From Eledone cirrhosa (Eukaryota): a stretch of DNA of 64,000 nt. How positions within the stretch are numbered: the stretch's first letter is position 1; each line of letters opens with the position of its first letter. The DNA lies in contig OZ024743.1 of assembly GCA_964016885.1 (NCBI GenBank), positions 42,718,001 through 42,782,000 on the forward strand, in the 5' to 3' direction. The translations under genes and the position numbers were made by a program. Under the pieces are notes generated by a model. It was not told the DNA's origin. It was given only the letters and a program-made list of their open reading frames with translations, and did not search any database. Positions 1 through 64,000 of the stretch are shown here, piece after piece.

Positions 1-139
1 CAAAAGTCTTCTAATCTAACTTCGGATTTACCAATGCTTGTGAAGGAAATTTAGTAGATGGAAGGTAACTGTAATTTATATATATATATATATTAATTCA
101 AAATATTAACAAACATAGACATTCGTGTGATCAAGTATA

Positions 140-202
140 TTTTATTATACATATTTCAGAGGTACTGAGCTATCTTCAACAGTAGGTCCTCGTCAGATAA
201 AA
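140..202 (-). ncRNA. Type I hammerhead ribozyme motif in PLE 3' end (family H-related)
   Basis: Minus strand reads TTTTAT CTGACGA [imperfect stem II] GAAA T ATGT ATA ATAAAA; stem I TTTTAT/ATAAAA. Confidence 0.75.
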
Positions 203-258
203 CAAGATGATGCATGACATACCTTGATTAAGTAGATGGTTAAAATTCAGTATATATA

Positions 259-326
259 TATTTTACTCTTTTACTCTTTTACCTGTTCCATACATCCGGC
301 TGAGGCCATGCTGGGGCACCGCCCTT
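259..326 (-). mobile_element. 3' end fragment of a SINE/LINE with (AGAGTAAA)n tail
   Basis: ttttactcttttactctttt...ccggctgaggccatgctggggcaccgccctt closely matches the LINE 3' end at 20687-20752. Confidence 0.7.
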
Positions 327-348
327 GATATATATATATATATATATA

Positions 349-1521
349 AGAAAGTGATGTTATTTTACAAAATGAAAAATAACTGAGGTGTCCTACACGA
401 GTGAAAGTATAAAGAAATAAAGATGAAATCGAAAATGCAACTGGAGTCTTATTTTAAAAAAATATATATATTTATTTGGTTCCTTTAGCGGTTTCTCAGT
501 TCTTCTGCTTTTCAAAAGTAGAGTTGAGATGGAGGATCTGTGGTTTTTCTCACATCTGATGTGAGAAAAACCACAGAAAAACCACTGACGAACGATTCCA
601 ACCGTGACCATCCCCACTGAAAAGTTTCGTGAAATAGTCTTTTTAAGACTATATAGAGCATTTGTAGTTTTTCCAAATTGAAGGATGAGTATTTAAGCTT
701 TATTTTATTCTGAGTTAAGACTCTATTGGTTTTCCCTGGATTTCACAAAATCTGTGGATAAAATATGTCTTGATTTTTTTAAAATTGAGTTTGAATTATT
801 TTCCCATATCTTACGTTAATTATTTTCCATTTTGACCTTATAGTCACTTATATATTATGAAATACTCACAATAATTTCTATATTTTCATTTATATTTATA
901 CTCGGAATGTTTCCTAGAATGCTTAAAATTATTTGTGACTAATCCCGGTCTTTTTTTTTTAAGAACCGCAATAATATTGCTATTTTGCCGAACTCCTTAC
1001 ATTTTGTAGAGTTTTTTCGGAATGTTTTTGAGTGCTGTTTCTTGTAAATAGAAATTAGTCTCATTCTGACCTCACCAGCCATGTCTCTCCATGTGTGTTT
1101 ATTTTTATAATTCCGCACGAGGTGAACTGGCCTGCTTTTAAATTCCCTTTTTGGCATATTTTGGCAGTGCTTTAGGGTTATCGTGTTTCAGCTCTACTGA
1201 CGAACGACCCCAACAGTGACCACCCCCACTGAAAAGTTTCGTGAAATAGTCTTTTTAAGACTATATAGAGCATTTGTAGTTTTTCAAAATTGAAGGATGA
1301 GTATTTAAGCTTTATTTTATTCTGAGTTAAGACTCTATTGGTTTTTCCCTGGATTTCACAAAATCTGTGGATAAAATCTCTGTCTTGATTTTTTAAAATT
1401 CAGTTTGAATTATTTTCTCATATCTTACGTTAATTATTTTCCATTTTGACGTTATAGTCACTTATATATTATATATTATGAAATATGTTGGCTTCTTGCT
1501 CACAATAATTTCTATGTTTTC

Positions 1522-1525
<4 letters not shown>
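349..1525 (-). mobile_element. PLE 3' end element, family A, with internal ~310 bp duplication
   Basis: Bounded by (TA)n; same end as 12251, 34157 and 57932; 583-897 repeated at 1195-1525; mutated hammerhead at 483-518. Confidence 0.7.
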
Positions 1526-1553
<28 letters not shown>

Positions 1554-1557
<4 letters not shown>

Positions 1558-1715
1558 AAGTTCTTTATTTTATCGACCCCATAAGGATGAACGGCGAAGT
1601 TAACCTCGGTGGGATTTGAACTCAGATTTGAACTCGGATCAGAAAGGACCGTAACTCTTTGCTGCAAAGCATGGCGTCCGACCCTCTACCGATACTGCCA
1701 ATCCACCGGCCTTAT
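1554..1715 (-). mobile_element. tRNA-derived SINE (Meta/MESC-like domain)
   Basis: Reverse complement has A box-like GGATTGGCAGTATCGG, B box GAGTTCAAATCCC, and ...TTCATCCTTATGGGGTCGATAAAATAAAG. Confidence 0.85.
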
Positions 1716-1870
1716 GGTAATAATAATACATGTGAAGACTAAAATCCGAAGAGGGCTCGATAAGGATAAATATATATAAAAAATATATAAAACCGTAGAG
1801 CAAATATTTATATATATATATATATCAATGATATTAATAAATGGAAACTATATTTATAAAACCATATTTA

Positions 1871-1927
1871 TTCTATTATATATATTTCAAGAGTACCAAA
1901 ACTTTGGTACGCTCTCATCAGATAAAA
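1871..1927 (-). ncRNA. Type I hammerhead ribozyme motif (family H)
   Basis: TTTTAT CTGATGA GAGCGTACCAAAGTTTTGGTACTCTT GAAA TATAT ATA ATAGAA. Confidence 0.75.
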
Positions 1928-2040
1928 TACAAAGTGTGTTTTATAAATATTGACATATCCCGGAAAGAGATCTTAACGGTTCAAGCAGTTATAAATATAT
2001 ATATTTGTTGAATTATCAACAAATTAAATATCCCTTTGCT

Positions 2041-2068
<28 letters not shown>

Positions 2069-2071
<3 letters not shown>

Positions 2072-3315
2072 ATAATAATACATTTGAAGACTAAAATACA
2101 TAGAGGGTTCGATAAGGATGAATATATATCAAATATATAAGAACCGTAGAGCAAATATTTATTAAAATAACAGATTAAAGTTTAACCAAAGAATCGCTGC
2201 TTTCAACCTTAACGGGATCTTCTGTCAATCTGTGAACGCAGAAGTGAATATTTCAAAAAACGTTGCAACCGGAGGAAGACAGGAAGACGATACTTTGGAT
2301 TGTGGAAACGTTCCCTGGCAAAGAACGGGAAAAAAAGAATATAATACGTCATTATTTGGAGCGGTGAAAAACAATTACACGAAAGACAGAACCACGTTTA
2401 TGGTATACACCTGTATGTTTTGTGAAGGTACGTATACTTTCTCGTACGTATATTTGATTGTATATGTTATGGCGTATACTTTTTATATTCTGGTACATAT
2501 GCTTTTGGTTATGTGTATACGTGAGTTTTGCTTCTGTGTGAGTATGCGGCTTCATACGTATGTAGGGTGTGTGTATATGTGTACTTCGTGTTTTGGTTGA
2601 CGCTCGTCTGCGAACATTTGTGTATTTACATGTAGGTATGTGTGTGCGCTTGTTATATACGTATTTATTTATTTATATACGTTTATTTAATTATTTGTAT
2701 ACACGCACACACACACACACACACACACATATTTATATGTGCGTGTATTTGTATACCTATGGCGAGTGTTTTCGCGTATGCTTGTGTATGTACGTATTTG
2801 GATTCATGTATGTATTTATTTAATTTCAATTACCTCAGTATTGTATTTTATTTACTTTATTCTTAACTCTGAAGCGGAGAATCATTCGGTTTCCAAGTTA
2901 GAATTTTAGTCTACGACTTCAGTTATACCATTTACGTGGTTTTGTCTTTGCGTGCAATTGTTCTCCACGCTCCACATATGACATATTATCTTCGTTTTGT
3001 CCGTTCATTGCCGGAGAACGTCTCTTTGAACCACCTAAGAGAATATTAGTCTACGACTTCTTTTATACCATAAACGTGGTTCTGTCTTTTCGCGTAATTG
3101 TTTTTCACTACTCCTATTAATGACGTATTATATTCGTTTTTCCTGTTCTTTGCCAGGGAACGTTGCCACGAACCAAAGTATCGTCTTCCTGTCTTCCTCC
3201 GTTTGCAACGTTTTTTGAAATATTCACTTCTGCGTTCACAGATTGACTTTGTTAGTTTCAGAAGATCCCGTTAAGGGTGGAAGCAGCGATTCTTTGCTTA
3301 AACTTTAATCTGTTA

Positions 3316-3322
<7 letters not shown>
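2069..3322. mobile_element. Fold-back PLE-derived element, family B
   Basis: Inverted arms ~2161-2400 and ~3050-3322, extra ~90 nt tail at left, (TA)n on both sides; CAGAAGA hammerhead-like motif at 3255-3303. Confidence 0.8.
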
Positions 3323-3374
<52 letters not shown>

Positions 3375-4122
3375 CAGTTACTTTGCATCTACTAAATAAG
3401 TAGTTCCACAGAAGTTAATACACCATTACCAAGAACAATTTGTTTCACCTCATACGGAACATCAGCTCGGTTTAAATGAGATGACACGATAAGATGACAC
3501 GGAAAAGGAAGACGATAGCACAAATAAACCAGAGTTCTGTGTGTGTGTGTGTGTGTGCAGACGTTCATGTTTATGTTGGACCCGTGGTCGTTCCGATGAC
3601 CAATGTTTCAGTTGTTTGATCAACTGCTTGTAGTATGAGCATGGAAGCAACTAAAGATTTTACAGACACGTGTACCATTAACGCATTATTCAGGCACATT
3701 CAGCTTGGTAGAGTATGCGACAAGGCTGGAATTCCTGAAATTATCGTACAACTGTTTTTTCTCTTGCTGAAAACCATTGAACAACGTGAAAGAATATGTG
3801 TTGCTCAAGGACACAAGGTGCTTTAGGAAATTGAACGCACGGCCATACGATCATAAGTCAAACATCGTTATCGCTAATCCACCTAACTTTATAATTATAT
3901 TTAAATATTTTATATGATTTTCAATTTTCATTTTCTTTATTTTAATATATTTATTTGACATGAATATTTCAAATGCCTTTCCATACTTCCAAGACACCCA
4001 AAATAGCAAAGTCGTTTCTCGTTAGAAGCAGTAAACAATTTTCAAGATTGAAAATTGGAAAATTGCTTTTAGAAGCCTCGTTAAAATGTTTGTGAGGTGT
4101 ATTATTAGTATTAGTTATTTTC

Positions 4123-4155
4123 AGTAGCAGCAGCAGCAGCAGCAGCAGCAACAGC

Positions 4156-4216
<61 letters not shown>

Positions 4217-4235
4217 ACATCAGCAGCAGCAGCAA

Positions 4236-4267
<32 letters not shown>

Positions 4268-4307
4268 ATAGTAGTAGCAGCAGTAGCAGTAGTAGTAGTA
4301 GTAGCAT

Positions 4308-4343
<36 letters not shown>
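4123..4343. repeat. Compound (TAG)n/(CAG)n microsatellite
   Basis: Directly visible; explains the poly-L and poly-T ORFs. Confidence 0.97.
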
Positions 4344-4344
<1 letters not shown>

Positions 4345-5654
4345 CAATATTTTGCCCTCAACGTCATTCACCTTGCCTCACTGATCTCAGATAAATTGAG
4401 AACATTTGATAAATATGTTTGCGTTTATCTACAAACACTCTCTGTTTATTATTTATTTCTAGAATTTAATTGGATTCAATTTCATTTATTTTAAATACGA
4501 TATGGTGAAGAAGACATCCCTTTTGCCGTAAATTATAGAAGTTTATTAAATTGAAATACGATTTTATTTCCGTTTGAGTTTTTGTTTTTCTGTTAAATGT
4601 TTTATTTTGCAGCACCAATCGTTTCTGCTTGAAGTTTATTTCGACATCAAATTGCATTGCTTCTTTTCTATTTTTCTTTCGTCTTTTCAGGTGATTAATT
4701 TAAAACAAACCTTGTCGATGAAAGGAGAGTTCCTTGTTATATTTTCAGGAAAATGCAAGAAGGCGGAGCATGCGTATGAGTGCGAGAGAGATAGATAGGC
4801 AGACATGCAGAGTGAAAGAGAAACAGAACAATTACAGAAAGGAAGAGTGAGAGAAGGAGAGATAGGGAGAGAAAGGGAGCGTAAGTGAGTCAGTAAAGCA
4901 AAGGGACAGAAATTGAAAGACAGAGTATAAATAATGAATAAATAAATAAATGATTCCTGCTAAAGTTTGGAGGAATTATATCAAGAACCAATCCATATTA
5001 CTGGAATAATGATCAAAAGAACGAAGAGAAAATATTATGATTAGAGTAAAATGCTCAGTCAGAATTTTCTTTAAAGTATTCTATTTCCGTAACTACAATA
5101 GAAAGCAACAATAATAGCTGAAAGAGGGAGAATTTTCATCTTAATTTTGACTCCTATTCGGAGCAATTCCCATCAAAATACCCGTAATACAGCAGGCATT
5201 AACACGAGGTTTATAGGGTTATTTCTGCTATCAAAGACGCAAGAAAATTTTTATTTTTTGTTTTTTTTTTGCCTTAGAGATAGATATTGACCAAATAGTC
5301 TTATGTTTTCCGCAAGTTTTGTATCATTAATAAGATATGAACTGATCATTTCATTATAATTATTTTCATTGAAGACTGTCCATGATATTCAATTAATATT
5401 GAAAGTATGATAAAAATAATTTAAATAATAATTTTAGTATTCTAAATAATATTATTTTTTTTAATGTGATATTTGTCAACCAAATATCTCCCGCAAGGCA
5501 TTGGTCAATAAAAGGCTATGGGAGAACACGGTTGTATAACTTACTACGCAGTGGAGCCGATCTCCAAACTACGTGGAAGGGAATCGAAGTTCGAAAACTC
5601 GCAACAACGGTTTTGTATATACACATAAAGACACCCACATACATTCATGTACAA

Positions 5655-5717
<63 letters not shown>

Positions 5718-5791
5718 AATACGTGTATATGCATAAGCATTTTTTCATGTTTTAATATACACACACACGCGCACACACACGCACACACAAC

Positions 5792-5826
<35 letters not shown>

Positions 5827-5929
5827 CACACACACATATATATATATATATGCTGATGTCCTCCAAAAGTAATGGTCGCATTTTGAAAGGGTACGTCAAT
5901 GCTTATTTGTAAAACTGATATATATTGTA

Positions 5930-5990
5930 TTTTGTCTGATGAAGGCATACCATAATTTAACTTGGTATCCTTGAAATATGTATAATGAAA
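5930..5990 (+). ncRNA. Type I hammerhead ribozyme motif (family H), diverged
   Basis: TTTTGT CTGATGA AGGCATACCA...TGGTATCCTT GAAA TATGT ATA ATGAAA. Confidence 0.7.
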
Positions 5991-6155
5991 TAAATATGGT
6001 TTTATAAATATAGTTTCCAGTTGTTAATATCGTATATCTACTCCAAATACTTGTCGAGTGCTTTATATCAGTTATAAAAATATTTACTTGTTGTATCCCA
6101 ACAATTTAAATAGAACTTTTGCATATATATATATTTATTTATTTATTTATTTATT

Positions 6156-7038
6156 AGTTTTGCGAGGTTTTTGATATGAAATCGTGTGTCGAAACAAATA
6201 TAGTTATACTTGGGGAGGGTAATATTGTTGTAATAATATTGCCAGAATTAATAACAGAACACACTCACTGTTTGGTTGGCTTTCGCTTTTGTATCTTTTA
6301 TATCAGTTAATTCATTCGGTCCTCAATGTTTACCATTGACTGATTAATGGTAAAAAATACAGACATAATATAGACACAAACACATATATATAGTCTAACA
6401 AAGTTCTTTCGTTGAACATCTGCAACATCGTCAGTAGTGCTATTATGTTACTTCTGTTGTATTGTATATCTACGCCATCTTTATTTAATCTGTTTATTTA
6501 TTTATTTATTTTTATCTTCTTCTCTGCGCTTGCGTTGTCGTGTGTTCGCGTTTGTGTGACTGTTTTGGTTATTGTATTCTATCTTAGTTTACTAGTGTGT
6601 GTTTAGATGTGTTTGTTGTTATTGTGCTTGTGTATATATATATTTATTTATTTATATTTCTCTTAGGTCAGTATTGTTTGTTTGGGTGTTGTTGTTATTC
6701 CATTCATTTTTTCTGTTTAGCTTTGGCCTTCTAAGTTCTATTTCACTTGCCTCTCTGATTTGCCTATCTGTTGGGTCATTTCTGTTAAGATATTATTTTA
6801 ATTTCTATGCTGTCTATGCTGTTACCGGCATGTTGTTGTCTGGTGTGTTCGTATAGAACTGAACCGTTTTGTCGTCCTTTTAGTTCGCCCTAGTGTTGGT
6901 CTATCCTTTCACCTATGCTACGAGCTGTCTCGCCTATGTATGTTGTCATGTTTCTGCAAATAACCTCTGTACATCTTCTGCTATAGACTACGTTTCTAGT
7001 TTTACAGTTTATCCGCAAGTTTACAGTTTACATCGCAA

Positions 7039-7043
<5 letters not shown>
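6156..7043 (-). mobile_element. 5'-truncated PLE, family D (GIY-YIG C-terminal remnant plus 3' end)
   Basis: Colinear with 56051-56970; encodes CKTRNVVYSRRCTE..YIGETARS on the minus strand; flanked by TA-rich repeats. Confidence 0.85.
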
Positions 7044-7082
<39 letters not shown>

Positions 7083-7085
<3 letters not shown>

Positions 7086-8274
7086 CGAAGAAAATGTGGT
7101 AAGCAACCAGATGGACTATAACGCACCAAAGTACTCAATACTCGGGTGGGCGAGAAAAGTACGCCGACAAAGAAAAAGAACTGGGGTAGAAGGACTGGGG
7201 AGGGATGGGGAGAAGAAGGAAATATAGAGGAAGCGATAAAAGAAAAAGAAAATCTTACGTCTCCCTTGGCAAGCAGGGGTTACCCATTACAAAATCGGCA
7301 AGTGGGGTCTTATAACCCTAGTCTAACCCCCCGGGTCATTATGGAGTTTGAGGGCGAGGTAGGTCCTACGCAATCTATGTTTACATGCAGTAACCAGTTC
7401 ATCTTTCTTATTTAGGAGTTGGTCCGTCGAAAACAGCATTTGTAAAGTTTCCTCCGAGCATAAATTGCACTTACCTCGCCCTCAAACCCCATAATGACCC
7501 GGGGGGGGGGGGGGGGGTAGACTAGGGCTATAACACTCCACTTGCCGATTTTGTAATGGGTAACCCCTGCTTGCCAAGGGAGACGTAAGATCTTCTTTTT
7601 CTTTTATCGCTTCCTCTATATTTCCTTCTTCTCCCCATCCCTCCCCAGTTCTTTTCTTTGTCGGCGTATTTTTCTCGCCCACCCGAGGCAGCTCTTTGGC
7701 CGCTTGCAGCCTCAGTACCCCCACCCCCTCCCCTAGTCTATGATAGATTTGGCGGACTCAGCTTTTTATAGCAGTTGTGTTAGACCTCGGATACTTGCCC
7801 CCTTATCCGACCGCTCCCCCTTTTTTCCGTGCCTTCTATATTTCTTAGTGGCACCTCTGCCTTAATTTCTCGTTTCAGTATTTCTTTCTTCTCTTTTCTT
7901 TTGGGCAGAGTGGATTCTGAATTTATTTTTCCGTATTCTACTTCTACCTCGTACGAACTTTTATGCAGCTTGTATAAGAACTTTTGTAGCGTGGCGGTAC
8001 CATTAGAGTTAGCATTAGTATATTTTTTTCGGGACTCAGAATTATTATCTCGTACTAGTTAACTTTTCTGCACTGGATGGTTGCTGGCCTTGTGCCCGTG
8101 GTAGAAACCTTTATTAATTATTTCGTCGTAGTTTCTTTAGTATTTTGGCCCCCATTGTTGACCCGTCACCGTATGATATACGTACTTATACCTCTTAAAA
8201 GGGTCCTTTCCTATTCCGTCCCACCTAGTTTATTTACTTATTTTTTTATTTCTTTATTTCTTTATTTCTTTATT

Positions 8275-8314
<40 letters not shown>

Positions 8315-8793
8315 TATTTATTTATTTATTCATCTAGCCTAGCAATAGCTAGAGACTTAGGTCGTAGAAATTGCTTATATATTTTTTTCTTTACATTTAT
8401 TCGCTTTTTATCACTCTCAGTATTTTTTTTTTTCATATATATTTTTACCCTTCATTGTTCTACTTACCGTTTCGACTTCCTCCCCTTCCCCTCCCTAGTA
8501 TCTTTTGTGACCTCATGCCCAGCTGTAGCTGGCACTACCAACGCATGATTGGGTCTTCTCCACCCCTCCCCTTTTTCTCCTACTGGCAGGTTTAGCCACC
8601 CTCTCCCCCACTAATTTGCCATCACAGCATTTCTACTAACTTGTGACCAATCCTTGTGAAAATCACTTTGACCATATATGGAATTACCCCTTGAGAAGCT
8701 CGGCTATTTATATACCAGGATAAATTTTCATTTAGTCCAGAATTAGCCGTCGAAACGGCTTGAGCTCAGCCGTCGGGGTCTTACTGGTTCCTT

Positions 8794-8795
<2 letters not shown>
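7083..8795. mobile_element. Rearranged PLE 3' region, family C
   Basis: (TA)n flanks; inverted repeat 7142-7370 / 7470-7687; family C tail at left, hammerhead at right. Confidence 0.75.
8686..8779 (+). ncRNA. Hammerhead ribozyme motif with U3-A8 covariant core (family C)
   Basis: ACCCC TTGAGAA GCTCGGCTA...TAGCCGTC GAAA CGGCT TGAGCTC AGCCG TC GGGGT; all three stems pair. Confidence 0.8.
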
Positions 8796-8856
<61 letters not shown>

Positions 8857-8859
<3 letters not shown>

Positions 8860-9020
8860 ATAATAATAAATTTGAAGACTAAAATCCAAAGAGGGCTCGA
8901 TAAGGATAAATATATATCAAATATATAAGAACCATAGAGCAAATATTTATTAAAATAACAGATTAAAGTTTAAGCAAAGAATCGCTGCTTTCACCCTTAA
9001 CGGGATCTTCTGAAACTAAT
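8857..9020 (-). mobile_element. Family B 3' end with intact CAGAAGA hammerhead-like motif (8968-9016)
   Basis: Reverse complement GTTT CAGAAGA TCCC GTTAA GGGT GAAA GCA GCGATTCTT TGC TT AAAC, followed by tail and (TA)n. Confidence 0.7.
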
Positions 9021-9127
9021 AAGGTAATAAGGTAGTAATACATTACTGTCTTTCACTATTTAGGGTTTAAAATATATATAGCTATAAAAGGTTTTAGTAT
9101 ATACATAACCATAAATAGTATCTTTAA

Positions 9128-9164
<37 letters not shown>

Positions 9165-9289
9165 GGAGGTGAGTTTTATTGTAGTACAATAAAGCAATGC
9201 AGATATCGGATAAGAAGCACTCTACAGTTTGTAGGACTGGAGTATACATAATATATAAGAACAAAAGATGGTTAAAAGAGTTCCATGTA

Positions 9290-9356
9290 TTTTATTATGC
9301 GCATTTCAAAAACAAATATCATCATGCAATAATATTTGTGTTTTCATCAGATAAAA
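9290..9356 (-). ncRNA. Type I hammerhead ribozyme motif (family F)
   Basis: Exact reverse complement of 10133-10199. Confidence 0.85.
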
Positions 9357-10132
9357 CAGGAAGACATGATATGAAGGTTAAAAAACACTTGTGGATAGTG
9401 CAGTTTTAAATCAACATATGAAAAGTAGTTTTAGATTGATGTGTGATATTGGGAAAAATATTTTATTTTGAGGGGGGGTGGGGGTGGAAAGGATGAAAAA
9501 GAGGGGGAGATGAGAGTAAAAAGTGGAGAGGGAGGAGTATAATGAGGAAGGATTCATGCTCATCTCACAATATATCCTTACTTAAATTACCTGTTGTTCT
9601 TTTTAATAATACATATCAACATTTTCTTTCCATCGCACATATTATTAAACCCTTAAATATTATTCTTAATACATATTAACTTTTTCTTTTCATCGCACAT
9701 ATTATTAAACCCTTAAATATTATTCTTAATACATATTAACATTTTCTTTTCATCGCACATAATATTAAACCCTTCAATATACAAACCTTAACTTTACATT
9801 TTTCTCTTCGTTAATTTTCAAATTCTTTTAATTTATACATTATCTTCCAACGGTTTTCAACCTCTCTATGTAAAACAATATATCTTTCTCAGTTATAAAA
9901 GCTATATCTCTCTCTCTATCACCAATCTCTCCTCCTATCTCATCCTTCCTCATTATACTCAACTCTCTCCACTTTTTTCTCTCATCTCCTCCTCTTTTTC
10001 ATCCTTCCCACCCCACCCCCCAATAAAATATTTTTCCCAATATCACACATCAATCTAAAACTACTTTTCATATGTTGATTTAAAACTGCACTATCCACAA
10101 GTGTTTTTTAACCTTCATATCATGTCTTCCTG

Positions 10133-10199
10133 TTTTATCTGATGAAAACACAAATATTATTGCATGATGATATTTGTTTTTGAAATGCGCATAATAAAA
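10133..10199 (+). ncRNA. Type I hammerhead ribozyme motif (family F)
   Basis: TTTTAT CTGATGA AAACACAAATATTATTGCATGATGATATTTGTTTTT GAAA T GCGC ATA ATAAAA; palindromic loop 3. Confidence 0.88.
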
Positions 10200-10230
10200 T
10201 ACATGGAACTCTTTTAACCATCTTTTGTTC

Positions 10231-10334
<104 letters not shown>

Positions 10335-10686
10335 ATATAACACATGCCAAAGTACTGCCAACCACAACAACGAAATCCACAGTAAAAAAATGAGATAGAC
10401 CCAACTGTGGCATTTGCATCAACCTAATAGAGGGTTCGGAATTCTATTTCAAAGAAGGATAACGTTTTATAGTAAAACACAATTTCACATGCGCATCAGA
10501 AAATCTAATATATCTATTAACTTGCTCAGACTGTCGAGAACAATACATAGGCCAGACCAAAAACAGGCTCCGCCAACGTATGACTGTCCATAGATTCCAA
10601 ATTAAAATACGTGAATACACGAAAATACCACTGAGTGAACACAGTGATACCTGTGCCGCCCAAAATCACCCCATATGGTCCACCCC

Positions 10687-10915
<229 letters not shown>

Positions 10916-11024
10916 CTCCGTATAAGACAAGAGCTGAAAAATATCTTTTAACATGTTAAAATATCCCCCACTCACTTACAGACACATTCATACTGACCAT
11001 CCCTCTACCACGACTTACTCTGCT

Positions 11025-11067
<43 letters not shown>

Positions 11068-11621
11068 CACTTGTCTTAATAGGCATTTGAATTGTCAACA
11101 GGCTGCGGTTCGCACACACATCCCTGCTGACCATTATCACAACAACGAACACGTTACTACTACTACACACACACACACACACACACACATATTTGTTGTG
11201 AAAGAGTTATTTCTCAGTCAGCCGACACGAACCTACATTTGGCGCAAAATCAATTTTTTACATTCACATGACCTCTACCGACCACTTAAAATTGTTTTGA
11301 CCACAAGAATTTTTGCAACACGAATTGGCGCCAAACATATTTTAATACCACTGGAGCCACTTTTTTAACTTAAAAACAGGTAGAATTCCCAAAACTAATC
11401 AGATCAGAGCAAACATCACGGACGCTCTATCTCAAAATTATTTTTGAAAAGCATTAGAAATGCGCAACCGGTAAAACTTAAAACCAAAACTGAATACTAA
11501 CCAATACAATTACTAATTCTCACTTATTCCTAATTAAACTATTTTTCACTGTGAACAATTTGTCAACATTTTCTATTCCGTTTACATATATATATACACA
11601 CACACAGACACAAACACACAC

Positions 11622-11694
11622 ACCCGCAGAACAGCACAGGAATGCAGGCTTTCACTTAATAATTGTGGCGAAACAGATTTAGATCTGTCCGGGT
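11622..11694 (+). ncRNA. Degenerate hammerhead motif
   Basis: ACCCG CAGAACA GCACA...TGTGGC GAAA CAGAT TTAG ATCTG TC CGGGT; stems I and III perfect, core mutated. Confidence 0.6.
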
Positions 11695-11888
11695 ATCAAA
11701 CGGCTATTGCCCAATATAGGTTTGTTACTTTTATTGATTTAATACTTTAAATCGAGACAGGTAAACCATATTGTTTTAAATTAGTAGTTTTAAACGTAGC
11801 TAACTTGGTCATTTGCAATTCGAACACATGTATACTTGTATCGGTGTTCTTCCTTCTCATATTTTTTATATATATTTATATTCGTATA

Positions 11889-11945
<57 letters not shown>

Positions 11946-11948
<3 letters not shown>

Positions 11949-12137
11949 AACCGGTAAGACCCCGACGGCTGAGCTCAAGCCGTTTCGACGGCTAATTCTG
12001 GGTCCAGAATCAGCCGTCGAAACGGCTTGAGCTCAGCCGTCGGGGTCTTACCGGTTCCTATTACCCACTCTACTACCCCAAGTATTGAGTACTTTGGTGC
12101 GTTATGGTCCACCTGGTTCCTTACCACATTTCCTTCG

Positions 12138-12140
<3 letters not shown>
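11946..12140. mobile_element. Minimal fold-back element, family C
   Basis: Palindrome 11946-12060 plus 80 nt tail, inside (TA)n; only the 3' half of the hammerhead is retained. Confidence 0.85.
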
Positions 12141-12226
<86 letters not shown>

Positions 12227-12250
12227 TTTATATATATAAATATATATATT

Positions 12251-12610
12251 AGAAAGTGTGTTTTTTTTTACAAATTGAAAAATAACCGAAGTGTCCTACA
12301 CGAGTGAAAGTATAAAGAAAAAGAGATGGAATCGAAAATGCAACTGGGGTCTTATTTTAAAAAAATATATATATATATATTTGGTTCCTTTACCGGTTTC
12401 GCAGTTCTTCTGCTTATCAAAAGTAGAGTTGAGATGGAGGGTCTGTGGTTTTTCTCATATCTGTGAGATGTGAGAAAAACCACAGACCCTCCATCTCAAC
12501 TCTACTTTTGAAAAGCAGAAGAACTGCGAAACCGGTAAAGGAAGCAAATAAATATATATTTTTTTTAAAATAATAAGACTGCAGTTGCATTTTCGATTTC
12601 ATCTCTTTTT

Positions 12611-12614
<4 letters not shown>
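12251..12614. mobile_element. Fold-back element, family A
   Basis: Palindrome centred near 12466, tail at left, (TA)n flanks; hammerheads at 12388-12423 (-) and 12505-12540 (+). Confidence 0.85.
12505..12540 (+). ncRNA. Minimal hammerhead motif with U3-A8 core (family A)
   Basis: CTT TTGAAAA GCAG AAGAA CTGC GAAA CCGG TA AAG; palindromic ACCGGT at stem III. Confidence 0.75.
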
Positions 12615-12649
<35 letters not shown>

Positions 12650-13033
12650 CTCACACACCTAAGTAAACACAATCATGCACATCTATGCATATGAAAATAT
12701 ACACTATGATGAACAGCGATATATCATAGTTACTTTTTCCTCCAAGCAATATGATAAAGAATGAAGATAACATTTCTCTCAGGTTTCGTTCAGATAAATC
12801 AAATTTTCTATCAAATAAATACTTGAGAATATTCTTATCTACTAAGGTATCCTGATACATCTCATGCAGTCACTTTTATGAATAATAAATTAGAGTTGCT
12901 CGCGCATTATCTAAACTTATCGTCCCATTATCATTAGAAGAAGACAGAATATTTGAATCCACATTATTCACTATAAGAACACTAATCTCTGTGAAGCATG
13001 GATTTTCACTATTGAAGCACTGGTTTCATAGTA

Positions 13034-13236
13034 AAGGGTGTTTCAAACAGATTGATGTTATTTGAGATGTAAATATCCATAAATTACGTCTAGGACAACA
13101 TGATAGGACAGGCTTAATGTTGAGCAAGATGAAAGGTTTTGCTCAAAATATGTCATTATAACACTGATTCACGATATATATTTTAATATGACAACTCTGG
13201 GAAGAGGCATGATATCAATGTCTTTGAAACACCCTG
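13034..13236. mobile_element. Tc1/mariner-type MITE
   Basis: Imperfect ~27 bp TIRs (AAGGGTGTTTCAAA... / ...TTTGAAACACCCTG), each flanked by TA. Confidence 0.7.
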
Positions 13237-14073
13237 TATTGTTACAACATCCAATAATACGCCTTGTGTCATTCTGAGTTCAAATCCTAATTAGATCAAC
13301 CTTGCGTACTAAATATTTAAAATAATTATATACTCAACTTATTTATTCGAATTAATAATTAGTATATGATCTATTCATCTCCGATTTCTAAATTGAAAGA
13401 CTGTGCATGGACCTATATGGAAGTACAGTATTTCATCATTCTGAAGTACAGTATTTCACCATTTCACTGAGTATGTCCAAGAGAAAGAAAACGGCCGATT
13501 GATTTTGGTCCCCTCTTATCGCGAACGTAGCCTTTAGAACACAAACCGCCTAATCACATACTACATATCATCTCGTTCGAGACCTTATCTTATCCGCCAA
13601 TTCCCTGCAATAAATTGGTACTTTATTTATCAACCCCGTAAAATAACATTAGCTGGGAAGTTACCTGTTTTTGTTTTTGTTTTGCTGTCTTCTGCTTCTC
13701 TTTTATTGTTTTCAATCATTGAACTACAGTAATGCTGGGCGTCACCATAAATATATGTATTCGACCATATCCACCTCAGTACTTATTGTTACAATCATTT
13801 TGTCGAACAGTTATACTACGGGACAGTTGCAGACACAAATGTATGCATTTGTGTGTGTGTGTGTATGCAGATACAACTGTGTGTGTATGTATGAAGACAC
13901 AAATGCTTATGTGTATGTATGTGTTCTTGTGTGTGTGTATGTGTGTGTGTGTATGTGTGTGTATATATGTGTGTGTGTGTATGTGTGTGTGTGTATGCAA
14001 AATGCAAACATAATTAACACGGTGCAATGAAAACATATATTATTAGTTTTACGCTTGATATAGTGGGAAAAGT

Positions 14074-14108
14074 TTCTTAACATTTCAGACGCTAGTCCTT
14101 CATCTGAA
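14074..14108 (-). ncRNA. Degenerate PLE hammerhead motif related to 41907-41944
   Basis: Reverse complement CAGATGA AGGACTAGCGTCT GAAA TGTT AAGA. Confidence 0.55.
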
Positions 14109-14431
14109 AATAAAATAAAAATTAAAGAAGCAATAGAAAGGTAGAATGGACTCGGCAATGGCAGAAACGAAAATAAAAGGCATTCTCGAGAAAACACAGG
14201 TCTGTTCACGTCCACATCATTTAGAAAATTGTAGATACTGGCGTTTTGTACAAGACAATCTGGTTTTAAACCGCGGTAATCGAATGTATCTGGCTACACG
14301 GAAATGTGTTAATATATATATAAATCCTTGCATATATGAAGATTGTATCACAACATGATTGCCGATTATAGATTTGATTCTTGTAAAAATACATATAAGA
14401 AGTCATATGAAGCTTACAACACCACATTAAA

Positions 14432-14500
<69 letters not shown>

Positions 14501-14737
14501 AAAATTAATATAAATATAAATGAATTTAATCTAAATCAAAATTATGGGTGGCATGCCAGAAAGACATGCGCCATATCACCCGCAACAGGGAAGATTAATC
14601 ATATTATAAGGTATCTATTTTTGAAGTTCTGGTTAACTTTATTTAGTTACCTACCTAGCTATGTGTGCTTACACACTTGTAAAAATTATCTCCTGTGATT
14701 ATTCATGTTTATTTATATGTTAATCAATTTCTAGTTA

Positions 14738-14799
<62 letters not shown>

Positions 14800-14890
14800 C
14801 AATATGCAAATCTGGTCGATCAGTCGCTGTATATTTTAGGGAATAGCATATATTTTCACTAGCTCTGACAGTTGGCAGGTGAACAGTGAG

Positions 14891-14934
14891 CTGTACTGAT
14901 GAAGGGTGATACCCAGAAATACTAGTTTCTGCAG
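14891..14934 (+). ncRNA. Type I hammerhead motif in PLE-like end (~14780-15060)
   Basis: CTGTA CTGATGA AGGGTGATACCCA GAAA TACTAGTT TC TGCAG; related diverged copy at 51382-51421 (-). Confidence 0.7.
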
Positions 14935-15062
14935 TTCTGTTTACATGCCAACACAAGAGCAAAATGAAGGGTTCATTCTACTGTCATGGCTTTAAAATGA
15001 GGCTTGTTTGCATAATTGCAAACGAATCGAATGTTATAAATATTCGAAAAACTCAGATTACA

Positions 15063-15980
15063 TTTATATATATATATAAAACCGAGGTTGTCTGTCTATC
15101 TGTCTGTCTACTAAAACGGTCGGCACACATCTTTTAAACCGTACGTTCAAATTTCGGTGAAATTTCTATACTTATAGATGAAGCTCCGGCAGAGACATCG
15201 GTCAAAAAGGTTTTCAAATGGACCCACGCCAAGTGCAAAAATCGAATTTGTAATGTATTGATTTTTCAGTTCAAATGTATAAATAGAGATGAGAGACGAG
15301 TTATTTCCTTTTTATGGCGTCATTCTGCTTATCTATTTATGTTACGAATAAACGACGCGTGCAAAAGTACAAAAATACACGAACAACTTTCGAGCCAGCT
15401 ACATTTTAACCTGCAAAATTCATAAGTTCGAAATTTCAACGTTAAGCTTCCATTTTGATTCATTTCCATTAAAACATCTTTTAAAACAATATTTTTACTT
15501 GAAAACAAGCCTATTTTAATACATCGTAAAACAAGCAAATATTTTGTAAAAAAAAGCATTGATCTCGAATAAAGCCTTATGAGATTTTCATTTAGAAGCA
15601 ATGATTTTAAACGACAGACAGATAACGCATTTTTTTGTTTTGTTTTTCATATCCATCCAATTTATTGTTTTAAAATAACTGATAGTTTGGTTACGCTGAT
15701 ATTTTTCTCTGAGACAAGTGTTACAGTGTTTACATTTTCGATTTTTGTTAATAAATTACCAGTGCAGTTTTTTTTATCCCCAGCATCCTCTTTTGTTTTA
15801 ACATTCGGGTTATGGTTATGTTTATTTAACTTCATAAGTCATACTGTTGGTTGAGGGAATATTAATCAAAAGCACCACATGAAAGTCTACACTGTAGATT
15901 CTACAGCTTTTAAGCCAAGAAAGGAACTTAACATTGTAACTTTAACACAGCTACTGAGCAACGCCGGGTTTTACTACTAG
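15063..15980 (+). mobile_element. Non-autonomous Helitron
   Basis: 5' ~420 bp shared with 38545-38965; (TCTG)n near the 5' end; 3' hairpin remnant ACTGAGCAACGCCGGGT then CTAG|T. Confidence 0.8.
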
Positions 15981-16316
15981 TATATATATATAACTCTAAT
16001 ACATGTAAACGAAATGTTGAATTCTGAACGCTGTGTCACTATGAATGAAAATAACTTTAAAAATCGTGTACAATACCCATAAGGAAAGAAACTAATTGGC
16101 CTATATCCAATAAACTGTTGAGTGGGTTGGCCATATTTTTCTCACTTTAAAGGTATTTATTTCTAAAGCTAGTTCTATTTATAATGATTCTGTTTGAATT
16201 TCAACGGTTCAAATTTTAAAATATACAAACACCTCTATAAAGACGTGAGAAACCTATATATCTACATATACAAATATACAAATATACAAATATACTTATA
16301 TATTTGTATATTTGTA

Positions 16317-16365
<49 letters not shown>

Positions 16366-16409
16366 AAGTTAAATAAAAGTCAAATGATTAAAATTTAGCT
16401 TCGTTTATT

Positions 16410-16464
16410 ACTGCTATATATATTTCAGTGACAGCCATCTTTGGCTGTGACCTCTTCAGGCAGT
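16410..16464 (-). ncRNA. Canonical type I hammerhead motif (family E)
   Basis: ACTGC CTGAAGA GGTCACAGCCAAAGATGGCTGTCACT GAAA T ATAT ATA GCAGT. Confidence 0.88.
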
Positions 16465-16826
16465 TTGAATTAGTATGGTATAGACAAGTACATATGTTGT
16501 TTAGGTGTATGATATTGTCAATACTCTGATATGCCCAGTTCCTTGTTGGGTTGTTAATTCACTGGGGAACTGGAGTCATATGACTCTTCAGGCAGTTTGA
16601 ATTAGTATGGTATAGACAAGTACATATGTTGTTTAGGTGTATGATATTGTCAATACTCTGATATGCCCAGTTCCTTGTTGGGTTGTTAATTCACTGGGGA
16701 ACAGGAGTCATATGACTCCAGTTCCCCAGTGAATTAACAACCCAACAAGGAACTGGGTATATCAGAGTTTTGACAATATCATACACCTAAACAACATATG
16801 TACTTGTCTATACCATACTAATTCAA

Positions 16827-16881
16827 ACTGCCTGAAGAGGTCAAAGCCAAAGATGGCTGTCACTGAAATATATATAGCAGT
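16827..16881 (+). ncRNA. Canonical type I hammerhead motif (family E)
   Basis: Same motif on the opposite arm. Confidence 0.85.
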
Positions 16882-17022
16882 AATAAATGAAGCTAAATTT
16901 TAATCATTTGACTTTTATTTAACTTTATTTTACACTACTCCGGAGTAACCAAACCAACCTGCGCACTTCGTCGAGTGCTCCAGCGTGCATACTGAGGTGT
17001 TGGTATACAACCAACATAAACT

Positions 17023-17084
<62 letters not shown>

Positions 17085-17147
17085 CTATACTATATATATA
17101 TATATATTACTATACTATATATATATATATATATAGTATAGTAATAT

Positions 17148-17558
17148 AATAATACAAAGACGATTTGTTAAGCCTTCATTACGGCGTTTATAGATTGGTG
17201 ACGCACGTTTCACTGTTGATCAGCTCAAGGTACGATGTGTATCGATCTGGCCCGACTCTGGAATCAAAAGCTCGTCGGACCTCTGCTGTTGTAATGACAT
17301 TACAACACCACAGGTCCGCCGTGCTTTTGATTTCAGAGTCGGGCCAGATCGATACAGATCGAACATTGAGCTGATTAATAGCGAGACGCGCGTCACCAAT
17401 CAATAAACGTAATTAAGACTTAACAAATCGTCCTTGCATTGTGATATTGTTATATTATTATCTTACACTATATCTAGCCTTCCGCCTCGCTACTGACGTG
17501 AACCCAAACACCTAGTGCTCACCTGAGTGAAACTATAGTAGCTTCAGGTTACACTCCC

Positions 17559-17560
<2 letters not shown>
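17148..17560. mobile_element. Fold-back element, family G
   Basis: Diverged palindrome centred near 17297 with tail at right; CCGACGA hammerhead-like motif at 17197-17281 (-), degenerate copy at 17313-17397 (+). Confidence 0.8.
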
Positions 17561-17608
<48 letters not shown>

Positions 17609-17613
<5 letters not shown>

Positions 17614-18032
17614 AGATCAAAAGATGGTTAAAGGAGTTCCATGTATTTTATTATGCGCATTTCAAAAACAAACATCATCATGCAATAATATTTGTGTTTT
17701 CATCAGATAAAACAGGAGAACATGATATGAAGGCTAAAAAACACTTGTGGATAGTGCAGTTTTAAATCAACATATCAACATATGTTGATTTAAAACTGCA
17801 CTATCCACAAGTGTTTTTTAGCCTTCATATCATGTACTCCTGTTCTATCTGATGAAAACACAAATATTATTGCATGATGATGTTTGTTTTTGAAATGCGC
17901 ATAATAAAATACATGGAACTCATTTAACCATCTTTTGATCTTATATTATATATACTCCAGTCCTACAAACTGTAGAGTGCTTCTTATCCGATATCTGCAT
18001 TGCTTTATTGTACTACAATAAAACTCACCTCC

Positions 18033-18035
<3 letters not shown>
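17609..18035. mobile_element. Fold-back element, family F
   Basis: Palindrome centred near 17780; hammerheads at 17646-17712 (-) and 17843-17909 (+); tail ends CCTCCTAC exactly as at 9162. Confidence 0.88.
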
Positions 18036-18087
<52 letters not shown>

Positions 18088-19120
18088 ATAATAATACGTT
18101 TGAAGACTAAAATCCATAAATAAATCAATATCTTAATAGCTGACATTGTAAGTGATTGTCAGTCGCTTACAGTCATCGTAATCTAGAACATGGCGACTCT
18201 TTTTAAAATATCGAAATGAAAACCATATACACACAAATGACTTAACAAATGTTCAGGCACTTTAAGGAAGCAGTATGTAAACCCATACTAAAAACAAAGC
18301 AGGGATGGAATAGCATCAAACCACAACCTAGTGACATATGGCAACCATATAAGGACATATATGGATTGTCAAACAGGAGAGTGTAGAGATACAGCCACAA
18401 GCGTGGAAATGTGAAAGTATCAATCCACATGTACACCAATAGAGAAATAACCTCATACGAAGACAGAGGAGATGTTAACAATCTAAAGACAAATGCACTA
18501 TTAACGCACATGTACATATACACCGAAAAATTCCCACTATATAAAGGCACACATGCATGCACATTAGGGCGTTTCATATTTATAGGGAATAATGTTTTAT
18601 GTGCAAATCTCCTCATGTCTATTGCGACTTGAATCGACTTCACAAGTAAAAATACGACGCGATATGGACATATATAGAGCTTGGTCATTTTGGTGCTTTT
18701 TTCGCTGTTATGCCCCTTAAAATGAAAAACATTGGCTTCAACACTTGTTGATTGTAGCCAAGTTTCAGTTTTTGTCCGTTTTTTCGGTGTACATGTTGCA
18801 GACATTTTTATCTTTTATAGGATGCTAAATAAAGAAGTAATAGACCATAAACTTAAACTATGTTTGTAGAAATAAATTTAGTTCGATGATTTATTTTTAT
18901 TGTACATACAAATAAGCAGTATTTGGTATCATGTAGGTGAGGGGAACTTCCCTAATTCTATTTTGGTAATTCAACAAAATAATGAATTAACAATAAAGTT
19001 ATCATGTAAGGTACATTGTATTGTTGATTCAGAGGTGCTTTTGGTAGTGTGTAGTAATCACCTTGGTTTTCGTCAAGTTCCATCGGTTATTTTTTACACA
19101 CACACGCACACACGCCACAC

Positions 19121-19219
<99 letters not shown>

Positions 19220-19547
19220 ATATATGAAAAGACGGCTGAGCTCCGGCTGTTTCGATAGCTAGATCCGAACTAAGCGGCTTGTAATAGAACGGCCGGAATT
19301 TAGCTGATCTTAGCAAGTGGGTACAGTTCATATATGGGCAAAAAAGCAAAGATAAGACCAAGCAAACATTCTTAAAAGCATGTTGTTTTTCTTGTGTGTC
19401 ACGGGGAGTGGTCAGTGATCCGGAATATCATGTAAATAGTTTATTTTAAACAGGTAGCTGTCACGGGCCTAGTGAGAAATCTTAGAGGTGGTGGAGATTC
19501 TGCTTTAGGTTTCAATCCAGCACGAGAGATACATGTAGAGTTTCTTA

Positions 19548-19629
<82 letters not shown>

Positions 19630-19636
<7 letters not shown>

Positions 19637-20012
19637 CTGTTTCTCACCTTCTCACTTCCTTCCGTTCGCTACTAGTGGGGTTCCTTCTTTCTCACACCGC
19701 ACTCACGGCGTACTGCCTGCTTCTCTGACCGCTCATGAAATTCACCCACCTTATGCTGATCGGATAACTACCATGTGGCTTGCTGTTTTCCAACCTTCGG
19801 TTTGCTTTTCCTTCTCTTGTTTACTTGTCTCACTCGCTTTACTCGTTTCACTTGTCCCAATAGCTTATTTTAGTTATTGCTCGCACCAACCTGAGGTATC
19901 TGATTTTTAATGCGATGAAATACCAATGATGGTTGGCAAAATCACTGATGAGGGACTAATTTTATAATATGTAATCTATGTGCAACCATGCAGTATTCTT
20001 CTTCCCCTTGTT

Positions 20013-20017
<5 letters not shown>
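19630..20017 (+). mobile_element. (TA)n-embedded element, family K (no hammerhead found; K-turn-like motif)
   Basis: 3' part homologous to 55850-56030 and 62850-62946. Confidence 0.65.
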
Positions 20018-20056
<39 letters not shown>

Positions 20057-20177
20057 CACTTGAGACTTTCAGTAACATATGACATCCCATCTGTTACACA
20101 CTATATTAGTAATTACATTAAGTTTATGAACATTTTATTATTACAGTTCATGTTATCGCAGGCATACTCAATAATGC

Positions 20178-20221
<44 letters not shown>

Positions 20222-20322
20222 ATACTTTGGGAGGGTGATGTTGCCAATAAGATTATATATATATACGCACAAAAAGTACATGTATAGGTATATAATATAA
20301 TAAATGATTTTAGTTTATATAA

Positions 20323-20357
<35 letters not shown>

Positions 20358-21076
20358 AATATATATATATACGCACAAAAAGTACATGTATAGGTATATA
20401 ATATAATAAATGATTTTAGTTTATATATTTCTTATTCTTTATATACTTCGATTGCAATTCAGTTCGTAATATATTTGAAGTTATTGACAAGTAATTCAAT
20501 TCCATTCAATTGAATTAAATGAGATTATATTAAGAATAGAATAATAATCAAATAAATTTGTGAGAGGGATTCGGAATAATATCGTCCCTTATTTCTTAGA
20601 GAAAATACTGTTCTATATAATGTACATATATATATGTGTGAAAGTGTATCTATAAATGTGTATCGCTATTGTATGCTATATTTCTATTTTACTCTTTTAC
20701 TCTTTTACCTTTTACAGCCATCCGGCTGAGGCCTTGCTGGAGCACTGCCCTTGTTGCTACACATTTTATCTCCAGCCTGTATTGGTTGGCCACCGGTGTA
20801 AGAGGGAGTTTGTTGCTGCTGCCCTTAGGTTTCACCCGTGCCTTGCTGTGAGCTCATCCGGGATCCTGGATAGCAAGGTGTCAAGATGTTTCTTGAGGAC
20901 AACCACCTCCACACCATGCAGATCTCTCAGATCCCTTGGCAGCTTGTTGAAGAGTTGAGGGCCCTTGAATCCCATGCTATTGCAAAATCTGCTCCTTATT
21001 CTAGATGTGGAGGACGGCAGCACACAGTGACGTCCTGTTCGACGGTTGGTGCAGCTCCCAATGCCAAAGTTTGGTG

Positions 21077-22867
21077 CTAGTCCCTCAGGATTTTCGACAT
21101 GTAGATTACTGCGTATCTCTCCCGCCTTCGTTCCAAGGAGTAGACGTTAAGTTCTTTTAGCCTCTCCCAGTAGCTTATCTCCTTCATCGTGGCAATCCTC
21201 TTGGTGTAGCTTCCCTGGATTGCCTCGAGCTTCGTGGTTTGTTTGACACTATGGGGTGACCACAACTGGGAGCAATAGTCCAGGCGGCTTAGGACAAATG
21301 TCCTCCATAGTTTCAACATGGTGTCGCGGTCTCTTGTCTGGTAAGTCCTCAAGATCCAGCCAGCGAGTCGTCTGCACATTGTAGCCACTTTCATGATGTG
21401 TAAGGAACAAGATGCATCATCGCTCATGTCTATACCCAGGTCTCGTATCGATTTTGACACAGGGATATCGGTCCCCTCTGGTCCTGCGTAACTATGTTGT
21501 ACTGTATTTGTGTTTGCAGGTTTGTATTGTAGGGCTTGCAATTTGCCAGCATTGAACAGCATGTTGTTTTCTTCCGCCCATTTGTATATGGCATCCAGAT
21601 CTTGTTGTAAAAGGGCAGCGTCAGCCGGGTTTTTGATTGCCTGTGCTACCTTAGTGTCATCAGCATAGCTAGTGAGGGATGTTGTTGTATGTACTACAGA
21701 GGCCATGACTGAGAGAGCCACCAAAAACAGTAGTGGTCCCAGGACTGTTCCTTGGGGTACCCCACTTGTTATTGGTGTTTCCTTTGAGAAGGCCCCGTTT
21801 TCTGCAACTGTCTGGCTTCTGTCCTTTAAGAAGTCATATAGCCACTCACCTACTTTTCCAGTTATGCCGAGTCCGTGTAGTTTGTGATATATCATTCCGT
21901 GGTCGACCTTATCAAAGGCCTTTGCAAAGTCAAGATATATCACGTCCACGTGTGAGCTGTCTAGCAGTTGTTTCAGAACCCAGTCATAGTGATGTAGCAG
22001 CTGTCTAAGGCAGCTTCTTCTTGGGCGGAAGCCATGCTGCGCGCTAGTCAGGCAGTCATTTTCCTCGAGGAAAGTGATCAGTTTCTTTCTGACGACTCGC
22101 TCCATGACCTTACTGATATGCGACGTCAGGGAGACTGGCCTATAGTTTTTGGCCTCTGCTCTGCTACCTGTTTTATGGATAGAGCATATAGTGCCTTCTT
22201 TCAGCTCCCTAGGAAGTATACCGCTAGCCAAGGAGCTTCTGAAGAGCATCTTCAGTGGAGTTGCTAAGGCCCGCTTACATGTTTTTAAGAGGGCTGCTGG
22301 GAATCCATCAGGTCCAGCAGCTGAGTCTGTTCTAATTTCATCTATGGCGTATACCACATCCTCCGTTATGTCTATGATGGTCGCCATTTCTTCATGTAGT
22401 GTTGTGGCATCAAAGAACTCCTCTGACTTTGTTATTTGCATGTGCCTCAGTGGACATGTGAACACACTTTTGTACTGTTCGTTCAGTATTTTACATATCT
22501 CTTGGGGATTCTCCGTTAATGAACCGTCTGTATGGAAGAGTGGTCCAATATTGCAGTGTACCGAGGCAGTTTCTTTTGGAAATTTAAAGAAGGCCTTAGG
22601 GTTTGTTTTAATGTTTTCTGTGGCCCTGCTTTCTTTCTTTGCCCTCTCATTTTCATGGGAAATTTTGAGTGCAATCTCGGTGCCAAGTAGTGCACGTTTC
22701 AAATAGGATTCCTTCTTGTTTTTGTTTTCTTGTTGTGCATTCAAGTGGTTTGAGAGCTTGGTTCTACGTCTCATAAGGATTTTGCTATCTTTGGGAATAA
22801 GATTTTTGTGTCTGTTTGCCTTTTTCTCCGGGACAAACATTTTGCATATAGTGTATATCGTTGTCAT
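21077..22867 (-). pseudogene. LINE ORF2 reverse transcriptase portion
   Basis: Motifs AAGPDG, NYRPVSLTS, QHGFRP, YLDFAKAFDKVDH, GVPQGTVLGPLLF, YADD, SLERRRERY; frameshifted continuation to ~20800. Confidence 0.95.
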
Positions 22868-22869
22868 AA

Positions 22870-23790
22870 AGTGTTGAAATTGTGTGTTGGTGTCTTGTGT
22901 GGTGGTCTTTTCGCTCCGTGTTTGCTTCCAGATTTCTCTCTTGATCTTTTTTTAGTTAGTCTTGTAGAAGATAAGGCTGGATAACGTCCTGGTGCTTCTT
23001 GATGGTTTTGTCTCTGTTGGTTCTCTCGGACCACATATCATTAGTTCTACTAAGTTATGATCCGAGAAAATTGTTGGTGTCACCTTTACATTGTGGACGA
23101 GCATTTCATTGTTTGTAAAACAGAGGTCCAGCACAATTTCGCCTCTTGTTGGAAGGAGTATTGCTTTTTATGTGAACATATTGCCTGTGTGTGAGGGCCA
23201 GCAGGGATTCCGTCTCTCTATGTTCTATTGACGTCATTCCAGGGAGGAGGTGGCCCTCAGGCCATTTGACCTTTGGCAGGTTGAAGTCTCCCAGCAGTAG
23301 AATGTTGAGTCCCTGGTCCAGTTTGTCAAAGACCTCTTCTATCCTACTGAGGCTTCCTCAAATTTACCCTCATGACTGGGGGCATCGTGCGGCCGATATA
23401 TGACACATATTACTGTCTGTAGTTGCTTCATATGCACTATCAGTGTGTCACAGACTGAGTTTGAATGTGTCAATAGTACAATTGGTGTGACATCACGGAT
23501 ATACAGAGCAACCCCACATGAGTTCTCTCCTTCCTGTCCGAACGAAATACAGTATATTTCGGTATATGTATTTCTGCATCTGATATACTGCTTGTCAGGT
23601 GCGTTTCGGTTAGTGCCATGCATAATGCTTGATTGCTTATGGCTAAGTCTCCCAGGTAGGACATTTTACTCATGTTACTGAGTTTCATCAGGCCTCTGAC
23701 ATTCAGCAGCAGCACTGGTGTGGCTTTTGGGGTGCCAGTAATGGCTGTCGGTATGACACCTGGTCTGGTGTCAGCGGCGGTCACTCTCAA
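22870..23790 (-). pseudogene. LINE ORF2 APE endonuclease, split by frameshifts
   Basis: LLLNVRGL, ALTETHL, GVALYIR, VIYRP, LLGDFNLP, LDLCFTN and SDHNLV spread across frames. Confidence 0.92.
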
Positions 23791-23799
23791 TCCCTTAGA

Positions 23800-24600
23800 T
23801 GTGGTGGTCTCGAGTACTGGTGTGGGTGACCCTGGCTCTGGAAACGATGCAACCAGGTCAGCTGTCCCACAATCTTCTCTGCCATCACTAAAAAAATGTT
23901 TCTACTCTGCTGCTGCCATCTGTATATCGTCGGCATGTGCGTACCTTCTTTTGTTGGCGCGGCACGCGCAGCATCAGCATACTTCTGGAGCGGCTTGTTT
24001 CGGCTTTGGCTGGGGCATATTGCGCGAGTAGAATGGGCATAGTTCGTGGGCAAATCTGCATCCCATCCCTGTCTCTCCATGCCAGCAGGTCCCGTTCCTG
24101 AAAAACTTGCACATTACGTGGGTTTTCTTGCTCCCAGTGTCTCGGTGCTTTCTGTTCTTCCTTTGAACAGTTGTCCACTGGTCCCGCTGCGTTTGGTTCT
24201 CCTTCGGAAGGTGATTTAGCTTCTCACTTTTACCTTTTGCTTGTTGGTTGCCCGGCCTGCCATCCCTGACTGTTGCGGCGGGTTTCTCATGTTCTTTGAG
24301 GTCCGTGCTTGTGCTTTCTTTCTTTTCTTTTTCTTCTCCTTTCTCTTCGTTTTTCTCCTCCTTGAGGACACGGCTTAGCATCGCCATATGAGGACATAGG
24401 CTTTCTCGATTGCTTTTCTCTTTCTCTCTATCTTTGCCAGGGTCCTCAGAAACCCATGGCTCTTCAGGGTCTCCGCAATCTCTTTGCTTGGTGGTGACCC
24501 ATCAGCCAGGCTCCACCCCTTGATTAAAACCGCTAGTTCCATCTTTGACCAGTTTCGCTGACTCCTAATTTCACATTTTCCCTGTATGCAGTCCATTTCC
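23800..24600 (-). pseudogene. LINE ORF1 with CCCH zinc finger, frameshifted
   Basis: CKFFRNGTCWHGETGMGCRFAH in ORF 23974-24387; upstream of and co-oriented with ORF2. Confidence 0.75.
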
Positions 24601-24704
24601 CTATGGAGGAGAGAAAGAGAGATAGTGGGAAGGGTAGGGTAGAGGTTAGAGAGGGACAGAGGGAGATATAAGTCCAGTGAGAAATTTAAGGAGTGATTTA
24701 GAGG

Positions 24705-24811
<107 letters not shown>

Positions 24812-25869
24812 TGCGATCTAGAGAGAGAGAAAAATAAAAATAAACAGAACAAAAGAAAGGGGGAGAGAGACAGAAAAGAGGAGCGAGAGAGATAGCGGGA
24901 AGAGTGGGGGCAAAGGTTAGAGAGAGAGGGAGATAGATAAGTCCGGTGAGAAATTCAAGGTGCGATTTAGAGAGAGAGAGTGAGAGAGAGATAGATAGAG
25001 AGAGAGAGAGCTCATGTGATCTAGAGAGAGAGAGAGATAGATAGAGAGAGAGGGGAAGGAAGAAGGAGAGAGACAGAGACAGCGTGAGAAATAGCAATGC
25101 AGAGAGAGAGAGAGCGGTCAAAGAGAACTATAAATATTAGTAATTAATATCGTTCAAATAACATTTCGCGCTTAAAACACCAAAAACAAAGTGAAAAACA
25201 AATGATATCAACATGAAATATAAAAGGAGACAGAATAAATTAAGATAAAATAAAATAAGATAAATTTAAAATAAATTAAATGAATGAACCCCAAATAAGT
25301 TAAAGATATAGAAACACAAAGATTTATGTAAGTTGTATATAAGCTGATTTCAAATGTTTGTATATAAGTTGATTTCAAATGTTTGTATATAAGTTGATTT
25401 CAAATGTTTGTTTACAAATATAAATAACAGGAACCGTATATAGTGACCGTAGTTATTGTAATATCAATATGTCAAACACAACAACAAACACACATGCTCA
25501 CCGAGTCAAAAATAAAAATAAAATAATATTAAATTAAATTATGTTACTAAAAAAAAACAAAATAATACAAAATTTACTTAAATTAAATTAAATTACGTAC
25601 TAGCTTTCTATACTCTGTATGGTAGACAAAGAAAGAAAGAAGGAAAGCACGTGTGTCTGTTGCTTTTAGAAGAATATCACACAGTGAAAATAAATTCAGT
25701 TAAAACGCTAATATAAAAATAATCGCGTCAAAGCACAAAAAACTTATTTTTTTGTATGTTTTCCTTGTCTTCTGAAAAATTACAGCAGTACATAAAACCG
25801 ATTACTGTCGTCTTAAAATTTCAAGTGTCGACGCTCAGGAATGCACGTTCGTGCCAACAAGCTGCCAAG

Positions 25870-25901
<32 letters not shown>

Positions 25902-25905
<4 letters not shown>

Positions 25906-26105
25906 AACGAGTAGGACCTAGACGGCTGAGCTCTAGCCGTTTCGACGGCTAATTCTGGACTGAATTAGCGTCCAGAATTAGCCGTCGAAACGGCTTGAGC
26001 TCAGCTGTCGGGGTCCTACTCGTTCCTATTACCCACTCTACTACCCTAAGTATTGAGTACTTTGGTGCATTATGGTCCACTTGGTTCCTTACCACATTTT
26101 CTTCG

Positions 26106-26108
<3 letters not shown>
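25902..26108. mobile_element. Minimal fold-back element, family C
   Basis: Same palindrome plus tail as 11946-12140 but with a different centre. Confidence 0.85.
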
Positions 26109-26140
<32 letters not shown>

Positions 26141-26173
26141 TAAATGGAAACTATATTTATAAAACCATATTTA

Positions 26174-26235
26174 TTTTATTATACATATTTCAAGGGCAAC
26201 CAAGGCAAATTATGGTGCGCTTTCATCAGATAAAA
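26174..26235 (-). ncRNA. Type I hammerhead motif (family H)
   Basis: TTTTAT CTGATGA AAGCGCACCA...TGGTTGCCCTT GAAA TATGT ATA ATAAAA; same strand as the PLE ORF. Confidence 0.82.
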
Positions 26236-27568
26236 TACAGATTTGTTTTATAAATAAATATTGACATACCCGGGGAAAAAAGACAACCTTAACGGTTGGA
26301 GCTTCCTGGATAGTGGAGATATTACATTTATTGAGGGTGTTACAAAATTATGAGTGAGTATGCAAATGAGTGTCCGAAAGGTTGAACAGATAACGGTTTA
26401 TTTAAATTAAACTGTTGGAAGAAGGTGATATGTAAGGGAGAGAGAAAAAAGAAAAAAAGAAAGAAAAAAGAAAGGAGAAAGATAGAAGACGAAAGAAAGA
26501 ACGATTATATATATTGACAGTGAAAATAGAGTGCATGAAGAGATGAGTTTCAAAGGATAAATATACACAGCGTAAGTATATCTAAGGAGAGAAGAAGTGA
26601 GAATAAGATGGAAGAATAATATTTATAATGCAGGATTCATGACGTTTTGATTATAATACTTACAATGATAGGTTGAAAAATTAGATTAAAATTAAATTAA
26701 AATTAAAAAATTAGAAATCAAAATTAAAGATTAAAATTTACCATAATATTAAAGATTTAATTTAATAATTTAATATTAATAATTAGTTTAAATATGTATG
26801 TTAAGGATTATAAATTATTTAAATAAATATATAGTATTTTACATTAGAGCAAATCTAGTATAGTTTGTTTTATTAAAAGTTGTAAGTCAAAAATTTAAAC
26901 ATCCAAATAATTCTAAATTTATGAAAAATCTTCGAGAGTTTACAAATGAATAACCACTTAGTTATATTATAAAAATAGTAAGGAAGTGTAAAGGAAGTTA
27001 GAAGTCATTTTTTAAGAACTCGGATGACCCTAAGGATTAAATGTTATAAAGTTAAAAGGTTAAACATTTTTTATCTTAAGAATATAATTAAAACATGAAC
27101 CATATCTTATTTTATACGAAGTCATAAATTTACTTGCTATAAAGTTAAAACATTTAAACAATTTATCTTAAGAATATATTTAAAGCATAATCCATAGGTT
27201 GTTCCACATATATATATAAAAAAATCATGTTTTCCACATATATATAAACATTTGGATATATATATTAAAAAAGTTTGAAGATATTAGAATATAAAAATAT
27301 AACAATATAAAAATATTGGAAGGTATGAAAATAATGGTTTTTCTATATCTTTCAAAGGAATTTTCAAAAGATTTTCTTAAAACCTTCCGTAAGATTTTCA
27401 AGAAAAAAATTTTCCTTAAAGGAATTTCAAGCAGTCATATAAAGAAATGTTATAATTTATCGATAGGTGTAATAATATATATGTGAAGTAGAGATGATAG
27501 AAAGTAAATTAAATATATGAATCATATATAGATATAGAAGACATTATGTAAAAGAGATAAATCATATA

Positions 27569-28171
27569 TTACATTTTATATATATATTTAAAAGTAGAGT
27601 TTAAACGATGTTTGCAGGAACTGAATACATTATTTCGCAAATTAATAGAGTTCTTACTTTTTAGTATAAAGAATATTTCTTCAGCACAATGGGAGCAATT
27701 TTGGGATAAAGCTGTGTATGAAGGAGCTTGGGAAATAATTTTCCAAAATAAAGAATAGTTAATGTACTTGGATTTCAAGTCCCATAATAAGTTAGATAGA
27801 GAAGCTGAAGATTTTTTACCAATATTCGTAAAGGAAAATTTATGGTTATTAAAACGAGATTTGAAGTCTGTGGAAGTAGAGCCGACATAGTTAAAGGATT
27901 TTTCATTTGTTTTGACATTACAATTGTATACTATATTTTTAACTAAACAATTATTATTTAGAGGACAATTATATTTATTTCTACAATTACATTTATCTAA
28001 ATTTATATTATTGGGAGCCGTAACATTATATTGGATATTGCTAGGGGTATTAATGCTATTCTGGTTAGGTTTTAAGTTTCTATTATTAATTCTATTAATA
28101 TTCTGCGCTAAATTCATAGTGGTGGAATATGAAAGTTTAATAGTATGTCTATTAAAGATTGAATAATACAT
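27569..28171 (-). pseudogene. PLE GIY-YIG endonuclease
   Basis: IVY...YVG...R...H motif order with flanking Cys clusters. Confidence 0.9.
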
Positions 28172-28240
28172 GTGTGTCCTACCTAGGAAAGCACCTATTT
28201 AGAGCTTTAAAGAATAATTTAGCAATAGGAGTTTTAATAC

Positions 28241-28795
28241 TTAATGAGAAAGGGGGAGCGAACCATAATATATTTTTCTTTTGGTTTTCGAGTTAGTGTA
28301 AGGTTTTCTACTATAATTATATTTATAGTTATGGTTAGTTGGCACATTCTTATTATCAATGTATTTAATTTTATTACTATAGCCTGCTCTACCTAACGCT
28401 TCGTTATAATATTCTGCCTTATCTTCAAATATATTTTTATTAGCTGAAATTCTAGAAATACGTTGCTGCACAGAATTTACAATAGGGTTTTTAACGCATC
28501 TGGGGTGATTGGAATTAAAGTTAACATAGTTTAAATTCTCGTTTATTTTATGAAATGGATAATAAAGACCATTGTTAAGGTTTAAAGTTACATCTAAAAA
28601 ATTAACTATTTTATAATTATTCTCTACTTCTACTTTAAGATTAACGCTATTAAAAAGTTGTATAATTTCTTTTCTTTTCCTATTTATTTCACAATTATTA
28701 TTATTTTCAATAAATAATAGCATATCGTTACGATATAAACCACCGCTCATCCCCGGTATTTTCCTATGTAAAGTATTGTTAATAAAAAGCCCCAC
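28241..28795 (-). pseudogene. PLE reverse transcriptase C-terminal/thumb remnant
   Basis: LYRND (degenerate YRDD), FLDV, SNHP. Confidence 0.88.
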
Positions 28796-28970
28796 AGGAT
28801 CCGTTAATTGCGCCGAGTCCGATGAACCTATAGTGATATCGAAAATGTTATCTCTGTCTGCTCTAGTCCAAAGGTGGTTGCTAAATTTAATTAATGTTTT
28901 AAATTAATTTAATTAATGTTTTTAAAAAATATTTAAGCTTGTCGAATCCCAACTAATTAAATATAACATC

Positions 28971-29056
<86 letters not shown>

Positions 29057-29105
29057 ATGTATGTTTGTATGTATGTATATATATATATGTATATATATGT
29101 AGACT

Positions 29106-29146
<41 letters not shown>

Positions 29147-29187
29147 ACAAACATACATATATATATATATAATATATATATATATAT

Positions 29188-29219
<32 letters not shown>

Positions 29220-29248
29220 TTTACGTCCGCTTTTCCCTGCCTGCACAT

Positions 29249-29401
<153 letters not shown>

Positions 29402-29404
29402 ATA

Positions 29405-29889
29405 TATGAAATCGTGTGTCGAAACAGATATTGTTATACTTGGGGAGGGTCATATTTGCGTAATATTGCCAGAATTAATAACTGAACACACTCACTGTTT
29501 GGTTGGTTTTCGCTTCTCGCTGTCTTTTATATCTGCGATCTAACTTACTCGGTCCTCAATGTTGCCATTGACTGACGTAGACATACAACATACAGTGGCG
29601 TAGACATACAACACAACAGGAGGAACAATGAATATAACACCACTGACGATGTTGCAGATGTGCAACGAAAGATTTATGTAAATTATGTAAACTATATATA
29701 TGTGTTTGTGTCTATATTGTATCTGTATTATTTTTGACCGCCGGTCAGTCAATGGCAACATTGAGGACCGAGTAAGTTAGATCGCAGATATAAAAGACAG
29801 CGAGAAGCGAAAACCAACCAAACAGTGAGTGTGTTCTGTTATTAATTCTGGCAATATTACGCAAATATGACCCTCCCCAAGTATAACAA

Positions 29890-29890
<1 letters not shown>
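29405..29890. mobile_element. Fold-back element, family D
   Basis: Inverted arms 29430-29575 and 29745-29890; CTGACGA TGTTGCAGATGTGCAAC GAAA core at 29643-29670. Confidence 0.8.
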
Positions 29891-29921
<31 letters not shown>

Positions 29922-29997
29922 AGTATGCATGAGTGTATCTATATAAATATATATATATATATATAGCATACAATATCGATAAACATTTATAGATACA

Positions 29998-30478
<481 letters not shown>

Positions 30479-30953
30479 TATATATATATATATATATATC
30501 TGGTATCTCGAATTAGTACCATTGAACAACAACTGTTATAGAAACCATGTATATTTCCGTGGGTACTTAGTACCTACTGGAATATCTATATCATTTATTT
30601 ATATTCTCCTTCTGTGTAGAGAAAAAATGTTGTATCGTGCTGCTATTTTTAGTAAAATGAAATTTCGACAAGTCTATAATTCCCGCTTTTTCTTACGGCC
30701 TATTTATGTGTGGGTCACTTTAACGGCCTGACCTCATGCATTGGGCAGAAAGCGATATATTTACTACTACAAGGCTTTTGTGCCCTGTGGTATGGAAATA
30801 GCTGTCTAAAGAGCTGATTCTTTCCATTGCAAATTCTCTGAATTTCCAATATTTCGATAAGCGAAACCGTCGGTCACAGCACTAGAGAAGGTGAATATTT
30901 AAATCTTATTTTAATTTATTTAAAAACTTGTTTAATGTTTACTTGTTCCGCTC

Positions 30954-31009
<56 letters not shown>

Positions 31010-31410
31010 GCAGAGGTTATATTTAATTTGTTGGGATACAACAAGCTTAAAAATATTCTTATAACTGATATAAAGCACTCAACCAATTATTGGAGTAAAT
31101 ATACAATATATTAACAAATGGAAACTATATTTATAAAACCATATTTATTTTATTATACATATTTCAAGGGCCACCAAGGCAACTTATGGTGCGCTTTCAT
31201 CAGATAAAATACAATACAGATTAGTTTTATAAATAAATATTGACATACCCTGAATAAAGACAACTTTAACGGCTTGAGCTTCCTGGAAGCTCCAACCGTT
31301 AAAGTTGTCTTTATTCAGGGTATGTCAATATTTATTTATAAAACTAATCTGTATTGTATTTTATCTGATGAAAGCGCACCATAATTTGCCTTGGTGGCCC
31401 TTGAAGAATA
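31010..31410. mobile_element. Fold-back element, family H
   Basis: Palindrome 31163-31405 centred on GAGCTTCCTGGAAGCTC; hammerhead at 31148-31209 (-), truncated copy at 31359-31405 (+). Confidence 0.8.
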
Positions 31411-31806
31411 AAAATGAATATAAAAATTATTATAAACCACGATAGCTCAACCACCCTGAAATTCTTCTCTGCTCTCTACGCCTTACATCCACTACGATTT
31501 TTTTTACCTTCTGAATTCACTTTCTGTACTCTTATATTCTTTTTCTCATTTATCTCCCCTTATATTTAAACCTTTCCCTATGTCATTTATTTTCCTTATT
31601 TTTCCCCCTACTTTCTACCTTACCTTTCACATACCCACCTTTTTTTATTTTTCGATATTTATTTCTGTGTGTGTGTGTATTGCGCATATGTGTATATATG
31701 TATATATATATATATGTATGTATATGTATGTGTGTATGTATGTTTATATATCTGTATGTATATGTATGTGTGTATATAATTTTATTTTATATGCTTCTGT
31801 TGTGTT

Positions 31807-31896
<90 letters not shown>

Positions 31897-32369
31897 GTGT
31901 GTGTGTGTGCGTGTGTATATTTGTGTGTGTGTATTTTTATATAATTGTTTTTGTGTGTATATATATAATAGCCTTAGAATCGGCTTGAGCTCTGCCGTGG
32001 GGTCATACTTTTTCCTATATGTGTATATTTATACGTATATGTATGTATATATGTGTGTGTATTTGTATGGTTGTGTGTTTGTATATATATATATATATAT
32101 GTATATGTATGTGGTATGTATATGCATAATTACATACAGTGATTTAATGCTTATTTTCATTGATCATTTGCTCCAGGAACTTGTTGAGTGCTCTAATTCA
32201 GCTATATACATTTATACCCTTTTCTAATTATTTATTTATTTATTATTTGTCGTATTCCCAACTTTTTATTTTTATCTATATGTATTATATATTTATTTTC
32301 TTATATATATATATGTGTATGTGTGTATGTATGTATGTATGTGTATGTGTATATATATGTGTGTGTATG

Positions 32370-32415
<46 letters not shown>

Positions 32416-32822
32416 CTTATTGTGTAATCTTGAGATTTATTACATAATCACACACAAGAAGAAATTGCTTAATAACAGAATTGAACGAACATTATTCTGC
32501 CGTCACCGAACTAAAACCCTTTTTTCCCACTACAAGCTGAATATTACATAAAAGGGGAACATCCCCCCAACTATATGAACCTCAATCTAGTTAGAAAAAT
32601 ATAAAAACAATCTCTTCTCAACATATATATGTATATTAATAACCTTAAATTACCACACTAATAATGAATAGATATGCTGATGAGAATAGGTGCGAATATG
32701 CTATAATGAATGTGTCTAAAAGCGACCATATGTATGTATATATATGTGAAAATGTATATAAATAAGTAAATATATATATATGTTTGATGTGTATAGTTAG
32801 ATTTCATGTATTAAAGTGTTTA

Positions 32823-32908
<86 letters not shown>

Positions 32909-33431
32909 GACAGGAGTATGTATGTATATATGTGTGTGTCTATACGTGTGTATATAAAGATAAGTTGAGTATGAAAATGTATACACATGAATGCGTATGT
33001 ATGTACATATATATATGTATATATATGTATATATATATATGTGCATGTATATATGTATGTAAGTATGAGCATGTAATTATGTGTATGTGAGTATATGTAT
33101 TTTGTAGAGGTGTGCATATATGTTTGTGTGTGAATGCGTAGGCGAAAGGATACGTACACTTGAAAGAAAAATTTAAGTCTGAATGTTAATTAAGTGCAAA
33201 CACAAAACCAACCATGCATATCTATACTATCTCTAATCCTTCTATAGATTTAGAAAAATAACCAACGCCAAACAATATATTCTATAAAATTGTCAAAACA
33301 ACAGATGGGAATCTAATTACTCACTGCCACCAAAAATTCTCACTGCTATCAAAAAACTACTCCCTTAACTATTCTTCTAACAACTCCCTCCTAATATTCT
33401 CTATAAAAACCAAACAGGTTCTCAATAAAAT

Positions 33432-33550
33432 TATTCTGATGAAATGACAGTTGATAATAACATTGAAATATTGAATGTCTGCATAACTAATACTTTGTTG
33501 ATAGCTGCTGTTTTCAGGTTATGTAACTGTTATTGAAACACGTGTCAATA
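33432..33550 (+). ncRNA. Type I hammerhead motif with long loop 2
   Basis: TATT CTGATGA AATGACAGTT [~70 nt] AACTGTTATT GAAAC ACGT GTC AATA. Confidence 0.8.
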
Positions 33551-33853
33551 CATTCCTTTTAACTGAACTGTATCCATTTAAATCCTTCTATTTTCTCCGG
33601 ATTACTTTTGAAACTACAACTGGAACCGTCGAGCAAACTCTACGTGAGCTGTCCATCTACTGTGTGTAATATTCATATTACAACACTACGGAAAATACTG
33701 TATATATATACTTATATATATATATATTTAAGAGTTAAACAAAGTTCATATCAATACATCTAAGAATGAGTTTTACACACATACATATGTGTGTGTATGT
33801 ATTTGTATGTATGTGTTTGTGTATATGTATGTGTTTGTGTATATGTATGTATG

Positions 33854-33912
<59 letters not shown>

Positions 33913-33999
33913 ATATATATATATATATTTATATGTATATATATATATGTATATATATATGAATGTATATGTATAAATATGTATATATATATACATATA

Positions 34000-34091
<92 letters not shown>

Positions 34092-34106
34092 CATAGATAT
34101 ATATAC

Positions 34107-34156
<50 letters not shown>

Positions 34157-34163
<7 letters not shown>

Positions 34164-34519
34164 AGAAGATGAAATCGAAAATGTAACTGGAGTCTTATTT
34201 TTTTTAAAATATATATATTTATTTGGTTCCTTTACCGGTTTCGCAGTTCTTCTGCTTTTCAAAAGTAGAGTTGAGATGGAGGGTCTGTCGTTTTTCTCTG
34301 TGGTTTTTCTCACATGTGAGAAAAACCACAGACTACCATCTCAACTCTACTTTTGAAAAGCAGAAAAACTGCGAAACCGGTAAAGGAACCAAATAAATAT
34401 ATATATTTTTTTAAAAGAAGACTCCAGTTGCATTTTCGATTTCCTCTTTTTTTCTTTATACGTTCACTCGTGTAGGACACCTCGGTTATTTTTCATTTTG
34501 TAAAAAAAACTCACTTTCT
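34157..34519. mobile_element. Fold-back element, family A
   Basis: Palindrome centred on CTCACATGTGAG, tail at right; hammerheads at 34230-34265 (-) and 34350-34385 (+). Confidence 0.85.
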
Positions 34520-34609
34520 AATATATATATATATTTATATATATATATAGAATATATATATATATATAGACGTATATGGGACACAAAGCTTCTAATTAAA
34601 TGGAAGGCA

Positions 34610-34800
34610 GCATGGGTGGCCTGTTTGAATAATGGTAACACTTTCGCCCGGCAAACCAAAGATGTGGGTTCGTGATCAATGTACGTCAATATTCATCGTT
34701 TTTTCCATTCAGAGAGATTTTTAAAATCCCAAACTAACAGACTTATTCTATTTAGTTGTTTTTTGTTTTTTTTTAAACACTTTAGTCTTTATTGTGTTGT
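34610..34800 (+). mobile_element. Second tRNA-derived SINE-like repeat
   Basis: GATGTGGGTTCG..ATGTACGTCAATA..TTTTTCCATT shared with 51019-51200, where a B box GGTTCGACTCCC is intact. Confidence 0.5.
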
Positions 34801-34824
34801 ATCAGATGAAAGAATGATATTTAA

Positions 34825-35085
34825 CTAATGTATTGGTACACGATGGGGCCCACCCACAGCCCCGGTGGACAGAATGGAGAAGGCCTTTCCACGGAGGACG
34901 GCAAGGGAGATGCGCTGGAAAAGCCACCCCAACTCGCGGAGCTCACACCTGCGGCTGGCCAGCTCAGCGCCTAGGGTGGTGAGTAAGGAGGTAGCTCTGG
35001 GTCCGAGGACACCAAAAGTCTCCACTGCCAGGGGAACGACCGCAAACCTATCGGAGAGCGACCGGTATTTGAGGAGTTTGGCCCC
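34825..35085 (-). mobile_element. 3' fragment of an RLE-type (CRE-like) non-LTR retrotransposon
   Basis: KLLKYRSLSDRFAVVPLAVETFGVLG...RELGWLFQRISLAVLRGKA resembles the CRE-clade C-terminus; GC-rich island in AT-rich DNA. Confidence 0.75.
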
Positions 35086-35762
35086 CCCTCAACCGGAAGC
35101 ACATGTTACTACCTAATTTTTAAATTCGCTAGCCGATTCTAAACTAAGCTTTTGTGTCTCCCCATTTATATATATATATATTGAAAATATATTTGATTTC
35201 CTGTCAGTATTGTTATATGAATTATTGTATTTTGTTGCGTATGTTACAGCTATTTTTTTTATTGACATTTGATAAACAACTGTGATATAATTTGGCAGTC
35301 TATTATTCAGGCTGGAATGTCATTTACTTTCGAATTCGTACTTTAAATTTCTCCAGGTAAAGAAAAAGATTATTAAAATGTCATGTAATATGTAGAAGAA
35401 ACAAAGAGGTTAAGAAATGTATTGTGACATGATGGACACATATAGTAGACACACAGGTATAAGAAGCACAAAACTAAAACAAAAAGAGCTAATGATTTAG
35501 AACTCAGTATTGCCTAAAAGGAGGAAAGCTGTATTAGATACCATTGAAGAGAGAAAATTAAATACATTCGAGCCAAATTAGAAAAGAATACGTAAAGGTT
35601 GTAGAGAACCATCATGAATTGAATGGATGGATAAACTAGGTAAACTTAAAATACAGTGAATGCGTAAAGGTGCTCAAGAAAACTCTGTATGCTTATTCAT
35701 GATATTCATTATGATGGTGATAAAGGATGTATGTATAGTACGCTTACTGTGGCATTATTTTC

Positions 35763-36162
35763 AGGCGGTGGATTGGCAGTATCGGTAAAGGGTCGGACGC
35801 CATGCTTTACAGCAAAGAGTTACGGCCCTTTATGGTCTGCGTTCAAATCCCGCCGAGGTTAACTTTGCCTTTCATCCTTACGGGGTCGATAAAATAAAAT
35901 ACCAGTAATACACTGGGATAATTGCTGGCCTTGTTGCAAAAGTAGAAACGATTATCTTCTTTTCATTCGGTAGATTGGCAGTATCAATAGGGCGTCAGAC
36001 ACCATGCTTTGCAGCATAGAGTTGTGACCCTTTATGTGCTGAGTTTAAATCCCGCCGAGGTTAACTTTGCCTTTCACCATACGAAGTCGATAAAATAAAG
36101 TACCAGTAATGCACTGAGATAATTGCTGGCCTTGTGCCAAAGTAGAAACAATTATCTTCTTT
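35763..36162 (+). mobile_element. Two tandem Meta/MESC-like SINE copies
   Basis: Consensus at 35763-35955 and 35968-36155, both followed by ATTATCTTCTTTTCA. Confidence 0.88.
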
Positions 36163-36740
36163 TCAATTCGTTCTTTCTAAATATGCGTATCTCTAAAATA
36201 TCAGATTTTACATGTGTACAAATATATATTTGATGCTTTCATCGGAAAGAATTGAATGGATGGAAATCTCTGAGTTCAAATCAGTAGTGCTAACGCCACC
36301 TTAAATAGCAGCGAGTACACTCTAAAATTTATGCAGTTTTCGGAAGAACAAACAGCGCAGTAGATGCCATGTACGTTAGAAATTTCGAATGAGAATGTTC
36401 CCTATATATGCATGGAAGTCGTAAACACTGAATTACAAAGGAATGGGATCATATAGATACGGTCAATTTTGAGAGAGTGGTGAAGGCGGATGAAAACAGA
36501 GTGTGGCATGCCATATAATAATACAGGGCATAAAAGAAGCTGGCTTTTACTCATGATTATTTAAATGAAGATTATACTTTAAAATGAAATATAAATGTGT
36601 GTGTATGCGTGTGTGTGTGTGTGTGTGTGCATGTGAGATATTTTCAAATCTTAACTATAATAAAGGAAGGTCTGCGGGATTGCGTCCAGAATATATTTTT
36701 TTTACCCCGTTTGTAAAATAAGTTGGATTACTTTGAATAA

Positions 36741-36850
36741 ATAATTGTTTCTACTTTAGGCACAAGGCCAGCAATTACCCAGTGCATTACTGGTACTTTC
36801 TTTTATCGACCCCGTAAGGATGAAAGGCAAAGTCAACCTCGGTGGAATTT
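36741..36850 (-). mobile_element. 5'-truncated SINE copy
   Basis: Matches the SINE 3' half. Confidence 0.85.
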
Positions 36851-37437
36851 AATGAATGAATATTACATAATTTATTTGCTAAATTTCGTGGCTGTTGATT
36901 AAATACATTTTATAGCTTATTTAAAGATCTTTAAAATTCAATTCTTTAAAATTATCAAATGTCAACACTTCCGGTTAGCCGCCGTTATATTATAACACTT
37001 ATAAAAATATCGCATATATTCCCGTCGCTAATTTTCTCCTAATGCTGTTTATATATAATGTCGTCTTTTTTTTAATATATCATGGATTACTGATTACAGA
37101 AGACAGTGTAACATAGGCTTCGTTCAATTTCTGTGTATATTGTCAGTTACGATTTTATTTGATGTATGATATTTACATGCATATATATTTGTGTATAATA
37201 TCAATATACACACTACACATGCAAGCAGAAAACCACCCGTTGGGTGGTTTTTCTGCTAGTCGATGTAATAATGAAAATACACAAATAGAACTTACATAAT
37301 TTCAGAAATACGTGATTGATAAAATAATAAAATGAATAAATATATAAATATTTGAAGTATTTGAGGGCTCAATTGAAAATTGAAAATATATACATGGTAA
37401 GGATAAGATATTTCCCAGAATGTTTGAAGTGATGATA

Positions 37438-37630
37438 ATAATTGTTTCTATATTTGGCACAAGGCCATCAATTATCTCAGTGTATTACTGGTACTTTATT
37501 TTATCGACCCTGTAAGGATGAAAGGCAAAGTTAACCTCGGCGGAATTTGAACTCAGACTATAAAGGGCTGTAACTCTTTGCTGCAAATCATGGCGTCAGT
37601 CCCTCTACCGATACTGCCAATTCACCGCCC
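37438..37630 (-). mobile_element. SINE copy with target-site duplication
   Basis: Full consensus; TGAAGTGAT(G/A)ATAATA on both sides. Confidence 0.9.
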
Positions 37631-38164
37631 TGAAGTGATAATAATAATGGTTTCTAGGCATAGTTGTTCTGCTTGAGAACGAGTCGTAGGAGAGTTATAG
37701 CGATACGGCCACCAGATGTGATGTGTACTTGCAATATATGTGGAACATTTCCTGAAGAATAAACAACTACGGACCAAGATAGGCACATTACAAAGGCAGA
37801 TAGGGCAATAGTTGACTATTAGCTTCCAAGAAAAGTCTCATAATCCCGTGATATAGCTATGACGAACCGAGTAAAGGCCGCCTCTAAAAACACCTACATT
37901 TGACGGGTCTGAGAAAAATTAGAAAATTGGTGACAAACGAAAATTTGACCAACAGAAATCTACAATTACATTATTTATACTGCATCGTCCTTTGCGCAGG
38001 ATATCAAAGGATGTGTTCAGGCCTTATGTAGAACAGCCTGATAGAAAATATTTTGCAGACAACATTTAACGCTGCCAAGATTGGTGATGCACTTGTGAAT
38101 GTCCTATGTGTAGTGAGATGGACGCACTCGAGACCCCAAAGAGAGTTCGCAACGGAGCAAACCT

Positions 38165-38500
38165 TTGCAATTGTTATTTGGAAGATTACAACATTTACAG
38201 ATAAGAGACGGAAACCTATGGAGGAAAGCAGATGCATCCGGCTAGATGTACTCTGAATTTCCGTTACAAATTACCGTGGCTCTGATACTGTAGATTTGCC
38301 TGGAGGATGGAAAATCCACAATCCATGTGTGGCCCAAGAAATGAATGCACAGGCGGAGGTGAGATCATTAAAAGCCCTCGGCTGATAGAATTTGTTATCA
38401 CCTGAATCCCATTTGGAGGTTGGATTTGCCTCCTAAAGCTTAGACTGAAAGATATGTCTCTGTGCGTGGTGCAGCTTTATGCTCCAAAGAAACATCCGAA
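38165..38500 (+). mobile_element. Degenerate RTE-like LINE endonuclease N-terminus
   Basis: WKITTF..K....EE....RLDVL*IS.T..RGS.TVDLPGGWKI.....Q..NAQAEV resembles RTE APE starts. Confidence 0.55.
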
Positions 38501-38544
38501 TGCAGATCCTTACTGCGGCGTTAGATTTATTTAATACATAGTAA

Positions 38545-40175
38545 TCTCTATATATAAAACTGAGGTTGTCTGTCTGTCTGTCTGTCTACTAAAACGGTCG
38601 GCACACATCCTCTCTTAAACCGTACGTTCAAATTTCGGTGAAATTGCTACACTTATAGATGAAGGTCCGGCCGAGACATCGGTCAAAAACTTTTCAAATC
38701 GACTCACGCCAAGTGCAAAAATCGAATTTGTAATGTATTGATTTTTCAGTTCAAATGTATAAATAGAGATGAGAGACGAGTTATTTCCCTTTTATGGCGT
38801 CATTTGTTTATCTATTTACGTTACGAACAAACACGCGTACAAAAATACGCGAACAGTTTTCGGGCCAGCAAAATTTTAACCTGCAAAATTCATGAGTTCG
38901 AAGTTTCAACATTAAGCTTCCATTTTGCTTCATTTCCATTAAAAAATATTTAAAAACAATATTTCAGCACATCAGCCTCGCCATTACCCGAGGAAACGCT
39001 GCGAGTGTGCTGGCTTGCCTCAAAAATCATTAGAGAGGTTGCCCAGTACTCGCGACGTTGCTGTCTTTTGCTCTGGTGTTGGCTCCGTTGTTCACTCCTT
39101 CCTTTGCATTTTCTTTAATATTGAAGCATTGAAGGAATATATCCTTCATTGTATCATCCTTTGTAGTGTTACCGAGGCATTTGTAATGTTATTTATGTAT
39201 ATATTTAAAATATATTTGTTATGTTATTCTACTGTAAATTTATTTATATGCTCTGTTTATATTTTCATTCTTACTACCCTAAAAAATCTATGAAACTACA
39301 TACATGTTGCAACTCTCTCTCTCTATATATATATATATCACACACACACATATACATATACATCTAAAGAGCGAAAGGGAGATGTAGAGAGAGTGAGTGA
39401 GATAGGTCGTTATACAGAGACGGGTACAAGATAATCAGATAGAGAGACAGAGAGAGAGAGAGAGAGAATGGCGACGAACGCTGGTTCACACACACAAATA
39501 TATATAAAGAGAGAGAGAGAGGAGAGAGAGAGAGGTCTCCGTGTTCTTTATTGTTCCTCATTCTGTAGAGGAAGAGAGAGAGAGAGAGAGAGGGGGTATG
39601 AGAAAAAAGGGAGAGGGGTTGAGCAAGAAAGAAAGTTTAAGCAAAGAATCGCTGCTTTCAACATTAACGGGATCTTCTTAAACTAATAAATTCAATCTGT
39701 GAACGCAGAATTAAATATTTCGAGAAATGTTGCAACCGAAGGAAAACAGGAAGACGATATTTTGGTCCGTGGAGACGTTCCCCGGTAATGAACGGAAAAA
39801 AAGCGATCATAATACTTTTGGGCACTTTCATTTTCCAGATATTGTTTATAGGGCCTCCCGGCAGATAACCCCCTTTAACCATTTCTTGGAGTCGACTGAA
39901 GCACTGCAGTGTAATGCAACAAAACGTCATAACTCTGGAGATTGCAACCGATTTTCACAACACTTGACACATGGGCTACGTTTGTTCTACTGATGACTGT
40001 GAACTCTCAGAATTGGCACATATTGAGTAGGGGGCCCCTAGGGGCAGGCACTCCCTTTTGGAAAAAGCCGATGATTTTGTAAAAGTATAGTTTTCCAAGC
40101 AGCACTGAAGTATTGACATAAATGGTATACATAACGGCTATTTAATACCCGGGCAACGCCGGGTACCTCTCCTCG
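38545..40175 (+). mobile_element. Non-autonomous Helitron, same family as 15063, with different internal content
   Basis: A|TC 5' end; 3' hairpin ACCCGGGCAACGCCGGGT then CTCG|T (mutated CTAG); contains a family B fragment at 39633-39820. Confidence 0.75.
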
Positions 40176-40229
40176 TATATGATAATGGGAGTTGTTAATG
40201 CACATGATGACACTCACTATTTGATATGG

Positions 40230-40560
40230 TGAGTTCAACACCATCACGGTGACGTCGCCCACATATGCTCAAGCGGGATGCCTTACTACAGCTCTATCTT
40301 CTGAGGAAATGGTTCGAGATTCAACAAATATAGAAAGTAGAGAGAAGACATCCATGATGGTCCGAACGCCTGATGTGAAACGGTTGCGATAGGTGGCCAT
40401 GTTCTCTGTCAACCGGGTAGATGCCACTGGGCATTTCTGGGATTCAGCATCTGAATATGGGACCGAAGCCAGCTGCCTTGAGGACAGCTTCCATGTATCG
40501 ATGATCGACCCTATCAAAAGCTTTCAATTGATCTAAATTGCTCGGAGCCCCAGCGACGTC
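40230..40560 (-). mobile_element. Degenerate L1/Tx1-like RT fragment
   Basis: PFHIRRSDHHGC (cf. RSVRQGCP) and AYVGDVTVMV (cf. YADD). Confidence 0.5.
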
Positions 40561-40834
40561 AAGTTTACTCACTACCATATCTATGATGGATTACTTGAGT
40601 ATGAGGTTGTTGAGGTCAATTTTGATTTGATTTAAATTCCATTATCAAATGTATTCGAATACACTCTATATGTTGCACATTGGTGTTGCGTACGTAAGGA
40701 AAATTTATATATGCTGTATCTTCCCTCCGATACGTTGTGGATAAAGATCCTTGTTGAAATGTCTCTGGTACGAAGAATTTTTATATTATGTTTTAACAAT
40801 AATTGTAATGTTATGTTTCATAGCTGGTTCTCAT

Positions 40835-42027
40835 AGCCCTCCCAACACCCGAGTTCCTATCCCTCTCACCTACCACCCCACCACCCTATCACTCCGGCGA
40901 CATATCCTCCGTTCCTTCCACATCCTTTCTTCTGACACCGTCACTTCTCGCTTTTTTCCAAACCCACCTGTTACTGCTTTTAAACGCGCCCGCAACCTCC
41001 TTGTCCACCCGGCTCTCATCCTTGTTCTCGTCTCCGCTGTAACGCTTGTCCCTTCCTTTTCACTCTCACCACTCTCACCGACCCTAGCGGGTCTTTCCAT
41101 ATCCGCCACCCTTTCACCTGTACATCGACACCCACGTTGTCTATGCCCTCTGGTGTTCCCTTTGCGGGTCTTTATACACCGGACAAACGGACCGTTTTGC
41201 TGAGTATTTGAGGAACATACGACTCGGTTTGGATATTCCTGTCATCCGTCATTTCTGTTCTCCTCGTCATTCTTCCCTACATGTTTCAGTCCCGAGTGTC
41301 CTTCTACATCGTGGATCACAGGTTTCGCGCACCAGGACTGCACAGAGTCTAATTCAACGCCTTGGGTCCTATTCCCCTCTTGGACTCAATTTCTTTAATA
41401 CCCTGTCCATTAGCATACGCGCTTGTACATTCACCCTTAGATTCCTATCGCTCTCTCATGATCATTAAGATCTTCTCTTACAACTAATACAGACCGACTA
41501 AATATGGTCACTCCACTTTTCCCTCCACTGCACCCTTATATTAACATACTTTTGCTCATAGCTTCGTACTTACACACACACACACTCTTTTACTTACATA
41601 CACACACACACACATTTCTTCTTAGCTTCACACGGATGTATACTAACACACACACAAATACACACACAGACACACACAAGCTTACGCACGTGCTCAAGTA
41701 TAGCTCTTTTTACAAAACGGTTTTTTTCCATTTCAGGTAGACGCGCACCATCATCTACTTTTCTAAAAAAATAAATCACACACAAAACGCCAGCACCAAC
41801 AGTTTTCCAAGAGATGTTAACATGAATGATCCTGTTATTTTTAACTAAAGACATTTTTTCCAATCCCAATCCGCCTGTCCGCTCAATCTATCTTATTTCT
41901 CATTCTTTCTTCTGATGAAAGACTAGCGTCCGAAACGTTTAGACCCTCTTCCTGCTATTTCAAGCGTTAACCTAATATATTCCTTCCATATACTGTACCG
42001 ATTGTGTTGTTATTTCTGTTTACCTTT

Positions 42028-42030
<3 letters not shown>
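40835..42030 (+). mobile_element. Degenerate PLE 3' half (Neptune-like)
   Basis: RVPIPLTYHP...PPVTAFKRARNL; FTCTS.HVVYALWCSLCGSLYTGQT; hammerhead at 41907-41944. Confidence 0.8.
41907..41944 (+). ncRNA. Minimal PLE hammerhead motif
   Basis: TCTT CTGATGA AAGACTAGCGTCC GAAA CG TT TAGA. Confidence 0.75.
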
Positions 42031-42065
<35 letters not shown>

Positions 42066-42451
42066 GTATATATATATAAACACTACACATTAGTTGTGTT
42101 TTATGTGAGAATTAATTACCTAAATTTCGTTCTTCGTCATTTAATTACAACTGACATTTCTTTTATACCTATAGCCTTTCTTAATCCAAGTTATTGTCAA
42201 GGGACTGTGTTTAATGCATATTTCATTGCTATCATTCATATATTTATGTAACGTTTTTGTGTTTTAATTCTCCCATAAAATTAAGAGTGTCCAGAATAAT
42301 TATTCTTGAATGTTTCATTGTGTTATCATATAACGCCTTTTAAAATGAACACTATAAATGTTCTATGATTCTCCGGAGACCAAGTACACCATTCTGACTC
42401 AATAGATATTTCAATATAATGAGCGTTCAATTAAATGAATTTGGCATTCAA

Positions 42452-42645
42452 AATAATTGTTTCTACTTTTGGCACAAGGCCAGCAATTACCCAGTACATT
42501 ACTGGTACTTTATTTTTTCGACCCCGTAATGATGAAAGGCAAAGTTAACCTCGGCGGGATTTGAACTCAGAATGGCAAGGGCCATAATTCTATGCGTCAA
42601 AGCATGGCGTCCGACCCTCTACCGATACTGCCAATTTACCACCCT
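42452..42645 (-). mobile_element. SINE copy with 19 bp target-site duplication
   Basis: ATTTGGCATTCAAAATAAT on both sides. Confidence 0.92.
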
Positions 42646-43587
42646 ATTTGGCATTCAAAATAATGAATAAACATCAGGTTACAAACGTATATTGAGCATA
42701 TACTGTTGCAGTGTTCATATAGCAATATTCAATCCACTCAACTAGATATCCGTAACAAGATTTATACGTGCTTACCTGCAGTTATCTATCGATATTAGAT
42801 ATTGATCAATTCAGATATTAATATACAGTGCATTGAAAATTTCATTGCAAGCTGTTATCCGTGTGAATAGTTCTACCCCTCCAACAATATGTTCTGAGGT
42901 CAAGCATTTGAATTATCCAAATACATAAGGGACAATCTAAAATACTGGTTCGTTAATCATAGTTTATATATTATCATATATCAACGTTCAGAATATTTAT
43001 CTCGTAAATACAAATAAACGTCACTACGCATTTTAACATTGAGAATTGATCATTCTGAAAAATGTGAGTGGGTTTCGCTGATATTTGGCCATTTCTGCGA
43101 TTATATAATCGATAGGACGACGACAGCAGATTATTTACGAACACTAGTCAAAGGAAATATGAAAGAAAGATATATATTTATCTTCTTTACTGTGCTTGAT
43201 TATAGTTAATACTAACCGCATTGCAGTGGCCAAGTTCTGATCGATATATAATCCCTAGATTGAAACAGAGATCGATAAGTACAATTCATATATGTTTGCC
43301 TTTCATGTGTACTGGCAAATGATTGAAAACATATGGAATTGTTGCCAAATCCGGTGTATTTTGAACAGAGAGACCTCTGTAATTATATAATGTTTGCAAG
43401 AAAATATAAAACTTAATATAATCTTGAAGAACCGGTCGCCATTAGAATATCTATTTTAGAGTTTAATCCGCTGCTATATATGTTCTATCACTACCGTTCA
43501 CTCGGCGACTCTGTAAGCAGCGTTAAAGATGTTTACAAGCGTTAGCAAAATATTTTGTTCTCATATATTAGCGTATATTTCTACATT

Positions 43588-43885
43588 AGTGGAATTGGAG
43601 TCGTTAGAGCGTCAGATTAAATGATATATGATGCTTGACCGAGGAAACTGCTCTGTGAGTTCAAATTCCACCGAGTTCAACTTTGCCTTTTAATATTTCG
43701 TGGTCGAGAAATAATCTCCCCACACACATACACTCTAATATACACAAAAACGTTTGCCTTTTGTCTAAATTAGAAACAATTTTATTAGTAGTCGAATTGG
43801 CAGAATCGCTCTAACTTTTGAGTGTGTTCTGTCTGTCTGCTCTCAGATTTCATATATCAGTGAGGATAACTTTGGCTTTTGGTCT
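43588..43885 (+). mobile_element. Old diverged SINE copies
   Basis: GAGTTCAAATTCCACCGAGTTCAACTTTGCCTTT...TAGAAACAATT, then a second partial copy; further diverged minus-strand copies at ~44650-44800 and ~45000-45150. Confidence 0.65.
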
Positions 43886-44925
43886 ATGAATACATTATTA
43901 GTTAAGAGGGGCTGTATTGTTAAAATGTGTCAGAATATTTTACAGTATCTTAAACAGCTTCGTGCTTTCCGAGGAAAAATCTCAGCTTCGTCTACAGGAG
44001 ATGTAACCAGTGGCCTGATCTATCAGTTTCTTTCGTTTCCGGAAACCAGTTCGTTGGAAAATCTAATTCAGAGCTGTTGCTGACATTTATATTTTTTTAA
44101 GTTGAGTAGATAGAACAATGGGAGATGAAATGACTTGCTTAAGAATACAACACGTAGTCCGATCCATGGACAACTTAATGTTCGCAAGACGAAAACACTA
44201 ACCACCAAGTCAGGTAATTTGATATAACTAAAACGAATACCGGCTCCTTTACTTTCTTGTTTACTATATTTGTAAGCTTAAAGGAGTTTCTAATTTTATA
44301 TATTACGAGCATAAGTTCGTATTGCGAAGATAAAGGTAACATAAGAACGATTATGTTCTATGTGTGTGTGCCTTTAAATATCTATACATTATGCCCCATG
44401 ACGCAACTTCCACCGATTTCCAATACCATATAATGTTTTGAAAATAATGGTGTTAAAGTTATATATATTGAATGGTGTTAAAGTTATATATATTGAAAAT
44501 GAATTAAATATTCATGATTTTACACATATATGGTGAATAAGAACTTCATGGATATTGCCAAAAGAAAAATACGTCAATTCTTAGATTTAAATTCTAGTAT
44601 TTCTTTCTAAAACAGACACCAGGGAAACGTGCGTCAATTATATTGTAATCGGTACTTAACTGGAACGTTTAACTTGTCGTGTCTGGGAGGATGAAAGGTA
44701 CTTTTGACCTTAGGGAGATTTGAAATCAGCAGAAGTATAGTGATAACTAAAGACTGTAAACATTTCATCTGCTGCTCTACTGATAATGCGAAACCAACGC
44801 CATATTTACTTGAAGGAAACGTAGGCGTGGTGGGTTAATATACACCGTTTCTGGGTCACGTTTTAAACCTGGTGGAGTGCATCCCTTCTCCAGGTCTAAA
44901 CAAAGCCGATTTCTTCTATAGAAGC

Positions 44926-44972
<47 letters not shown>

Positions 44973-45329
44973 GGCAGAGAATGAGATATAAAAGCTGAAT
45001 CGACCTAGTACAGGACTACTGCCTTTTATATAGACCCCGAAATGATGAAAGGAAAGTTGACTTCGGTGGAAGTTGAAATCAGAACACAGACAACTGAAAC
45101 GAATATCGCAAATCAGTCAATTCAACGTTCTAATGACTCAGCCAATTAACTGGTTTTACTTGTTAAGTATAAAAATAATGTAATCGTTATTGGCCACAAA
45201 GTCAGAAATATGGAGGACAATTCAAAAGACAGTGACAGTGGAGATTTACAAAACATGAAAGGGTGTAAATAAATAAAACAGGTAACAATAAACAATAAAT
45301 TAATAACAAATTAAAATTCCCAATAGAAG

Positions 45330-45960
45330 AGAGCACCAGACAAGGGAAACATATGAACACCACAGACCCTAAATCACTTTAATTTCCAAGAGCAGCATAG
45401 ACACGTGCCTCTCTCCTCTCGAATCTCTCTAGCTTACAGGTACTTGGTCAGAATAAGCCATACCCTTTAGGCCATTCTCGCTACATTCACCCGCATTTAA
45501 ACAAATATAATGGGGTGGGAGCAACACATCCCTCTCCATCCTACCCTTCCTTTCCAAGTGGAACGTGAATAGGTTGATGAGGGCATAGCCGAAGGGTAAC
45601 GTGTTTGTCTTCAATCCTTTCAGCCGCAATCAATACACAACCTATTTCACTAGAGCCACCAGACAGATAGAAATTGATTGAAATTCTGGTCAAAAGAAGG
45701 CGGTGTGGCGAAGTTCATGATGGTGACGTCCGATAGCCGGAGCAGACCTAGACACGATACTATCTGTTTGACAAAATCACACAAGTCAACAATGCTCGGC
45801 TACTTGCCGAGTGCGTGAAGAACGGTTATATTACCCTGCGTGCATCTCAGACAGATCCATCTGACAGCATTTCCATGTCTGTTGCGTTTGTCTCCAGCTG
45901 GCTGTGCTTCGTGGTAGCAATGCTAAGCCAGGGGCTTCTGAAAATTGTCCATATTCCCCT
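45330..45960 (-). mobile_element. Degenerate L1/Tx1-like LINE 3' fragment
   Basis: Homologous to 46300-46950. Confidence 0.6.
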
Positions 45961-46024
45961 GTTTGAAATTTCGAGTGATAATAAGATCATCGGAGTGCAA
46001 ACAAATAAATGATAATAATAATAA

Positions 46025-46175
46025 TGATTTCTAGTATTGGCACAAGGCCAGTAATTTCAGGGAAGTAGAAAGTAGATTAAATCGACCCTAGTGCGTTACT
46101 GGTGCTTTATTTTATCCACTCCGTAAGGATGAAAGGCAAAGTTAACCTCGGCGGGATTTGAATTCAGAACATAAA
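46025..46175 (-). mobile_element. SINE copy
   Basis: Matches the SINE core; (ATT)n tail. Confidence 0.8.
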
Positions 46176-46249
46176 GGGACAATAATGATTGTATCGAACA
46201 TAGAAGGCAATATAAAGACTGGCAGTGGGGTTTGATATAAGGTCGGGTT

Positions 46250-47715
46250 ACAAAATCGATTAACAAAAATTATAAATAACAGATTCGCCAATATGGTGAT
46301 AACCACCCAAGAGCGACTCAGATACACCACCAATCCTGAACCACACGGTGCTTCGAGAGTACCGGGCAGGGCAATCCTCTACTGTTTAATATGGCCAGCC
46401 TACAGGCACACGGCCAGTGTAGGCCCATTCACGTGGGCCATTCTCGATACATTCACTCACAATTTAAGAAATGTACGGGAGGAGGATTCACTTCTCTCTC
46501 CACCCTCCTTCCTTTCCAAGTGAAAATTGAAAAAGTTGATGAGGGATTAGCCCAATAGAAAAGTGTTTGTCTTCAGTGATTTCAGCATCATCAACCACAT
46601 ATCTACTTTCACTACCGCCACCAGAGAGAGAGGGAAGCTACCTGCCCTCTCCAGAAGAAGGCGGAGTGGTGATAATCACTATGGACTCGTTCGTAAGCTG
46701 GATCGGGGCTTCATCCGACAACAGCTGTTTGATATAACTACACGTCAGTAATGCATGGACACTGGACAGGTACGTGCAGAACGGTTTCGTTGCTCTGCGC
46801 GCATCTCGGGCTGGTCCATCTGACCCTACTTCCATACCTGTAGAGTATATCTCGAACTGGCAGTGCGCCCCGCCCCCGGTAGCACTGCTATGCGAGGGAA
46901 TTCTGGAAAGTATGCATAGTCCCAGCCTCGAACTGATGAGTTCAATTTCGTCTACGCCCAGTGACTCTCCAATATCTCTCAATAGAACTCTGAAGTGGAA
47001 TTTACAGTGATCGCATTGCCCACCTGGTGTAGGGTAGTGAGCACCTGGCAACATTCCAAATGTCAGCCACCATGTCTTGGTCTCTTCTTGACTCAGTTAA
47101 AAGAGACGAACTGCCTAAAAACCCGTCTCACAAACAGTGTCCACACCTGTTCACTGTTTACGAATATCTGAAGATGCAGTAGCTTCAGCACTTGTTAGTG
47201 TATCGTCATTTACAGCCTGCCTATCCATCCACATTGTCGGTGCTGACAGCAATGGGTCTTACCCCTTCCACAAAAGCAAAAGAGCAGACGTTCGATTTGG
47301 TTGAGTAAGAGCGGGAACAAAGCATGACGGTCTGGCGGTAGCAGATGATAGATGCGATGTACGCGTTCACCACCTCCACCCGACCGTCCAGGGATAGCTT
47401 CATCTCGTTCTATTTGTGGGTAAGAGTGGTCACTCTGATTGTCACCTCATCCAGTTCTTATCCACCTGGTGGTCCATTCCGAACCAGACCCCGAACACCT
47501 TCAACGCCGTTGAACAACATGGATTTGCCTCTGGAAATTCCATGCTGGAAACCCACCGACTTTTCCTGGTTCAATAATGCTCCCGTCAACCTTTTATATT
47601 GTCGTAGGATGACGTTGACAATGTCGATGACCAAGGTGCTCGACACTGTCCTGGTGATATTGTCTGAATATGCCGACACAGCCCGTCCACGTCCCGGTTC
47701 GAGTGGGATCCCTGG
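46250..47715 (-). mobile_element. Degenerate L1/Tx1-like LINE 3' half
   Basis: SAYSDNIT (cf. YADD), YKRLTGALLNQEKS, KLSLDGRVEVVN, and CCHC-like remnant RCA.SNETVLH..VQC. Confidence 0.75.
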
Positions 47716-47898
47716 AAACTATTGAAAGGCCAGTTTTAATCTTCTGTGCAGAAATTGTTATTAAATTACAGTCAGGGATTTGGGGTCAAGCTTCTTAATT
47801 TTGGTCGCTTGTTTGTGAATATAACCTTAGGGAAATATATTGTGAAGTGTTCTTTTCAGAACTCTACTGGGATTAACCCTTCAGTTATTTTGTATAAG

Positions 47899-48055
<157 letters not shown>

Positions 48056-48095
48056 TTCTCTCTCCCTTTATATATATATATATATTTCTCTCTCT

Positions 48096-48129
<34 letters not shown>

Positions 48130-48484
48130 TACCGCCTCTGTTGGTCAAAATTAGCAGAGAGCGAAAGAGAGCCTCGGACAGAAATATGAACTTTTCTCTC
48201 TAAATATGTATGTAAAAACTAATAATTTTTTATCTCCATTTTATTATTATTCGTATGAATATGCAATGTAACTGCACTTTACATTTCCGTCATTGAAAAA
48301 GTATATAATGCTGAAACCATGATTAAATGCTGAAATCCCCACTTTATAAATAAATGATTTGATATTATACTGAAAAAATCCCTCCAGCATTTTCTACTAT
48401 ATTTTTTCCTTTTTACTATTTGTTTATGTATATAGATATACCCCCCCCCCCCCCATATATATATATATATATATATATATATCG

Positions 48485-49150
48485 TTTCTGACTTTGTTTA
48501 GCAAGATTCTTTATCTGAAAACGTCTGTTGAAACCGATATTGTTATACTTTGGGAGCCTCATGTTGCCAATAAGAAACACACGCACCAGATGGTTTCACT
48601 TCAATTTATTATAATAAGTTTATAAATTTAGGAATCTATAAATTTCCGGTTGGTTGGTTGGTTCCACAACCAGATGGTTGTTTATATATTGTCAAAGTTC
48701 TTTCGTTACACATTCTGTGACCTTTTCAGTGACTGGGGATTCTTTTCTTTGTTTTTTGTGTTTTGTGTGCCTCTCCTTTGTTCTGTCCTACGCCATCTTG
48801 TGTTTGTGTGTGTGTCGTGTGCTTAGTTTGCGCATGTGTTACATCCGGGTGTCTGTGTGTGTTTATATTCGTTTATTTATTTGTTTATTTACATGTTACT
48901 GGTTGGTTGTTTGTTCTATGTTCGTGTGTGTTTTCATTTTGTCCTTAATTGTAAGTTGTGATGTTGCTGTCCCCACTCATGTTTTCTATTTAATTTTGGT
49001 TGTAATTCATTTATGTTTATTGCCTCTGATTTGTCTAAACATTGCGTCTTTTCTGTGTGTAGATTCTATTTTTATTTCTATGTTCTCTAATTTACCCTTA
49101 TGTTCTATTTTAGCATGTTGTACTAGACACAGAGCTCTGGTTAGATACCA
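48485..49150 (-). mobile_element. PLE 3' end related to family D
   Basis: GAAACCGATATTGTTATACTT junction motif; hammerhead-like GTCA CTGAAAA..GAAA GAAC TT TGAC at 48691-48733; related palindromic copy at ~54590-54870. Confidence 0.6.
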
Positions 49151-50818
49151 TTAATAACAAAAAACAAATCCCCCATTCCCATTATGCCAAACCCATGACT
49201 TCCAAATATCTGATCCACCGAATTCGACGAACACGCGACTCTTTACAACCAGGCCCTCAAGCGGAGTGGCTTCCGGGAGGAAATATCCTTTTATCCAGCT
49301 TCCCTTAGCGGAACTAGCAGGCGGACACCGCCGCTCACGCAACGTAACGTGGTTCAATCCTCTCCACAATGCCGAGGTGGCAACACCTATCGGGAAAATG
49401 TTCTTTAGACTCCTCGAAAAACACTTCCCACTACAACCCGCTACCCACAACATAATCAACAAAAACCATCAAACTCTCCTACCGTACCACACCTAACTTC
49501 GCACAAAACATCGTCTCCTCAAACAACAAAAAACTCAACCCCTATGGAAGAAATAACCTGGATATCAGTGGAGAGCCGACCAGGAGGTGTAACTGCCCTG
49601 ATAGATCCATGTGCCCCCTCAACAACAAATGCCGAGAACGTAAACGTGATCTACCAGGGACGTGAGGACGGACACCTCCAACAAAGCTTATATAGGATTA
49701 ACCCGCGTGTGAGTTCAAGACCCGGCTCTACCACACGACACACTTTCCGAAACACGGTTCGGCGACATGCCACTACACTTTCGGGCCACATCTGGGACCT
49801 CCAAGATAACAATATAACCTACAATCTCACTTGGAGCTTACTGTCCAGAGCTAACTCTTACACGGGAGGACGCCGTCCGTGTAACTTATGCTCGGAGGAA
49901 GCATTATAAATGCTGTTTTCGAAGGACCAACTCCTAAATAAGAAAGATGAACTGGCAACCGCATGCAAACACAGATTGCGTAGGACTGACCCCCGCCCTC
50001 AAACCCTATAACGACCCAGGTGATTAGACAAGGGCTGATACCCCCACCCCACACACACACACTTGCCAAATAAGTTAAGGAAACCCCAGCTTACATAGGT
50101 AAATGTATCTCTTTTCTTTTCCTCTGTGTCTCCTTCTTCCTCCTGTCTCATCCTATCACTTCCTTCCATCCCCTATTTTCTTCCTCATCTGCTTTCCCCT
50201 TTCGCCTACCCCGATGCAGCCCATCGGGCCTTGTAGCATCAGTTGCCCCACCTCTGTTATTTTAAGATAGAATTGGCCGAATACGTTTTACTAACTACTT
50301 ATTGCATATGCGTTAAAAAACCCTTTAAGTTTGTATCTGTTTTGTAATTTCTATAAGTTTTTTCTATAGTCAACTTATTACCTGTAATTGTAAAATAGCA
50401 TTGTGATTTCTTTATTAAATTTCTCACTATCTAATTTTATATATATATATATATTTTTTTATTTCTTTCTAGTATCTTTTATTGTCTCCTACTCTCTTTC
50501 GATTTACCTATTCTATAACCTACCTCACCCACTTCATACACTATCCTTAGAATCTGATGTATACATATCACTTTCAACGCTTGACCGCTCCACTCACTCC
50601 TCTATTGTTCTACAGGCAAGTTCAGCCACCCCTACTTCCTACCAAATGCCATGATAAACTTATTTGTGTTTACAACAAATTTTAACCAATCCTCTTGACA
50701 ACTACAAATCCTTCCCATATAAGGAAGTAACCCCCTTGAAAAGTTCGGCTATTTATTCACCAGGCTAAAAATTCTAATTTAGTCGAGAAATTGCCCTCTA
50801 AACGGCTTGATATCTGCC
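49150..50818 (+). mobile_element. Degenerate PLE 3' half (CxCx5C linker, GIY-YIG), parent type of family C
   Basis: NVTWFNP, CNCPDRSMCPLNNKC, TTLSGHIWDL, CNLCSEE; 3' end matches family C with TTGAAAA core at 50736. Confidence 0.85.
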
Positions 50819-51018
50819 NNNNNNNNNNNNNNNNNNNNNNNNNNNNNNNNNNNNNNNNNNNNNNNNNNNNNNNNNNNNNNNNNNNNNNNNNNNNNNNNNN
50901 NNNNNNNNNNNNNNNNNNNNNNNNNNNNNNNNNNNNNNNNNNNNNNNNNNNNNNNNNNNNNNNNNNNNNNNNNNNNNNNNNNNNNNNNNNNNNNNNNNNN
51001 NNNNNNNNNNNNNNNNNN
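50819..51018. other. Assembly gap (N run)
   Basis: 200 N bases. Confidence 1.
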
Positions 51019-52307
51019 GTGGTCGCGATAACCACAGATGTGGGTTCGACTCCCATGTACGTCAATACTTCACATCTTTTTCCATTTATCTGAGGGTTCT
51101 AAACCCCGTTATCAAGCTAAAATTCCTTTAGTTAAAAATACGGTGAAAGCTATATATTTTCTAATTTCAAACTCGCTCACTGTTTCAAAACATACTTACT
51201 TGCGATATATATATATATATCTATATCTATATATCTAGAGAGAGAGAGAGAGACTGAGAGAGAGATAAATGTAAATCTGAGCTTTTCGAAATTCGATTCG
51301 TTTGCAATTACGGAAACAGTCTCTTTAAACCATGTAAGTAGAATGTCTCCGTCATTCTTGTGTTGGCATATAAACAACAAGGCAGACTCTAATTTTCTGC
51401 GTGATTATTCTTCTTCAGTACTGTATACCGCTTACCTACCAACTGTCAGAGCTAGTGAAAATATATGATATTTTCTGGAATATACAGTGACTGATCGGTC
51501 TGATTTGCATATTAGCAGACTGGCTGATCAGTTAGATTTGCATATAACAGACCCACTGATCATCTAGATTTTCATATCAGCCGATATACCAGCCAGTTTC
51601 ATGTATACGAGCGATTAATGGCCGGCTTTTTCATAGTTAAATAACTAAGAAATAATTTTATCGCTCTATGCTATTCAAAGACTGAAACGTTGGTTGATCA
51701 AATAATCTACCGCCTTTAATAGTAAATAGACGTAAAGCACGCCATGACTAGTGTTCCTTAAAGTATTATCATTAAGTTCATCAAACAGAATGTCAATTTT
51801 ATAAAGACGAGAGACGGTTTAAATGTACACCCTCTATCTATTAAATATGAGCTCGGCACTATCCAATCTCATATCGAGAATGAAACAGATCCGTGTACAA
51901 TTCTCTCTGTCTTGGTGCATGCTCGCAAAAGCGTTTCCATATATAAGTGGATCTCTTTCGCGCGGACAAGATCTTTCCCGCACTGAAACTCTACATATTA
52001 CACCAGGTAATTAACAAATGATCTGACCTCTTTAATACTTGTATGCATACAATATATAAAACTTACATTATATTAGTTAGTTAGTATATTCCTTAGACAT
52101 TAACGTTCACCTACACTTTAACACAGTCACTAAACCTAAAAATTTCGATGTGTCATTGGAAAGTTATACTTGCATCTCTTTCTCTACTACTGTCATGTTC
52201 TGCAATATGTTCTTAAATATATATATATATATATAGTTTTAATATAGATGAGATTCTACAGGACTAGAACTGTTTCATTCATTACCTCCGATTCAACCCG
52301 GAATAAC

Positions 52308-52370
<63 letters not shown>

Positions 52371-52583
52371 CAATTTATTCGGACTAATTCTTTGACATAT
52401 ATGAACTGGAGCAACTGACTCCTTTGATAATTCGATACCTTAGCCTACCTAACATCCTAAGAATTTTATTGAAAGTAGTATGTAGCGCATTCTGCCTGCT
52501 TACAGAAATAGTCGTAATAGACAATTGCCAACATGCTCTGTATTCCTGTAGCATATCAAAAACAGAAACTTTATAACGTTGCA

Positions 52584-52654
52584 CCTGTCTGATGGGAACA
52601 CGCCAACGGTTTATTATGCAATCATTTTGATGACTTTGAAATACGTATAACAGG
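52584..52654 (+). ncRNA. Degenerate hammerhead motif
   Basis: CCTGT CTGATGG...GAAA T ACGT ATA ACAGG; stem I perfect, stem II poor. Confidence 0.6.
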
Positions 52655-55122
52655 ATTATTCAATGCATAGAGGATGTACATTTAAAACCGCCTTTCTTCT
52701 TTTTATATACATATAATTGACATGACTTTTATGAAGATTACATTTGTCACTGCCATCTACATGCTGCAGGATAGTTTAAATAAACACATCATTAATATAG
52801 CAATTGGAAACAGTGAATTATTCGTTCATGAATCTTCATAAAATCATTCAGAAATTCAATGCTTCAGGAAATAATTTTTCTCTATGCATAGTGTTAACGT
52901 ATTGTACTTCATCACAACGGATTACAAACCTTATTTTTCTCATTCATTGCAACTTCCTGCACGATTTTTATTGTGAGGCATTTGGCAGCAAATTCTTTTG
53001 TTTGTTTAAGAGACATAACATTTGAGTGGATTACTCTAGCAAAATATGTCAACTCCGATAAACTCTCCTTTTCATGGAGATAATAATATCCTTTATTAGT
53101 TATTTAAAATTAGAATGAAAATTATATCCTTTTGTTACGATTTCAATGAAAGAGGATTGGAAATGAATACTTTAGCTGACATGGAGAAATCTTCACGATT
53201 TAATGAATCAAAATGTGATATGAATCTATGGTTGAGCACGGATGTGTTTCTAATGTAAAGTTTTCTTTAAATCCGATCAGGTTCCAAAGCAATTAGTCTA
53301 TACCAAATTTTTATAATGAAACAAACGAATAGATGAAAAAAACATATTAAAATATATAATAATGAAGAATGCATTAGTTAATATGTTTCTTTAGAACTGT
53401 GTTTGATTTTCATCAAAGTATAGGCAGATTAAATGCTGCGTATGAATATAAATTTACTGACTTAGTTTAGGGCAATCGGCGTTAAATTATTCTTACATAT
53501 CACTTCCAAACATAAATTGGCGTCCTTCGAATTCTGACGACAAAAGGTAACAATTTTTTAACAACAAAAAACATTTGCTTGAGTCCTTGTTGAGTAGGTG
53601 GTTGAATGCCCCACAGAAACGTATATCATTAACCAGGACATAATTAAAGGTACTAGGTATTCTGGACTAGAGAATATGTGATAACGATTTGCAAGAATAT
53701 TGATGAAAATGAAATTATAGCATTTTAAATTTTGACAAAAATGCTGGCTCATTATAATATTTAAGTACATATTTAAATAATATTATAAACTGGACAGGTA
53801 CCTAATCAACTAAGAGGCATTGAGCATCCATCTACTTAGCCTATAAGCAAATTCTATACTCCATTTAACGCAATTCTCCCATTTTCAGAGATTTCTTAGT
53901 CATAATTATAGGAAAAATTTGCAGATTTGTCGTCGGTAAATAGTAAGTAAAAAACCATTACAAAACCTAAATTGGTTTAGTACATTCTTCTTCACAGCAT
54001 ACCTTTGGTTATTAACCTGAATAAAATAGAGGTAGAGATAATAACTATTTATTAAAATCGTGAAAAAATGTATCATGGGAAACGTTACGTTGCGACTGTG
54101 TCACATGTCAATCAAAATATAAGGTGGTTAAATATGAATTTACTGATGTATTTTTGTGTCAATTCGCATCTGTTAACTACTATATAGGTAATAGCGATGG
54201 ATTATTAGAATCGTAAGAGTGTCACGCATAATTCCTTGTAAAATATATACTAGCATTTTGCCATTTATTTTTCCAGTGTAGATAAAATACCAATCTTTTA
54301 CTCTTGCCAATGTAATTATCGATTCCTCTCCGCATAATTTGTGACACAATATCTATATTGGAACATATAAAATGTGTATAAATTATCATTCCACGCAAAT
54401 GATGATGGGATATACACAATCTAATATCTATCATTCTCAAAGATGTGTTACATGTTCACTGTTTCAATTCTACCACTACCATAGAGGCTGCAGCATCACA
54501 GAGCTCGAACGTGACATATCACACCTAACCAGTACTACTCACCGTAATGATGGTGCTCAACTTCACATTATGTTGAACCAATCTACCACCGTAGGTTGTT
54601 TGTATATTGTTAAAGTTCTCTGTGAACTCCTGAGTGACTGGGCTTTTATTTTGTGTCTCTCCTTTGTTCTATCCTACACCATCTTGTTTTTGTGTTGTGT
54701 GCTTTGACAATATATAAACAACTACGCAGTTATCAAACCAGCCAAAGAACCGGAATTATATAGTGAATTGAAGTGAAAACCAACTGGTGAGCGTGTTTTA
54801 TTGGCAGCATGACCATCCAAAAGTACAACAATATCTATTTAAAAATAGGCAAGCAATCTTGCAAAATATATTCAAAAACGAAGAAATATATATTTATATA
54901 TTTCTTTGTTTTTGAAAACGAGACATCCGTCTGGGAAGAGATATATTTGATATATCTCATATGAAATGATACAGCCAATTTTCCACACAATACAATTAGT
55001 TAGCACCCCGAACGTTTAATTGGGAATATACTCAGGTATTTCCTAATGTTTGTTGAGAGAGTTGGAATTTGGCCGGAGTATCGCTATTAGCTTTCTCCGA
55101 TTATGTATTTATATATATATAT

Positions 55123-56030
55123 ATGAATACAAATTAGAAAGAGAAGCCAGGACTATCCATCATCAGTGATATACTAGCCATCATAGGTATTTCTTCGCAT
55201 TAAAGATCAGATACCTCTGGCTAGCGCGAACAATAATTAAAATAAGTTATTGGGATAAAAAGAGTTGGCTCTTTCTCCACCCAATTATTTTTATCCCAAT
55301 AACTTATTTTAGTTATTGTTCGCGCTAGCCTGAGGTATCTGATCTTTAATGCGAAGAAATACATTTTATGGCCAGTAGATCACTGATGATGGATAGTTCT
55401 GGCTTCATTTCTAATTTTTATTCATATGTATCACATTTGCAACAACACAACACGCCATTTTTCATTCCTATATGCTTGCCCCTTCGCTATGACCTGTCTT
55501 TTTCTCTTCCCTTACTGTTATCCTCCTTCTATCTCCCCCTTCTTTCTCCTTTTACCTCTTACTTTCATTCACAACCCTCTGCTAGTCCCCCTCTCTCGGC
55601 TAACCTCTTCCTCACACTTTCACTTACTCACTCTCTGCTACTCACCCTCTCTCTCACTTCCTCCATCGTCCCACACCGTGCGAAATTCATTTCTCGCTCA
55701 CTTTTCGTACGGCCAAGATGTGTCTTTCGTCTTCTCGTCAATGATTCGCAAGTTCTTATGTTCACATGAATCAGTGACTTGATTTTCTCATGTTTTCCTC
55801 TTTTTACGTTGCCTCACCATTCTTGTTTGTTTACCTGTCTCTCTTTCTCCACCCAATTCTTTTTATCCCAATAACTTATTTTAGTTATTGTTCGCGCTGG
55901 CCTGAGGTATCTGATCTTTAATGTGAAGAAATACCTATGATGGCTAGTAGATCATTGATGATGGATAGTCCTGGCTTCTCTTTCAAATTTTTATTCATAT
56001 GTATCACATTTGCAAAGCCATTTTTCATTC
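55123..56030. mobile_element. Family K element: inverted arm plus two direct copies of the 3' end
   Basis: 55123-55268 is inverted relative to direct repeats 55269-55470 and 55840-56030; (TA)n flanks. Confidence 0.8.
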
Positions 56031-56050
56031 CTATATATATATATATATAT

Positions 56051-57885
56051 AGTTTTGCGAGGTTTTTGATATGAAATCGTGTGTCGAAACAAATAATGTT
56101 ATACTTGGGGAGGGTGATATTTGTGTAATATTGCCAGAATTAATAACAGAACACACTCACTGTTTGGTTGGTTTTCGCTTTTCGCTTCTGTGTCTTTTAT
56201 ATCGGTTACTTTAATTTATTCGGTCCTCAATGTTGCCATTAACTGACCAACGGTAAAAAATACAGATACAATATAGACACAAACAGATACATATAGTCTA
56301 TCAAAGTTCTTTCGTTGCACATCTGCAACATGTCAGTGGTGCTATTGTTTCCTCCCGTTGCATCGTATGTCTACGCCATCTTTATTTAGTCTCTTTATAT
56401 ATTTATTTATTTGTCTATTTTTTGTCTTCTTTGCGCATGCGGTTGTGTGTGTGTATAGTGTTTTGTTTGATGTGTGTTCGTGTTTGGGTGACTGTGTATT
56501 GGTTAATATATTCTATCTTTACTAGTGTGTGTGTTATATGTGTTTGCTGTATTGTGCTTGTGTATGTATTTATTTATTTATCTATTTATTTATTTATTTA
56601 TATTTCTCTTAGGTCAGTGTTGTTTGTTTGGGTGTTGTTGTTATTCCATTCATTTTTTTGTTTAGCCTTGGCCTTCTAAGTTCTATTTCACCGGCCTCTC
56701 TGATTTGCCTATCTGCTGGGTCATTTCTCTGTTTAGATATTATTCTAATTTCTATGTTGCCTATGTTACCGTCGTGTTGTTGTCTGGCATGTTCGTATAG
56801 TACTGAACCGATTGTTCGTCCTTTTAGTTCCCCCAGTGTTGGTCTATCCTTTCACATATGCTACGAGCTGTCTCGCCTATGTATGTTGTTGTTATGTTTC
56901 TGCAAGTACCCTCTGTACATCTTATGCTATAGACTACGTTTCTAGTTTTACAGTTAATCCGGGGGTTTACTTTACATATGATAAATTTCCTATTAGTACA
57001 GTGGGTTTTCTTAAAAGGGTAGGTTTTGCTGATCAGGGATTTTATGGTGGTTCCTGGCTTTTCTACCACCTTTATTTTTAAGTGGGTCTTTCTCAGGGCC
57101 TTTCTACACTGGTTAGCTAATTTCCCTCCAGGGTTAGCGTCCACAAACATGAAACTCTGGTATCTCTGGTTGTCGTACCATGTAGTGGCTTTCCCTATCT
57201 TATCTCTAGCCCTATCTAAGCTATTCCATGATTTGCTTCTGTATAATGCGCAAATTACTTTCATGTCCAGTTCTATGAGGGTCTTATACTTCTCCGTGGC
57301 TCCTTCGTATACTCTGATTCTGTCTCTTTAGTTGTAGCCAGAGAACTGCATGCGGTTGATGAAGTGTTGGATGTGTTTTTCCATTTCTTTTGGGTCGAAC
57401 ATGCGGGGCACGTTCTTCATCACTCGTACCAAGTCTGCGATCAGAATATTAAACTTAGCACTACTGGACATTGCTGAGTTTTTGTGTATCAAGTTTTTGG
57501 AGGCCATGGGTTTAGCATAGTGTGAGTGGAGAATTTGGGCTCTCTCGTCTATAGTGTTAATCCAGAGTTCCGTGTCTAATACAGGTAGTCTATTGTTAGG
57601 GTGTTTGGAAGAGTAGTCGATAGTTACAGTTATACTCTGGTGCATGGAATTAGCTATCTGCTGGATGCTTTCCATTGTGCTACGTTCTAAATCAAACTTG
57701 TCAGTGCTCTCTTGTGGGGATGTTCTTATTACTATATTGATATCGTCTACGTAACAAGAGTACATGATGAGGTCTATGGAGCTCTCATCAATGAGATCTT
57801 TAAGTCTCCTTTCCCACCATACCATAAACGTGTGTTCTGTTATTAATTCTGGCAATATTACACAAATATGACCCTCCCCAAGTAT

Positions 57886-57890
<5 letters not shown>
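56051..57890 (-). mobile_element. 5'-truncated PLE, family D, with a 60 bp inverted end copy at the 5' junction
   Basis: RT YVDDI, LPVLD, HYAKPM (57328-57830); GIY-YIG NVVY..C....C...YIGETARS..ER...H (56824-57264); 57830-57890 inverts 56097-56155. Confidence 0.92.
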
Positions 57891-57931
<41 letters not shown>

Positions 57932-57935
<4 letters not shown>

Positions 57936-58073
57936 AAAGAGATGAAATCGAAAATGCAACTGGAGTCTTATTTTAAAAAAAATATATATATTTATTTGGT
58001 TCCTTTACCGGTTTCGCAGTTCTTCTGCTTTTCAAAAGGTGAGTTGAGATGGAGGGTCTGTGGTTTTTCTCAT
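57932..58073 (-). mobile_element. Family A single arm
   Basis: U3-A8 hammerhead motif at 58003-58038. Confidence 0.8.
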
Positions 58074-58242
58074 ATATACATTTATAATCGATAAAATAAT
58101 GTATCAATATTTAGATTGCACATATATATACCAATGGTGACTTCCATCGTCATCTATAGATAATTGTGATAAGTAGATAACAATAGGTTTATGCAAAGTG
58201 TGTTGGGAGTCAACAAGGTACGAGGTGTACAATGCCACTAAA

Positions 58243-58910
58243 TAATTGTTTCTACTTTAGGCACAAGGCCAGCAAATACCCAGTGCATTACTGGTACTTT
58301 ATTTTATCGAGCCCGTAAGGATGAAAGGCAAAGTCAACCTCGGCGGGATTTGAACTCAGATCGTAAAGGGACGTAACTATGCTGGAAAGCATGGCGTCCG
58401 ACCCTCTACCGATACTGCCAATCCACACTAAATAATGGTTTGATTTAATTCATTTTGAGTCCATTAAAGTTGGAAATATTAATGTTGAATATTTGGAGCA
58501 CATTATTTAAATAGGCGGTGGATTGGCAGTATCGATAGAGGGTCGGATGCCATGCTTTGAAGCATAGAGTTACCTCCCTGAATGATCTGAGTTCAAATCC
58601 CGCCGAGGTTAACTTTGCCTTTCATCCTTCCGGGGTCGATAGAATAAAGTACCAGTAATGCATTGGTAAATTGCTGGCCTTGTGCCAAAAGTAGAAACAA
58701 TTATTTAAATATAAAATTGGGCGGTGGATTGGCAGTATCAGTAGAGGGTTGGACGCCATGCTTTCCAGCGTAGTTACGTCCCTTTACGATCTGAGTTCAA
58801 ATCCCGCCAAGGTTGACTTTGCCTTTCATCCTTACGGGGTCGATAAAATAAAGTACCAGTAATGCACTGGGTAATTGCTGGCCTTGTGCCTAAAGTAGAA
58901 ACAATTATTT
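58243..58910. mobile_element. Cluster of three SINE copies (58243-58425 -, 58514-58705 +, 58720-58908 +)
   Basis: Full consensus in each; TSD-like CACTAAATAAT and ATTATTTAAATA. Confidence 0.92.
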
Positions 58911-59631
58911 TTCACTTCTCCATATTCATTTTCATTACTTTTTCACCAATTTTTCATTTATTCTTTATTCTTTATTCTCTATTTATTTATTTATTTTCAA
59001 ATTATACAAATTATATTAATTATTTTATTATATTATTTATTTATTTTCTTTTTTCTTCATTTATTGCCTTATATTTCATCATATACATGGAATAACCCCG
59101 CCCTCCTCACACCACCACCATGAGAGATGGTCGCAGGAGGGATGAAGAAAAAACACACACTGGATACATCTAAATTGTTAGCAGCAGCAAGATATAAGCT
59201 GACCACAACACCAACAACACTACCAAAATAATGGTAGGGGTCAAATGTACTGAACAATAGCAAACAAAAACACTACAGGGAGCCTCACCCCAGAAAGAAT
59301 TCTATAGACTGAGGAATGCTCTCAGAACTGACCAATGGCAAGTTTGATACTTTATTTGTTATTTTGTTTCTTTAACACCCTGTCCCTTTTACCATTTTAT
59401 CAATTTTTTAAGCTAACTCCAACAATAACAACACTTAGAATGAGGAATGTTCTAATAACTGACCAATGAGAGGAGAAGAGGACCTTTGACACTGAAATTC
59501 GTTTGTTTGAGTTCATATGATTCCAGTTCCTCAGTGAAATAACAACCCAACAAGGAACTGGGCATATCAGAGTATTGACAATATGATACACCTCAACAAC
59601 ATATGTACTTGTCTATACCATACTAATTCAA

Positions 59632-59686
59632 ACTGCCTGAAGACGTCACAGCCAAAGATGGCTGTCACTGAAATATATATAGCAGT
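59632..59686 (+). ncRNA. Canonical type I hammerhead motif (family E single arm, ~59515-59738)
   Basis: ACTGC CTGAAGA CGTCACAGCCAAAGATGGCTGTCACT GAAA TATAT ATA GCAGT. Confidence 0.82.
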
Positions 59687-59731
59687 AATAAACGAAGCTA
59701 AATTTTAATCATTTGACTTTTTATTTAACTT

Positions 59732-59779
<48 letters not shown>

Positions 59780-60872
59780 GTGAAAGCAGCGATTCTTTGC
59801 TTAAACTTAAATCTGTTATTTTCATATATATATATATATATATATATAAGAATATATGTATGTATGTATGTTGGATTTGGCAGTAGTTATTCTTAGGGCG
59901 TTGGAAATACTTTGAGTTGAAACTGTGCCGTAGATGAAGTTGCGTGTGAACATTTCAGGGTCGATAAAGAAATCACCAACACATGCTGGTGCAGCCCTTC
60001 ATTCTTCCAGCCATTTGTCTGTTTTGATCAAAGTGGCGTATCTTGTGTTGGGTGTTCCAATCTACTTTCGACTGCATGAACATCTAATATGCCTAAAAAA
60101 ACATGGTTACATATTATTTCTGCCAGATGTTGCAACGGATATATGTTATTAGAAACCGAAACATAGTTTTCGTGACCCGAACTGACGGTTGACTTTGGCT
60201 TTTTTTCTTTCGGTATTTTCTATATGTGTATGTATACATACGCACATATTTATTCCTGTATCAATGAGGCTTTATTCTATGCCAGTATTTTATTTTATCT
60301 CGAGTATTTTGGGAGATGTGATGATGTGAACGACGATGAATGTTGAGAGTCTAATATCTTCTGAAGGTAGATTACGTTTAAAGCGGATTTTTATCCTGTC
60401 ATTGCAGATTAACTCCTTATAGAATGTATTTGATGTATTTGAAATGAAATGCTTATTCAGCAGACTACGAATGAAATCTTACATCAGAAACGGGTTGCCA
60501 TAAGGATGATCTACATACCAAAGTTTATATGCTGGTAATTATATCAATTCACTAGTAATGAAATATTAGGTTTAACGATGTGATTCATTTGATCCTACAA
60601 ATAGATTTATAATAAATTTATTTTTCTAGCTATCTTTCTACTCTGACATTTCCGTGCTCCCCGGTGAAACAATATAGCAATAATAGTATAATAAATAAAA
60701 TTGAAACGAAAATAATTATACATGATGAATCCTCCGTCGGTTTGGACGGGGAAAATTTATTTCTTTGTAAACAGAAAGTACAACTCATGATTAATGCGCA
60801 ACGCGTCGAATATTCCACAAACACGTCTAGCCATTATTATATCGTCCATTATGATTTTGAATTAAAGGTACA

Positions 60873-60990
60873 ATAATTGTTTCTAATTTTGGCACGAGGC
60901 CATCACATACCTAGTACATTACTGGTACTTTATTTTGTAGACCCCATAAGGATGAAAGGCAAAGTTAACGTCATCGAGATTTTAAATATA
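60873..60990 (-). mobile_element. Truncated SINE copy
   Basis: Matches the SINE 3' half. Confidence 0.75.
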
Positions 60991-61221
60991 AGGTACAATA
61001 ATACATATTATTGTTTCTCATATCAAACATCACATCAACCATCGATCCCCACCACCACCTCATCAATATGTTCATCCCCCGCCCCCACCTATCATATATG
61101 CCAAAACATTCCTCAAAGTAAAACCACCAAACAAAACAACATAATCTGACCACCTTATGAACGCGAAACGTTACAGACATCTCTATGCTTTATGTGTTCA
61201 TTCTGTCATTTCCACAGCAGA

Positions 61222-61306
61222 GGTCCGAGGAGCTTTCAACTCCAGAGTAGGGACAGATTGATACAGATCGAACCTTGAGCTGATCAAAAGCGAAACGCGT
61301 GTCACC
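61222..61306 (+). ncRNA. Hammerhead-like motif with CCGANGA core (family G end, to 61449)
   Basis: GGT CCGAGGA GCTTT...AAAGC GAAAC GCGT GTC ACC. Confidence 0.72.
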
Positions 61307-61449
61307 AATCAATAAACGTAATGAAGACATAACAATTCGTCCTATTTTTATCATATTTACAGTGTTTAGCTCTACATCTCTTACAGACGTGACTCTAAGC
61401 ATCGAGTGTTCACCTAGGTGACCCACAGTAAGTGCACGTTACACTCCCT

Positions 61450-62251
<802 letters not shown>

Positions 62252-62941
62252 TGCGAAGAAATACCTGTGATGGTTGGAAGATCACTGATGAGGACCACTT
62301 TATTCATATGTAACCCAATTGAAACCACGCAGCACGTTTATTCTCATATTTACACATATTTTTCCCCACGCCGTGACCCGTCTATTTCGTTCTTACTGCT
62401 TCCTCTTTCTCTGTATCTTTACCCTCTGTAACAGTCACTCTCTCTGTTAGCCTCTTCTTCACCCTTCACTCACTCACTCTCTGTTACTACCTCTCCTCCT
62501 CCTCCTTCTTCCCGTTTCACCTGTGCATAATCCTTTTCTTTCGCACGCTTGGTCAGGCTGGTTCGCCTTTTTTTCTCTCTCTCGTCTACGATTTCACAGA
62601 ACTTATGTTCACCGAATTCACAGACTAGATTCCTTCTTCCTCCCGTTAAACCTGTACGGAATTCCTTCCTTGCTCACATTCCAACCACGTTTGATGGTCT
62701 TTATTCTCTCTCGTTCACGATTTCACCGAACTTATATTCATGGAAATTTGGGACTTGACTGGTTCTTCCTCACCTTTCGCCGCTTCACCATCTTTGTTTG
62801 TTTACACTCTCGCTGTCCCCTTTATTTATACGTGTCCCAACGACTTTTTTTAGCCGTTGCTCGCACCAACCGGAGGTATATGGTCTTTAAAGCGAAGAAA
62901 TACCTGTGATGGCTGGAAAATCACTGATGAGGACCACTTTA

Positions 62942-62946
<5 letters not shown>
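62252..62946 (+). mobile_element. Family K element with direct terminal repeat
   Basis: GCGAAGAAATACCTGTGATGG..ATCACTGATGAGGACCACTTTATTCATAT at both 62253-62309 and 62892-62948. Confidence 0.75.
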
Positions 62947-63016
<70 letters not shown>

Positions 63017-63175
63017 ATGTATATCTATGTATATTTGTATGTATGTGTATATATGTTATGTATATGTGTACATGTGTGTATGTGTGTATGTTTATGTATG
63101 TGTATATGTATATGTATATATATATATGTATGTGTGTATATATATGTATATGTATATATGTGTATACATGGTATA

Positions 63176-63218
<43 letters not shown>

Positions 63219-63439
63219 ATATGTTTATATGGTTCTATGTGTGTATATATATGTATGTATATGTGTATATATGTGTGTGTGTGTATGTGTATATATATAT
63301 ATATGTATATGTATATGTGTATATGTGTATATATGTGTATATGTGTATATGTAGGTGTATGTATATATGTGTATATGTATATGTATATTTATATATATAT
63401 ATATATATACATATATATATGTGTGTGTATATATTTATA

Positions 63440-63493
<54 letters not shown>

Positions 63494-64000
63494 GGTGTAT
63501 ATGGGTGCGCGTGAGTGTGTGAGTGAGTGTGTTTGTGAATGTGTCTGTTGAATTTTGGAATATAGCTTAAGAGAAACCTGAAGATAATGGTATGACATGC
63601 ACTCAATATTTTGAACTGGTCTATAGAATTCTCTAGGCCTTTGTCACTAAGTAGAACCTTAAAGAATTAGCTTTTAAAGAATTTCCCTTTTCTTTAAATC
63701 CATCAACCATGACTGACTCCCAATGATCTTATAGACACCTGAAATCTAGGCATTGTTAGCTTAAGAGAAACTTGAAAATAAGGAGTGGCACCCCATTCTG
63801 AACTTGTTTATAGAATTCTTTCTGCCTTTGTTACTCTAAATATAAACTATAGCTTTGAAGAAATAGCTTTTAATGAATTCCCTTTTCTATCAACCAATGA
63901 CCTACACCCATCCCACTTCCTACCCTCTCCTACCACCTGAAGAGACCTATAAATACCATATCTATTTTTTGATACCCATATTCCTGATGATTTCTAAAGA

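What the first reader, a model, noticed from the sequence alone, without database searches (positions are those of the whole stretch)
12388..12540. Family A: 36 nt hammerhead with a fixed compensatory U3-A8 core (UUGANAA)
Seen: CTT TTGAAAA GCAG-AAGAA-CTGC GAAA CCGG TA AAG in six arms (483, 12388, 12505, 34230, 34350, 58003). The copy at 12388 changes only the freely variable position 7 (TTGATAA); the copy at 483 has stem mutations. Established: C3 and G8 form a tertiary Watson-Crick pair, and the U3-A8 double change can retain activity. Inference: a natural covariant ribozyme that CUGANGA searches would miss, probably cleaving as a dimer through ACCGGU.
Basis: partly seen in the sequence, partly recalled or inferred. 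Interest (0 to 1): 0.78.

Follow-up and report, generated by a model that had tools for sequence, protein, structure and literature searches.

The report
Penelope retrotransposon hammerhead, U-A core
This is a small hammerhead-shaped RNA motif carried in the terminal repeat of a jumping gene with thousands of copies in this genome; it likely cuts RNA only weakly and in pairs, and its unusual U-A core pair has already been reported in this kind of element.

Summary
The six arms are real and not chance. They belong to the terminal repeat (pLTR) of a Penelope-like retrotransposon: intact copies elsewhere in the genome carry the motif on both sides of a reverse transcriptase plus GIY-YIG gene. The U3-A8 core is fixed: 11,820 exact matches, 23 with G8, none with C3-G8. 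Related families keep U3-A8 while both helices change in compensatory pairs, so the fold is under selection. U3-A8 hammerheads in Penelope elements, including opposite-strand pairs, were published in 2014, so the headline is known. Cleavage is untested. The window arms are short inverted remnants; read-through RNA would form one long hairpin that masks the ribozyme, and the position-7 change at 12388 is ordinary decay. A sister family of 11,336 copies has fixed a further core change, A13C. Of 108 copies none begins at the predicted cut, while 68 begin 69-73 nt upstream, so uncut RNA was copied. The GUA triplet also reads as a splice donor, for which no direct support was found.

The parts
12505..12540 (+). 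Family A hammerhead arm: helix I CUU/AAG, core UUGAAAA, helix II GCAG/CUGC, GAAA, palindrome ACCGGU, predicted cut after 12537
12388..12423 (-). Family A hammerhead arm with position 7 = U, predicted cut after 12391
12243..12463 (-). 5'-truncated pLTR copy running from the common 5' end through the hammerhead to the long tail (about +147 from the cut); 92% identical to intact element L136
12466..12617 (+). Inverted 5'-truncated pLTR copy ending at the short tail (about +79), joined to (TA)n; 95% identical to L136
12296..12393 (-). Candidate 5'-UTR intron (donor CCG|GUAAAG overlapping the cleavage triplet, polypyrimidine tract, UAG acceptor); inferred, unproven
   Evidence: no spliced copy
341..558 (-). 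Family A copy; its hammerhead (483-518) has broken helices II and III
34154..34298 (-). Family A copy, short tail; hammerhead 34230-34265
34311..34527 (+). Family A copy, long tail, inverted partner of the former; hammerhead 34350-34385 with a loop II change
57927..58075 (-). Family A solo copy; hammerhead 58003-58038 with the 4-bp helix I of the youngest subfamily
11441..11476 (+). Sister family A2 hammerhead: U3-A8 core plus A13C, helix II GCAUU/AAUGC, helix I UUU/AAA
10338..11594 (+). 5'-truncated family A2 Penelope-like element with a broken GIY-YIG remnant (10338-10673, 94% to L140) and its 3' pLTR

Best explanation
The motif is a minimal type I hammerhead fold with a U3-A8 core in the terminal repeat of a Penelope-like retrotransposon, and it likely cleaves after GUA only weakly, as a dimer through ACCGGU or with help from the element's protein. 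Shown: it sits on the sense strand about 166 nt before ORF1 and again about 1.1 kb after the endonuclease gene; helices I and II covary across related families while U3-A8 is kept; the window arms are short, inverted, 5'-truncated insertions in (TA)n. Inferred: transcription starts about 72 nt upstream of the cut; reverse transcription starts in the tail downstream of the motif and runs through it, which needs uncut (or re-ligated) RNA; a monomer cannot close helix III, which would keep single-ribozyme RNAs uncut, while tandem transcripts with two sense copies could pair and cut. The window arms themselves are predicted to be masked in a long hairpin and are passengers.
For: Direct repeats each with the motif flank ORFs with YLDD, a CX4CxxC linker and GIY-YIG. 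23 of 30 loci chosen by ORF1 have the motif 165-174 nt before the ATG. 11,820 matches, control 0; 23 with G8. Further U3-A8 families with position 7 = C or U, tied to ORF2 at about 45-55% identity for family C. On 13 hand-picked family rows, 95.2% of cells paired and 7 of 8 pairs changed on both sides; 0 of 500 shuffles reached the covariation score; slid controls paired at most 45.7%. Folding: monomer active form +2.4 kcal/mol against an MFE of -5.7; dimer active forms -17.3 and -15.5 against a dimer MFE of -19.1 that holds the ACCGGU duplex. Whole 12251-12620 transcript folds as one hairpin, -232.7. Same kind of motif and arrangement in PMC4209133.
Against: No cleavage data. 0 of 108 copies begin within 9 nt of the predicted cut, so there is no genomic trace of cut templates. 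Sister family A2 amplified to 11,336 matches with A13C and a three A-U pair helix I, and its MFE hides the core; A13 changes are said to cost 10-100-fold (PMC4075628 passage). In a type III hammerhead only the G-C swap rescued positions 3 and 8 (PMC9901934 passage). In the Anolis element, ribozyme mutants did not affect insertion in vitro and no RNA reads ended at the site (PMC11167929 passage). The search patterns fixed the core, G10.1-C11.1 and ACCGGUA, so their conservation across families is partly by construction, and copies with broken stems were left out of the covariation alignment.
Confidence: 0.7

Rival explanations
1. The fold is a hammerhead by descent but no longer a working nuclease in this clade; it is kept as a structure for protein binding, packaging or reverse transcription.
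For: A13C fixed in a family of 11,336 matches; 0 of 108 5' ends at the cut; low activity of non-G-C swaps at 3-8 in one scan; Naiad elements spread without canonical hammerheads (PMC8557442 passage).
Against: Families about 50% apart in protein keep the catalytic layout, and position 7, the free spacer, is the core position that varies between them; the youngest family A lineage has a fourth helix I pair. U3-A8 is reported active in vitro (PMC3088659, citing a paper not held here).
Confidence: 0.2
2. The GUA triplet doubles as the splice donor of a 5'-UTR intron, so splicing and self-cleavage would exclude each other, and part of the conservation around the cut comes from splicing.
For: CCG|GUAA in families A, A2 and C; a pyrimidine tract with YAG at +97 (A), +106 (A2, with UACUAAC upstream) and about +190 (C). 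Penelope elements have 5'-UTR introns (PMC2377424 and PMC8557442 passages), and in D. virilis the intron end abuts helix I.
Against: 0 of 17 genomic rows with an altered acceptor flank show the spliced junction, and none was in the stored loci; this is weak, since these elements keep their introns. The donor is a modest match, G16.2-U16.1 is already required by the palindrome, and A17 was fixed by my patterns.
Confidence: 0.15
3. The match to a hammerhead is chance within a foldback or MITE-like DNA repeat.
For: The window copies are long inverted repeats without coding sequence; no Rfam hammerhead hit.
Against: The repeat is the pLTR of an RT plus GIY-YIG element; covariation across families; 0 hits in 60 controls.
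Confidence: 0.02

Closest known systems
U3-A8 minimal hammerheads of Cercyon Penelope-like elements in Schistosoma mansoni (Cervera and De la Pena 2014, PMC4209133; read: main text parts 1-2 of 4 and supplement file 2 part 2 of 3)
   Same: U3-A8 core (their alignment lists UUGAAAAA and UUGAUAAA rows), pLTR location, short helix I, G10.1-C11.1, mostly truncated copies, pairs on opposite strands, about 1,300 hits there.
   Different: Here there is no extra base between 9 and 10.1, helix II is 4 bp, and helix III keeps 2 bp with a 2-nt palindromic loop. Copy number is about ten times higher, and a sister family adds A13C.
Small palindromic helix III variant of Penelope hammerheads (D. virilis, Marsupenaeus japonicus; same paper)
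   Same: 2-bp helix III with a palindromic dinucleotide; the shrimp row has A17 and no extra base after A9.
   Different: Those have C3-G8. In D. virilis the intron's 3' end abuts helix I; here the candidate overlap is a donor at the cleavage triplet.
Natural U3-A8 hammerheads (Perreault et al. 2011, PMC3088659; read: section 8 and passages)
   Same: Same covariation, described as active in vitro.
   Different: There several examples from a broad survey; here a whole clade of element families.
PAc element of Anolis (PMC11167929; read: passages and section 3 part 1 of 2)
   Same: Hammerhead at the pLTR-ORF junction, internal start of reverse transcription, tail, uncut RNA as main template.
   Different: Poseidon clade, C3-G8 core, single ORF; its ribozyme was tested and needs the protein.
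Dimeric short-stem-III hammerheads of Penelope elements (Lunse et al., title seen in a reference list; text not held, content recalled)
   Same: Short stem III and cleavage as dimers.
   Different: I could not check whether it lists U3-A8 or A13C variants or this host.

Membership tests
Canonical hammerhead consensus (C3-G8) | Core CUGANGA...GAAA | tested here: not met
   U3 and A8 fixed; no Rfam hammerhead hit. Not filed here.
U3-A8 Penelope hammerhead variant | Watson-Crick-compatible 3-8 pair with U4, G5, A6, A9, G12, A13, A14 intact | tested here: met
   Family A. Family A2 fails at A13.
U3-A8 Penelope hammerhead variant | Helices I and II supported by compensatory change | tested here: met
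   7 of 8 pairs changed on both sides in 13 hand-picked rows.
U3-A8 Penelope hammerhead variant | Palindromic, minimal helix III with NUH triplet | tested here: met
   ACCGGU and GUA; duplex forms in the predicted dimer.
U3-A8 Penelope hammerhead variant | Located in both pLTRs of a Penelope-like element | tested here: met
   L031, L128, L129, L133, L136, L137, L138.
min-HHR consensus in the strict sense (Cervera 2014) | Extra unpaired base between 9 and 10.1, and long helix II | tested here: not met
   A9 is followed directly by G10.1; helix II is 4 bp. Filed under the small-helix-III variant instead.
U3-A8 Penelope hammerhead variant | Self-cleavage at the triplet, dependent on dimer or protein | not testable with these tools
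   Needs a bench assay.
EN+ Penelope-like elements | Reverse transcriptase followed by C-terminal GIY-YIG endonuclease | tested here: met
   PF01541 above cut-off; PF00078 at or just below cut-off; YLDD motif; 716 homologues at E<=1e-30.
EN+ Penelope-like elements | pLTRs, inverted 5'-truncated copies, tail on one side | tested here: met
   features as described in PMC8557442 passages.
Neptune/Nematis clades | CX2-5CxxC linker before the endonuclease; (TA)n targets | tested here: met
   CGRSNCGTC in ORF2; (TA)n junctions.
Neptune/Nematis clades | Placement in a reverse transcriptase tree with named references | not tested
   No named reference proteins were held; the clade is inferred from the linker only.

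The most novel reading that the evidence does not exclude
In this clade the hammerhead's cleavage triplet is also the splice donor of the 5'-UTR intron, making a switch in which the RNA is spliced for translation, kept whole for retrotransposition, or cut as a dimer; and loss of G8 has freed position 13, so that an U3-A8-C13 core, three changes from the textbook core, still works in more than 11,000 copies.
Probability: 0.12. Interest if true: 0.7.

Novelty: new member of a known kind. Interest (0 to 1): 0.28.

Why it matters
As first stated it matters little: U3-A8 hammerheads in Penelope elements are in print. Its use is as a test system for an open question, what these ribozymes do for the element. 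This genome has intact copies, sister families with and without A13C, and thousands of insertions whose 5' ends record which RNA was copied; they point to uncut RNA starting at a fixed site. If the A13C family still cleaves, the tolerated hammerhead core is wider than assumed. If it does not, a Penelope lineage has spread with a dead ribozyme.

Tried and rejected
Rfam scans: no hammerhead among the 150 of 205 rows shown for the window or among the 4 rows for 12480-12560; the miRNA hits reflect the inverted repeat, and the MALAT1 hit (19.8 bits against a cut-off of 70, E 0.61) is taken as chance. The repeat finder was swamped by microsatellites. A DNA search with the 11395-11500 stretch found nothing although a pattern found 11,336 matches. 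A C3-G8 ancestor inside family A: only 2 decayed copies matched, which fits chance double mutation, so the compensatory switch itself is not observed here and predates these families. One search used a helix I register off by one; it was corrected. Expression: no RNA holder listed. Four contig sets of unrecorded kind showed no splice joint, but part of the stretch was skipped as repeat and contigs cannot show RNA ends; their loose ends at 1018-1021, 1169 and 1237 of L136 match the copy ends, and these runs may be the assembly's own sample. Spliced genomic copies: 0 of 17 rows. Literature: 'hammerhead + A13C' gave 0 papers; 'hammerhead, C3U, G8A, compensatory' 0; 'Penelope-like, slippery, frameshift, hammerhead' 0. 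Lunse 2017, Przybilski 2007, Nelson 2008 and Hammann 2012 were not held, one supplement file of PMC4209133 was not searchable, and the mutant heat maps of PMC9901934 are figures I could not see; any of these may bear on A13C and on U3-A8 rates.

Full report
Observation. The six arms are present as described. Four lie on the minus strand and two on the plus strand. The 12388 arm differs only at position 7, the 483 arm has broken helices II and III, and the 34350 arm has a loop II change. A seventh, diverged arm lies at 11441-11476. A descriptor built on structure alone hit 5 times in the window and 0 times in 60 Markov controls. Rfam hammerhead models did not score the motif.

Host element. The window lies in a 3.0 Gb genome. 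Following copies whose flank continued upstream led to full-length elements: two direct repeats about 4.7-4.8 kb apart, each with the motif, around reading frames with a YLDD reverse transcriptase, a CX4CxxC linker and a GIY-YIG endonuclease. Of 30 loci chosen by ORF1, 23 have the motif 165-174 nt before the ATG on the sense strand; the other 7 had no match on that strand in the 260 nt upstream. ORF2 has 716 homologues at E<=1e-30. This is an endonuclease-bearing Penelope-like element. The linker points to the Neptune or Nematis clade (PMC8557442 passages); no tree was built. The window arms are 145-221 nt pieces of its pLTR, 92-95% identical to the intact copy L136. At 12243-12617 two such pieces are joined head to head in (TA)n, one with a long tail and one with a short tail, the usual arrangement for these elements.

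Is U3-A8 fixed? Yes. A pattern that left positions 7 and 8 free matched 11,820 times, control 0. G8 occurs in 23, and the 10 of these that I examined keep U3. C3-A8 occurs in 51. A search for CUGANGA with any helix II and the same palindrome gave 13 hits against 2 in the control, none with the exact family stem; a looser family pattern gave 2 decayed copies. Variation among copies is neutral decay: in 103 rows chosen by downstream sequence, four of them duplicates, position 7 changed once, G5 four times and G12 six times.

Selection shows between families. A pattern that forced a change at pair 10.2-11.2 found 192 matches, control 0, mostly further families with U3-A8, position 7 = C or U and other helices; family C is tied to ORF2 remnants at about 45-55% identity. 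On 13 rows that I picked, one to three per family and leaving out copies with visibly broken stems such as L178, L179, L180, L187 and L190, 95.2% of cells paired and 7 of 8 pairs changed on both sides; no shuffle of 500 reached the score, and slid controls paired at most 45.7% (one search had a register error). The core, G10.1-C11.1 and ACCGGUA were fixed by the pattern, so only helix I and the outer helix II pairs are a fair test. All these families have U3-A8, so the switch is old and was not caught in the act.

Mechanism. The predicted monomer cannot close helix III (+2.4 kcal/mol for the active form, MFE -5.7). In the predicted dimer the ACCGGU duplex forms, and the active forms lie 1.8-3.6 kcal/mol above the MFE; for the youngest subfamily, with a 4-bp helix I, 1.4-2.4. 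A transcript through the window insertion folds as one hairpin of -232.7 kcal/mol that pairs each sense arm with the antisense of the other, so these arms are predicted to be silent. I then asked which RNA was copied. Taking copies only by sequence downstream of the predicted cut (100 of 5,747 matches listed, all on one contig; loci), 108 distinct copies were measured: none begins within 9 nt of the cut, 11 begin 10-33 nt upstream, 68 begin 69-73 nt upstream and 8 extend beyond 100 nt. Their 3' ends fall mostly at +75-79 or +145-149. In the sister family, 11 of 30 copies begin at the homologous spot, 65-80 nt upstream. I infer a transcription start there and internal priming in the tail, as shown for the Anolis element (PMC11167929). 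The inserted copies came from uncut or re-ligated RNA. This fits a weak, dimer-gated ribozyme, and it fits a dead one equally.

Against activity. Sister family A2 has 11,336 matches; 97 of the 100 listed rows, counted by eye, have GCAA in place of GAAA, that is A13C. Its helix I is three A-U pairs and its MFE hides the core. It is also a Penelope-like element, 56% identical to family A in ORF2, and the window copy carries an endonuclease remnant. A13 changes are said to cost 10-100-fold (PMC4075628 passage). G8 and A13 pair in one described fold (PMC6257768 passage), so loss of G8 may relax position 13; this is speculation. In a full pairwise scan of a type III hammerhead only the G-C swap rescued positions 3 and 8 (PMC9901934 passage), whereas Perreault 2011 calls U3-A8 active in vitro. 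Activity is thus context-dependent and untested here.

Possible intron. The cleavage triplet reads CCG|GUAA in families A, A2 and C, followed by a pyrimidine tract and YAG at +97, +106 and about +190. Penelope elements carry 5'-UTR introns (passages). No spliced genomic copy was found (0 of 17 rows). This stays a lead.

Comparison with print. Cervera and De la Pena 2014 report U3-A8 in Cercyon elements of Schistosoma, about 1,300 hits, pairs on opposite strands about 100-700 bp apart, and low dimer-dependent activity of a related C3-G8-type minimal motif; their supplement lists UUGAAAAA and UUGAUAAA cores and a shrimp motif with the same small helix III. Two earlier notes of this scan reached the same filing in other genomes; they are not independent support. 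A search for A13C with hammerhead found no paper, but several key papers were not held.

Verdict. A real, selected hammerhead fold in a Penelope-like pLTR: a new member of a known kind. Cleavage as a weak dimer is likely but unshown. Interest 0.28, owed mostly to the A13C sister family and to the map of copy ends.

Noticed in passing
window 11441-11476; L066-L095, L140: Sister family A2, 11,336 matches, has U3-A8 plus A13C and a weak helix I.
   Followed up: partly
L136:2371-2458; also L128, L131, L132, L134, L137, L139, L140: Intact elements have two overlapping frames, ORF1 (400 aa) and ORF2 (775 codons, -1 frame), with UUUUUUA in the overlap; the same heptamer sits at the same place in family A2. 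Likely a programmed -1 frameshift; no strong downstream structure was predicted. A frameshift after ORF1 is mentioned for some Penelope-like types in the Fig. 1 legend of PMC8557442.
   Followed up: partly
window 12463/12466; L136:1019: Copy 5' ends pile up 69-73 nt upstream of the predicted cut (68 of 108), a likely transcription start; the short copies may be early-stop cDNAs or a self-propagating non-autonomous form.
   Followed up: partly
L098-L127; window 58003-58038: All 23 hammerheads beside near-intact ORF1 belong to a subfamily with a fourth helix I pair (CCUU/AAGG), against 32 of 103 rows among short copies.
   Followed up: partly
window 9350, 10139, 17706, 17849; 16459, 16832, 59637; 1921, 5936, 26229, 31203; 196: Other hammerhead-like repeat families with the canonical C3-G8 core and other palindromes (AUGCGCAU, AUAUAUAU).
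   Followed up: no
L148-L197: Further low-copy U3-A8 families (cores UUGACAA, UUGAUAA) with different helices.
   Followed up: partly
proteins P0012, P0037, P0041, P0056: Close ORF2 homologues are labelled as proteins of bacterial symbionts of bivalves, probably host DNA in those assemblies.
   Followed up: no
L035, L036, L042; L032:2-1444: Family A copies sit beside what look like LTR-element remnants, and one beside a C2H2 zinc-finger frame.
   Followed up: no

Follow-up and report, generated by a model that had tools for sequence, protein, structure and literature searches.

INTRODUCTION

Hammerhead ribozymes were divided by Eckert et al. (2023) into three blocks, S, G, and C, and the non-circular block orders SGC and CSG were found to cleave (PMC10085705). 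RNAs of these two types came only from metatranscriptomes and soil metagenomes, and none of the non-circular RNAs, one bacterial GCS candidate excepted, was from a known organism. The ends of their interaction helix and stem III lie far apart in the crystal structure, yet are closely linked in the RNAs, and block C was assumed not to be interruptible (PMC10085705).

According to the accessible sections of Craig et al. (2021), Naiad Penelope-like elements (PLEs) carry no canonical hammerheads; "HHR_core" and "HHR_half_core" entries were flagged, and the "half cores" were left unexplained (PMC8557442). The same sections give an inverted truncated copy beside a partial tandem as a PLE layout. For type I retrozymes, the available portion of the work on them shows circularization by a host ligase (PMC7229834).

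Here, we analyzed 64,000 nucleotides of the Eledone cirrhosa genome (contig OZ024743.1, positions 42,718,001 to 42,782,000), hereafter the window, in whose numbering all positions are given. We propose, with a probability of about 0.8, that a ~105-nt module in the window, which contains all hammerhead blocks in the order S-G-C together with covarying helices, is likely self-cleaving, with a predicted cut after C19900, and forms part of a Penelope-like repeat RNA, the repeat being non-autonomous and likely derived from Naiads.

RESULTS

All hammerhead blocks are present, in the order S-G-C

A first-pass annotation of the window had described a motif made of a stem, TGA, GGTAT...ATACC, a 3-nt bulge, GA-T, and the closing stem strand. 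This motif is indeed present at 19886-19936, 55897-55947, 55174-55224 (-), and 62866; of a further copy claimed at 62262, only the right half exists, the left arm being lost to a 5′ truncation that places the start near 62254. The same annotation saw no hammerhead and a CTGATGA without a GAAA partner. Both statements are wrong, because GAAA lies upstream of CUGAUGA: it occupies 19917-19920, 28 nt before CTGATGA, and the cleavage block, GAAA, and CUGAUGA follow one another as S-G-C. The GAAA sits within the loop that the annotation had bracketed, with its last A being the first A of ATACC, and the annotated inner stem is hammerhead stem III. Moreover, the ATCA preceding CTGATGA pairs with the TGAT just 3′ of C19900, forming stem I.

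The module was delineated on the forward strand with the help of an alignment of 71 of 77 distinct motifs from loci of the same genome, 6 truncated ones having been dropped. The 5′ strand of P1 (19854..19857) closes the module by pairing with 19953-19956 (95.8% paired) and is followed by the P2 hairpin (19858..19879), which belongs to a four-way junction. Next come the displaced 5′ strand of stem II (19881..19884), which pairs with 19912-19915 (96.8% paired), and the 5′ strand of P4 (19886..19891), which pairs with 19931-19936 and represents both the stem I-II interaction helix and the NC helix of a K-turn. The non-bulged K-turn strand (3n, G2n, A1n; 19892..19894) keeps GA in 71/71 copies, a count partly fixed by retrieval. 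Block S (19895..19907) comprises the stem III 5′ strand, U16.1, H17 (C19900), and the stem I 5′ strand, and a short U/A linker connecting stems I and II (19908..19911), part of a near-invariant UUAAU/UUAAA, leads to block G (19912..19924), with the stem II 3′ strand, N11.1 (19916), GAAA, and the stem III 3′ strand. The 3-nt bulge with G1b, A2b, and 3b of the K-turn (19925..19930) and the P4 3′ strand (19931..19936) precede block C (19938..19956), which consists of the stem I 3′ strand, CUGAUGA (19945-19951), N10.1 (19952), and the P1 3′ strand. N10.1 pairs with N11.1 in 64/71 copies, including an A-U/U-A swap.

With H17 at 19900, GAAA from 19917, and CUGAUGA from 19945, the order differs from the canonical type I, II, and III orders CGS, GSC, and SCG. 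Judged from its letters, the module has a complete set of hammerhead core blocks, permuted non-circularly, with CUGAnGA in 67/71, GAAA in 69/71, and A15.1-U16.1 in 71/71 copies; these core letters are partly fixed by the extraction anchors, of which GAAA is one. It shares with type SGC the block order, a short S-to-G linker, and a stem I-II interaction helix. Block C, on the other hand, is interrupted, since the stem II partner lies ~70 nt upstream instead of directly 3′ of CUGAUGA, and we therefore regard the module as a variant and not a member of type SGC. Because the chain opens inside the CUGAUGA block, stem II comes mostly from the displaced upstream strand: there is no contiguous stem II, only the one covarying 10.1-11.1 pair and a 4-bp helix.

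Nested folding, a method that does not cover pseudoknots, recovered P1, P2, P4, and stem III as a local arm, with z-scores of -1.3 to -3.2. At the gathering score, Rfam had 0 matches in the whole window, hammerhead included, and at E<=10 the surroundings of the motif yielded only sub-threshold snoRNA and miRNA scores and no hammerhead. A generic descriptor of the module gave 4 matches in the window, all from the repeat family of the motif; the window reversed or complemented gave 0. Genome wide, a pattern joining blocks S, G, and C had 3,014 + 3,047 = 6,061 exact matches in the 3.0-Gb assembly, a lower bound for the family, while the reversed pattern had 0; chance falls far short of this count. 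Separately, the segment 41903-41950 (+) has CTGATGA with a short hairpin and GAAAC close behind it and may represent a canonical minimal PLE hammerhead.

Paired positions covary while core letters stay fixed

Covariation extends to this larger alignment of genomic copies. In the 71 copies, the 34-pair structure is paired in 95.5% of cells, compared with 24-44% in slid controls, and 15/34 pairs show two-sided changes; none of 500 shuffles matched both the pairing and the two-sided value. A measure of further pair types showed no excess over shuffles (286/500). These counts support the fold, but they are not p-values, because the copies are related and the structure was derived from them.

Two-sided changes fall on 1/4 pairs of P1, 4/7 of P2, 4/6 of P4, 3/6 of stem I, and 1/5 of stem III, so the compensatory change that had been claimed for the outer stem, our P4, is borne out. 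In P1, a G-C pair is replaced by A-U in 9 copies. Stem I is paired at 98.1% and stem III at ~98%, and the latter has other letters in Naiads. The displaced helix of stem II shows 1 two-sided change within the family and likewise has other letters in Naiads; since stems II and III barely vary within the family, their covariation rests on a by-eye cross-taxon comparison. The 10.1-11.1 pair is also two-sided, with mismatches in 7/71 copies.

Could the module be derived from a hammerhead but catalytically dead or strongly attenuated, acting as a recognition signal for PLE proteins with the K-turn as the protein-binding site? We consider this unlikely. Such a fold would accommodate the split stem II with its weak 10.1-11.1 pair (U-A, U-G), and also the finding that, between subfamilies, no other part of the unit is conserved as strongly as the module, which is located close to the fixed 3′ end. 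However, U-U at 10.1-11.1 also occurs in published PLE hammerheads (File S2 rows), and the stems drift while the core letters stay fixed. H17 in particular is A in 49, C in 35, U in 1, and G in none of 85 motifs, whose loci were retrieved by a pattern outside the ribozyme; a position that is never G in 85/85 motifs argues for a cleaving ribozyme.

A predicted K-turn lies between the interaction helix and stem III

The K-turn geometry proposed in the first-pass annotation is confirmed: a 3-nt bulge followed by tandem G-A/A-G lies between two helices, in a box D′/C′-like polarity that differs, as had been noted, from that of a SECIS. Through this K-turn, both strands of P4 are joined to stem III. 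L3 is U in 67/71, G1b is G in 68/71, and A2b is A in 71/71 copies, and thus the bulge-strand GA, said to be kept, is retained in 68/71 copies even though these positions were free in the retrieval patterns. The 3b-3n pair varies, being U-U in 31, A-A in 17, and U-G in 10 of 71 copies. Standard K-turns and box C′/D′ motifs, as far as the available text of the reports goes (PMC4382518, PMC5061560), share the 3-nt bulge, the tandem G-A/A-G, L3 = U, and the flanking helices; they differ from the present one, which is embedded in a ribozyme, has a variable 3b-3n, and lacks a guide and terminal C/D boxes.

In the accessible text of McPhee et al. (2014), 3n = G or 3b = C favors folding of K-turns in ions alone, and for U-U or A-A at 3b-3n no value is stated there (PMC4382518). 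As the 3b-3n pairs of most subfamilies are not of the ion-folding kind described there, these subfamilies might need an L7Ae-family protein. The U-U and A-A pairs could make folding of the module dependent on such a protein. We infer that the predicted K-turn supplies the bend between P4 and stem III.

Two known RNA classes were considered for the motif and rejected. For a SECIS, SECIS_1 has no match in the window and the unit no open reading frame (ORF), while SECIS_1 does match other Naiad loci. For a box C/D snoRNA, the best Rfam score is 22 bits against a cutoff of 65, and other subfamilies have an interrupted box C-like stretch.

The first-pass annotation had read the motif as an RNA module replacing the ribozyme in a PLE-like family. 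The PLE- or Naiad-like host stands; the replacement does not, the motif being a hinge within a hammerhead core that is complete. In a broader form, with a stand-alone K-turn or box C/D-like module in place of the ribozyme, or a mobile box C/D snoRNA or SECIS, this explanation is extremely improbable in our estimation. It can invoke the K-turn consensus, the weak Rfam C/D snoRNA scores, and the SECIS found in some Naiads, whereas it leaves aside that all hammerhead blocks and stems are present and that Naiad versions from corals and metagenomes retain the hammerhead but have no K-turn; nor does any Rfam family reach its cutoff in the window.

The module is carried by a PLE-like repeat with a young subfamily

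The module lies in a 5′-truncated monomer (19637..20017, +) of a ~530-nt non-autonomous Penelope-like repeat, which has (TA)n flanks and near-identical copies throughout the genome. Three subfamilies occur in the window, with non-coding units of ~530, 572, and 639 nt. Their copies start at varying points and have a fixed 3′ end, which lies at an internal TA run; they form head-to-tail tandems between (TA)n flanks and thus show the hallmarks of non-autonomous PLEs, including 5′ truncation, an inverted 5′ copy, and a microsatellite target. The unit has no ORF and so lacks the N-terminal GIY-YIG and the reverse transcriptase (RT) with DKA motif that define a Naiad PLE. Among the matches of the 19886 subfamily, the best 40 are 99-100% identical, which indicates that it is young.

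The second subfamily forms a partial tandem of ~572-nt units (55269..56036, +), adjoined by an inverted, 5′-truncated copy (55117..55268, -) that has the full motif with H17 near 55210, so that 55117-56036 has the PLE layout described by Craig et al. The tandem contains a motif with a C3-to-U change (55856-55975, +) and an additional one, absent from the earlier annotation, with a damaged K-turn (55284-55403, +). The third subfamily is represented by a partial tandem of ~639-nt units (62254..62938, +), with a full motif at 62825-62944 (+); its upstream motif is 5′-truncated at a point just past the predicted cleavage site on the 3′ side. Pairs of motifs spaced by 2.9 kb proved to be nested insertions.

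Other repeats were seen in passing. A second, older genome-wide S-G-C family (L106, L079, L080, L272-L296) differs in stem I and lacks the P2 hairpin, and a third, decayed family (L091-L093, L102, L103) shows G and then C blocks at similar spacing. Long inverted-repeat insertions, PLE-like or MITE-like, occupy 7141-7687, 16359-16932, 17601-17954, 29247-30387, and 58239-58911 of the window.

Tandems are common, at least two 3′ anchors being present in 17/78 insertions, and they raise the question of whether the blocks assemble in trans or between tandem neighbors, as a dimeric hammerhead in ordinary strand order. Dimeric hammerhead cleavage was reportedly described by Lunse in 2017. It has also been described for PLE and retrozyme hammerheads, going by those parts of the literature that were available, and covariation does not separate cis from trans pairing. 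Nonetheless, we find this arrangement very unlikely here: P1, P2, P4, and stem III form a nested arm by local folding, single-copy Naiad 3′ untranslated regions (UTRs) retain the layout, and the connectivity matches that of monomeric CSG/SGC ribozymes shown to cleave.

Insertion 5′ ends give a weak trace of possible cleavage

From 87 loci, after removal of 7 duplicates and 2 censored ones, we obtained 78 insertions with 5′ ends. Thirteen of the 78 start in the 21 nt that follow the predicted cut, compared to 1 in the 21 nt preceding it (binomial P = 0.002, in a window chosen after seeing the data). Two start exactly at the cut. With length and A/T as covariates, the excess was modest, with a rate ratio of 2.45, and the unit window 424-444 is equally enriched in 5′ ends. 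These ends are at most a weak genomic trace of cleavage; RT stalling at strong structure could produce the same excess.

At least 51/78 insertions extend upstream past the predicted cut. That most insertions span the site speaks for a catalytically inactive module; read-through, however, is also expected from a circular or multimeric template.

Searches of this genome revealed no autonomous partner with the motif

Neither pattern nor protein searches brought up an autonomous partner that carries the motif. Three patterns back-translated from Naiad motifs had 0 matches, and the protein search returned Naiad-type RT that has decayed, together with an intact Neptune-like PLE of 777 aa. Among 269 loci of the same genome, no Naiad-type RT was linked to the motif. 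The Neptune-like PLE (L243-L261, e.g., G000:C6:65686500-65694500) is young and present in many near-identical copies, and its 3′ UTR showed no CUGAnGA core; the motif was absent from that UTR in the 9 copies listed of 10. This element is a possible trans-mobilizer of the repeat.

Elsewhere in the window, remnants of C-terminal GIY-YIG Penelope-like ORFs were recognized by eye at 27569-28903 (-), 56824-57972 (-), 10463-10700 (+), and 49409-49909 (-), all four without a Pfam match. A 624-aa open frame at 21077-22951 (-) resembles a non-LTR reverse transcriptase.

Some Naiads of other taxa end in related forms

Naiad consensus ends were read by eye among search matches, with records assigned by the adjacent header, in a subset of the 54 3′ ends. 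Within this accessible subset, the Obim and Ovul ends have the same order of parts, P2 loop, and K-turn as the window module, and their paired letters differ in stems I, II, III, and P4 with pairing compensated. Three Acropora ends show the same layout with no K-turn, the Esco and Bfor ends are imperfect S-G-C forms, and the nematode ends Nbra-2, Nbra-3, and Hcon are clean C-S-G forms. Four further consensus records without an assigned name have one form or the other, and the portions viewed of the Omin, Adux, and Skow-2 ends have no such form.

A search with a Naiad RT motif gave 120 metagenomic loci, 57 with >=450 nt downstream. The generic descriptor passed 3/57 of these 3′ regions (L139, L156, and L164, all S-G-C), with controls at 0/57, 0/57, and 0/285. 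It was the second version, which allowed a bulge and required a stem II partner; a first, stricter one passed 1/64 loci and did not outperform its controls (3 and 1). In L139 and L156, the script put the stem II partner upstream, as expected; in L164 it took another strand, and the partner was placed by eye. The Naiad DKA motif is present in L139 and L115, and L139, L164, and L115 end shortly after the RT. L115 itself is C-S-G with two extra hairpins inserted after CUGAUGA, a circular permutation of the window motif, and L177 and L118 are damaged coral-type forms. Fifty-four of the 57 Naiad-type loci, many decayed and from few samples, failed the descriptor; because these loci lack the module, the feature is not universal in Naiads.

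Several other 3′ features were seen in the metagenomic Naiads. In L156:605-2365 (-), the Naiad-type RT frame continues into a ubiquitin C-terminal hydrolase (PF00443, E 2e-32), followed by the permuted hammerhead. SECIS_1 matches just after the stop codon in L136 above the cutoff and in L132, L133, L152, and L174 below it, making these candidate selenoprotein Naiads. The 3′ UTRs of L132, L133, L147, L152, L160, L168, and L174 share a structured motif that by eye presumably resembles a permuted twister ribozyme; Rfam had no match to it. Ribozyme classes may be swapped among Naiads. A conserved ~60-nt motif follows the ORF directly in L120, L127, L137, L163, L166, and L183, and also occurs in a hemichordate Naiad end; with no Rfam family, it is a candidate RNA.

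The module likely explains why Naiads were reported without hammerheads. More tentatively, and with considerable doubt, non-circular hammerheads might be the ancestral 3′ ribozyme of much of the Naiad clade (ctenophore, cnidarian, nematode, crustacean, and cephalopod), the octopus-lineage form having opened inside CUGAUGA and its K-turn making self-cleavage need the host L7Ae-family protein 15.5K/Snu13. If true, a protein-switched natural ribozyme would drive a family of circular, retrozyme-like RNAs with thousands of copies.

DISCUSSION

The strands of the module would fold into a standard hammerhead core as a multi-pseudoknot. A sharp K-turn bend would allow P4 to reach the far end of stem III and connect to it through both strands, and stem II would be a single pair, 10.1-11.1, continued across the four-way junction of P1, P2, and the displaced stem II. 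Given the U-U or A-A at 3b-3n, folding possibly depends on an L7Ae-family protein. A tandem transcript would then be cut after H17 in successive units, giving monomers of ~530-640 nt that are probably circularized, possibly by a host ligase, as in animal retrozymes. A PLE reverse transcriptase/GIY-YIG nuclease may copy this RNA into (TA)n from the internal TA run, and truncated, unit-length, and multimeric insertions would be the outcome.

The module offers a host for non-circular hammerheads, namely, Naiad PLEs and their non-autonomous derivatives, and it links the Naiad "half cores" of 2021, as the accessible part of that report presents them (PMC8557442), to the hostless non-circular hammerheads of 2023 (PMC10085705). 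It would also represent a further permutation outside the six-order scheme, and its K-turn hinge suggests a structural answer to the question of Eckert et al. of how the interaction helix adjoins stem III. Another implication is that animal genomes contain a class of ribozymes and retrozyme-like repeats overlooked by descriptor searches.

Within the openly accessible literature that we searched, the "type-SGC" hammerhead is known from Eckert et al. (2023) only. Work touching on both Naiads and ribozymes came down to Craig et al. (2021), the 2026 retrozyme preprint, which deals with type I hammerheads, and a fungal genome paper. No paper combined hammerhead, kink-turn, and permuted in a retrotransposon, none since 2022 had a permuted hammerhead in Penelope, and no such hammerhead ribozyme was reported for octopus.

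Compared with Naiad PLEs, as covered by the available sections of Craig et al. (PMC8557442), the window repeat shares (TA)n insertion, partial tandems, and an inverted 5′-truncated copy, but it has no ORF. It resembles the animal non-LTR retrozymes, to judge from those portions of the two reports that were available (Cervera & de la Peña 2020, PMC7229834; bioRxiv 10.64898/2026.07.22.740005), in being PLE-derived and made of non-coding tandem units with one hammerhead each. Their hammerheads are type I in units of 170-400 nt, whereas the one per unit here is S-G-C, hence non-circularly permuted, in units of 530-640 nt. By its sequence, the module would be a hammerhead variant working like a retrozyme ribozyme and not type SGC as defined.

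The closest relatives of the RNA itself are the type-SGC and type-CSG hammerheads (PMC10085705), whose P4 connectivity, that of the stem I-II interaction helix, it shares; with the cleaving CSG-1 and CSG-2 it has both the connectivity and the UUAAU/UUAAA linker in common. Unlike all tested hammerheads compared, it does not have the stem II 5′ strand directly after CUGAUGA. It differs from types SGC and CSG in occurring in thousands of copies in an animal genome, in a chain that opens inside block C with a four-way junction where stem II begins, and in an interaction helix whose two strands both run through a K-turn into stem III. Altogether, two features of the module are new: the chain opened inside the CUGAUGA block and the K-turn that joins the interaction helix to stem III.
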